From the NCBI GenBank assembly GCA_034780895.1, contig JAUZTB010000070.1:5639353-5699837 (forward strand): a DNA stretch of 60,485 nt. The letters run 5' to 3'. Source of the stretch: Rhynchobatus australiae (taxonomy: Eukaryota). The first letter of the stretch is position 1. Every line of letters starts with the position of its first letter. This document shows, piece by piece, positions 1 through 60,485 of this stretch. A model generated the notes under the pieces. The model worked only from the letters and a program-made list of their open reading frames with translations, was not told where the DNA came from and did no database searches. Both the position numbers and the translations under genes were made by a program.

Positions 1-984
1 TCTGGCAACTAGTGCTAGAGAAACCCAGGTACTTATGCTAGGCCCCTGATGGGGCTCAGGTGTGTGTCATTATGCAAGCAGTCCAGCATGGAATCCATGT
101 GCTGTACAACAAGACATCAAAGGAGCCAAAGTGAGGGCCAGTACTTGGAACCATGACATGTAGCTGCTTTCCTTCAGACACCGACGGCCCTGCTGTGAAG
201 TTCCAGCACTTTGTCCTTATTTATGTCCAGATATTACAGGGCTGCTTCACAGGGATGTCAGCTGCCCACACTACTGAATCACATCAGGTTCAGCAGGATA
301 CTGGATGCCATATCCTCTCTGAGGGACACCGACTCAATATTAAAGACAGGTCGCCTGCTATTTGCACTTGGAGTTCACAGTCCCAAGCAGTAAAGGAGGC
401 TGCTAAAGCAGCCATTGATGAGTAGAGGGTCCAGCCGGGTCCCTAATGGCAGGCTGTAGTTGTTGTTTACCAGCAGTCAGTCGATTGAAGCCTGCTCTAT
501 GCCAAGTGATGCAAACCACAGCAATCGACACAACACTGAGGAGACTGAGTGGAGTGGCTGCATTTAACCTTTCACGTGGCTCAGTGGTGCAATCTCTGAA
601 AACATTCTAAAGCAATTCAGGTGGTGTGAGTTACTGAGCGATGCAGGACTGGGGCTGTGTGGGCAATCATGTTGTGACACAGTAAAAAGCTTCCAATCAA
701 AATCACCCGTTAATTTGTTTGGAGTGAAGTGATCCGAGGAGCAAGTGTTGACCACATAGAGCTCACAGGTCATCCAGAGCTGAGTGGAATATGTGTGTGA
801 GGAGGATCTAGACTAAGCCAAAGACCACAGTTGCTTATTATCTAGGGTCAGATGTGAAGTATGCCCATTGGGTGAGGCGCTGTGTTACCAAACTGATGAA
901 GGAGCACGATAGCATCGTCAGTGGAGGAGAGAGCTTCAAAAATGAAATCAGATCTCTGTCCTGTGCTTCCTGATGGGTGATTTC

Positions 985-1180
985 CCAGATGTGGGTTGGT
1001 AGGCCAGAGTGGTGGGTAAATTGCCCCTAGTGTGAACATGGGCGATAGAATCTGGGGCATGTTGATGGGAATGTGAGATTAAAGTACGGAATTAATGTAG
1101 GATTAGTGTAAATGGGTGGTGTGGGCTCGATGGGCCAAAGGGCCTGTTTCTGTGCTGTATCACTGTACGACTCTTTGAAT
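985..1180 (+). mobile_element. 3' part of a SINE with CR1-like tail
   Basis: taaattgcccctagtgtg...gggccaaagggcctgtttctgtgctgtat; tail shared with other SINE/CR1 copies in the window. Confidence 0.6.
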
Positions 1181-1794
1181 CTATGACTTGTCATTGTAGA
1201 CTCCTGGGTCTCAGTATTTAGAAAGTTCAAAAATTGTACAGTCTGTACTCAACTTAGCAGACCAACCTGCACGCCTGCGGGAACAGGGAGGAAACACATG
1301 CAGTCACAGGGAGAGTGTGCAAACTCCACACAAGCCTTTAGATATCACTGGTTATCCCTCAGTAGTGCAAGAGATTTTACCAATATCGTATCAGGGATGG
1401 GGCACTGGAGGATTGGAGATTCTAGGATTGATTTCCTTATAGATCCCAAGAAAGAACGGTCCTAACACTGACCTTAGGTTATCTCTTTGCATCAACCAGA
1501 GAAATATCCATTCACTACCTTAGCCAAATTCACAGCCATCTTCCCTTTCCCCCCCTCATGCTTCTATTTCCAATACGCAGTAGGTGTATTATTAGATTCT
1601 TTATCTTGTGCCTCAACCCACAGTACTGGAGAGCTACCTTCATCAACCCTCTCTGTCCAGCAAAGAACTCACTCAGGTTAGTCTAATGGAATGTGTTTTA
1701 TCCAGCCTTGATTCTCACATTATTAGAGTGGTTATTCTTGGTTGCCCTGAGGTCACAGAAAACACAGTGCTGTGCAAGCATTTAGTCATCCTTA

Positions 1795-2043
<249 letters not shown>

Positions 2044-3719
2044 TCAGGAGCAGAAAGAAGGGGTTAAAGAAACATTAACCATGTCATACGCCTTTTCACA
2101 AATTGTTGCTCTGCTGTGACCTGGATTTCCATCGAGGTTACCAGGCTGGGGTTTGAATAAGTATCAAAGAAATGTGTTGATTATTTCAATGGGGTGAGAA
2201 TTAATTTATTTGAAGTAGACATCACGAGAATTAGGTGTGGGACAGAAAGGAAGAGAAGGGGTTGCTGACAGGTTTAGGTAAGATTAGTTGGACCAAGCAA
2301 TCTGTTTCAGTGGTGCCAATCCTGTCTAATCTCTGTAATTCAACATCAAATTGGCCAGGTGAGAAGTTTCAAGAGCAGAGTAGGGGTAAACTGCTGAAGC
2401 TCTTAAATTGGTTGGAACTTTCCAGCTGTAAATGAGTCACAGATAATTGTGTCAGTGTCCTTCCACCGACACAGGCTCGCTGTTAGCAGCCGATACAAAA
2501 ATATACCTTACAACTCTTTGCTAATGAGNNNNNNNNNNTGCGGCACCGCTACCCTCAGATCTCACTGCATAATCATCTAATTGAAGAGCTTCCAATTAAT
2601 TTACCAGCAGCAAATTAAGCTGAGAAGGAGCCTTGCCAGTTATAACTATTAGAACCATGTGTTCAAATTTCCTAGTCACAGGGAGTGGCTCAGTGCATCA
2701 TTATGGAACACTATCTCCTGAAACTAAGTTTACATTCTGCACTCAAGCCCACCTCCAACTCTACCTGTGTCTTGGATCTGACCCAATCAGGCACAAGAGC
2801 TCGTGAAGCAACAAACAACGTGTGGTGGAACTCAGCGGGTCGAGCAGTGTCTGCGGGAGGAAAGGGAGTGTCGATGTTTCCCGTCAAAATTTGCAAGAGG
2901 ATCCCAGTATCTGCGGTCTCTTGAGTCTACAAGAAATTGTGTGAAGTTGAACCCAAACAACCTCCGGCTTGTTTTAATGCAAGCTGATATGAGGGGCTAC
3001 AACAGCTGCAATCAATGAAAGCAGGAAAGCCGAGTTCCTCAGATGAATTTTAAACACCTGCAAGAAGCCCCAATATCTGCCAGAATTTTCACTAGGTAAA
3101 GGCTTACATGAGACACCACAACAATGTACAACTTCTGTCCCTATGAACAACAATAGGGAAGCAGTTGCATGGATCAATCATCCAGGTACTTGGATGAAGA
3201 AAAACTGGAGATGCCAATGCATATCCCACCATGGTCCAGTGATGTATTTTTATCCTCCCTCCTCTGCTCTCGTTCTCGTTCCTCTCCCTCCATTTTCAAC
3301 TCCTTCAGACAGAGCAGCTCTGATGAGCAAACCTTCACTGCCCTTTCTCAGCGTTTGCAATACTCCATCACTGCATCACCACCCTCCCACAGACACTCCC
3401 TTTCCATATAACATTTTATAATCCAGCCCGTACATTACGTACAGCCCAGAACTAATGGAAACACCTAATGTTTGTATGTTTGTAATGCACTGTACTGTGC
3501 TGCTGCAATACAGTTAATTTTCATGGCATTTAGACTCTGGGCATGCATGCCCATGACAATAAACTTGAATTTGAACTTAACAAAAATTCAGACCATTCGG
3601 CTCCTCAGAATAAATACCCGCTCACAAAGCATTTCCATTCCTCTATTGATTTTCCCCTTGTTCTCTAAGACACTCCCATTCTCTGCAACTTAAACACATG
3701 CTTGTTTTCTACCTTTTCC

Positions 3720-3820
3720 GGATTCTGATGAAATATCATCCAACTGAAACATTAATTCTGTTTCTCTCTCTGTAGATGCTGCCTGATCTGCTGAGTATTT
3801 CCAACATTTTCTGTTTTTAA
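3720..3820 (+). mobile_element. Penelope-derived terminal-repeat fragment with hammerhead-like core
   Basis: CTGATGA(3725-3731)...GAAACATT followed by the agatgctgcctgatctgctgagt block shared with other copies. Confidence 0.6.
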
Positions 3821-3924
3821 TTTTGTATAAAGTTTCCCGAACTCTGAATGAAAACAACACACATGAAATGATAAACTGAAATGAGCATCTTGAGGTCCAT
3901 TCAGGTGCCCCTTGTAACACCTTA

Positions 3925-4245
3925 GAAGGGGTTTGGATGGAGCAAGTCGGGAGAAACTGATTCCTCTGTCAACTGGGTCAGGAGCCAGAGGTGGCAGTTT
4001 ATTGGCAGAATAACAAGACAGGGGTGGGGAGAAATGAGGAGGAGCAATTTCAAGAGAGAGTTATGATCTGGAATTCACTACCTGAGATCTGTTGGGGTCA
4101 GATACTACAGGAAGTTTTAAAGGGGAATTGGATGTGTATATAAAAATGGAGGAAGAACTGGAAAAGGGACTAAATTGGATAAATATCGACAAGCTGGTGC
4201 AGATGTATTAGGCCAAGTGGCCTCTTCCTGTGCTGTGTGATTCTA
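3925..4245 (+). mobile_element. Degenerate CR1-type LINE 3' end
   Basis: tggaattcactacct...ggccaagtggcctcttcctgtgctgt similar to better-preserved CR1 tails. Confidence 0.55.
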
Positions 4246-7200
4246 AGATCTTGTGGCTGATAGGGCAGGACAGTCTAGAACTAGTGGAAAAGCCACCTGA
4301 TATCAAGAGCCCCATTGATTGCAATTATATGCTGTTTTTGAGATGAATTGTTATATGCAATGCAGCTTCAGCTGCGTTTTACTTTCAAACCATTGGCACT
4401 TGGCTCTGATTTTACACCAGCTATTCTCAGTACTGTGATGGTGCATTTCCAGAAGCGATAATGAGGTATTGTTTTATTGAGCACTAAGTGATGTGGAGCA
4501 ATAAAAAGACACACCACCAATGAAGCCAGTACCGTCAAGAAACATGGAAAATCCCACTTCTTGGTTTAACCCAGTTATGCACCCACTCATGCTCCACATC
4601 GACTTCATCCACTAACTCTGGCTGCACTTGTCCCAGGAGGCTTCATCACCTGATCTCCTGCCAATATCCACCTCACCTCTCACCATCGGTTAACCAACAC
4701 ATCTACATCCATGACCATACATTTGGAATGTTATTGGCTGATTTCGTTTTTAAGTCATTTTTCAGCACCAAGGCAAGCATTTATTGTTCACTCCTAATTG
4801 CCCATGAGAAGGTTGTGGTGAGCCACCTTCTTGAAGCACTGCAGTCCTTTGGGTGAAGGTATTCCCACAGTGCTGTTGAGTGGGAATTCCAGGATTCAGA
4901 CCCATGAAAGAATATATTTCCAAAGCAGGATGTTGTGTAACTTCAAGCTGAACCTGCAGGTGGGGCTGTTGTGATGTGCCTGAAGCCCTTGTCCTTGGTG
5001 ACAGAGGTTGCAGATTTGGGAAGGACTCAGATGGTTCTTAACTGTCAATCAGACAGCCTTTCACTATTCAATATTTTAAATAAAAAATAAACTAAATTCT
5101 TCAAAGGACAAACTCCCCTCCCCCCCCACAGATTCTTTTAATGTTTTTCTTTGGTTGTCTTGCAGGTGGCTCACAGCAATGTCTTGGGAGATTGCTGGAA
5201 CCCTCAGGATAATCCGGCTCGTCGAAGACGTTAACGTTCTTGGACATTCACCTCCCATCCTGGATTGGCACCCACACTCATCAGCGCTCTCAGCCATTTG
5301 TAAAGCACAAATACGGGTCCGATTTTCTTGTTGTGAATCTCCTATGTTTGGGGAAGTCTGGGGCACTGACTGTAAAATAGACATCACAGACAGTGGTCTG
5401 TAACGTTCACCATGGGAAGGTGGTCCCTGTGTAGTGAAGAGGAAAAACAGGGAGGTACAAGGAATGTGTTCACTCTCACTCCATTTGTATAGGGGCATTG
5501 TTGCCAAAACCAGTTCTGGAATATAAAGCAGCACTAATCTCCTGAGAAAAGCCTTTTGTTACATTGCTTCTTGCTGTTCCCTTTCAACGGCTAAATCTAC
5601 CAGAACTACAGAACCTTATGCACCCAACTTCTGCCTTTGCTGCAACAGTTCTGTTCTTGTATAGTTCAGGGCTCATGACAACCTTTCTTCACTTAAGCTT
5701 ATAATTCACTTCCACTTCTAAAGTTAGCTAGGCAGACTGGTACTGAGGGCATTCAACGTGTGGGACCTTCAATTGAGACATTAATCAAGGATTATCCATT
5801 CAGTTGGGATTAGTTCAGTGTGTCCTGATCAACAGTCCTTTCTGGAAAAAACCCAGGTCAAGGAAACCTATCTCCTGGCAGTGCCAAAGCAGGTGGTCTT
5901 ATTTTGGATAACTGTGCCTGAAATACGGTACTCCCCAGGAAACCAGAGCAGAGTACAGTCCATCTCCTACTATTGTCCTCTCACTCATTCCTCCGCCATC
6001 CATTTCCTCCTTCCCTAAAACATAAATATGGAAGTTTGACGATTGTATCTGGATGATTCTGGATTGCTCCAGCATGCGCAATCAATCATCCATGGGTATG
6101 AGCCCTTGGAGTATGCAGCAAAGGCTACACAACAGACATCAGGATGATCATAAAAGTTCAGGACGTTAAGATGTAGGGAACGGATTGACACATCCAGGCA
6201 TTGACAGTGCTGGGATGCTTGGCCAGTGGATTTCTGCACAGTTTGGCTGCTGTTCTCCCCTAATGAACAATACCACCCACAAAACCTTTCAGGACTTCAA
6301 GGACATTAAAGGCAATAGCTAAACATAAATTCTTTCAGAGCATGTTGCTGCAAGTATTATCTCAGATGACCGGGCCTGGCAAACAGACTACCAGCCTTAA
6401 CTTCCCAGTGTCATGTAATGAGCATCACTTCAGTCGGGTACCAGAAGGGTGATGGTTCATTTGGCATCTTCAGAGAATGAATGAAGAAATTGGCCAGAAT
6501 GTGCCAAGAAAGGAAAGTGAAAGGAAGAACAAACAAAGTGCTTTACTTCTAAGATGTTACTGGGAAAAAATTAATTCATAACAGTCCACGCTTCAGGCCA
6601 GCCACATAGCAATATAAAGCAGTGTGGTGTTCCAATAAGGAACAGCACTTCTCTCTGAATATAGTTGTGCCAAACATGAAATAATGGACAAACTAAAGAC
6701 CTCAGGCTCAACAGCCTTCAAGGAGTTAATGGAGAGTCATCAAAGGTCATCTGAAACCAATATTCTGCCTCCCCACCATAAACGAAAGCCAATTTTAGTC
6801 TGTGTCATTTGCTAAATTGATTGGGGCCCAGTACATTACTATATTGCCCCATAGCATGTTTTTTCAAAAGCTGAGTGTTCCAATTCATCATCCATATTAT
6901 GATGCACGACCTGATCCCTACAAGCTTCCTCTGTCATGGCTAAGTAATTTCCAAGCCTGGCCCAGAATGGCCATTGGCTATAATTACTTGCGCCTCCAAG
7001 ATAATCAATTCCCTGACTGACAAAAGGTTCCTCATTACATTTTCCCAGAAATATACAGCGTAAATCACACAGAAATTAGTTGTGTGATAGATCAGTGAAA
7101 CTTTAAAAGATAGTCTGAGCTTTTCTGTGTTGTCAGCTTGCTTCTTCACACTGAAAGAAACCTCGCCATTGATTTCCATTGCTTCTCTGTTTAGAAGTAC

Positions 7201-8429
7201 TTTAGTAAAAGGTGATGCACATTCCTCAGCAATGACAAACTGGATTTAACAGGATACTGTCTTCAGGACACAAAACAGGCATTGTCATGATGGAGGAAAC
7301 ATTGGGAATCCTTGGCGTGGTAACTGATGATTGGAGGAGAGGTGCACCCCAGCACCTTGCACCTTTAAATGTTTTTTTTTTAGCATGGGTCCCGAAATGG
7401 AGTAGGGAGGTGGGAGACATGCCTATTTTCACAGGTGGACACACTGTTCTTGGCAGGAGTGGGCATCTGGACCCACTGCTCTGTACATCAATGCAAAATA
7501 AGTCACGCAAGTGTATTGCAGGGTTCTGAGCGGGAGTGGAGGGCAAACTTTGTTCTTATAACAAACAGGTTGGAAAGCTTGGCTACCGTGGTGAAAAACT
7601 GTTCTAAGTAGCGTCTTTTGATTATACAGTGGTCTCAATGTTGTTACACAGAACGTCATTACTGTTTTCTCCCTGCCCCTTCATTTGTAGCCCAATTTTT
7701 CGATGAGTCTCTATGGCCACTGGGGTCTGGTGGGCAATTTAGTTGGCTTCCTCAAATCTAGTGGTCCAAATCATGCTGGAAAAGTAACAAGCCCAGAAAT
7801 TCCAGTGCATCCTGAAGGTCCTCTGGATTGTGAAATAGTGGCTGTTTTGCCACAGTCACTTCAGGCTGGGCACTGCCTATTTTGTGGACTAAATCATATT
7901 GTCCAGTCCTTGTCTCCCAAGGCTGGGCGAAGGATTTTAAGCCAGTGGCTAAGGGACAGGGGTGGGGGTGGGGATGAAGCAAAGAAACCAACATTCTTAT
8001 TAGACGATTGGAAGAGAATGAATTAACACTACTTGGGGATTGATATTGGTTTGGATTCAGGAATGAGGTCAACACAGTGCCAGGGATGGGGCAATTGACT
8101 ACAGATGCAATTAATGCTTACTTGCAGACTTGGTGCTGTGGGGTGCAGGTTCCCTATTATTATTATCATAATCCCTATTATTATCATCATAAAAGAGTGG
8201 TGCAGGGGAATGATGTCATCCCAAGGGTCCTGACGTGGAAAATTGGGTCAGAGTAACTCTGGATGAATTTTCTATTGGCGTGATTTGACCCGGAAATGGT
8301 TGCAAATGAAACTCACTCTGGGTCAAATCAATTTTCAATCTCTTAATGAAGAAAGAAACTGGAAAANNNNNNNNNNGAGTGGTATTAGTAACACTGGCTG
8401 ATTTTTACTTTTAGTGAAGCAACATACTT

Positions 8430-8610
8430 CAGATGCTGGAGATCTGAAACAAAAACTGCCAGAAATACTCAGTCGCTCAGGCAGCACCAGCGGAGATGGA
8501 AAGAGAGTCAGTGTTTCAGGCGCATGACACTTCGTCAGATGACTTTGTCTCTTTCCCCACACATGCGACCTGACTCTACTGAGTATTTCCGGCACTTTCT
8601 ATTTTTTCAC
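8430..8610. mobile_element. Palindromic Penelope-derived element
   Basis: Arms gaaatactcagt...caggcagca and gacctgactctactgagtatttc; minus-strand CTGACGA...GAAA. Confidence 0.6.
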
Positions 8611-11079
8611 TTTAAGGCTGTCACCTCTCAAGGATTGTTTCTAACCAACTGCTCTCTGGGTTGCTTTGTAGAAAGCTCCAGAGATAGTCTATGAAGAACA
8701 CTTGAATAAACTATACACTTTGTTTAAACTCCTAACATCTTATGTGTAAAAAGTATGTACATTTCTCAATGGACTTCATTAAATGTTAAGAACCAACTGA
8801 GTAAACATACTCTGCACAATGGGATCAAAATTTCTTGCAGTGTTGTCTTAAAGAAGCATATCATTGTTGATGTACAAATTATCAGCCAGTTCAGAGCTGA
8901 AGAAGTACGTTATGCGTTGCCAATCTACAAAGCTCATTGGTTAATTGATCCCTCTCCTCCACCTGCTTCACACAAACAGCAGTTCTCCATCAACAATGCA
9001 CTTTACAGCTGAAGGATGCTGGAGAAAGTTTCACTAATGAGGCATGCCTCAAGATGCTCTGCTCAAGAAAAGTCCAGCCCTCGAACCCCTAGCTTCACAG
9101 TGAGTAATCCTCCTCTCAAACCCTCCCTGCCTCCTGTCTGCTGTCTGCTCCTGACCTTTTTGTAGATTGCTCCAATAATTTTCAAAGTTCAGTTGCTTCA
9201 AGATTCACAGTTTGCTAAAACTCATTCACAAGAGTTTTAATCTTTAATCCTCTCAGTTTCAATTTTCTTCCTTTCCTTCTAAAATCTGCAACCCTCGAAA
9301 ACCTAAACTTGGTCCGGCTAACTACTGCTTACAATTTGCTACACTATCTCTCCTGATGCCAATGTAATCATGCCCAAGAATGTGACTCCCTTCTCCCAAG
9401 TACCTCAATAAAAGAGAGAAAAAAAAACTGCAACTAGATTTATGTTGTATCACATATTGACGCATGACTTCTCTCTTATTTACTTTTGGAACATCTTGTT
9501 TGTCATTGTTATGGCTTTGCAGATTTTGTTTTTGGCATATAGCTCTTGATTTGTTTCTTAACATCTCCACACGAGGGACGGCAATGGGAACTTAAGGTAA
9601 ATGCCATTTCGTAAATAATGACTGAAAGATGAGATGCTCCTGGAATACTGAGGCTGCAGAGGCACTGACCTATGAGTAGNNNNNNNNNNNNNNNNNNNNN
9701 NNNNNNNNNNNNNNNNNNNNNNNNNNNNNNNNNNNNNNNNNNNNNNNNNNNNNNNNNNNNNNNNNNNNNNNNNNNNNNNGTTTAACCACAAATAGCCCTG
9801 AGGTCATTTAATGACAACTTTTCTGTTAAGGTCAATGGCATAATGATGGATCAGTCATCTCATGAGAATATAGGAACATTCCTTTCAACAAATGCCATAA
9901 TTAAGGACCCAATTAGAAGCATGGTGGTATATTAGGCCAGGAATTCATGTACTGGCAGCAAAATATGGCAGAAGGAATAAAAATAGAAAATGCCGGAAAA
10001 AAAGTGCAATTTTTCCCCCCTTTAAATTAGATTGTTCAAACCTCCAACAGTACAACAGTGGAACACAATAGTGCAGCTGGAGGGTAAACTCGGATTTTGC
10101 ATAATGTGTCAGCTGTACCACTATTTCATTAAAACTATTTTAATCAGTTTCTTTAAGACTGATCTCAGTCTTAATTAAAATGATCGGAATATTTCCCATT
10201 CCTCTCTCTCATTCTGTGTGCCACCTTGAATGTTCTCGAATGCCAGTGATCATTAAAACAGCTGTCCAAAAACATGCTTGATAAAATTAAACTCCAGCAG
10301 TAACAAGCTCCTTCTATTCATTCCCTGTGTCACAGGATATTCTGAATCAATGCTGCGAGAAGTCAGGTTCAGAGAGAATTCAGAAAAGATTTGACAATGA
10401 ATTAAATTTGCAGCAAATAAAGCTTACATCTCACCAGCCTGGTAGTTCAATATTTAAGAGAGACTGATCCCACATGGGCACTCTNNNNNNNNNNNNNNNN
10501 NNNNNNNNNNNNNNNNNNNNNNNNNNNNNNNNNNNNNNNNNNNNNNNNNNNNNNNNNNNNNNNNNNNNNNNNNNNNNNNNNNNNNNNNNNNNNNNNNNNN
10601 NNNNNNNNNNNNNNNNNNNNNNNNNNNNNNNNNNNNNNNNNNNNNNNNNNNNNNNNNNNNNNNNNNNNNNNNNNNNNNNNNNNNNNNNNNNNNNNNNNNN
10701 NNNNNNNNNNNNNNNNNNNNNNNNNNNNNNNNNNNNNNNNNNNNNNNNNNNNNNNNNNNNNNNNNNNNNNNNNNNNNNNNNNNNNNNNNNNNNNNNNNNN
10801 NNNNNNNNNNNNNNNNNNNNNNNNNNNNNNNNNNNNNNNNNNNNNNNNNNNNNNNNNNNNNNNNNNNNNNNNNNNNNNNNNNNNNNNNNNNNNNNNNNNN
10901 NNNNNNNNNNNNNNNNNNNNNNNNNNNNNNNNNNNNNNNNNNNNNNNNNNNNNNNNNNNNNNNNNNNNNNNNNNNNNNNNNNNNNNNNNNNNNNNNNNNN
11001 NNNNNNNNNNNNNNNNNNNNNNNNNNNNNNNNNNNNNNNNNNNNNNNNNNNNNNNNNNNNNNNNNNNNNNNNNNNNNNN

Positions 11080-11171
11080 CCCCCCACACACACCCTCAGT
11101 CACACACTGACACACCACATATGCACACACACAGACACACATACACCTACACACACACCCTCACTCACACA

Positions 11172-11210
<39 letters not shown>
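11080..11210. repeat. (CA)n microsatellite next to a gap
   Basis: Directly visible. Confidence 0.95.
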
Positions 11211-11213
<3 letters not shown>

Positions 11214-12477
11214 TCTTGCTGACTCTTGCTGTAGTTGAATATGTGCTGACACCCAGAAATCACATTTTGGAATTTAGCCCAAGTAGCCCTGCTTCATCAG
11301 AAGTTTGCACATGAGGAAGGGCTGGTTATCTGATTCACCTGTCCACCTTGAGCACCTCTGTAGCAGATAGCAGTACTTCTGAACAGGCAAGTGGAACAAA
11401 TAAATACTTAAAAATCAAGAGATATGCATCAGATGCACAAACTTCCTGAATCAGCCATCAGTTTAATTTCAGAGATAAAGTTAATGGGTGGTCTGGATAC
11501 CAAATCTCCAGCAGAATTCCCAAAAAAAAACACCCAAGAAAGACTCAACCTCAGGCCTGTATTCATGGCTTTTCTCGACAATGTTCTGTTCTCCATTGAA
11601 CTGAATAACCAACACTGATAAATAACCAGCTTTGATCAACACAATCAATATTGGACAACAGTGCAAATTGGGAATTCAGAAGTCTTGGAAAATTTACTTA
11701 GGGATGAAGGGGAAGGTGAGAAGGCACAGTGATAGATTCCATTGGATAGAGGAAAGAGTATATAGCAAGGGAAGTGGTGCAATCAAAATCAGACTGTTCT
11801 GAAAACAATACCAGTGTCGAGTATCTCAGCTTTTGGCCTAAAACAAGAACCAATAAGAGTAAGAAAGAGAGATGGAATAATGGGAGCAGAAGAGACAAGA
11901 ATCAAAGGAAAGAGGAAGAGGCTGCTAGTCTCTTGGGCTTGCATGCAGCCAGGAAGACATTTAGTAACCTCAGAAGATCACCAAAGCTACAGCTAATGAT
12001 TGCTAATGAAGATGTTTCATGTATGTTAATACAGAACTTAAAAATGCACAAAAAAATTCCATATAGAATCTGTGAACTGAATAAAATGCCGAGACTCATT
12101 TACATGGAACAACTGCAATATATCATTGGTGAATCTTGAAATATTTACACACCCTTTAAAGAGTCACATTCTCCAAATAATTTTTCCAATATTTGTCAAA
12201 TGCACCATCTTGTGTCTGAAAATACCAAGTATTTTCATTGGATGCAGGAAAATATTACCCCTGAACAGCAATGATGAACCACATGGTTTGGGGAGGATTT
12301 GAACCTGGGTCCCAGGAAGTTCTGTTAATCCATCTGCTGCAACCCCTCAGCAGAAAGTGAGTCTTCAATTGTGGATAGACAGAAAGACAGAAAATCAAAC
12401 TTACACAGAAAAATGGACGATGTCTCAGAGGATCCAAAGCACTGGTTAAAGATCAGACAGTGTGGATTGAATGACCA

Positions 12478-12800
12478 CAGAACCATAGAACAATACAGCA
12501 CAATACAGGCCCTTTGGCTCAACATACCACACCTCACACTGTCTAACCCTTTCCTCCCGCATATCCCTCTATCCCACATTCCTCCATATGCCTATCCAAC
12601 AANNNNNNNNNNNNNNNNNNNNNNNNNNNNNNNNNNNNNNNNNNNNNNNNNNNNNNNNNNNNNNNNNNNNNNNNNNNNNNNNNNNNNNNNNNNNNNNNNN
12701 NNAACTTCAACACATCCTCTCTCTTGATATCTACAACCTCGAGAACATTACCCTTACCAGCACTCCCTTCCACGTCATCTAGACCCCTCTCCCACATCCT
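12478..12800 (-). mobile_element. CR1-type LINE 3' end with internal gap
   Basis: agaaccatagaacaatacagcacaatacaggccctttggc is the reverse complement of the CR1 tail. Confidence 0.65.
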
Positions 12801-12896
12801 CACAAATTTTTCTCTCCCAGGACCTCACAGATTACTTTGGATGTCCCTATTTAGATATCTGAAGATAAGGCCCATGGCAAAATTTTGGAGACTCAC

Positions 12897-13020
12897 CCTC
12901 AATTGGTGCCAAGATAACTCTGGAATGGTCATATGCAATCACGTTGGCGTAGCGGTTTTTGGGTTTGTTCACTTCCATGTTTGAATGTTCCCATGTGAAC
13001 TGCTGGCCAGGATCAATTGA
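12897..13020 (-). CDS. PTPRS: PTP D1 exon, 124 nt: [41 protein letters not shown](G)
   Basis: aatgttttag acceptor, G|gtgagt donor; wedge and KNRY phosphotyrosine-recognition loop; phase 0 to 1. Confidence 0.97.
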
Positions 13021-13929
13021 CTAAAACATTGAAGGGAAGGAGGAAGAAGGAAAGGGAAGTAGAGACAAATGGAAGAAAGATCTTACTATTTGTTCAATTC
13101 AAATATCTTGCCACATTATCAATTTCAATATTCACAATCATATTCTTCATCGTTCCATTCAATTATGATGTAGAATGATTTACTAAAATGTATTATTACT
13201 TCTAAGAGGCTGCTTTTCTTTTTCATTTTACACCCTTCCCATTTAATTTCTTCATTACATTCAAGGAGTAAAATGAGTTGCTGATTTGCTACCAGCCATT
13301 TTGTACCAGTGTTCAAAGTCAGACTATATCACTGACTCAAGAGGACCAGAGCAGAAGTAACGAACAGTCCAAATTTGTTTATGCTTTGTGAGATTAGTGC
13401 TTCCATTTACGTGCAGTGTCATAGCATTGAAGTTTTGCCACTAAGCTGCTTCACAAGGATGTTCTTAAATACTGAGGTAAACCAGTCAGTTAACTGCATG
13501 AAAGTATCTGCATTCAACGTATCCTGATAGAACCAGGATGCATTCACTGGAGCCTGGTATCATTTTACATTAATGTACAAAAAGTCATTGACAAAGGGGA
13601 AACCTTCCATTAAAATACTCAATGTACTGATCCCAATCTTTCACACTAAATTGGCTTCAAGCATGTGNNNNNNNNNNNNNNNNNNNNNNNNNNNNNNNNN
13701 NNNNNNNNNNNNNNNNNNNNNNNNNNNNNNNNNNNNNNNNNNNNNNNNNNNNNNNNNNNNNNNNNNNGCATGTGTTTGTACTATAAATGGGAATTACAAT
13801 GTTCTTCAAAGAACAGGTTAAATACAACTGTTATGATCTATAAACTAGATGTGGAAGAAGCTAGTTAGAAAGGCTTGATCCCATTAGCCTTTTAATAAAA
13901 GATGCCTGCAAGCCCAAAAAGAGAATTGA

Positions 13930-14245
13930 ATCATACTGTACAAAAGGAGGCCATTCAACCCATTGTACCGATGCCAGCACTTTGAAAATTAGGTCCCACA
14001 CTCGGCTTTTAACCTAAATTAGCTTTTCTGACATACTTGGCCAATTATCTCCCAAAATTTCTAATGGAATCTGATTCCAACATGCTTTCGAATAGAGCAT
14101 TCCAAGTCAGAACCAATGTCTTTATTAAATAATTTCACTTCAATTTCCCTCCTGTTTTTCTGCCAATTATTTTAAACCTATGACTTTTACTTTTTGACAC
14201 ACTTGGAGGAAGTTTCCACCCACTTGCTCTGTGAAAACCCATCAT
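13930..14245 (-). mobile_element. Degenerate CR1-type LINE 3' end
   Basis: aaaaggaggccattcaacccat...gagcattccaag...attttaaacctatg. Confidence 0.5.
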
Positions 14246-14608
14246 GATGTATTGTTAAGGACAGCAGCATTTTAACTGAGTGAATCTTAACACTTTTGCC
14301 TCAATGTTTTATTCCATGAGCATTATATTCATCAATATGACAGGTGTAAGGGAAAGTGGCTCCAGCAAGTTTAAGTGGTTAGATGTGGAATGAAATTCAC
14401 CCTTTCTGCTGCAACAATATGCGGCAGCTTCAAAGCTCTCACATTGATTCCATTTCCCAAGGCAACCAATTTGTGGTGACTCTCTGTCAAACTTGGGGCA
14501 GTAGCCTGCTGTTGAATGAACTCCCCTGACTTGAGATTGCTTTAAGTTCATTACACAAACCTTGAGTCTCCTACGACTTTTACTGCAATACCTAAGAATA
14601 TAAAGTGG

Positions 14609-15168
14609 AATGTATAAAGCCTTGGTTAGGCCACACTTGGAGGTATTGTGTGCAATTCTGGTCACCCCATTACAGGGAGGATGTTGAGGCTCTGGAAAGG
14701 GTGCAGCAGGATGCTGCCTGAATTAGAGGGTAGGAACTATCAGGAGAGGCTGGACAAACCTGGGTTGTTTTCTCTGGAGCACTGGAAGTTGATGGGACAC
14801 CTGATAGAAGTTTATAAAATTATGAGACGCATAGACAGTCAGATAGGGTAGACAGTCAGAATCTTTTTCCTGGGGTAGAAATGTCAAGTACTAGAAAATG
14901 TGCATTTAAGGTGAGAGGGGGCAAGTTTAAAAGAGATGTGTGGGGCAGGTCTTTCACACAGTGGGTGGTAGGTACCTGGAATGGGCTGCCAGGGGTAGTG
15001 GAAGAAGATACAATGGTGGCATTTAAGAGACTGTTAGATAGACACATGAATATGCAGGGAATGGAGGGNNNNNNNNNNGAAGAGAATGAGCTTAATTCAG
15101 CATCGTGTTCAGCACAGACAGTGTGGGCTGAAGGGCCTGCTCCTGTGCTGTACTCTTCTCTGTGCTAT
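14609..15168 (+). mobile_element. CR1-type LINE, 3' end of ORF2 plus tail
   Basis: YKALVRPHLE and FKVRGGKFKRDVWGRSFTQWVVGTWNGLP...AFKRLLDRHM; frameshifted. Confidence 0.88.
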
Positions 15169-15784
15169 GAATCAGGAAATCAGTGAAACTTCAAGAATAT
15201 AAGTACCATCTCTTCTTTCATGTCTTTTTTTTAATGTAATGTTGCACAGCTTTAGCCTGGTTTAACCTCCACTTTTTTGTAGCCTCCATCCAAAGAGTAG
15301 CCAATCACAGATATCGCCTCTCCTGCCCGACATTCCCAATTCTTCTCCAGTAAGACAGAGAAGCTCTTAGTCCTGTCAGCACAGATAAAGTAATGGGTTT
15401 CAAAATAGGCTTGGATCCTCTGATATGGTGTGTTAGTGAACTGATCCTGAACATCACCATGGCAACCCCTCCTCTTTGCTTTTTTATCCTGTTGGGTGGA
15501 AATGGAATGAGTCCAACGTGTTTCCTTAATCCTACTTTTCACCTTCCTACAATCATAGAACTTCAAAGAATAGAAGGATACCATTCTGCCTGCCATAACT
15601 TGGCAAAGCATGAAAGAATCCATTCTCAGTCCTACTCCCCACTTTGTCATATAACTTCATAGTTGCTTCTTTATCAAATATTTATTCTCCTCCCTCTTAA
15701 TTCTATTTCCACCAGTATTTACAGGAAAAAGTTCCATAGTCCAGAAACCAACTGTCTGCACCTTCCATCATAAGCCATAGGACA

Positions 15785-16080
15785 GGCACGGTAGTGTAGC
15801 GATTAGCGTAACGCTATTACAGTGCCAGCGACCCGGGTCCAATTCCGGCCGCTGTCTGTAAGGAGTTTGTACGTTCTCCCTGTGTCTGTGCGGGTTTCCT
15901 CGGGGTGCTCTGGTTTCCTCCCACATTCCAAAGACGTACAGGTTAGGAAGCTGTGGGCGTGCTATGTTGGCGCCAGAAGTATGGCGACACTTGCGGGCTG
16001 CCCCCAGAACACTACACGCAAAGATGCATTTCACTGTGTGTTTCAATGTACATATGACTAATGAAGAAATCTTAAATCTG
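15785..16080 (+). mobile_element. tRNA-derived V-domain SINE, full length
   Basis: tRNA-like head with A/B-box-like motifs, central gggtttcctcggggtgctctggtttcctcccaca; possible TSD ataggaca/ataggcca; close copies at 35721 and 36744. Confidence 0.9.
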
Positions 16081-16949
16081 ATAGGCCACTGTGATGGGGT
16101 GGGCACGTTTGGCAAACATTGACCACTAGGATCATTTAACTCAGCTCAGGCTAGGGTTGGAGATGAGGGCTTCTAGTTTGTAGGGTTCCTCACAACTTCA
16201 GGCTCTGGATTTACTCAGTAGGCTAACCCTTCCTGCAGTCCTGCAGTGAGATCATGCAATCACTGATAAATCAGTTACAACAAACTCAAGAGGGTCGTTA
16301 AATCACAGCCTGGGCTCTAATTTCAGCGACTGATGCTTAAACAGTATTTCACTATCATATTCATGGCAAAACTGTAATTTTCATTTATCAAAATAAGCGT
16401 TACAGGTTAAACACTATACTCTGTAAGCTGGCATCTCAATGGGCTGAATGGTCTCCTGTGTCAGAAGAAAATATGAAGTATGAAAATAAATATCTGTAAA
16501 ATAAAATCTGATGGTACCAAAGGGTTTCCTGTGTTAACAAATTGTTTATTTCAAGATCAAAATGACAGCCTGTTTGGTCCATCATTCCCAACAGGTTAGG
16601 AGAGTCTGGAAGAAGATCTTTTTCACTTATCCATGCACAAGGTAAGCCATTCCTGGCAAGATCATATTGTTTAACCCATCCCACATCTCCCCTTGAGGGT
16701 GTAATGATGGTACTACCACAGTGAAGGAGCAAAGAGTGTTTGGTACATTGGAAGTCGATCTTATGCAGTTATTTACAGAGACAAAAATGTTCAAACCTAC
16801 GCAGTGGTTAGAAACATTGGCAGGTGGTTGTGATTTTGACTTGGTGTCAAATTTCCAAAAGAATGCAAATCTCTGCTGACTTCTCTAAGAAAAAGGACTC
16901 GCGAGCTGCAGATACAATAGATTCATTTTTAAGGTAATTCATACTCTAC

Positions 16950-17047
16950 CTCATACTCCTGTGAAAACTTCAAGTTGTCATTTGCTTTCAGATGCTCTGT
17001 GTGCTCGGTGAGCTCTGTAATGGGAATCGGTGGGTGACTCATCATGC
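16950..17047 (-). CDS. PTPRS: Exon, 98 nt: (G)[32 protein letters not shown]
   Basis: tcttttcacag acceptor, GAG|gtagag donor; HPPIP and SQEYE motifs; phase 1 to 0. Confidence 0.96.
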
Positions 17048-17574
17048 CTGTGAAAAGACATAATGAAGATATCACTTTAAAAAGCAAACAATGAAATAAA
17101 ATCATTATAATTCAATCATCAGTCCCAGATGAAAAGGCTGAAATGAGAGGAGTAGAGGAGGGTCATGTGTGGTTAGAACATTACACCTCAGGGCTTGAAA
17201 TTTGAAACCCAACAATTNNNNNNNNNNNNNNNNNNNNNNNNNNNNNNNNNNNNNNNNNNNNNNNNNNNNNNNNNNNNNNNNNNNNNNNNNNNNNNNNNNN
17301 NNNNNNNNNNNNNNNNNGTTATATATAGAGATGATGCATAAACATGTCAAGCAATAGTGCTTGTTTCATATATATTTCTCAACATCTTACAAAGGCATCT
17401 TAACTTTATAATATTTAAAAGAAATATCTAAGATAACAATGCTCCCATCATAGTTTCAATTTACATTTGAGGAAGTGACCTTTTACATTACAATCTACAT
17501 TGAGGCAAAGATAGATTACAAGAAGCAACATTAAACTTAACCCTAAAACATTTTATGAAAACAAAGGTGAATGA

Positions 17575-18100
17575 CCAAAAAAGTTGTATTCAGGACACAA
17601 AGGAAAATCTCCATATTGAGGTGAAGGACCTGGCTGAATTATTAAACATGTACTCTGCAGTTATCTTCAGAGGAAGTGGATGATGTAGAGGTCTTTGTGA
17701 AGCACAAGAGGGGAGGCGTGGGCAGTCATCAATGACGAAGGAAAAGTTGTTACATCATGACAAATTTCATGTCACATGTCAGTGATAATAGATTTGATTC
17801 TAAAGTACAATGTTTAGCATTACTGGAAATTGGTGAGTCACCCAGTTTTAATGGAATGTATCCCAAGTCCCCGAAAGAGAAAACTGATACATTGATCACA
17901 ATCCTTAGATTATCATTGAATAAAGAAGTAATTTAGAGGATTAATAATGTTACACTTTCAAAAAAAAAGGCAGGACTGAAAACTACACATTTGGATCACA
18001 TTTAAAAATAGAGGGTCACTGAAGATGTGGATGAAACAAAATATTTTCTCTCAAGAGGGCCCTGAGATTTTAGAATTCTCCTCACTAATTAGTTTGAAGC
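17575..18100 (+). mobile_element. Highly degraded CR1-like LINE fragments
   Basis: Similarity by eye to the 45130-47580 element. Confidence 0.4.
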
Positions 18101-19964
18101 ACAGCCTCATCAGTTTTCCTAACTACTGCCACTTCCTCCCTCCCACTTCATCTGCTCTTCCCAAAGGATAAGAAATTTCAAGCTTTTTGCAAGAGGCATC
18201 ACCCCCAATCAATATAGATAAGAGAGTGAAATGGCCTTCCAACCATGGAACATTATAATCAGGTCAAATAAAATGAGGCTACTTGCAAAAATTCCAGAGA
18301 GTTGGAATATTTTATTAACCAACTACTTTTGAATAAAGGAAAGTTGCCTGACCTAACTTTTCACTGTATTTTCTTTTGAAATTCCCATCCAAAAATGTTC
18401 CCCTTTCGCTAAACACATGCAGACTGTAGCCTCAGTTTGTGGCTCGGTATGAATAGATTCCGCCTGAGTGTCTGGTTCTGTTCCATGGGGCATTCCCTGC
18501 ATGGGCAGCTTTAGAGGGGGAAGCTCAGGGGCCTGATGACGGGTGGAGTCTTGTTACTGATGTGATCCATCTCTGTGTGAGTTGAATGTTATTCCTGAGG
18601 TTCTACACCTAGGGAGTTTCCAATTTCAAGATGGGAATGGGATACGACAAGATGGTAAATGGAAATAATACTTTAGCAGAGAAAGACAATCAATCATTAG
18701 GGGAATAAGCTAAGGCACTTTCCTCTTCACCCTACCTGCAGCAGCCAATGGTTAAGCAGGGAATGTTATGTGGAAACGGGTGTGATTAAGGGAAAGGAGA
18801 AGTGGTTTAATTAAGGGACCTTTGGGGTTCTGGACTTGGCTTGCTGGGATGCAGTTCTGAATCCTCGACTCAGCTCAGCTCACAGCCTCTGCTGTGCAGC
18901 TGCAGAGAGTGTTCAAGGACTGAGCAGGCCCAGTGAAAAGCAGAGGCAAATCTGTGACTTGTTACCGTCATCCACAGCCAAGGATTTGAACGTGACGGTG
19001 GCATTGCTGATTCAGCTGCCTCAGACATGCAGAGGCAGCAGGAAAGAAAGGCAATAATAAGAGGGAAAGACACCCTTCAAATGAAAANNNNNNNNNNTCA
19101 TTAATGTGCACGGTGGACATGTGTGACAAAATCGTGTAATTCCTGGAGACGTATAGAAAGTGCTCACTTTCCTCCTGTACTAATGACACATACCTTTAGT
19201 GTCCGTGCTTCAGCTCAGTTGGCTTAAAACAACAAACTGTCCTTCCCAGAGCTAAAGTTATTGGGCATAGTTAACCTGGTGACCTCCGTGTACTGTGGAG
19301 GCCTCTCAGTGGGCAATGCTCAATCCCAACTTTAAGATTATTCTCTCATCAAGAAATATTATCTTGCAAATCATAAATCGGAAGTCTAGAGACTGGTCAT
19401 TAAAAACCGTCTTGGATTAATATTGCATGAAATGTACTGAAAAATTTAGGGCACAGGACCTTTGAGAGAAGCTGGCAGATTTACTGTTGATTTGTNNNNN
19501 NNNNNNNNNNNNNNNNNNNNNNNNNNNNNNNNNNNNNNNNNNNNNNNNNNNNNNNNNNNNNNNNNNNNNNNNNNNNNNNNNNNNNNNNNNNNNNNNNNNN
19601 NNNNNNNNNNNNNNNNNNNNNNNNNNNNNNNNNNNNNNNNNNNNNNNNNNNNNNNNGGGTTTCTCCTTCCTGTATCTGGCTTTCTCCACAGGCAAGTCCC
19701 TAATGGAATTACAGGCCCTGCTTGCGGAGATAGCGGGAAATGCCTTTGGTTGCTATGGAGAATTTCAAGCCCTGTTACAGAATCAGCAGAGTTTGATCAT
19801 TTGAAGCAGACAGTATGGACGTTAAACCGAGGCAGCACAAAGATGAGAAGCAAGCATGAAATCATCATCAGTTTTTATGGTGGGACATCACTGCAGTTTC
19901 TTACAACACAAAACAAAAAGGGGAATGTGTTGGAAAATACATCCCTGCATCATGGAAAATGTCC

Positions 19965-20032
19965 AATACAGACACACTCCCAATACAGACGCACTCCCAA
20001 AACAGACACACTCCCATTACAGACACACTCAC
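19965..20032. repeat. About 4 copies of a 17-bp unit (acagacacactcccaat)
   Basis: Directly visible. Confidence 0.75.
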
Positions 20033-22254
20033 TCTCGAAAGAGGAAGTGACTTGGGCCACCAACTTAGCCACCCTACCCAAGCCTTTCATGGACTGAAAG
20101 AATGAAAAGATTCTAGGCCTCTCTTTGCCTCTTGGAGTCCTGTTGTCGAAGGTGGCCTCAGCAGGAGAGGCTGGAAGGTGAGAGATGTCCTTCCACGGAG
20201 CAGTTTTCCCTTCCTTCTCACGGTCCCCAAAGCTGCACTTTCCAACTGAGCCACTCTGAATCCTCAGTGGAGGCGCAGCCTATCTGAGATGGTGAGTAAC
20301 CCACCCACTCTTTAATTTCACGTCACCCCAACTTAAGCTCTCCCACGTGCATATTCCTTTTTACATGCTGGAGGACAGTTCTGTCAATGATAACCATTCC
20401 CTTGCCTCTCACCCACGTCATCACCAATGGTCGCTCTTGATGTTTGAAACCCGACTGTGAAAGGCAAGAGGTTATTTGATGAGGAAGTCCTCAAAGCTCG
20501 AGTGCCGTTCTTTACTCTCCCAGTGGCGACACAACTTCCTGTCAGAGTCAATGTACTGAGGTGGGGGAGTTCATCTGTATTCTTTCTGGCTCAGGGACCA
20601 CTGCAGCTCTTGGCAGCCCACACTCAACTGACCGATGATGGATCTAGTGCAGGGCCTCCTGGCTCAGCTCCACAATGGCCGGTATTTGCAAACAAAGCAA
20701 CCTGAGGGCTTCACATTTTGCTTCCTGCAACAGGTCAAAGCTCGTCACCAGGCTCTAGAAACCCATCCAGCCAGCCCACAGATGTGGAGATGGGTGGCCG
20801 TCATTTAATCAAGCTAATTCTTATAGGGTAGAGGTCAACGAAAGAAGCATTGGGTTTGAGGCTGGTCATGTGATGGAGATATTTAACACTGAGCTGGGGA
20901 CACACTGTCTGATCTGTCAGTACCTCCAATCTTGGAGTGACTTCTCCCACAGTGGGTCCGAGGTGGCAGTGTAATACCAGTAATGACTGGGAAAGGGGCA
21001 CAACGGTGGGAAGGAGCAGTGATCCGGGCCTGCTATCCCGCAATGTGTTGGTCTTCCAGCGTGAGGGGACGTCTGCAAGCAAATGCTGGCCACTGCCGTA
21101 CTTCAGCCTGTAGGAGAACATGCTAAAGGACACACTGAAGCTCGGTGCATCCACTGCAAAGGCTATGAGGGAGAGGACCACAGTCTAGGGTCACTGGACA
21201 CTGAGGGGATGGTTCCTGTGCAACAGTCTCTAAGGTGCTCCATGGGTACATTGCTTATGGAGGAAAAGTGAGTGGTGTTGATACGTTGTAAGAGAATGCA
21301 TTGGATTAATGGTAAATTGAGTGCAGAGAAAGATGTGTACTGATGTACATTACCATAAACAAAATATATTTCCGAAATTGAAAAAAGTCACCTGTGCCTG
21401 ATTCACCACCCAGCCACTGAAAGGCTTTTTGGTTCTCCTTGTTGATGCGGAAAACACTGACTATGATTCCTTGCTAGAATAGNNNNNNNNNNNNNNNNNN
21501 NNNNNNNNNNNNNNNNNNNNNNNNNNNNNNNNNNNNNNNNNNNNNNNNNNNNNNNNNNNNNNNNNNNNNNNNNNNNNNNNNNNNNNNNNNNNNNNNNNNN
21601 NNNNNNNNNNNNNNNNNNNNNNNNNNNNNNNNNNNNNNNNNNNNNNNNNNNNNNNNNNNNNNNNNNNNNNNNNNNNNNNNNNNNNNNNNNNNNNNNNNNN
21701 NNNNNNNNNNNNNNNNNNNNNNNNNNNNNNNNNNNNNGCTTGGCTGTGACACCACTCAGCCCCTACCACCCATTGTTGAGGCTCCCCAAGAATCAGGGCT
21801 ACCTTGAGTGAACTTGGTTGGTAATCCAAAGGCCAGCACATTCACAAAAACAGGGAGAAAACTGGCAAAACAAAGTAGATGTGTAGGGCACAAAACCTAA
21901 TCCATATAGCTGCCAATGTGATATATCATTGGCTGATTCTGGCCCACATTCATACCTGGCCTGTCCTTTGCTGTTGCCGTAGTAACTTCCAAACACTTGC
22001 AAGAAGAATGTTCACTGAGGCTCAGTGAAGAAAATGAGTTCAAACGTCACAGAACAACTGGAATATGTTTAGTTTGGAAATATGTATGTTTGAGATTTGG
22101 CTGAAGATTCACTGTGCATCTAAACTGTGCCAGGTCTAACCTGAAAGGGTTTGATTGTTACTGACAACAGGTTAAAAAAGAAGTGGTAATGTTTTATGCC
22201 CTGGCTTTGAACCCATCAACCAGGGCAGGACATAGAATTCTCCTTAATATAAAA

Positions 22255-22440
22255 ATAGACACGACTGCAAGTACTTAACAGATCAGGCAGCATCTGTGGA
22301 GAGAGAAACAATTTAGGTCAATAAAGGTTATGATAAAAAGTCATCAAACTGTAATGTAAACTCCATGTTTCTCTCCACAGATGCTGCCTGACCTGCTGAT
22401 TATTTCCTGCACTTTCTGTCTTTATTTGAGATTTGAAGCA
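22255..22440. mobile_element. Palindromic Penelope-derived element
   Basis: caggcagcatctgtggagagagaaaca inverted against tgtttctctccacagatgctgcctg. Confidence 0.7.
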
Positions 22441-24599
22441 TTTTGCTGTTGCACAGAATACTTGCTGCTCCTCAAACACTCCATACAATGAAGAGTTAAA
22501 ATATCTGCATTCTATGAGAGCCCTGTGCCATTTCATTGTACAATTGCATCCAAGGCACCAGTGAGGTGAATGGATATTGAAAGGTTGTATCTTGCAGAAC
22601 CCAGATTCATTTCCATTTATATTACATTGTTCTTCATTCCACAAATCTTGCAAAATTCTGCAGTGCTACTTATGTTAATTATACTAGATGTGCATAATGT
22701 GTTGGATCTTTCCCTTGTCACTACTGAAGGCCAGACCTGTTCAATGGCTGGGGATTTACTACAATGGTACAAAAACCTTTAAAGAAGATCCTGGCCCAGA
22801 AACTGTCACGTGCTTGATGACAGAGGTTAGTGGGGCACTGAACAGGGGACTCAGACGAGATTAGTGCCAGCAATCTGGAAGTGATACTTCAGCATGTGAG
22901 AGGCTTGAGATGTTGTGGGCAGTAGGGCGGGTCTGAGGTATTGTGGGCAGTTGGCCATACCCCATGTGAGGAGACTCACACCAAAGTCTTTCCTCTGGGA
23001 TCCTTCCATTGAGGATGATGGAGATGAGAGAGGGGGCGATCAGGAGTAGATTGGGGTTGGAGGGAAGAGGATTATTGAGAAAGAGANNNNNNNNNNNNNN
23101 NNNNNNNNNNNNNNNNNNNNNNNNNNNNNNNNNNNNNNNNNNNNNAGAGAGACTCCTGTTGGAGAGAAGATCTGATGGACGTAAGGCAATGGTCGGGGCA
23201 ATAACCGTGGGATGGTCATTCAGCTGGTCAGCGGGGATATCCTAGGGAGATGATCGGATAGGGAAGCTGGTTTGGAGAGATGATGGGGTGGGAGTGTCAT
23301 GGGTTGTCATTTGGGGAGGTGATTGAACTGAAGAGTGTTTGGAGCAATAGCTAACAAACAAAACTGAAAGAAAGCACGTACCTGGCAGAAGATGATGTCT
23401 CATTGACCCAGGAGAGATCAGGACCCTTTAATGAATGCCACAGCTAACTTCAGCCTGTTAAGGTCTGATTCAGTTAGTGGGCCTCATTTGTGCAATACCA
23501 TTTGCACAGATGAGATCTAAACAAGCATTGCCTGCTGTCACTGCGCATGCCACCTTGCCGCTGCGCACACTTGCATTAGATGCACGGATGAGTTATGTCT
23601 GGTTTATGGGACTGTGCTACTGGGTCCAGCAATCTGTAATGTTGTGCAGAGGAGCACTGCCAAATGACGGAATTTCTAGGTTGGTGTAGCTCTATTAATA
23701 AAGTCTGGGTGCTACAATTGACACAGGTTCTGTCCCTTTGCTTGTAGAACAGGATCCTTCCAAGTGGATCAGATTGGGAGCACCCTCTGGCTCAGCAGCA
23801 GGGTGGTTTAGAAAAATAAGGCACAGTAACATGGCAATCCTTCCTCTGGAACCTCTCCATCCTGTCTGTACACAGTCTACAAGTTTATTTATTGAATGGT
23901 ACTCACTCACCAGACATGCATTTCCACAAATGGTGAAGAACCAACTGCTATCAACCGTCATTCATTGCCTGTGAAGCTTTCCTGAGAGACGTGATTACAT
24001 GCTGACAGATGCAAGTCTGATCCTACATTACAGGGCCAGACTAATCGGTTTTAAGATCTGGTGACAGAATAATTGCCCATCGCCCTCTGACTGCAACAGA
24101 TACCTTCTCAGTTTCCACATCTGTACTGACATGAGGCTGACTTTTGGCTCTTGTGGACTGCACTAANNNNNNNNNNNNNNNNNNNNNNNNNNNNNNNNNN
24201 NNNNNNNNNNNNNNNNNNNNNNNNNNNNNNNNNNNNNNNNNNNNNNNNNNNNNNNNNNNNNNNNNNAAACATGCTTGTTCTCCACTTCCAACAGTTGGTT
24301 CCATTGAAATCAACTCTGTATTAAGTGCAAGCCACTAAGGACTAATTTCTAACCGACTGTCTTCAAAAAAAACAGCTGTCATAGATTTGGGCCTATCTGA
24401 ATCTACATGAATGTACTGTCAATCTGAATCTGGATTTGTCAGCCTTGCGTAAAACTATGCTTTCAATATTCAATGCTATTAAGCCACTTAGTTATTGAGT
24501 TCACGATTATTTTTAAGAAATTCAATGAGTGAAGCTTTAAAACAATCAATCCTCAGCATGATTAGTAGGGTGATGGTTACTGGGTGTTTGTCTACTTTG

Positions 24600-24712
24600 G
24601 TGTGGCTGCATTGACTATATACACATGTGCATTTGTGTGTTTGCTTGTGTGCATGCATGTGCATGAGTATGTACATTTGTGTGTGTGCATGCGTGTGTAT
24701 GTCCGTGTGTGA

Positions 24713-24752
<40 letters not shown>
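24600..24752. repeat. (TG)n microsatellite with degenerate flank
   Basis: Directly visible. Confidence 0.95.
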
Positions 24753-24753
<1 letters not shown>

Positions 24754-26109
24754 CTGCTTGCAGTATATATTTGCAGTATATAGGAAAGACACTGTGTAAG
24801 TCACAAACTGATGGGCTAGATAGCCTTCTTCTGTTTCATAAATTTTCTATGATCCTATAAAGGGGGAGGAACAAGATAGAAGAAAAGGCTTGAAATATCC
24901 CCTGGCCAAAATTAATGATCCAAGTTCAAACTGCACTCAGATTTGCATTTTCAAGCTTTTGTCGGAATTGATTTGAAGACCATCGAGTGCAAAATGTGCC
25001 AGAGTGAGCACAACTTGTACAGTTTATAAGAAATGTTGGTTTAAAAATTTTCTCGAAATATTTAAGTAATAAACCAATAGTGTGATTAATATAGCTGAAG
25101 ATGGGTTTGTCATGAAAAGCTGAAGCATTTTTAACCACTGGTCCTCTACCTGTGAGTATTTTAAATGACATTAAATAATTTTGAAGATCTGACCAGAGCC
25201 ATTCTCAAATCGTATTGGCTGATGTCAGTTATTCCATAAATTGGGCTATTTTCACAAGTTGTTATAATGTGATTATTAATGTCCTTCTGTCGAATAAAAA
25301 GACCCAAGCACTCACAGCAAATGGGTGAGAGCACTGGAAACCTGCAGTGGTTATTAATTCTACTTGGGCCACTGGGCAGTCTGTGGGCGGGCTGGCTTCT
25401 ACTGCAACGTTTTACAAATCAGTGCAAAGAATTCAGAAAATTCAAAAGATGTTGCCTGCACTTTGCACTTGAAATTCTGTGATGCTTTGCACTTGTTTGG
25501 CTAATTTCAGTTAAATTGCATTGAAAAAGATAGAACGAGCCTGGGTCAGGATTTCTTGGTGAACCAACATCCTCTGGAGGAAAAGATACGCATGTAACCC
25601 AGCCCCCTGATGANNNNNNNNNNNNNNNNNNNNNNNNNNNNNNNNNNNNNNNNNNNNNNNNNNNNNNNNNNNNNNNNNNNNNNNNNNNNNNNNNNNNNNN
25701 NNNNNNNNNNNNNAGCCCCCTGATGAAATTGAAGCCTAGGAGACTGCTTCCTGCAGTTGAGGTTTACCTTTGACAGCAAGGAGAAAAGTTCAGTTTAATA
25801 GGAAGAGTGAGCAGGAATTTGATATAAACATGTAGGAAAACAGAGTAATCCTTTACTGGCGTTGTTTGCCCTTTAGAATCATGGAGGAAGTTCCTCAAGA
25901 TGAATTTATTTGCTGTGATTTGGAATAAAGTAATCCAGCCAGAGAGAACATATTGACATCAGGAGAAGAGGTGAAGCGTAGGTCACAGGTGAGATGTGTT
26001 GAAACACTTTGGTAGGGATTATATATTGGAATATCCTGAAGATGGTTCAGCAAACTAAGAGACAGTGTTCTGAATCTAAATGACTTTGAATTGGGCCAAT
26101 AAACAATCC

Positions 26110-26300
26110 ACTGGAGGAACTTAGTGGGTCGAGCAGCATCTGTGGGAGGCAAGGAATTGTTGACGCTTCGGACCTGATGCGGGGTTTCGACCTGAAATGT
26201 CGCCAATTCCTTTCCTCCCACAGATGCTGCTTGACCCGCTGAGTTCCTCTAGCAGACTGTCTGTTGCTCCAGCTTCCAGCATCTGCAGTCTCTTGTGTCT
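26110..26300. mobile_element. Palindromic Penelope-derived element with hammerhead-like core in the loop
   Basis: About 50-bp inverted arms; loop CTGATGC-GGGGT-TTCG-ACCT-GAAATGTC at 26174-26201. Confidence 0.75.
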
Positions 26301-26794
26301 GCATTGGGCCAAAATTCAGCAACCCCCACCTCATCCCCGCTCCCACCAGAGAGGAGGAGTTTCTGTGTCCATCCCCTCCCAAGGAAATTGTGAATTAATG
26401 GTGGAAAGCCATACTTTGGACAACTTTGGTAGAGATGTAGCAAGGATATCATGGACCAATGGCCTCCTTCTGTGCTGTAACCATCCCAGGAAATCCACAG
26501 TGTGTGGAAGGTTGACTCCTGAAAGCTTAACTTCCATTCTAGCCTCCCCTCCCTCTCACCCTCACCCCCAGCCCATCCACTGCTCCCACATCCTTAAGGC
26601 CCACTAGACCACCAGATGAAACTGATGAAGCCACAAATCTGCAGGCAACCCTGGACTTAAAGGATTGACGTTCGAAACATACACCTAAAGAACATGCAAA
26701 AGTGAGAGGAGCTAAAAGCTTAGCCAATGAGCAGCCAGGAGCTCGAGAGAGAAACACAAGTTAAAAACTACATCCAGGTGGATAAGAAACACAG

Positions 26795-26870
26795 ATTATA
26801 TGTACATATATAGATATATATTACAATATATATCTATATATGCTATATATAGATATATATATATATATTA
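26795..26870. repeat. (TA)n-rich microsatellite
   Basis: Directly visible. Confidence 0.9.
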
Positions 26871-26933
26871 AAAACAAAATGAAATCAAATAAGCTAACAA
26901 AACAATAGGCATAAAATGCAAGTGGGAACTAAC

Positions 26934-26975
26934 TTGCAAATTCGGGTTCACTGAGGGGGCTGCTGACAACAGATT
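26934..26975 (-). CDS. PTPRS: 42-nt mini-exon (meD-like): (E)SVVSSPLSEPEFA(S)
   Basis: Acceptor tgtttcttttcacag, donor A|gttagt, phase 1 to 1; resembles the recalled PTPRS insert DSGLRSPLREPGFHFES at the same position. Confidence 0.78.
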
Positions 26976-27156
26976 CTGTGAAAAGAAACATCAGCACGTG
27001 AACACACTTAAATCTACAGGCTGGCAGAACGCAACTCAAGGGGGAGATAACAAAAGAACAAAACGGGAACTCAAACAAACAAACAAATGCATGAGTAAAC
27101 AGTCAGTCTCCGATCTGGCCCTCTCAAAGAACTCGACGGTTTGTTCTGTTTCTTAC

Positions 27157-27201
27157 CTCGTATTTTTTTTCTTTCCTTTCTCTCTTCGGGGCCCGGTCTG
27201 T
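27157..27201 (-). CDS. Candidate 45-nt micro-exon: (D)RPGPEERKERKKIR
   Basis: Strong donor GAG|gtaaga, weaker acceptor ttgtgtttaag, phase 1 to 1, no stop, purine-rich body. Confidence 0.45.
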
Positions 27202-27268
27202 CTTAAACACAACTGTAGTAATTGTGTCCGTGTGAGACTGCCTGAAAATTCGGGAACCCCCCACTTAC

Positions 27269-27301
27269 GAGGGCAGGTCCCTGGAATGACTACGGTTGAT
27301 C
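27269..27301 (-). CDS. Candidate 33-nt micro-exon: (G)STVVIPGTCP
   Basis: Acceptor ctagtttcccctcccag, consensus donor C|gtaagt, phase 1 to 1, no stop. Confidence 0.65.
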
Positions 27302-30300
27302 CTGGGAGGGGAAACTAGGGTTCCGCCGAGACACAGAGGCCAAGGATGGATGAAGGCAAAGTGGAGTCCACAACAAGACTCCCAAGGCTTTTTCTACCAA
27401 CCAGACCCTCAGCTCGAATTCCGAGGTGTGTTGGATCTGATTATGAAGGTATCATCGCACATTGTCCTATCTCCAACAGCATCACCTAGTTAAAGAGGCA
27501 CATTCAGCATTCTTCAATATTTTATTAACTAATTTAATGAAAAAAACATGAAATTATCTTTCTCTCGGGTTGCGGGCAGCTGAGTCCTGGAGATTAACTG
27601 TCTGGGAGGTTTGGTAACCTGTCCCAACCCTGTCCCAGCCCCACTGATTTTGCTGTCAACTCTGCTGAAGCTAATATTCCAGGTGGCACTCTGGGCTCTG
27701 CTTCCGGTTCCTTGCTGTGCCACGAGCTGACCATGTCGTAGACCATTGACGCTGCCCCTTCCTCATGGTGTCTTGTCATATGCCAATGAGCAGCAGCAGC
27801 TCCAGCTCCTCCCTCACGCCGTAGCCCAGGGACACTGCAGTCACATGCAGCCTTTCTGTGGGACCCACTTGAATCATCTGACTGAGCACAGAGTGTGGAC
27901 TGACTGGGTCAGCCTGTGTTGGCAGCCATAATCCTGTCACTGAAGAGTGCTACATTGCTGCATAGATGGGGCAATGACCTCAGAGAATCTACCACTTGNN
28001 NNNNNNNNNNNNNNNNNNNNNNNNNNNNNNNNNNNNNNNNNNNNNNNNNNNNNNNNNNNNNNNNNNNNNNNNNNNNNNNNNNNNNNNNNNNNNNNNNNAC
28101 CACTTGTCTGCTGCCACACATTTAAGTACAGCCCTGGGCTGTGCCATACAAACACAGCTGGCTGTCCCCTGTCATTAGCTGCACTCCAGGTGACCCAGGT
28201 GTAAGAGGAGATGGGCTTTGCCCTCAAGTTGAATCCTTTCTCAAAGTCTTGTAAATGGAGGTCACCGAGTCAATAGCTTTGCTTACGTGGTCGATAATAC
28301 CACTTCTGGTTAGTTTGGATTTGTTCACCTGCACTGGATTAATGATTAGTTGTGCCTATTTTAAAAGACAACTTTTAAAAGATGGTTGGACAGGTGCAAG
28401 GACAGGCAAGGCTCAGAGGAATATCGGCCAAACGTAGACAAATGGGACGAGCTTGATGGGCACCTCGGTCAGCATGGACACATTGGGCTGAAGGGCCTGT
28501 TTCTGCGCTGTATGATTCTATTTAAATCCAGCTAACGTTCTGTCATCAGACCTGGAGGGAATGAATGATCCTTGATGCCCCGCATATGCTGCCAGGAAAC
28601 CCACTGACAAACAAACCCTGCCGATTGCTTCTCCCCCCAGTCGCACATTTTACCGCAATGTGTTAACACAAAGTGCTACCATGTACTGCCAAACCTGGAT
28701 GGTGAGACACCTTTCTCGAGGAATTCAAAAATGCACCAAATGATTGGTTCAAATTAATGTCAAGTGGTTTCCAGCTTTATACCCATAACATGGACATCCA
28801 CAACCAATGCATCCTAGATCCAGCAGGCACTTCCTTCAAATGCATGATACTTCTCAAATTGGATTTGCATAATAACTTTGCAATATTGTGGAACCTTTAT
28901 TCTATGATGAGATCTACTGTAACACCTGCATCTTTATGGGGACGAATGGGCGTGCCTTGTTTTATGCTACATTTTTCTCTGTAGTCATCTTTAGTGGCCA
29001 ACAGATGAGCTAGTAACCTGCTTCTGCCCCTTTGGACCCGCTGTTTTCCAGCAGACCAGTGGGGGTGTGCGGGCTGGGTCCCTCTCTCTTCGTTCACAGC
29101 ACAGTTAGGTTGATGATTCNNNNNNNNNNNNNNNNNNNNNNNNNNNNNNNNNNNNNNNNNNNNNNNNNNNNNNNNNNNNNNNNNNNNNNNNNNNNNNNNN
29201 NNNNNNNNNNNNNNNNNNNNNNNNNNNNNNNNNNNNNNNNNNNNNNNNNNNNNNNNNNNNNNNNNNNNNNNNNNNNNNNNNNNNNNNAGATTTAACATTT
29301 GGTTAGGGATCATATTTCTTAGGCACTGATAAAAACACCCCAGCTAATCATGTGTCACATTAAAAACCTACACATTTTAATATTTGATTAAAGGTTAGAT
29401 TTAAATGTGCTTCAATTTATAATTATAACATCTGTTGAAGGATATGACAGAGACGTTCACACTGGTTGAATTTACAGCTGCGAATTTTCCATCTTCCCAC
29501 TAGCATGCCTTGAATGACAGGTCTGGTACACAAAACAGGTTGCCACTCCCTCTCTTTGGGAAGTGGCTAGGAGATTGGCAAGTGTGGTACAAGCCGGCAC
29601 AACTTCTGTCAGTCCCAGAAATACCCTGCCTGTGTAAAAGCAGGAACATTATAACTCTTGCAGTTAAGGTTTCCAACATGGAATTGGCATTGCCAGAGAC
29701 TGCTGGCAGTGTTGTTGCTCTTCCTTCTCTTCCTCAACCTTTCCTCCCCTTCCCTCATGCCTTCTTGCTCCTGCCCTCTCACTCCTGCTCCTTTCCTCCT
29801 TCCCCCTTCCCATTGTCTCTCCCCTCTTCCCGCTACACTCCCACTGCCTCTCCCTGCAGCACCAGCAGTAGTGCTTTGACACTTGTGGCTGCTGAGGCTT
29901 TTTGTGGGCAGACATTGTGCTGACTTGCTGGGATAGATTCCTCCCAATGGTTCCTGGAAGCTCCTGCCCAGAGGATTACTGCGTGGTCGGTCTGAATTTA
30001 TCTCAGTGATCAACATCCAGAGTCATTCTGGGGCCACTCAGATTTGATCCTGACAGTACAGGTGGACAAAAGACTAATCTGTTCCAAAAAGGATTGCTCC
30101 CATTTCTAACCAGTGGTTTTCATGGACTCCTGGTGTCCGATTAAAATGAGATGTGCTGCGATTTCATTCCGTGACGTCTGACAATCCTTTCAAGGCACCA
30201 ATGAAGGGACTGCATCTCAATTTAGACTATAGGCTGCTTCAATCAGAATTTGGGCTTGCAAGTTGATGTTGAGACTGGTGGCACTTCCATGGAGTTTAAA

Positions 30301-30713
30301 CTGGCTTCTAAGTGCAGGTGGGAGAAATGGGAAGGGGGGGTGGTGGTGGAATCAGAAGCCCAACGGAGGGTTTTCCATTGAAAGTTCCCCTGCTCTAGGG
30401 AAATACACTTACATTGTGTCCCCTGCAAAGCGGTTTTCCTTGTTCAATCTTCCCCCTGAATTCAGGACCACTGGCTCAAAATAACACCGTAACCAAAACA
30501 TCAGAGTGTCAACACCAGAAAGGCACAATAACAATGTCTGAGCCTCTGTGGCATCACCACCCCTCTTCTTCTTCATTCTCGAACAGTTCAGGGTTCAGTG
30601 GAGTCAGACTCAGCTAAAGCTGTGGCCTTCACCAAACATTGATAAATAAAACCATAGATCCCTTTAGATTATTTCAACCATATGGACAGAGAGCACAGTT
30701 GCTGCATCTTTAC

Positions 30714-30826
30714 CTGGCGTCTGAAAGTTGATGCGTCTCATTTCGACCGGGTCCATGGGGTGATGGGATGGCACTTCTGCGTTGTTGAGGAGACACTTGG
30801 TTCTGGGATCACTTTCTTTGCGTTTT
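30714..30826 (-). CDS. PTPRS: Juxtamembrane exon, 113 nt: (R)[37 protein letters not shown]
   Basis: aatgacag acceptor, G|gtaaag donor; [10 protein letters not shown] and [13 protein letters not shown] are PTPRS-type; phase 2 to 1. Confidence 0.96.
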
Positions 30827-31084
30827 CTGTCATTGGAGTGAAATGGGTACAAGTTTGGTTAAGGATCTGCCAAGATCATCGTTTACTTATGAATCTGTGC
30901 AGCCAAGAGCTGAACACATGGGCCACTGGTGTGTGCGGGTTGTGCTTATCATAGAAGCACAAGAAAGTAGGAGCNNNNNNNNNNNNNNNNNNNNNNNNNN
31001 NNNNNNNNNNNNNNNNNNNNNNNNNNNNNNNNNNNNNNNNNNNNNNNNNNNNNNNNNNNNNNNNNNNNNNNNNNTGCTTATCAT

Positions 31085-31435
31085 AGAAGCACAAGAAAGT
31101 AGGAGCAAAAGTAGGCCACTTGGCCCCTCAAGCCTGCCCTACCATTCAATATGATCATGGCTGATCTATGCACGCCTTAACTCCTATTCTGAGCCAGTTC
31201 CCCAGAACCTTCAGATCCCCAGATCTTTTAAAGATGTATCTGCTTCCTCCTGCAATACCCTCAATGATCTGGCCTCCACAGCACCTAAGGGTAGAGAATT
31301 CCAGAGATGGACCTCAGTTTTAAATGACCACCCACTAATCCCTTCATTTGAGATTCTCCCACTGGTGGAAACTTCTCGATATCTACCCTGTTATGCTTCC
31401 TAAGTATCTTATATGTCCCAATAAGATCACCTATC
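31085..31435 (-). mobile_element. CR1-type LINE 3' end
   Basis: aagtaggagcaaaagtaggccacttggcccctcaagcctg...ggtagagaattccagagat. Confidence 0.7.
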
Positions 31436-31944
31436 AACATTAATGTTTCAAAAACTGCTCCAAGTTCAGCACCAAACTCTCATCTGAAAGACCTAGCATG
31501 GTAGCTTCTAATTAAAGCTCTCAGGAGCAATGTATTTTGCTCTTTCTTAAACCTGGTTTACCGAGCCTCATCGAGTATAATTTTGTGCTGAATGGAGCAG
31601 AGCTGAGCTTGCCCAGGTTCATTTCACAATGATCAAAACAGTCATGGGACAGATTAAATCTCTCTCCAAAGCAGCAAGTGAATGTCCTCTACTTAATGCA
31701 CTGTGCCATCTAATTGCCCCACTAGATAGATCGTGTGAAGCTTCATTCCTCTCAGTTATACTTAGACAGGTACGTGGATAGAAAAGGTTCAGAGAGAAAT
31801 AGGCCAAATGCAGGCAAATGGGACTAGTTTGGATACCTTGGTCAGCATGGACGAGTTGGGCTGAATGGCCTTTTTCTGTGCTGCATAACTCTATGGCTCA
31901 ATTTATCAACCTCAGAAAAGATTAAAACAAAGGATTAGATCTTA

Positions 31945-32315
31945 GAGTCACAGAGTCATGGAGACATACAGCATGGAACAGGTCCTTCAGCTCACTGAGT
32001 CCATGTTGATTATCAACCACTTACACTACATTACACTAATCCTACATTAATCCCATTCTGTTTTATCCTTCCCACATTCTCATCAACTCACCCCATATCC
32101 CACCACTCACCTTCATACTCGGGGCAATTTACAGCAGTCAATTAACCTAACAGCCTGCACGTCTTTGGGATTTGGGAAGAAACCGAAGCACCCAGAGGAA
32201 ACCCATGTGATCACAGGCAGCACAAACTCCACACAGACAACACCAGATGTCAGGATTGAACCCGGGTCTCTGGCACCGTGAGGCAGCGATTCTGTGAGAT
32301 GTACCACTGTGACCC
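31945..32315 (-). mobile_element. tRNA-derived V-domain SINE with CR1-like tail
   Basis: gaaaccgaagcacccagaggaaaccc and ggattgaacccgggtc (B box on minus strand). Confidence 0.8.
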
Positions 32316-32568
32316 CACGGAATGTGAATCTTGAAATGTGTTTGAATCAAGACTCAGTCCTGTAGTCGTGACAAGCGCTGAGGGGTGACGTAGCGAGGTT
32401 GTGTTTACCCGACTGTGCAATTACCTTTGCTTATAATTTATAACAGTAAAATGAAAATAATTTCGGAATCCAAGGAAAACCAGTTAAAATAAAACAAGTT
32501 ATTCATTGTTTTAACCTTTCAAAATGATAGAGAATTATTTGGAACGCTGGATTAAAGTGGCTGCTTAC

Positions 32569-32580
32569 CTGTCGGGCTTG
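32569..32580 (-). CDS. PTPRS: 12-nt micro-exon (meC type), CAAGCCCGACAG, giving YK-N-KPD-R-KRK
   Basis: ggacag acceptor, AG|gtaagc donor; phase 2 to 2; restores the KPD insert known from PTPRS/PTPRD isoforms. Confidence 0.88.
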
Positions 32581-34464
32581 CTGTCCGTGATGAGTGCATT
32601 AAAGGAAAGATAAGAACTATGTAAGTGCTTCAATATAAACGTTAATGGTTCACACGCGTTAAGAGCAGCACCACCCTTTGACTAATTAACCCAATTATCC
32701 TCTAATAATGCTGGCAAGTTTGGATACTGTGACTCAATTTAGAATGAAAACTAACTGTCAGTAATTCTAAAGGGCAGGGTGATAGATCCTAGGATTAAGG
32801 GACTCAATGTTGAGGAGCAGGGCTGGAGAATTAGCTACAGTGTGTGCTAAAAGATAAAAGGTCAATGCCTATAGGTGGAGTATTAATGTTTTAATTTTAT
32901 GCCATTCTACCAAGTGAATTAATTTAAGTAACATATTGATAACCTTGCTCATTGGATCCAGTAATTGTGACTAACAAACAAATACTCCTTTCTATACTCC
33001 AAACTATATTCCTGTCTGAACTCTTCACTCCAGAAACCTCCTTATGTGTTTACAGCCAGCACCTTACAAGCTCTCACAGCGTGGTGCTTCTGCAAGGTCT
33101 TTGGTTTTTGCTTATGGGTGTTTGGATAAAATTGCAAAATAGTTTCTTTCAGATATTCCGTTAAGTNNNNNNNNNNNNNNNNNNNNNNNNNNNNNNNNNN
33201 NNNNNNNNAAACCAAAACAAGTACTGCCATTGGCGGTGCTTTCAAGTCTGCGTTAGCTGATCTCAGCTTGGAAGTCCATGATGGATTGATGCCTGCCTGA
33301 TGCCTGAAGGGTGTGTCGACTGGTTGCAGCCCGATAACATCCACTTTCCAGGAGGGATGGATGCATAAAGTACATATATCAAGGGCTCACAAGAGGCAGA
33401 GAAAAAGCACCACCGCCACAAGGCCATGCAACTCTAGGCTCCTTCAACAATGCAAGCTGAATTCTTCATTGTGTTATTAAAATAACTCCACCAATCCCCT
33501 CATGCATCGAGAAATCTGTACACCACCAACTCAACTCTCTTATGCAATCCCCTCTTCCTTCAAGTCACCAATCATGGCCAGGGTTACAACCTAGTCAGAA
33601 AATGTCCTCACTGCCTGCCTCTCCTCCATAACACCCCTCCCTTTGAAAAGCTTCTCCTGTTTTGGCTCAGTCGTTTCTTTCTCTCGGGTTATTCTCCTGT
33701 GAAGCACCTTGGGGCATTTTACCATGATGAACGAGCTTCATTACTTCACCTTACTGATGTAGAGCAACCCAAGAGCTTTGTGGTTAATGGCAGAGCAACT
33801 GCATCACACAATGCCCCCAATTCACATCGCAAACAGCAATTAAGATTTTGTAAAAATTTGCAAGTTTGAGATGATGACAAGGACGGATTAATTTTTAAAA
33901 CCAGAAAGAGTAATTTGAGGGCTTTCTGCTGCAGAGAGAATGAATAGATATTGTATTGTGTTTACAGAGTTGGTACCAACTTGTGCCAAGTCTTTTGGTG
34001 AAGGCCCTGGCTTACTTTGGTTGCAAATATTATTCCAGCCTCATTAAATGGCTGAATATTAATTAATAATAGGTCAGTTATTTTAATTAAAAGTTATTTA
34101 CAATATTATTGTTTCATTATAAAAATATGACAGCTGCAAAGAAGAAGGATCACTTAAGCCATCACTGTGAACTGTGTATGACCAACATCAGGTTCAGCTT
34201 AGATTTGCTCTGTGCCCCTCCTCTCCACCCCACCAGGTCACTAGCTGCCAGGCACTCCGTTCTGTGGCTTATTCTGACAGAATGGCTGACTGGGTAACGC
34301 GGAGGAAACCAAACATCACCCACAGATTGGGATGCCATGGACAGTCAGCGCCTGCTGTATGAGGTGGGGATTGAGGGAAAGATTTAGAAGCACAATTCTC
34401 TTCTTCACACAACCTGTCAAGGTTCATGTGTTAGCCTGGACTCTAACTGTCAGTATTACCCCAT

Positions 34465-34908
34465 TACCTCAGATAGGTTGAATGAGCTCGGGCTTTTCTC
34501 TTTGGAGCGAAGGAGGATGAGAGGTGACTTGATAGAGGTCTACAAGATGATAAGAGGCACAGATCGAGTGGACAGTCAGACACTTTTTCCCAAGGGTGAA
34601 GATGGCCAACGTGAGGGGGCATAATTTTAAGGTGATTGGAGGAAGGTATAAGGGGGTTGTCAGGGGTAAGTTTTTTTACACAGAGAGTGGTGGATGCATG
34701 GAACACACTGCCGGCAGAGGTTGTGGGGGCAGATATATCAGGGTCATTTAAGAGACTCTTAGATAGGCACATGAATGACAGAAAAGTGGAGGGCTATGTG
34801 GGAGGGAAGGGTTAGATAAATATTGGAGCTGGATAAAATGTTGGCACAACTTTGTGGGCTGAAGGGCCTGTACTGTGCTGTAATGTTCTATGTTCCATGC
34901 ATGTTCTA
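34465..34908 (+). mobile_element. CR1-type LINE 3' end, well preserved
   Basis: ttttctctttggagcgaaggaggatgagaggtgacttgatagaggtctacaag...gggctgaagggcctgtactgtgctgtaatgttctatg. Confidence 0.88.
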
Positions 34909-35070
34909 TGTACTTTCATTTCTTTGTGTGTTGTCTTGGGGATCACNNNNNNNNNNNNNNNNNNNNNNNNNNNNNNNNNGTGACCTTAATAATTCCCAAC
35001 GTTATTGCTTATCCACCAATGTTCCAGTCTACCTGACCCACCCTAAACATTTTAATTGAGATTCTCTTAC

Positions 35071-35231
35071 TTTTTGTACAGTAGAATGGCGATTACAATG
35101 CAGATGATGAAGACCACTGCCAGCACTGGGCCCACCACCCAGATCAGGCCCTCTTCTCCGTCGATGATAGGCTGTGGGTCAGGGTCTGCTGATAGGATGG
35201 GGTCAGAGTATGGACTCGCTGCAAACATCTT
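35071..35231 (-). CDS. PTPRS: Transmembrane exon, 161 nt: [53 protein letters not shown]
   Basis: ttattgcag acceptor, AA|gtaaga donor; TM segment near-identical to PTPRS/PTPRD; phase 0 to 2. Confidence 0.97.
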
Positions 35232-35720
35232 CTGCAATAACAATGAAAGAGCAAAGAACTCTTGGAATTCATTAACTGCTCATTAATTGCTTTATGATAA
35301 ACATTACTTGGAGGCTTTCATTAATAAATCAGAGCAGAAGTAAAGGAAGATTCCCGAAAAATTCATCTACAGTTGAAAGTTGAAAATTCACCTCCAGTAG
35401 AACTCGACGCATAGTCACTACTACACAATGTGTTTAATGCTACTCACTGGGGATAAATGGTGAGGCTAAAACCTCTGGAATACCTTCCCAAGAGCTCACA
35501 ACAGCTCACAAAGTCTAAAGAAGTTATTTATGGTCAAAAGGAGAACATAGCTGGTGTGGAAAATTGCAGCTGGTGATGTTCACACTCAAATCTAATACCT
35601 CTGCTGCAGTCAAAGTCAAAGTCAAATTCGAGTTTGTTGTCATATGCACAAGTATATGTGTGCAAAAGTGCAAAGAAAAACTTCTTTGCAGCTGCATCAC
35701 AAGCACATAGCATCAGGGCA

Positions 35721-36020
35721 GGCACAGTAGTGCAGCAGCTAGTGTAACGCTATAACAGCGCCAATGACCCAGGTTCAATTCCGGCCGCTGTCTGTAAGGA
35801 GTTTGTACGTTCTCGCCGTGTCAATGTGGGTTTCCTCCGGGTGCTCCGGTTTCCTCCCACATCCCAAAGACGTACGGGTTAGGAAGTTGTGGGCATGCTT
35901 TGTTGGCGCTGGAAACATGGTGACACTTGTGGGCTGTCCCCAGAACACTCTACACAAAAGGTGCATTTCACTGTGTGTTTCGATGAACATGTGACTAATA
36001 AAGAAAGCTTATCTTATCTT
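35721..36020 (+). mobile_element. tRNA-derived V-domain SINE, full length
   Basis: B box ggttcaattcc; (atctt)n tail; same family as 15785. Confidence 0.9.
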
Positions 36021-36743
36021 AAAAGATGTCAGGCAGGTTGGAGGGGAGGGGAATTTCACAAAAGTGTGCTAAGTTTTTCACATATAAAGTAGTATTTAGC
36101 TTTTGGACTCTATAGTCAAGTCCCAGAGGGCAGGTTTGCTCTTTCACTGGCATCCAGCACTGAGAGATCTCTCAAAAATCAATGTAAGCTGCTTAAATGT
36201 GTATAAAAAAAATTGGCTTCAACACAAAAGGGTTGAGAGAATGTGGGACACACTGACCCCAAGGGCAGAGACGAAGAATCAAGATGGATATCCGGCTGGG
36301 AAGTACGCCTGCTATGGGATATGGCAAAACAGTGGTGAAAGCCTGTTTTATCAGAAAAAGGGCACAGCAATTTGTAGATCCTTCTGCAAAGAAAGAAATG
36401 TACCATCCAATTAGGCTTGATTTTTAGCTGTTCCTTAGATCAGATCAAAAATAATTATTGATATATCCAATATGAAATGCAGAGAAAACATCCAGTGAAG
36501 TGTGGAGCTTACTACAAGGAGTCTTGAGATAGATAGCACACTCTTATTTACAGTGAAGTCAGATAAAATCACAACGGGCAAAGGGACTGATAGGGAATGG
36601 TGAAGCAGGGAGGGAGACAGTGATACCGACCACATGGGAAACTTGTCTTGTTTCTGTGTGGTGCACACTGTGTAATTCTCTGCAACACAAAATGGTGGAG
36701 GACAGTGGTGACTGCAGGACTTCATATCTGCCTGCTTTTGGAG

Positions 36744-37040
36744 AGATAAGATTTCTTTATTAGTTACATGGATATCGAAACATAGAGTGACACACATCTT
36801 TTGCGTAGAGTGTTCTTGGGGGCAGCCCGCAAGTGTCGCCACGCTTCCAGCGCCAACACAACATGTCCACAACTTCCTAACCCCCACGTCTTTGGAATGT
36901 GGGAGGAAACCGGAGCACCCGGAGGAAACCCGCACAGTCACAGGGAGAATGTACAAACTCCTTACAGACAGAGGCGGGAATTGAACCCGGGTCACTGGCG
37001 CTGTAATAGCATTACGCTAACTGTTATGCTACAGTGCCGC
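36744..37040 (-). mobile_element. tRNA-derived V-domain SINE, full length, inverted relative to the 35721 copy
   Basis: Reverse complement of the 15785/35721 family. Confidence 0.9.
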
Positions 37041-37749
37041 CCAATGCATGTACGTCATTAACGTCAGGACCCAATGTGTTCACGTTGGGCACGTAGCCTC
37101 ACATCATATGTATTGTTTAGGTGACTGCTGGGAGATCCTCTGTCTGCATTTGCCCTGCCCTGTGCTCACCACACACAGCATCCACTCGGGCTGACTAAAA
37201 CCCAACCTCAAGTAGTATTGCTGAATTATCAATATATTGCATTTTATCTGAAACCAAAAGTTCATGCTCAAACATTTGACTCATATACCTTGTAAAACAA
37301 GCTGCTGTTACCATTTGGTGAATTAAATAGAGATAATGGAAAATTTTCCTTGGATTCAATCCAACTGCAATTAACTCAAGCAGCTTGGCTATCCCCCAGA
37401 GTGGTGGGGATGACTACAGCCACTCCAAGTGAGGTTGAAGGAACAACGTAACCATCTCTGGTCAACCTGAAATCTGAATGGTTATGATTTGGAAGAGTAT
37501 GTCTCATTAATTTTGAGCACTATTACAGTCAAGGTGCAGATGGTCACTGTTCTATCGTTGCTGGTCACTCTTCATAAACCTGGACCCAATGCAACTAAAT
37601 ATGTCCATGTCCAAAACTTCTAAAACACCCTGTAAAGCCCACCTATTCGAGCAGACTTTCGGTTGCCTATCTCCATATCTATCCTTATCTTTGACTAGTG
37701 CAAGCCATCATTTAGTTGGCAGGTTTCTCCACTGAAGAGACGTGAACAC

Positions 37750-38047
37750 AAAGATGTAGGCTGATGCACCAATGCATGACAGATGGAATACTGCACTCTT
37801 TCAGGTGGTTAAACCAAGGCCGTAGCTCTCCCTCAGCTGGACAAAAAAGATCACATGGTACCACGTGAAGGGAAGCAAAGCAGTTATCCCAGAATCCTTA
37901 ACAACATTTCAATAAACATTGTTAAAACAGAATAGCTGGCCATTGTTCCATTACCATTTGTGGGAACTCAATGCAAAGATGGGTTGCTTTTCCTGCCTTA
38001 CAACTTTGAGGTCATGGGAAGTGCTGAGAAATGCAAAGCTTTATTTA
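37750..38047 (+). mobile_element. Old Deu-domain-like SINE fragment
   Basis: gttaaaccaaggcc...aaagatcacatgg...ctggccattg...tttgtggga; related to 50015-50290. Confidence 0.45.
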
Positions 38048-38574
38048 AGTGGATTGGACTCAATTTCTGTTTGATACTCCTCTGGAGATGGGGCTTGAGA
38101 AGTTTTACTATGTTAAAGGTGATAAATTAATGTTACTTTTGTTGAAAACCACAGCCAACAGAACGTAAGCCTCCCCAACAAAGTTCTGGGTTGCAGAAGA
38201 CCTGACTTATGGAAAACCGACTTCATGCAAATTCTCTCAGGTGCAGTCTCTTCACCAGGACAGTGCAGAGATCACCCATCGAAAAGCCAAAGCCGCCTCC
38301 AAACTCTCCTTCAGATAAGGTCAAACGTTACAAACCAGCGCACACTTTCTTTTATTAAACTGCTGATAGTTTTCTCGCTAATCAGTTCCCCTGTCACTCC
38401 ACGCGGGCTGCATTCAGACCAACATTTGTCACGGGACACTTGCTGGCAACAACTTCTATCAGCTATGGTCACACTCTCCAGCCCTCTCTTTACAAATTAG
38501 TCCCCATGGGCTGATGAGGCTAAAGATTTCACGTTACTATTTTGGGAGAAATTGTTCATTTCCGACTGGTCCCA

Positions 38575-39225
38575 CCACTCTGGACACCGTGGTTAGCAAA
38601 GCACACCAGTACCCCTACATCCTCAGAAAGCTGAGGAAATTCAGCATGTCCCTGATGATCCTCACCAAGTTTTACAGATGCACCATAGAAAATATCCTAT
38701 CTCGATACAACAGAGCTTGGTATGGCAACTGCTTTACCCAAGACGCAAGAAATTGCACAGAGTTGTAAACACAGCCCAGACTATCACGAAAACCATCCTC
38801 CCCTCCACTGACTCCATCTACACTTCCCACTGCCTCGGGAAAGCAGCCGACATAATCAAAGACTCCTCCCACCCCGGTCATCTTCTCTTCTCCACCCCTC
38901 CATCCATCGAGCAGAAGATACAAAAGCTTGAGAACACATACCACCAGGCTCAGGAACAGCTTCTATCCCGCTGTTATAAGACTCTTGAATGGATATCTTG
39001 TACAATAAAGAACTCCTGATCTCTCAATCTACCTCGTCATGGCCCTTGCACCCTATTTGACTACCGCACTGTACTTTCTCTGTAACTGTAACACTATATT
39101 CTGCATTCTGTTATTGTTTTTTCCTTTTGTACTACCTTCATGCATTTATTTAAGGAATGATCTGCCTGGATGGAATGGAAACAAGGCTTTTCACCATATC
39201 TCGGTATATGTGACAATAATAAACT
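38575..39225 (+). mobile_element. Rex1/Babar-type non-LTR retrotransposon 3' end
   Basis: KAHQYPYILRKLRKFSMSLMILTKFYRCTIENILS...WYGNC; 3' UTR ending gtgacaataataaac. Confidence 0.8.
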
Positions 39226-39537
39226 AATTAGCAATTGCGGAAAATTCAGCTTAAGGACAGTTCTCAGGAACGTATTCCTGTACTTTACCCTCAGCCTTAG
39301 TGTGGGGTCCTCTCCAGATCTCCAATCAGTGTGCTCGTTTGATTCTCTAATCCCTGTCAAGTGGCCCGTAGAAGAGATATGATATTTCTATTACCCGCTC
39401 TTAAAAGGATGAGAATAAAGGAAAACTACGAGAATGAGAATGAACCCTTGGAGGGGCTGGGGAGGGCAGGTGGGAGATCTATGATATCATTAAGGTGAGA
39501 TGTCCCCAATAGGCTTCCAATAAATTGAGTCACTCAC

Positions 39538-39759
39538 CGCTTCCGGAATGTCCAGGACACCCAGGATGAAGAAGACGTATTTGTTGCCCTCCTCCAGAGG
39601 CTTGTTTTCAAACCCACCATAAAATCGTTTGTCACCAAGAATGAACTCCTGCGGGAGAACGTCAAAGCGACCGGCGATATAGGGCTTGGCGTGGCCCAGC
39701 TGGCGGCGGAGACGGAGATGGAGACTTCTGCGCCGGCGACGCATCAGATCCTGAAGGAG
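39538..39759 (-). CDS. PTPRS: Exon, 222 nt, with proprotein convertase site: LLQDLMRRRRRSLHLRLRRQLGHAKPYIAGRF...LDIPEA
   Basis: gtaatccag acceptor, GCG|gtgagt donor; KPYIA and YGGFENK motifs; phase 0 to 0. Confidence 0.95.
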
Positions 39760-39894
39760 CTGGATTACAATGAGAAGAATTTAGCTGAACAAGTGGAATC
39801 TGGCAAAGGAACCAAGTGAAGTGAGCTCCTCATGGAGAGGAGCAATATCTGAAAACTATCAGCCCAAATGCACCAGAGGTCCCTCAGGTACAGC

Positions 39895-40380
39895 CCAGTG
39901 TTACAAGATCTCAGAATGTTACAGGTTCTCTCAGTATTACAAGCTCTCCCGGTGTTACAGATTCTCCCACTGCTTCAGAATCAGAATCAATTTTATTGTC
40001 ACTTCCATATACACTTACAGCATGCATGGGAGTGAAATACTGTACTCCACAGATCAAGGTGCTGGCCACATTAAAGACAATAAGAGACACAAAGACAGAA
40101 AGACATTAACGACATTGGNNNNNNNNNNNNNNNNNNNNNNNNNNNNNNNNNNNNNNNNNNNNNNNNNNNNNNNNNNNNNNNNNNNNNNNNNNNNNNNNNN
40201 NNNNNNNNNNNNNNNNNNTCTCAGTGTTACAGGCCCTCACAGTGTTACAGGTTCTCTCAGTGTTACAGGTTCTCTCAGTGTTACAGGCTCTCTCAGTGTT
40301 ACAGACCCTCACAGTGTTACACATTCTCGCAGTGTTACAGGTTCTCAGTGTTACATGCTCGCTCAGTGATACAAGTTCTC
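39895..40380. repeat. 18-bp minisatellite (tctcagtgttacaggttc), interrupted by an insert and a gap
   Basis: About 9 units at 40219-40380 and about 4 degenerate units at 39895-39970. Confidence 0.9.
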
Positions 40381-40449
40381 TCGATCTCTTTCCGGCAAGC
40401 TCAGGAGATTCTGGGGGAGAGAACAGCTGAGGAAGGGGAGAACACAGTG

Positions 40450-40705
40450 ACGGAGAGGGACAGAGCAGATGGACTACAACAGGGCAGATCAGACTGGTCA
40501 GGAGAGACAATGGAGCAGACCTGACTTGTCAACAGGAGACAGTGGGGCAGATCAGACTGGTCAGCAGGGAATGGCAGAGCGGACCAGAGTAGCAACTGGG
40601 GACAGTGACTGGCAGAGTGGATCGACTAAGCAATGGAGGGGGAAGTGGATTGGGAGAGAGGCAAGAGCATGACCTGGAGCCAAGATATACAGACTGGAGA
40701 GCAAC
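40450..40705. repeat. Degenerate tandem repeat containing g(a/g)gcagatcagactgg
   Basis: Motif recurs about every 30 bp. Confidence 0.55.
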
Positions 40706-41799
40706 CGACCAATTTTTTACACATGAGAATCCTTTACGTTAGAAGGTGGTAAATGACATTTGTTTTATATCTGAAGTGTAAATGTNNNNNNNNNNNNNNN
40801 NNNNNNNNNTTGAGCTAATGGGATAGCTATATTACATTCTTCATACTTCTGTGGATTTAACAGGATTGGACATTTTCTGTGCTAATCTACAAGGAAGGTG
40901 CACACACTTTGTCCACATAGAAATCTTATGAATTTTGGAAATATTTACCAAGGAATTTGCTTGCATAATGCAGATTTTTTCAGCATTATGCAACTGAAAA
41001 TCAATTTAACCCGGAATAAAACAATGTGTGGAATCATTTCCCAGTCAAGTCAAACCATATGGGAAATCTGGCCAGCTACTTCCTGTTGTCAGTCACCTTT
41101 GACATCTCATTGGGTTTTCACCTCAGGTCACATGGGGTGACACCACTCCTCACGCAATGCCTCTTTTCCGGTGTTACAGAGGAGTCTGGACAACATTGCT
41201 CTGAGGATGCTGAGTCCAGGACTTTCCGGGACAACTTGATTCCTTAGCACTCACTGGAAGGCCTCACTGCATCAACCTGCTGACATCTAATCTGTTCGCC
41301 CTGCCCCCACTGAAGCACAGCTCGCCTCCCCACCACCCGCACTCACCAACCACTCTGCCCGCCCCCACCCCTTGCCCCACAACTGCCCCATTCAAACCTG
41401 CCGACCCTACACTCCCCGGGCCTGCTTGCCCATCTCCCCCATCCTTGACCTCCCAAGTGTTGACTTTGCTGATCTCACCTCCTTCTTGTTCTTGCTTGGA
41501 GTCAAAGCTGACGGTGGCTCAAAGTAAGAAGGGATCCTCCCTCCCTCTCCAGCCCCCACTTTCCCCCTGGAAGTTTCATTCCTTCAGCTAAACGTATCAC
41601 CCAGAGTGCAGGAAACTCTTTGCTCGGTCCTGGCTCCCTGTCCCACCTCCCTTCTCGGCTCAGGAGTAACTGCACCATCCAGCTTGCCACAAGGCCGCAC
41701 GAGGCAAGATGTGGTGGGCAGGTCCTCTGAGCACTGAGTGGGAAAGGGCACCAGAAGTTACTGGGGGAGAGGTGTTGCTTGTTCCAGTGGGGATGGAAC

Positions 41800-42440
41800 A
41801 ACCAGCAGCGAGGGAGAGGGTGGTTAGAATCTGGAGCACACTGCCCAGGTGGTGGAGACAGGTACTCTTGCAACATTTAAGAATTACTTTGGGGAGCACT
41901 TGAATTGACAGGGCATAGAAGGCACTGGACAAAGTGATGGCAAATGGGATTAGTGTAGATGGGTAATTGATGGTGTCGGATTCTTTCAGGAGTCCGAGAA
42001 TGAGTTGAAAACAACTTGGTCCTTCATAAAGTTTTATTGGAAAAGTTTAAAACAAAGAAGCAGTCACAGAGCACATGGCACTGGCTTTACTACTGGGAGA
42101 TAAGCCAAGACAAAGTGAGATAGGGCCATGGGGGGCGGGGGAGAGAGCAAGTGAGAGATTAACAAAAAAAATGACACCTTTTATACCTTATACTCCTTAG
42201 ATAACAAGAGTCCAATCAGAAAACCTATTAGACACCTGCGGCAAAACCAACAAATGAGAAAACACGTATTCACCTGATGGACAAACCAATAAGCAAAGAA
42301 GCACCCATTCCTCGTGCAGCCACTTGAGGTGCATTAAACACTATACATGTTAAAAAACTGCTTAAAACAGTTGAATCCAACAATGGTCAGCATGGATATG
42401 ATGAGCTGAAGGGCCTGTTTTTGTGCTGTGTGACTCTATG
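41800..42440 (+). mobile_element. CR1-type tail split by the solo LTR
   Basis: gcaaatgggattagtgtagatgggtaattgatgg resumes after the LTR as tcagcatgg...gaagggcctgtt. Confidence 0.75.
41974..42382 (-). mobile_element. Solo LTR, 409 bp
   Basis: TG...CA ends, terminal inverted repeat TGTCGGATTC/GAATCCAACA, 4-bp TSD ATGG, minus-strand TATAAAA (42179-42185) and AATAAA (42033-42038), CCAAT boxes. Confidence 0.85.
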
Positions 42441-42578
42441 GTGCCCTCCCTGGTTGAGTTGATGCCCCCAGTGGAAGTCTGCTGGATGAGAAAGGGGAGA
42501 CTGGGAAGAGGAAAGCTGAACCGCCGAATGGAAATTCTAATCATCAGGGACGGAGAGAGGAAAGATTTTCCTGCATAC

Positions 42579-42669
42579 CTCTTCCAGGTCCATCTCGTCA
42601 GGACTGTGCCAGGTGTTGATGAACTTGCCGCGAGATTTCTTCAGCGGGACCACCACAATGTAATAGGTT
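42579..42669 (-). CDS. PTPRS: Exon, 91 nt: [30 protein letters not shown]
   Basis: tgtgtttcag acceptor, GAG|gtatgc donor; phase 2 to 0. Confidence 0.95.
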
Positions 42670-43184
42670 CTGAAACACAAAGCATGCTCGATCACAACTC
42701 GGGAACAAAGGGCACAGGTCACACAGAGCATAGACAGACATGGTGGAGTTTGTTCTGCAGTAAACATCATTGAGCACAACAGGATAAGTCAATGCATGGG
42801 TGTCAAGAGTGCGAGAACCTCTCCTTCCCAGCGACCTCCCTGGATTGGGTTTTGGTCTATGTTCAGGTGTCACCCCAGGGACAGGGAAGCTCCAGGAATT
42901 CACTGTACCATTAATAATAGACACGAAGGACGACTCTGTAAGTAGAACTCTCTTCGAGCAGGTTTCCTTGAGTGCCTGGCCAAAAGCAGGAAGGTCTAAG
43001 ATTGATGGCGGGCTTGTGAGCAATGGGTTGATCTCATCTGTAGCTGCAGATGGCTGTGTTTCACTTCAGTCCCCCTGAGGCAAGATGGTGACAGAGGGAG
43101 GGGAGGTGGAGGGAGAGGCATGGAGAAGGGGTGAACACTAATGTGGGTGGCTATTGGTTGCTATTTCACAGCCCTATTGTGTTG

Positions 43185-43475
43185 GTATTGGTTTATTATT
43201 GTCATATGGACCGAGATACAGTGCAAAGCTTTTGTTTTGAATGCCATCCAGGCACATCATGTCATAGAGAAATACATCGAGGTAGTAAAAAGAAAAATAG
43301 TATGCAGAATACAGAAATGCAGCTACAAAGTAAGTGCAGTGCAGGTAGACGAATAAAGCGCGAAGGCCACGATGAGGTAGATTTAGGGAGATTAAGAGTT
43401 TATCTTTAGCATATGAGAGGTCTGTTCAAGAGTCTTATAGCAGAGGATAGAAGCTGTCCTTAGGTCCGGTGGTGG
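43185..43475 (-). mobile_element. 3' end of a Rex1/Babar-like LINE
   Basis: ggtttattattgtcat tail; gttcaagagtcttatagcagaggatagaagctgt matches the reverse of 38950-38990. Confidence 0.6.
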
Positions 43476-43677
43476 AAAGTTTGCAACACTTGGGTGGACA
43501 ACCAGAAACAAAGGGGAAGAGAGAGTAAATAAAAATATATGAAGACCGGAGAAAAATTAAAATGGTTTAATTACACACTTGTGTGGGAACTAAATTAATG
43601 CCCGACAATCCCAGCCCCTTGGCAAAAAGGGATGGATGTGAGAGAACTTGAACAGTTTACGTTAGGCCCTTTCTTAC

Positions 43678-43937
43678 ATGACTGGTGTCACTGTCTCCAC
43701 CTCAGGCATCCGGACCAACAGGGTCCCGTCGGGCTCCACCTTCTTGATGAAGTACGGCTTGGTGCCCAGGATGGCTGGCGCGGTGCGGGCCGATACCGTC
43801 TGCTGCAACCCACCCACCGTGTTGCCGCGGTTCGTCAGCACGAAGGAGTACTCCCTGTCCGGTTCAAGGTTGGTGATCAGCTTCTTGGTGGCTCGCCCGT
43901 CCACCTCGACCACGGACTGGCCGTTTTTATACTGGAT
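43678..43937 (-). CDS. PTPRS: Exon, 260 nt: [24 protein letters not shown]...[10 protein letters not shown](I)
   Basis: tttgcccag acceptor, AT|gtaaga donor; YSFVLTNRG and GGLQQTV motifs; phase 0 to 2. Confidence 0.95.
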
Positions 43938-44065
43938 CTGGGCAAACAAACAGAGGGGACAAAGAGGAGAAGCAAGGCCTGAGAACATGGTGATCTCAAC
44001 CCAACAATACCAAGTGAGTACAGAACTGTACCCATGCCAAAGCAGTCAGATTGTGATGCAAAAAT

Positions 44066-44785
44066 GAGTTGCTGGAGGAACTCAGTGGGTCAGGCAGCAT
44101 CTGTGGAGGGAAATGGACAGTTGACGTTTCAGGTCAAGGCCCTTCATCTGGACTAGAAAAACCCAAAATCCAGTCCAGATGTAAGGGTCTCGATCTGAAA
44201 CGTTGACTGTCCACTTCTCTCCGCAGATGTTGCCCGACCCACTGAGTTAGAACATAGAACAGTGAAGCACAGTACAGGCCCTTCAGCCCACAATGTTGTG
44301 CTGAACTAAATGAACACCTCCTCCATGATCAATCTAACCCTTCCCTCCTACAGAGCCCATAACCCTCTGTTTTTCTTTCATCCGTGTGCTTATCTAAGAG
44401 CCTCTTAAATGTCCCTATTGCATCAGCCTCTACAACCACCCCCAGCAGTGCGTTCCAGGCACCAACCACTCTCTGTGTAAAAAACCTACCTCTGTCATCT
44501 CCCCTGAACGTTCCTCCTCTGACCTTGAACGGATGGTCTCTGGTATTGGCTATTGCTGCCCTGGGGAAATGGTGCTGGCTGTCCACTCACCTATGCCCCT
44601 CATAATCTTATACGCCTCCATCAAGTCGCCTCTCATCCTGCGTCACTCCAAACAGAAAAGCCCTAGCTCAGTCAACCTATCCTCACAAGACATGTTCCTC
44701 ACATCTTCAAACTATGGAGATATGAGTTCTTCCAGCAAGTATGTCTTTTTGCACCAGATTCCAGCACCTGCAGTCTCTTGTGTGT
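44066..44785. mobile_element. Palindromic Penelope-derived element with two hammerhead-like cores, right arm interrupted by CR1
   Basis: Inverted arms 44070-44154 and 44171-44248, continuing at 44729. Confidence 0.8.
44249..44722 (-). mobile_element. CR1-type LINE 3' end with 6-bp TSD tgagtt
   Basis: FKVRGGTFRGDDRGRFFTQRVVGAWNAL...TFKRLLDKH; tgagtt at 44243-44248 and 44723-44728. Confidence 0.88.
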
Positions 44786-45129
44786 CCAGCCAAATTGTGA
44801 GATGTAATTAATAAAGGGGAAATGCCAAAGACTTTATATTCTTTCCCTAACATTGATTTTACATAGTTTACATAGTTATATGTACTTGCAGCAGTTCCCC
44901 TTCTAGAATTATGCTACAGTTTGTAGCCCTCTCATCAAGTTAGGGCTTTAAAGGTTCAGCTGCCTCCAGAAATTCCAGTGCATAATTCAAGCTAATGCTT
45001 AAAGAGAGTGCTTATGAAACACTCCGTATTAATTTTTTGTGCGAGGTGCTGGAAGTCCCAATATTTCAGATGGATCGTAACACGATTCTGTCCTGACATT
45101 ACAGTCAATTCCAAACAGTGGTGAAGGCA

Positions 45130-47580
45130 CTGTACAGGTCAGGAAATTCGACGTGCATGGAGCACTACAATAATCATGGGGAACTTTAATCTATATATGG
45201 ACCAGGAAACCAAATTAGCAGCAATGGTGTGGGGGATAAATTCATCAAGTGTACACAAGGTGGTTTCCGAGATCAGTCCATTGAGGAACCAATGTGTGAA
45301 CTGGCTATTTTAGATCTAGTATTGTGTACTGAGGAATTATTAATAATCATGAAGTTAAGGGGCTTTTAGAAATAAGTGAACTTTATATGACTGAATTTTT
45401 TAAGACTGAATGTGATTTAATTCAATCTGCAATCAGGTGTTAAAATCTAAACAAATCAAACAATGAAGATATGAGATATGGATCAGCAATGGTAGATTGG
45501 GAAACTATATGAAAAAGCATGACAGTGGGTCAGAGATGGCTAACATTTAAAGAATTAATACACAGTTTATAACAATAACATACCCCTCTAAAGTGCAAAA
45601 ATCCAATAGGAAGTATGAACTGACCACGATGAACATGAGAATTCTAGGATTGTATTAGATCGAAGGAAAAGGCTTAAAATGTTGCCACAAGCCTGCCCCA
45701 GGCCTCATCTCCTCTTCTCTGCCAGTTCCCCTTTGCCCTCAATTCCCTGATCTTTCAAAAATGTATTTACTTCCTAATCACTACCTCAATATAGAAACAC
45801 AATGACCACTTTGCACTACAATGCTTTCTTCTTTTTGTTGTTCCAGTTGTGTTGCTTCTTGTATAATTTTCAATAATTTATGTTAATTTATTTTTTTCTT
45901 GTGAACGTTGTGTACCCAAAGCTATGTCTCTTCAATAAGTTCTCTGCTTCTTCTGGGCTAGAGAATTCTTGAGATTCACCGCCTTTCTGAGAAGAGGATT
46001 GGGAAAATTGCAGAATTTAGAACAGCAGCACTGACATCAGGGTAGGGAAGGTCAAATATGAGAGCAAACATAAAAACTGATGGTAAAAGCTTCTCTGGAT
46101 ACACTAAAAGGAAAAGATAAGCAGGAGTTAATGTGGGTCCATTACAGACTACGGCAGGAAAAATGATGTAGTGAATAAGGAAATGGCAGAGATATTTTCT
46201 GCTAGTATTCATGGAGGACCTCTTGGAAGTCGTAGTGAACCACAGACCTAGAGAGAACGAGAAACTGAAAGAAATTAGCTTGCGTTAAAAAAATATTGAA
46301 CTTGAGTGATATCCAGATCTCTTTGTAATATATGTACGAACTTTGAGGCTATATACCAATTTGTATCGATTTGAAAACTAATAAAAAAGATTGAAAAATA
46401 AAAAAAATGTTGAAGAAATTAATGGGATAGAGAACAAAGAAATCTCCAGGATCCAGTGACTGGCAATTCAAAGTGTTGGAAGAGGTGGCAATTGAAATAG
46501 TGGATGCAGTGATTGGCATCTTACAAAATTGTTTTCACAAACTGCAAGATAGCAAATATTTATCCATAATTTAAAAGTTTAAGGAAGGAGGGGGAGAGAA
46601 AATGGGGAGCCATAGACCAGCCAGCCTGGCATCAGTATTGGGGAAAATGTGAGAATCTATAACTAAGTGAGACGTACTTAGAACACTTAGAATTCCAAGA
46701 ACAATACGAGGAGGCAAAGTCAACATTTATTGGTGAAAGAGAAATTTGATTGTCAAACCTTTGAGAGTTTTTTTTGCTACAACCAGCAGGATAGATAACC
46801 AGCGTTCCCAATCTATATCAGTAATATAGATGAGGAGGGTCAAGTGTGAGACATCCAGGTTAATCAATGACTGAGTGGCAGTGTGAGGTGTGAGACAGAT
46901 GTAGGGAGATTGCAAAGGGATACTGACAGACAAAGTGAAAGAGTGAGGACAAAGCAAATGGAATACAATGTGGAAAAATGTGAAGCCACCCACTTTATAA
47001 GGTGTTGGTGTTCAGAGGAACCTGGCTTTTCCTCTAGTTAACACACAAGTACAACAAACAATTGGAGAAGTCAAATTGTATGTTTTAGTGCAAGAGCCAA
47101 GCCATTTTACTGAGACTGCACCTGTAATAATGTATAGAGGTGAGTCTCCCTTCCTAAGATAGGATGTACTGGAAGATAGAAAGGGAGTGCAATGAAGGTT
47201 CACCAGATGGATTGGTGGGATGAAGGGCTTTGTCCTATGAGGAGAGATCGGGCAGACTGGATCTAGAGTTCAGAAGAATGAAAGACGATCTCACTGAAAC
47301 ATACAAAACTTTTACTGGGGATGAAGGGATGAATGCAAGGATGACGTTTCCCCTGGGTGAAGTGCCTACAACCGTGAGGATAGTGTTTTTTGGAAATTAC
47401 CACTCCAGGGCTGGTGGGGTTCAGTTGCCAACCATATTCAAGATAAAAATCAATAGATTTTTGGCAGTTAAAGGAATCAACAGTCACGGGCCACTATAGG
47501 AAAGTGGCAATGAGGTAAAAGGTCAGCCATCACTTCATTGAATAGCTGGGCAGGTACTGAGGGCCGAATGGCCAAGACCA
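45130..47580 (+). mobile_element. Long, degraded and internally deleted CR1-type LINE
   Basis: Endonuclease-like taatcatggggaactttaat, RT-like catagaccagccagcctggcatcagt, typical 3' tail; many stops and secondary inserts. Confidence 0.7.
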
Positions 47581-48104
47581 GCTTCAATCCCATGGATTCT
47601 TGTGTTCTTTTTCAACGGAAGCCTTATCCAGGAAAAGTGGGCAACAAACTTTAGATGCTATGATTCGGAACTTGAGCAGTTGGGAACTGTGGATGCTTGA
47701 ATTTCTAGTATGTGCTTTCACTGGAGAGGACTCCATACTGCAAACGTGAAGTTGATAAGTTACTCCCATTAGATCCCACGTGATTTTTTTTAAAGAACTT
47801 GCTGAGACATTGTAGTGCGTTGTGATAGGGTTGTGGCATGGTCATTGTGTGACGTGCCAATGACTACTTCAATTGTGGACCTGTTGCTGCAAACTTTCGG
47901 ACCTCCCCAGGCCTCAGGCACTACACAACTGGCGTTATCCCTTTCACTCTTCATACGGCAGAGCACCTACATGAACATGAGGGTGCCGCAACTCTCAAGA
48001 CTATGAGAGGTAAAAAGCTGGAAATGTGCCTTGCTTGAATACCTCCATTTCTGGGTGACCTGCACACAATAAATCTAATGGTCTCCATATGAGTCATGGT
48101 TTCC

Positions 48105-48570
48105 AGAAAGTAAAGAAGAATTTGCCTGCCTTAATGGCAGTGCAGCAATGTTCACCAGATTGATTCCTGGAATGAGAGGGATTACCAAATGAGACAGATT
48201 AGGTAGAATCTGCTCATGTTGTCTTGAGTTAAGAGTCACAAGTGATCTTACTGAAAAATATAAAATTCTGAATGACTTGACATGTTAGTTATTGAGGGAC
48301 AGGGACATCCAGAACAGACATTGGCAAACGAGGGGAACAGAAATTTCTTCACTCAGAGGAATGTGAATTTTTGAATTCTTTGCCCAGAGGACTCACACTT
48401 ATTTAATAAGGCCACTCATTCTTGAGATGAATAAGATTTTGGATATTAAGGATGTCAAGAGATGTGAGGTTTGGATAGAAAAGTGGAGTTTAGGTAATCG
48501 GCCATGATCTTATTGAATGATGGAGCCCTCTCAAGGGCCTGAATACCATCCTCCTGTTTCTCTGTCTTAT
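48105..48570 (+). mobile_element. Degenerate CR1-type LINE 3' end
   Basis: gttcaccagattgattcctggaatgag...ggccatgatcttattgaatgatggagc. Confidence 0.65.
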
Positions 48571-50014
48571 GATCTCATGTTCAATGTCACATGACAGACA
48601 GAAAGACATCACAGGGTTGCATTTGAAAGCAAATGACCATTACTCATTGCAAATTATGTATAAGGGTGCCTCAGTCAGATACAGAGGCAGACAGATGGAT
48701 TCTCCTGATGAACAGTGGGTGATTCTCCATTATTTATGAGATTTTACTACTGGAACAAGATCAAATTAAGGTACAACAGATTCTGGTAAGCAGCTTCATT
48801 TTTTTAGATGTATTTTCTGTAACAAAATATGCCAAAAAAGTGTAATAAAGATTCTTCCATTACTAATTCAATAGATCTATTTTGTCTAGTTTTCCTCAGT
48901 GCCCCAACTTATCAAGGATGAAAGTTTTAAACCATCCCTGAACCATCTGCTAATAGGAACAGCTTCCCTTTAATGACTCTGTCCAAACCAGTCACAATCC
49001 TTCACAGCTCTGTCAAGTCTCCTGACAACCCCAGCTTCTCCAGTCGAACATTGGTGAAATCCCTCATTCCTGTAACTGCTCTCGCAAGTCTTCCCTACTC
49101 CCATTCTAGGGTCCACACCTCCTTCTGGAAGTTCCTTCTGGACCATAAATGGATACAATACCCCAGTTGTGACCTGACCAGTGNNNNNNNNNNNNNNNNN
49201 NNNNNNNNNNNNNNNNNNNNNNNNNNNNNNNNNNNNNNNNNNNNNNNNNNNNNNNNNNNNNNNNNNNNNNNNNNNNNNNNNNNNNNNNNNNNNNNNNNNN
49301 NNNNNNNNNNNNNNNNNNNNNNNNNNNNNNNNNNNNNNNNNNNNNNNNNNNNNNNNNNNNNNNNNNNNNNNNNNNNNNNNNNNNNNNNNNNNNNNNNNNN
49401 NNNNNNNNNNNNNNNNNNNNNNNNNNNNNNNNNNNNNNNNNNNNNNNNNNNNNNNNNNNNNNNNNNNNNNNNNNNNNNNNNNNNNNNNNNNNNNNNNNNN
49501 NNNNNNNNNNNNNNNNNNNNNNNNNNNNNNNNNNNNNNNNNNNNNNNNNNNNNNNNNNNNNNNNNNNNNNNNNNNNNNNNNNNNNNNNNNNNNNNNNNNN
49601 NNNNNNNNNNNNNNNNNNNNNNNNNNNNNNNNNNNNNNNNNNNNNNNNNNNNNNNNNNNNNNNNNNNNNNNNNNNNNNNNNNNNNNNNNNNNNNNNNNNN
49701 NNNNNNNNNNNNNNNNNNNNNNNNNNNNNNNNNNNNNNNNNNNNNNNNNNNNNNNNNNNNNNNNNNNNNNNNNNNNNNNNNNNNNNNNNNNNNNNNNNNN
49801 NNNNNNNNNNNNNNNNNNNNNNNNNNNNNNNNNNNNNNNNNNNNNNNNNNNNNNNNNNNNNNNNNNNNNNNNNNNNNNNNNNNNNNNNNNNNNNNNNNNN
49901 NNNNNNNNAAAAGCTTTCCCACAACTAACTGACTATAATTGCCCAGCATGTTTTTACATCTCTTTTTGAACAATGAGTAACATTTAAGGAATTACAGCTT
50001 GGTTAAGCATCAGC

Positions 50015-50290
50015 TCAGTTTTGACTCAGCAGATTGTGAGTTCATGCCCCACTCCAGAATCTAAGCAGATGACCTAAACCACCACTTTACTCCAGCAATG
50101 AGGGAATGCTGCACTGCCATGGATATCTCTCAGCTGAAATACTAAACTGGCTCCACTTACTTTTGAAGAGAATGCTAAAGGCCTTGAGGCAGAACTTCAA
50201 AGAAGAACATACTGATTTATGTTAGCCAATAATATGGTCTCAACCCAACTTTCCCAAAAACAGATTAACTGGTCATTCACCTTGCTGAGG
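50015..50290 (+). mobile_element. Old tRNA/Deu-domain-like SINE
   Basis: gagttcatgccccactccaga...gagggaatgctgcactg...acagattaactggtcatt. Confidence 0.5.
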
Positions 50291-51596
50291 CAAATTGACT
50301 ATCATGGAGCCTAGGGACACAAGTGGACCAATCTCTCCTTAAGCTTCTTCTACTATTCAAATAGGTGACTGCTGATCCATTTTTCAAACTTGTTTACTCA
50401 CTCCATATCTTAATACAACCCTGATATCTGATATCAATCCTTTTTGTCAACTAATCTAACTCCACACCTTTTTGGGACTTTTCTAAGTTGCATACAGTTG
50501 GAACACCAAATTCACTCTCTGGAAGTTGCTGAGAGATGTGATACGCAGACATGCAAGTGCTTCTTTTCCAACATGTACGCTGTCTTGGAACTTGCTGTTA
50601 TTTCTCCGCGAGTGCTAGGAACTGTAGAATTCCCAAACCTTCTGCCCACTCTTCCCCAGGAATTTTCTGGCGGTGCTTTGACACTGGACCCCTCATGGTG
50701 TCCAGTAGCTGGGAGCAAACTTGCTGCAATTGCCCAGCATGTGTGCTGGGTAATTCACCCAATGGACCTGCGTGAACAGTGAGTCCATTCATTCGAATGA
50801 AGTGAAACAGCTGTGAGTAATAAGTTTAAATATTATGTGATTGAATTAGTTGAGTTTAGTATTTTAATCATCTTAGTTTCATTTATTTTGGATTTTAAAG
50901 TATGATTTTCTACAATTGTATCATTCACCTTTAATAGTTTTTGAATGTCAGGGATATTCAGAAATATTCATCATTTTCAAAAGCTGGCTAAGCCAAGGAG
51001 GTGAAATTTGCTGGCTGTTAAAGGCTTTTTTAACAGGTGATTCTTGGGTGCCGCTTACTCAGGCTGTCCCTGTGACATTATCGTATCTCACAAGATCCTG
51101 CCACCACACAGGGGTTCACCATTTAGTTGACACTGGAAGATCCCCATAGGTCAGCAGTGAACAATTTGCTGTTGGTGCCAAGTTATGACCCATTATTTTT
51201 CACAGCTTCATGCCACTGTTACTTAGTATACTATTGCTTACAAGACTAGATTAACATTGGTAAATAATGTCAAAACCATCTCTGCTGACCAACAGTTAAA
51301 CCAAGTACACATCAGGTTTCTAGGTTTCACAGGGTGGGACAATCCTGACCTATGATGAATTCACTGGTTCCAACCAGGTTGAAGGTTAAGATTCAGAGTC
51401 ACTTCCTGTGGTGTTCTGGTGATTGACTGAATATTGAGGATCTCTCAAGTGCTAAAGTGCTAACTCCTGATTCCAGGAGCTGTATGTGGGTAAGGACCTG
51501 TGTAGATATGGCAGCCAAGTCCTTGTGTTGAACAACCTCTTGATGCTCCATTTTAGGCTCACACATAAACAATAGCACATGCTATAGGCATGAAAA

Positions 51597-51757
51597 AAAG
51601 ATGCTGGAGGAACTCAGCGGGCCAGGCAGCATCCGTGGAGGGAAATGGACAGTCGACGTTTCGGGTTGAGACCTTCATCTGGACTGCTGTGGGAGGGAAT
51701 GGGTTTGTAGTAAATGTCGGTGGATAGTCTGTCTCCTGAGATGGAGACAGAGAGATC
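51597..51757 (-). mobile_element. Penelope-like retroelement remnant: RT fragment joined to terminal repeat with hammerhead-like motif
   Basis: DLSVSISGDRLSTDIYYKP (51701-51757) followed by CAGTC-CAGATGA-AGGTCTCAACCC-GAAACGTC-GACTG (51686-51650). Confidence 0.8.
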
Positions 51758-53593
51758 AGAGGTACCAGATGTTGTCTGCTGCTTGGACTTCACTATAGGC
51801 CAGTGCTTCAATGTTTTGTTGTCATGTTAATTTTATGTTATTTTTAATTTCATGTTAAGATTTNNNNNNNNNNNNNNNNNNNNNNNNNNNNNNNNNNNNN
51901 NNNNNNNNNNNNNNNNNNNNNNNNNNNNNNNNNNNNNNNNNNNNNNNNNNNNNNNNNNNNNNNTAAGATTTGACTTTACCCCAAGTATGGAGATGAAAAA
52001 ACTCTTTGGACAGGCCCTGAGTAGATTCTCTGGCAAGGACTGACTTTTAAATTTAAGGTGTTGTGTAGGAGTCTGGACAAAACCAGTGCTTCTTTTTGTG
52101 ACATCCCTAAAGCAGACGGCTACTTCACAGCTTCATAATAATTCCAGGCTGTTATGGATCCCATCTGCAGCATTAATGGAACATTAGTTATGTTGCCCTT
52201 GTTTTGACCGAGTCTGCTGATCTCCCTCCCACTGTCTCCACAGACTTTTGTCTGTTAGGACATCTATTTTCTGACGTTCATAGTGACTCTCTGTTGTACT
52301 CTTCCAGTTGTCTTATTTCATGGCTAATTACTCAAACTGATTTGTTGTCACACCCTCTGTTCCTCTCTAGTCAGACTGATACCCCACCCCGGATATTTCA
52401 AATGGTAATCTCAATACCCTCCCCCTGCTGGGGTATGGTTCAATAATCAGTCACTGATTATCAACACATCTTGGTAGCTGTTGTCCATGTGTTGAAATTT
52501 ATAATGTGTGTTGGAGGGATATTTAAAATAGAGGCAGGGCTGACTCTAATCTGCAGATACTATGGAGGGTTCAGATTATGATCTCTGAAACTGAGGAAGG
52601 TTTTGATCTGCAGTACCAGCTTCTCAGTACTGCTCACTCAGTTTTTAAAACCCCTAATATAGAAAACTTGATCTCTCAGATGGTTTCTGCATTTTACCAA
52701 GCCTGATAATTCCCTCCCGTCACCACCTTTACCGAGCCATTCTGTGTTTTGAATCAGACCAATCCTTTCCCCAGTCGAAAATGTCGTCAATCTAGAAGCA
52801 TGAACTAAGTGTTTGCGGGTCAGACCCAACTCAAAGCAGGAGGGAAAGTTGCTGGAAATGAAGAAGTTTTGATAATTTTCTCAAATTGCTTTAAAATTAC
52901 TCTAAATTTCAACTGCTGCCCTAATCCACCAGAACATGGAAGAGTACATAACAAGATTAAAGTTACAGTTTAAAGGAGATATAAATATGGTTATGAGAAG
53001 GACTGGTGAGAACTGAGACCGATGGAAGCATCATCATTAAGTGATGGTCTGTGGAACCAATAACCAGCAGTAACCTGGGCCACAGCCACTGCCAAGGAAT
53101 AGGGAGCCATCCTTCAGCAAGGTTTGGCTTTACCAGTTTCTGATACCACGGTGCACAACTTAGGCATTTTTTTGACGTTAAGTCCTGCGTGCCATTCAGT
53201 GTTACCAACAATGGGAGTTCAAAGACCACCTTTGAATTGATTTCAGTCTATCTGTCACCCTCAGCAAGCTTGTTGCTTCAGCTTGAATTAGGGACTTTGT
53301 TCTGTTCCATTTCCTCTTTCTCAAAATGAGGCAAGGGAATGGAATTTAGAGGCAATGTTACACCAAGTTTCTCACAGCAAGTGAAAAAGCCTCATCAGAG
53401 TGTACCAATTTGTCTGACATATTCTCCTTCCTGTGCTTCAGCCTCTGGGTGGAAGTACTCCCGGGAGCCTTGAAACACCATCACAGCTCCCATTAATCTA
53501 CAGAAGAGCAGAGTGATCCTTCAACAAGGCATTGGGTTCGTACTTCTAAATGAAAAGCTGATTTGAACAGAACTCAGACACATAGGAAATTAC

Positions 53594-53691
53594 CTTATAT
53601 GGAATAGGAGAGTCGTAGTGTTCCGGAATTTCCCAGCTGAGCAACACAGAGGTCTTCGTTGCAAGCTTAACTCGGAAATTTTTAGGGAAAA
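53594..53691 (-). CDS. PTPRS: Exon, 98 nt: (V)FPKNFRVKLATKTSVLLSWEIPEHYDSPIPYK, start of last FN3 repeat
   Basis: tttcagcag acceptor (NAGNAG), AAG|gtaatt donor; KTSVLLSWE family motif; phase 1 to 0. Confidence 0.95.
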
Positions 53692-54322
53692 CTGCTGAAA
53701 AAGAAAGCAAATTAAAAGAAAATGTCCCACGACAATGCAAACAGACATTAGCTTTCTGTCAGTGCACCCTTAAACGTGGCCAACTGGAAACACATCAGAA
53801 GGTAATGAAGGAAATTTCCTGAGAATTTTTTTTGTACATATTCAATTAAATCTTCCATTTCTTGTGCCTCATTTGAGATACCTTAACATTGAGTACAGAA
53901 GTACTACCACATACCCACCAGCAATGCATTGGTTGTCATTTGGTAGTCACCAAATGGTCTCTTCCCCAACAAACATTGAAGTACTAGTCTGCTGGATCTG
54001 CTCAGCTGGTCAATGCTTCATCTGGCAAGCTGGGCACAGAAGCAAAACCAGATGTCCATGTGACCACCATGCCTCTCTGGCTAGTGGCCTGTACGTCTTC
54101 TAGAACACCTAGACTAACTGCTTATTGCTACCAGTCAGAAGTACAGAACAGCAGTCGTTCCTACCTGTGCAGTTAGGTTTGGAGCATGGAGCGTACAGCC
54201 CAATGAGGACCTTCTCTACTGGGTATGACCTGCTGACCCCAAATGATGGCCTTACCTGCATGAGCAATGAAGCATTCTGAAGCTACCAACAGCTTGCTTT
54301 CAGCAGACCTGACATATTTTAC

Positions 54323-55001
54323 CTTGGGATTTGACGCNNNNNNNNNNNNNNNNNNNNNNNNNNNNNNNNNNNNNNNNNNNNNNNNNNNNNNNNNNNNNNN
54401 NNNNNNNNNNNNNNNNNNNNNNNNNNNNNNNNNNNNNNNNNNNNNNNNNNNNNNNNNNNNNNNNNNNNNNNNNNNNNNNNNNNNNNNNNNNNNNNNNNNN
54501 NNNNNNNNNNNNNNNNNNNNNNNNNNAATGTGAGGCTAGTCTGGGAGGATCTGGTGGACACTTCAGTGGGATTGCTCTGGGCACCTGCCTGTCTCCAGGA
54601 GACAGTGTATGAAGTGATGATGCCATTTCTTTCTGCCAAGACCGGGGGCAGCCAGCCAAACTGAACCGATGAGGTGGTGATATTTGCCAAGTCCAGGATC
54701 TGTGGGTAGCCTTTGGGCACGTCTTCTGGGAGAGTGAGCTGCTTGACATCCTCTATCCCGATGCCAGCGGTGTTGCGGGCTGCCAACCTGAACACGTAGG
54801 TGGCACCTTTGTGCAGGCTGTGGGCCACGTATTGATACTCGTGGTCCGAGAACTCCAGTGTCGTCAGGGGCGATACGTCCACACGCCCCAACCGAAGTTG
54901 ATAGCCAAGGAGTTGTCCGAACGTTTCCAAAGGAGGCTGCCATTCCAACACGACTGTGCTCTCTTGCGTTAGACGGACTGAGAGTGAGGGACTGTTGGGA
55001 A
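54323..55001 (-). CDS. PTPRS: Large exon encoding two FN3 repeats, (V)PNSPSLSVRLTQESTVVLEWQPP...SQTSLT[gap]VKSQ; interrupted by N gap 54338-54526
   Basis: Acceptor tttgcctttcag before 55001; LHKGATYVFRLAARN and WLPPVLAERNGII match LAR-family FN3 repeats. 3' end inferred from CAA G|gtaaaa (phase 1) beyond the gap, so less certain. Confidence 0.88.
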
Positions 55002-55469
55002 CTGAAAGGCAAAATACACAGAGTTTTCTTATGTCATAAATGGAGGACGATCAGCCCATCAAGTCCATGCCAGCTTTCAGAACAATCTCGCTCCCCCAGT
55101 AACTTTCCTTGTAGCCTACTCTCTGAGTAACTTATCCAAATACCACAAGCTTTTACATTAATAAAATGTATATCATTTCATTTCTATCAAACAAGGGCAC
55201 AGCTTCCAGACTAACTGCTTATTCCCCTGGAATGATATTTTACTGATGCAAAGGTAGCATCTCAAATTAGACTTCTTGGTGACATTCGGAGTCACGTCTG
55301 TTAAATAAATGAAGAAAAAAGTGGATTAGCAATGGCAGGTCCCCTGGTCATTGAGGAAAGGAAGGGAGACGCGGAAGGGCAGAGAAACTGTGGGTTAACT
55401 CTGATGGCCTCCCTACTGAGAAGCCAAGTGAAGTGACACCAACATCACGCCCTCAGGAGAAATGAGGGA

Positions 55470-55748
55470 AACACACCTCAACACTCAAGGTTCAGCAACA
55501 GCTTCTTCCCCACTGCCCTCAGGTTCAGAAAACCCAAACACTGCCTCTGGCTATTTTTTTCTCTCTCTCAACTTGCACCAATGTCATGTTTATTTTGTTC
55601 ATTTTGTCATGTAAATTATGTATAATTTGTGTTAATTTAAGTTTATGTTAGCTTATGTTTGTCATGTCTGTAACATACTATGCTACTGCTGCAAAGGCTA
55701 ATCCTCATGGCATTTATACCCTGAGCAGGTATGCCTATGACAATAAAC
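55470..55748 (+). mobile_element. Rex1/Babar-like LINE 3' end
   Basis: aggttcagcaacagcttcttccccactg...tatgacaataaac. Confidence 0.55.
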
Positions 55749-56417
55749 AATAGAACAATATGCTCTTAAGGAGACATACTGCGATGGGGTGCAACTCCCA
55801 GCAGTGATACAGACTCTTTGGTAGGGAATTGGTTAGCCTTCATATACCCTCTCTGTTTTCCTTTCCATTGATGGTAGTTTGGTCAAGGAAGCAACAGGCA
55901 TCAGTTCTATCGCCACTAGTTATCCATCACTGACTATCTCCCACATTGAATCAGCCCCAGATTGGAGGTGTATCGGTGAGATCAAGTTTCTTTGTAATAG
56001 CTTTTCCCAGTTAAGCAAATTCAGTTCTGAGGTAATGACAGTTGCTGGCAGGCTGTTGTCCTGATTAACGGTGCAGTTCTGTATGTAAATGAACAGCAAA
56101 GATTTTTCATTCAATTTAACGCCGCACTAAGCTCAATTTGCCTGCCGTAATTTTCACAGCTCCCTTTTCATCCTTTCCCTTAATCACTATGGACCAGCTA
56201 AACAGAGATTTATCAAAGTGGCAAAAACAAAATTAAGTTGCCAGTGGGTGAGAGTCATTAGACAATGAGGCGGATGGCTCGCTTTACGTTTGAAATTTTA
56301 AAATCTTTTCCAATCTATTTAACCCCCGGGAGGAAATGAGGTTGAACAAAGATTCAGTCTGTATTCCTTAGCCATGGCAAGCCAACAGTGTGGCAGTGTA
56401 GGTGAAGGGCAAAAAAC

Positions 56418-56507
56418 GAGCTGCTGGAGGAACTCAGCAGGTCAGGCAGCATCTGCAGAGGGTGACGGACTGTCGACATTTCGGGTCGGGACCCTCCAGC
56501 TGAACTG
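56418..56507 (-). mobile_element. Penelope-derived terminal-repeat fragment
   Basis: ctggaggaactcagcaggtcaggcagcatctg...gacatttcgggtcgggaccct. Confidence 0.7.
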
Positions 56508-57479
56508 AAGAGCTGTTGCTTCAAGTTCAATCAGCAACAGTTCCCCACTGTTGTTATTGTTTCCCAGACTGAATAGCAGCACTGACGCAAGAACATCTGG
56601 AGAAGGATGCAGAAGTCCTTGTTGAGGTTCACCCTGATCAGCTGCATCACAGAGGACTCTCTGATCTATGGGCTGTTCCCAGGGACACACACTGAGACAG
56701 ACATCAAGTGCTGCTGGAAGGTCATCGACTGGGTGCAAGACACCCTTTGCTCTGCCTGTAACTTGTTGGTCTTCCAGTGTAATGTGATGTCTGTAGGGAG
56801 CGCTGCCGACTGACACAGTCCAGGCTGCAGGAGGACGTGCTGAGGGATGCACTGAGGCTCGGTGCAGCCACCATAAAGGCTTTGGGGGAAGGACCGCAGT
56901 CTAGGGTCCTGCCGTCACTGGACATTGAGGAACTGGGTCCTGTGTAACAGCCTCTCAAGCACTTCATGGATGCATTGTTCAAAGAGGAAGCATGAGTGTC
57001 AATGATGCATTCTAAATAGAATGTATTGATGTGATGGCACAATGAATGTAAAGAGAGACATGTACTGTATTGCTTTTTTTGCGTTTTTGTTTAATGAATA
57101 AAGTATATTGTTGAAATAGGCCCAAGGCCCACCACACAATCCACTGCCTGGTTTGAACAGAGTAGATTAGATGATGCCTCTAAAGATTTGGCAGGGGGAT
57201 GTGAGTCTGCAATTTGAAGGGGGAAGAATGGTCTGAGGAAAGCAAGATGTCTATTTTTAGATTCTCAGAAGAATGAATTATGCAAATGTCTTGTCTGTAA
57301 ATCTCAGGCCCAAGACAACCTCTGATGATTGCATTGTTCACCTGATTTAACCCTTCTGGAATCCTCACTTAGATGAGTTGAATTTTGTTCAGTTGACTTA
57401 CTAACTGAGTTGGATGCACAAGTTATAAAGAACCATAACTGAAAAATGAAGCTAAGGAGACTCACCCACAGGTATAAAA

Positions 57480-57870
57480 ATGTATTTCATTATTCAATGT
57501 ATAAATCATCCAAACTCCTACATTAGATTGTGTGTAATTTACTTACAGATTTCCATCTTATATAGATAAACCATCTAAGTGCATAATCTCAACTCCTGCC
57601 TACACCTCACTCTTGGGAATCCACATTTTATATGTAAACCATCTGAACCCTGTCATTCACTTTCCAGTATTCATTGTTCAATACATAAATCATGCAAATT
57701 CTTCTAATGGATTTCAATTTGTAACTTGCTCCTGGGTTTTGCAGTCTATATAGAAATCATCTGAACCTCATGATTAGACCCCCGCTTGTAACTCACTCCT
57801 GAATATCTATTACTCTCTGCATTAACCATCTGATCCCTTTTAATTTGGATTGCAATCTGGAACTCCTCTC
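57480..57870. repeat. Degenerate tandem repeat, period about 65 bp
   Basis: aa(t/c)catct(g/a)a-like motif near 57505, 57568, 57636, 57687, 57754, 57823. Confidence 0.55.
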
Positions 57871-58389
57871 AGCTACCTATTATTTGCAGTACTTTTCATC
57901 AAATCAGAAAAAAAACATGTTGTAAAATCAAACAAAAGCATTGGCCTTAGGGGTCTTTGTGATCAGTCTCTGCTCAGTTTATCTGCAGCACTTAAAGGAG
58001 ATGACAAGCTGGCCATGAGAAACATGCAAGGTTGAAACCTAACTGCAGGCATCACCCAGCACCATGCAGGGCACACTTTAATTCAGAACCTGCGCTTGTG
58101 TGACTTAGGTGATGTCAGAGATAGGCAGCAGACATAATTTCCATTTATCTGGCAGCTTCCAAATTGCAAAATGTCCCTGAACATTCACAGGAGTGTTGAC
58201 AACCAAAACATGACACTGAAGTACATTAAGAGTAAAAGGCCAGTTTTTTTAAAATTCATCACTAGGATGTGAGCATTGGGGCAAGTTTGCATTGCTGGTC
58301 CATCTCTTATTGTCCTTGAGAAGATTACTATGAACAGTCTTTCCTCTGAAGGTATTGTTACAATTTTATTGGGTCCAGACCAAAAGCTT

Positions 58390-58880
58390 AGTTAAAGATG
58401 TGCAGCTGAAGGAGCATTTTCAAGGTGGAAAAAGAGGAACAGACGTGGGTGGAAAGAGTTTCAGAGCTTCGGGCCTTGGCAACTGAAGACATGTCCACCA
58501 AAGCTGCAGTTCAGGAATGCAAAATAAAAAAAATGCTGGAAAGACTCAGCATGTCAGGTAGCATCTGATGAAGACTCTTCTGCCTGTTTTTATTTCAGAT
58601 TTCCAGCATCTGCAGTTTTATTTAATTTCTAAAGTTCAGGAATGCTCCAGATTTAGAGCGTGAGCTCAGTAACTGGGAATGGGTGTTGCTCCCAGGACAG
58701 AGTTTAGGAGGGGCAAAGCCATGCAGGGATTTAAAAACGTGGGAAAAGAATTTTAAAATTGAGCTTTTGCTTAATCTGAGCCAATGTAAGTCAACAAGCA
58801 CAAGGACATCGGGCGAATGGGATCTGGCATGAGTTTGGTTTGTATAGCAGAGTTTTAGATGACTATGGAGCAATTTCGAT
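58390..58880 (-). mobile_element. L2-like LINE fragment containing a short Penelope-derived insert (about 58520-58622)
   Basis: VLVDLHWL...KFFSHVFKSLHGFAP resembles the C-terminal LHWLP...VFKSLHGLAP motif. Confidence 0.6.
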
Positions 58881-59394
58881 CAGGACTGTGTTAAATGGTT
58901 AAGACTAGCTATTGGAGCAAAGCTGTAAATTAATTAGTCATCTGAAATGAAGCCAAGAGACTGCCTTGGTTTAAAAGGACCCCAGTTTTCTCTTATCTTT
59001 GGACTGGTCTGTTATAGGATTTCCCCTTCNNNNNNNNNNNNNNNNNNNNNNNNNNNNNNNNNNNNNATTGTAATTTAATTCAAACAAAGGAAGTCATCTT
59101 AATTCATCTCTGATCCCTTGAAGTGCCAGTGCATCCTGGGTCATTGTTATATCCCTAACGCCATTGAGATAAGAACACCAATCCTTCTCTGTATTCTATC
59201 ACAAACTTCTGATGTGTTGCCCTTTTCTCTCATAATTATTGTGGCTCTGCCTTTGGTTGGTTATCGACCTGGAGTTTGTTCTGCACCTCTTGACTCCATG
59301 AGGCCTCGTAATACTGCTGTATTCTACAGTTTTCGGATATATCAGAATGATCATGCTGACTTAGTCTTCAGCTTTCCTTAAGTCATTGACTCAT

Positions 59395-59706
59395 ATAGGA
59401 TGGAAAAGGCCCCTTTGGCATCAAGCATCAAGCATTCATTTACGCTAATTCCACTTTATTCTCCTCACATCCCCATCAACTCCCTTGATCCTATGACTCA
59501 CCTTTACACAAGGGGTAATTTACATTGGCCAATTAACTTACCAACGGCGCATCTTTGGGATGTGGGAGGAAACAGGAACACCTGGAGGAAACCCTCACAG
59601 TCACAGAGAGAACATGCAAACTCCAAACAGACAGCAGCCGAGGCTGGGATCGAACCTAGGTCACTGGACTTGTGAGGCAGTAGCTCTACTAGCAGTGCCA
59701 CTGCGC
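59395..59706 (-). mobile_element. tRNA-derived V-domain SINE
   Basis: gggatgtgggaggaaacagg...ggaggaaaccc; gggatcgaacc (B box on minus strand). Confidence 0.8.
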
Positions 59707-60485
59707 TATTCCTTATCGGGCTAACTATTGAACTCTAGTCCATGGAAGTTGCAAGCTCAAAACCATCCATCCTTTCTCCCCAAGTCAAAAAGGACTTACC
59801 TTCCATTGCTCCCCAACCTGCCTCCATCCCCTGCCCACCTCTCTCAACCCTCACATCTCCTGTCCCAATTTGTTTTTTCTTTATCTTCATTGTGCTGGGG
59901 CAACAGTAATTGGTACATCGCTGGTGTAAGTCTCTTCAATATAGCGCCCACTTTGTAGGAGAATACAGACAACTTCAGTAGGCAAAAGACAATTGCAATT
60001 TTCTTTTAAGATGGTGATAAATTTTGGGGAAAAAAAACATTAAAATTAGAAACAGGCCAGAGGTGACTAACCAATGAGATGAAGGTCAGCCAAAGTCCAG
60101 CTGAATACAGGATGGAAGCAAAGGGTTGAATGGGCCACTTTGGTAATTGGTTTATTATTGTTGGATCCCAATTCATACACCATCCTCACACCTGCATTCC
60201 CAGGCTGAGTCGCTGGATGGCTGTCGGAATGGGGAAGCCCGACTAGTCTCCCTGTCCTATTCCTTGGGTGAGGAGACTATCAACTGATTGTCATAATCCT
60301 GGCTGAGAGCAGGCAGCTCAGCAGTGTGTGCAGTAGTCAGCACCTCCTTGGTGCAGGTGATTTCCAGATCACAGGAAGGATGTGATAGCACCAGAGAAAC
60401 TGCAGACGAGACTTCGGAGGATGTTGGCAGGACTGAAAATTATCGTCATGGGGGATGATTCTCTGGTGTTGCTTGGATATGATGG

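Follow-up and report, generated by a model that had tools for sequence, protein, structure and literature searches.

A meD-site cassette exon of PTPRS in Rhynchobatus australiae, probably accompanied by two unused decoy splice-site pairs

Upstream of the first phosphatase domain (D1) of a LAR-family gene of Rhynchobatus australiae, a single intron holds three short segments bounded by AG and GT. The segments lie on the minus strand at positions 27301-27269, 27201-27157 and 26975-26934 of the window, which is the whole 60,485-nucleotide stretch of DNA that was analysed (assembly GCA_034780895.1, contig JAUZTB010000070.1, 5,639,353 to 5,699,837). As the original prediction stated, they are multiples of three in length (33, 45 and 42 nucleotides), in phase 1 and stop-free, with the peptides that it listed. 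It read them as a possible combinatorial cassette of three exons at the meD site, perhaps an ancestral set that was later partitioned among paralogs. The question raised by the locus is how many of the three segments are exons. It is highly probable that the 42-nucleotide segment is the single meD-site cassette exon of PTPRS, included or skipped, and that the 33- and 45-nucleotide segments are unused decoy splice-site pairs in the intron upstream of it.

The host gene and its juxtamembrane intron

The features of the locus, all on the minus strand, are as follows.

30714..30826: upstream constitutive PTPRS exon, juxtamembrane, ending in FQTP, with a phase 1 donor (junction verified)
27269..27301: 33-nucleotide AG...GT segment, likely a pseudo-exon, possibly a young or rare exon (splice scores, relatives, proteins)
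27157..27201: 45-nucleotide AG...GT segment, probably purine-rich intron sequence whose donor is a strong decoy (splice scores, substitutions)
26976..27135: conserved intron flank of the 42-nucleotide exon, with UGC at -21, a branch-point-like CTGAT (A at -16) and then a pyrimidine tract (relative L, motifs)
26934..26975: 42-nucleotide PTPRS meD cassette exon, which contributes 14 residues ahead of the D1 phosphatase domain (protein inserts, spliced contig, synonymous change)
26693..26698: TGCATG, an RBFOX-type motif 236 nucleotides downstream of the 42-nucleotide exon
16950..17047: downstream constitutive exon, MMSHPPIP..., start of the D1 region (junction verified; joined to the 42-nucleotide exon in run X24)

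The host intron is 13,666 nucleotides long, in phase 1, and separates exons 30826-30714 and 17047-16950. The product of the upstream exon shows 100% identity with the Mobula, Amblyraja, Leucoraja and Narcine proteins and 95–97% with those of sharks and chimaera. Because database names of these proteins mix 'S-like' and 'delta-like', a tree was built from 17 chosen intracellular regions. It places the orthologue group of the window with frog and teleost PTPRS with support of 100/99, apart from PTPRD and PTPRF. The genome contains three LAR-family loci, and the two besides that of the window match PTPRD and PTPRF. The top solved-structure match of an isoform from a stingray relative is human PTPRS D1-D2. 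The gene in the window is the PTPRS orthologue, as established by the tree and the three paralogous loci, and the proposed meD position in a LAR-family gene is borne out by the tree and the location.

The 42-nucleotide exon and its counterparts in PTPRD and PTPRF

In LAR-family phosphatases (PTPRS, PTPRD and PTPRF), meD is an optional short insert of up to 16 residues near D1, and its role is undescribed according to two reviews (PMC8711739, PMC12598525). Of 95 named PTPRS proteins of chondrichthyans, 42, which belong to 12 genera of sharks and rays, contain exactly the 14-residue insert that the 42-nucleotide segment encodes. The remaining 53 comprise 44 that skip the insert, five chimaera proteins with a 14-residue orthologue, three chimaera UniProt models with a different 12-residue stretch, and one without the next exon. 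Database isoforms are predicted models; among those of elasmobranchs, 42 contain the exon and 37 skip it. The exon is a known mini-exon, which database models from related sharks and rays already contain. PTPRS proteins of frog and teleosts carry related inserts of 14–16 residues. The 12-residue chimaera inserts and a 14-residue insert of Hucho, all from UniProt models, start like a read-through of the upstream donor and are probably artefacts of prediction.

Splicing of the exon is indicated by contig 4 (2,948 nucleotides) of run X24 from relative L, which spans 26933-26978 and continues directly into the downstream exon, with 28 of 30 displayed letters matching by eye. Run X24 is classed as 'probably DNA' and its tissue is not on record; an exon–exon joint in its contig implies spliced RNA or a processed copy. 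The depth is 177 for the spliced contig and 3.6 for the unspliced one, with one figure per contig, which is no measure of the inclusion level. The predicted isoforms together with this contig point to the existence of both included and skipped forms in relatives. In relatives I, J and K, the exon contains one listed change, which is synonymous. This change and the identity of the peptide across the 12 genera indicate that the exon is under coding constraint with a conserved frame.

The 14 inserted residues correspond to residues 916-929 of P0010, and solved D1-D2 constructs match from 929-939. The insert is positioned about 40 residues past the membrane span and ends where the solved constructs begin, so that the exon falls after the juxtamembrane exon and ahead of the point where D1 starts. 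Position, size, and the frog and teleost orthologues identify the 42-nucleotide segment as the meD of PTPRS; its proposed identity as a PTPRS insert is also upheld by the protein inserts and the spliced contig. The size is within the range stated for LAR-family meD, and the position and the related sequence are those of the frog and teleost PTPRS inserts; however, the insert has 14 residues, whereas the Xenopus and teleost isoforms compared have 16. By contrast to the invariance of the insert in elasmobranchs, meD was undetected in mouse Ptprs in one study (PMC10883964). Another review, in the portion available, places MeA-MeD extracellularly and gives no meD sequence (PMC6078854); the extracellular placement does not fit the position of the 42-nucleotide exon.

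The equivalent introns of PTPRD (locus L002, on C118) and PTPRF (L004/L005, on C76) contain one well-scoring exon each, of 42 and 33 nucleotides. These exons match inserts in 57 of 120 listed PTPRD proteins and 24 of 120 listed PTPRF proteins, with 11 and 44 of the listed proteins, respectively, left unscored because the downstream exon was not found by pattern. The exons of the three paralogs share nine terminal bases, CAA followed by GTTAGT, a donor hexamer that occurs in one of 33 verified donors. The PTPRS–PTPRD and PTPRD–PTPRF exon pairs outscore 2000 of 2000 shuffles, and a direct alignment of the PTPRS and PTPRF exons is not significant (p 0.12). The three exons may descend from one exon that predates the gene duplications. 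The data are explained by one ancestral exon that all three paralogs retained and not by a partitioned set, because every paralog holds its own exon with the common donor; the proposed partitioning is largely refuted.

In rat LAR, juxtamembrane cassette exons have been described whose splicing is favoured in neuromuscular tissue (PMC2120354). The 33-nucleotide exon at the meD site of PTPRF in this genome is in agreement with these cassettes; however, that exon belongs to the paralog, and the 33-nucleotide segment of the window matches it in length alone. The likeness of this segment to the PTPRF insert, noted in the original prediction, is no better than that of shuffled sequences (p 0.31 for nucleotides, 0.12 for peptides), and the donors differ.

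The 33- and 45-nucleotide segments

Segments of 24–60 nucleotides that are bounded by AG and GT and compatible with the frame occur 23.65 times per kilobase over 174,918 verified intron bases, or about 7.5 times per 340 nucleotides. Because they are so common, the combination of AG and GT, frame and absence of stops is at chance level. The matrix used to score splice sites came from a small sample, 33 verified junctions of this genome. The acceptor of the 45-nucleotide segment scores 0.6, below all 33 verified acceptors (minimum 3.7), and its donor is strong (10.9). The segment lacks an acceptor of functional strength. The acceptor of the 33-nucleotide segment scores 9.3, exceeding 17 of the 33 real acceptors and so of about median strength, and its donor scores 4.4, exceeding one of the 33 real donors, with GTAAGT as the intronic hexamer. 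Its summed score of 13.7 compares with 13.8 for the real 42-nucleotide exon. No branch-point-like motif is present within 66 nucleotides upstream of the 33-nucleotide segment. The segments are separated by 67 nucleotides (33 to 45) and 181 nucleotides (45 to 42), and splicing in both the 33- and 45-nucleotide segments would require a 67-nucleotide intron without a branch-point-like motif.

Peptide 5-mers of the 33- and 45-nucleotide segments occur in none of 182 proteins, a set in which the largest cluster, of 169 proteins, is represented by 15. Contigs of relatives contain no exon joint for either segment; such contigs drop rare forms, and in the comparison of relatives, changes near the ends of aligned pieces go unlisted. 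Contigs of runs X24 and X10 pass through the 45-nucleotide segment unspliced. Those of X10 are three short pieces identical to the window, and since the RNA status of this run is a guess, they are no sign of expression. No RNA run is listed for 26500-27700, run X14 gave no aligned sequence, and run X15 did not extend over the three segments. A repeat origin of the region of the two segments was not found, with one match in the genome in a search that skips common repeats.

The conservation of splice sites and frame in relatives that would be expected of exons holds for the 42-nucleotide exon, fails for the 33-nucleotide segment, and is divided for the 45-nucleotide segment, in which frame and AG and GT are kept and the substitutions are nonsynonymous. 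All five listed substitutions in the 45-nucleotide segment change the amino acid, each falling on codon position 1 or 2. Relatives I, K and L share a 6-nucleotide gap that leaves the reading frame intact, and in these three the AG and GT carry no listed change. The segment is conserved less than the adjacent intron and bears no mark of coding constraint. In relative L, the 160 nucleotides adjoining the 42-nucleotide exon contain three listed substitutions and one indel, and the next 71 nucleotides, which include the 45-nucleotide segment, contain 10 substitutions and the 6-nucleotide gap. The segment thus sits where the conservation of the flank decays.

The 33-nucleotide segment is unaligned at 80% in relatives I, J, K and L, although the flanking intron is aligned. 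Contigs of J and K bridge its place at nearly equal length, a 48-nucleotide piece of intron just upstream is aligned, and pieces of 30–48 nucleotides are alignable elsewhere. In the close relative C, no change is listed in the segment or its splice sites, and the 67 nucleotides downstream contain five. However, the divergence of C is 15 differences in 549 nucleotides (2.7%), at which zero changes in 33 nucleotides are expected about four times in 10. Relative C is uninformative in this respect, and the segment does not appear to be conserved above the flanking intron.

The quality of the two decoys can be compared with that of intron sequence elsewhere. A decoy as good as the 33-nucleotide segment is present in eight of 423 control windows, one as good as the 45-nucleotide segment in 22, and both together in none, with thresholds chosen post hoc, after the candidates had been seen, and with the matrix of 33 sites. 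Because the pairing is uncommon by score, a young or rare 33-nucleotide exon keeps a small probability. If, besides the 42-nucleotide meD exon, the 33-nucleotide segment were an exon of recent origin, confined to one lineage or rarely included, it would add 11 residues, including a cysteine, at the meD site. Its acceptor strength, its GTAAGT donor hexamer, the scarcity of equally good decoys and the unchanged sequence in C speak for this reading; the failure to align in I, J, K and L, the absence of its peptide from the proteins, the weak donor score without a branch-point-like motif, and the expectation for zero changes in C speak against it and leave it distinctly unlikely. In a broader form, the ray lineage would have recently gained one (33 nucleotides) or two extra frame-preserving exons beside an ancient meD, at an early stage of exonization. 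Such a gain, which is unlikely, would provide new PTPRS linker variants just before the D1 wedge, one with a cysteine and one polybasic.

A conserved combinatorial cassette of three exons, split from an ancestral set among PTPRF, PTPRD and PTPRS, is extremely improbable. The segments are frame-compatible, such a pair is seen in no control window, the indel in the 45-nucleotide segment keeps the frame, and there is a weak alignment of the 33-nucleotide segment with the PTPRD exon (p 0.02, in one of 10 nucleotide comparisons). However, every paralog holds a single exon of its own bearing the donor of the 42-nucleotide exon, catshark, white shark and chimaera have one insert only in their longest annotated isoforms, the upstream flank has no homology to the paralog introns (p 0.26 and 0.88), and neither the 33- nor the 45-nucleotide segment has exon-like conservation in relatives. 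A multi-exon cassette would have extended the splice code of the LAR family to the cytoplasmic side, which the evidence does not support.

It is also conceivable, if quite improbable, that the 33- or 45-nucleotide sites were never exons and act as regulatory decoys, competing for U1 or U2AF and setting the inclusion of the 42-nucleotide exon. No change is listed for the strong donor at 27156 in relatives I, K, L and C, and it borders the conserved flank, 181 nucleotides upstream of the real acceptor. However, conservation within the aligned flank is lowest in its surroundings, and a decoy-type counterpart is absent from the vicinity of the paralog exons. Unused decoys beside a single meD exon are the preferred interpretation.

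Intron flanks, splicing control and the inserted peptide

The conserved flank at 26976..27135 may have a regulatory role. A weak donor combined with a conserved flank would fit a regulated exon, and inclusion of the single meD exon is likely to be biased towards neural cells, with help from the weak donor, from UGC near the acceptor, as in SRRM3/4-dependent exons, and possibly from the RBFOX motif downstream. TGCATG motifs downstream of an exon can mediate control of its inclusion by RBFOX. The motif predicted about 240 nucleotides downstream of the exon is present; it has no listed change in relatives I, J, K and C, which is at chance level for six bases and uninformative. TGCATG is absent within 400 nucleotides downstream of the meD-site exons in PTPRD and PTPRF of this genome. 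The block of intron downstream of the exon that holds the motif (26599-26795) is about 95% conserved, bar indels, in I, J and K, and is likely a splicing control region.

The 42-nucleotide exon resembles SRRM3/4-dependent neural microexons, as described in a preprint (bioRxiv 10.1101/2024.09.17.613571), in that it preserves the frame and has conserved flanks and UGC near the acceptor. However, at 42 nucleotides it exceeds the strict size limit of microexons, its UGC runs into the 5' end of the branch-point-like motif instead of lying between the motif and AG, and the exons of PTPRD and PTPRF have no UGC at the acceptor. The local CpG richness that was noted originally is real, with an observed/expected ratio of 0.71 (14 CpG) at the cluster, where 55 windows across the same intron have a median of 0.27.

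The D1 wedge mediates inhibition by dimerization, according to a review (PMC8711739). The 14 serine, proline and acidic residues of the insert likely lengthen the flexible linker before the wedge region, which could tune the spacing of D1 or the inhibition by dimerization. Alternatively, the insert may add a proline-directed phosphorylation site, which is proposed because its Ser/Thr-x-Pro core has persisted from chimaera through to frog. meD emerges as a single exon kept in three LAR-family paralogs with a common nine-base donor, and its PTPRS peptide is invariant in the elasmobranch genera. Because the peptide is constrained across genera, meD likely has a role, and the conserved Ser-x-Pro core is the place to mutate.

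A literature search that covered few subscription papers returned no paper on the evolution of meD or on extra meD-site exons in cartilaginous fish.

Three further features of the gene lie upstream on the minus strand. A 12-nucleotide micro-exon (32580-32569), right after the transmembrane exon, encodes four residues around KPD and is included in 37 of 96 proteins, skipped in 55 and unscored in four. A tandem acceptor (CAG then AAG) at about 35232-35227, before the transmembrane exon, results in a difference of one lysine, which is missing from 14 of 95 proteins. At about 39725-39715, two extra residues follow immediately after the penta-arginine processing site, relative to three aligned relatives and the listed forms of the motif.
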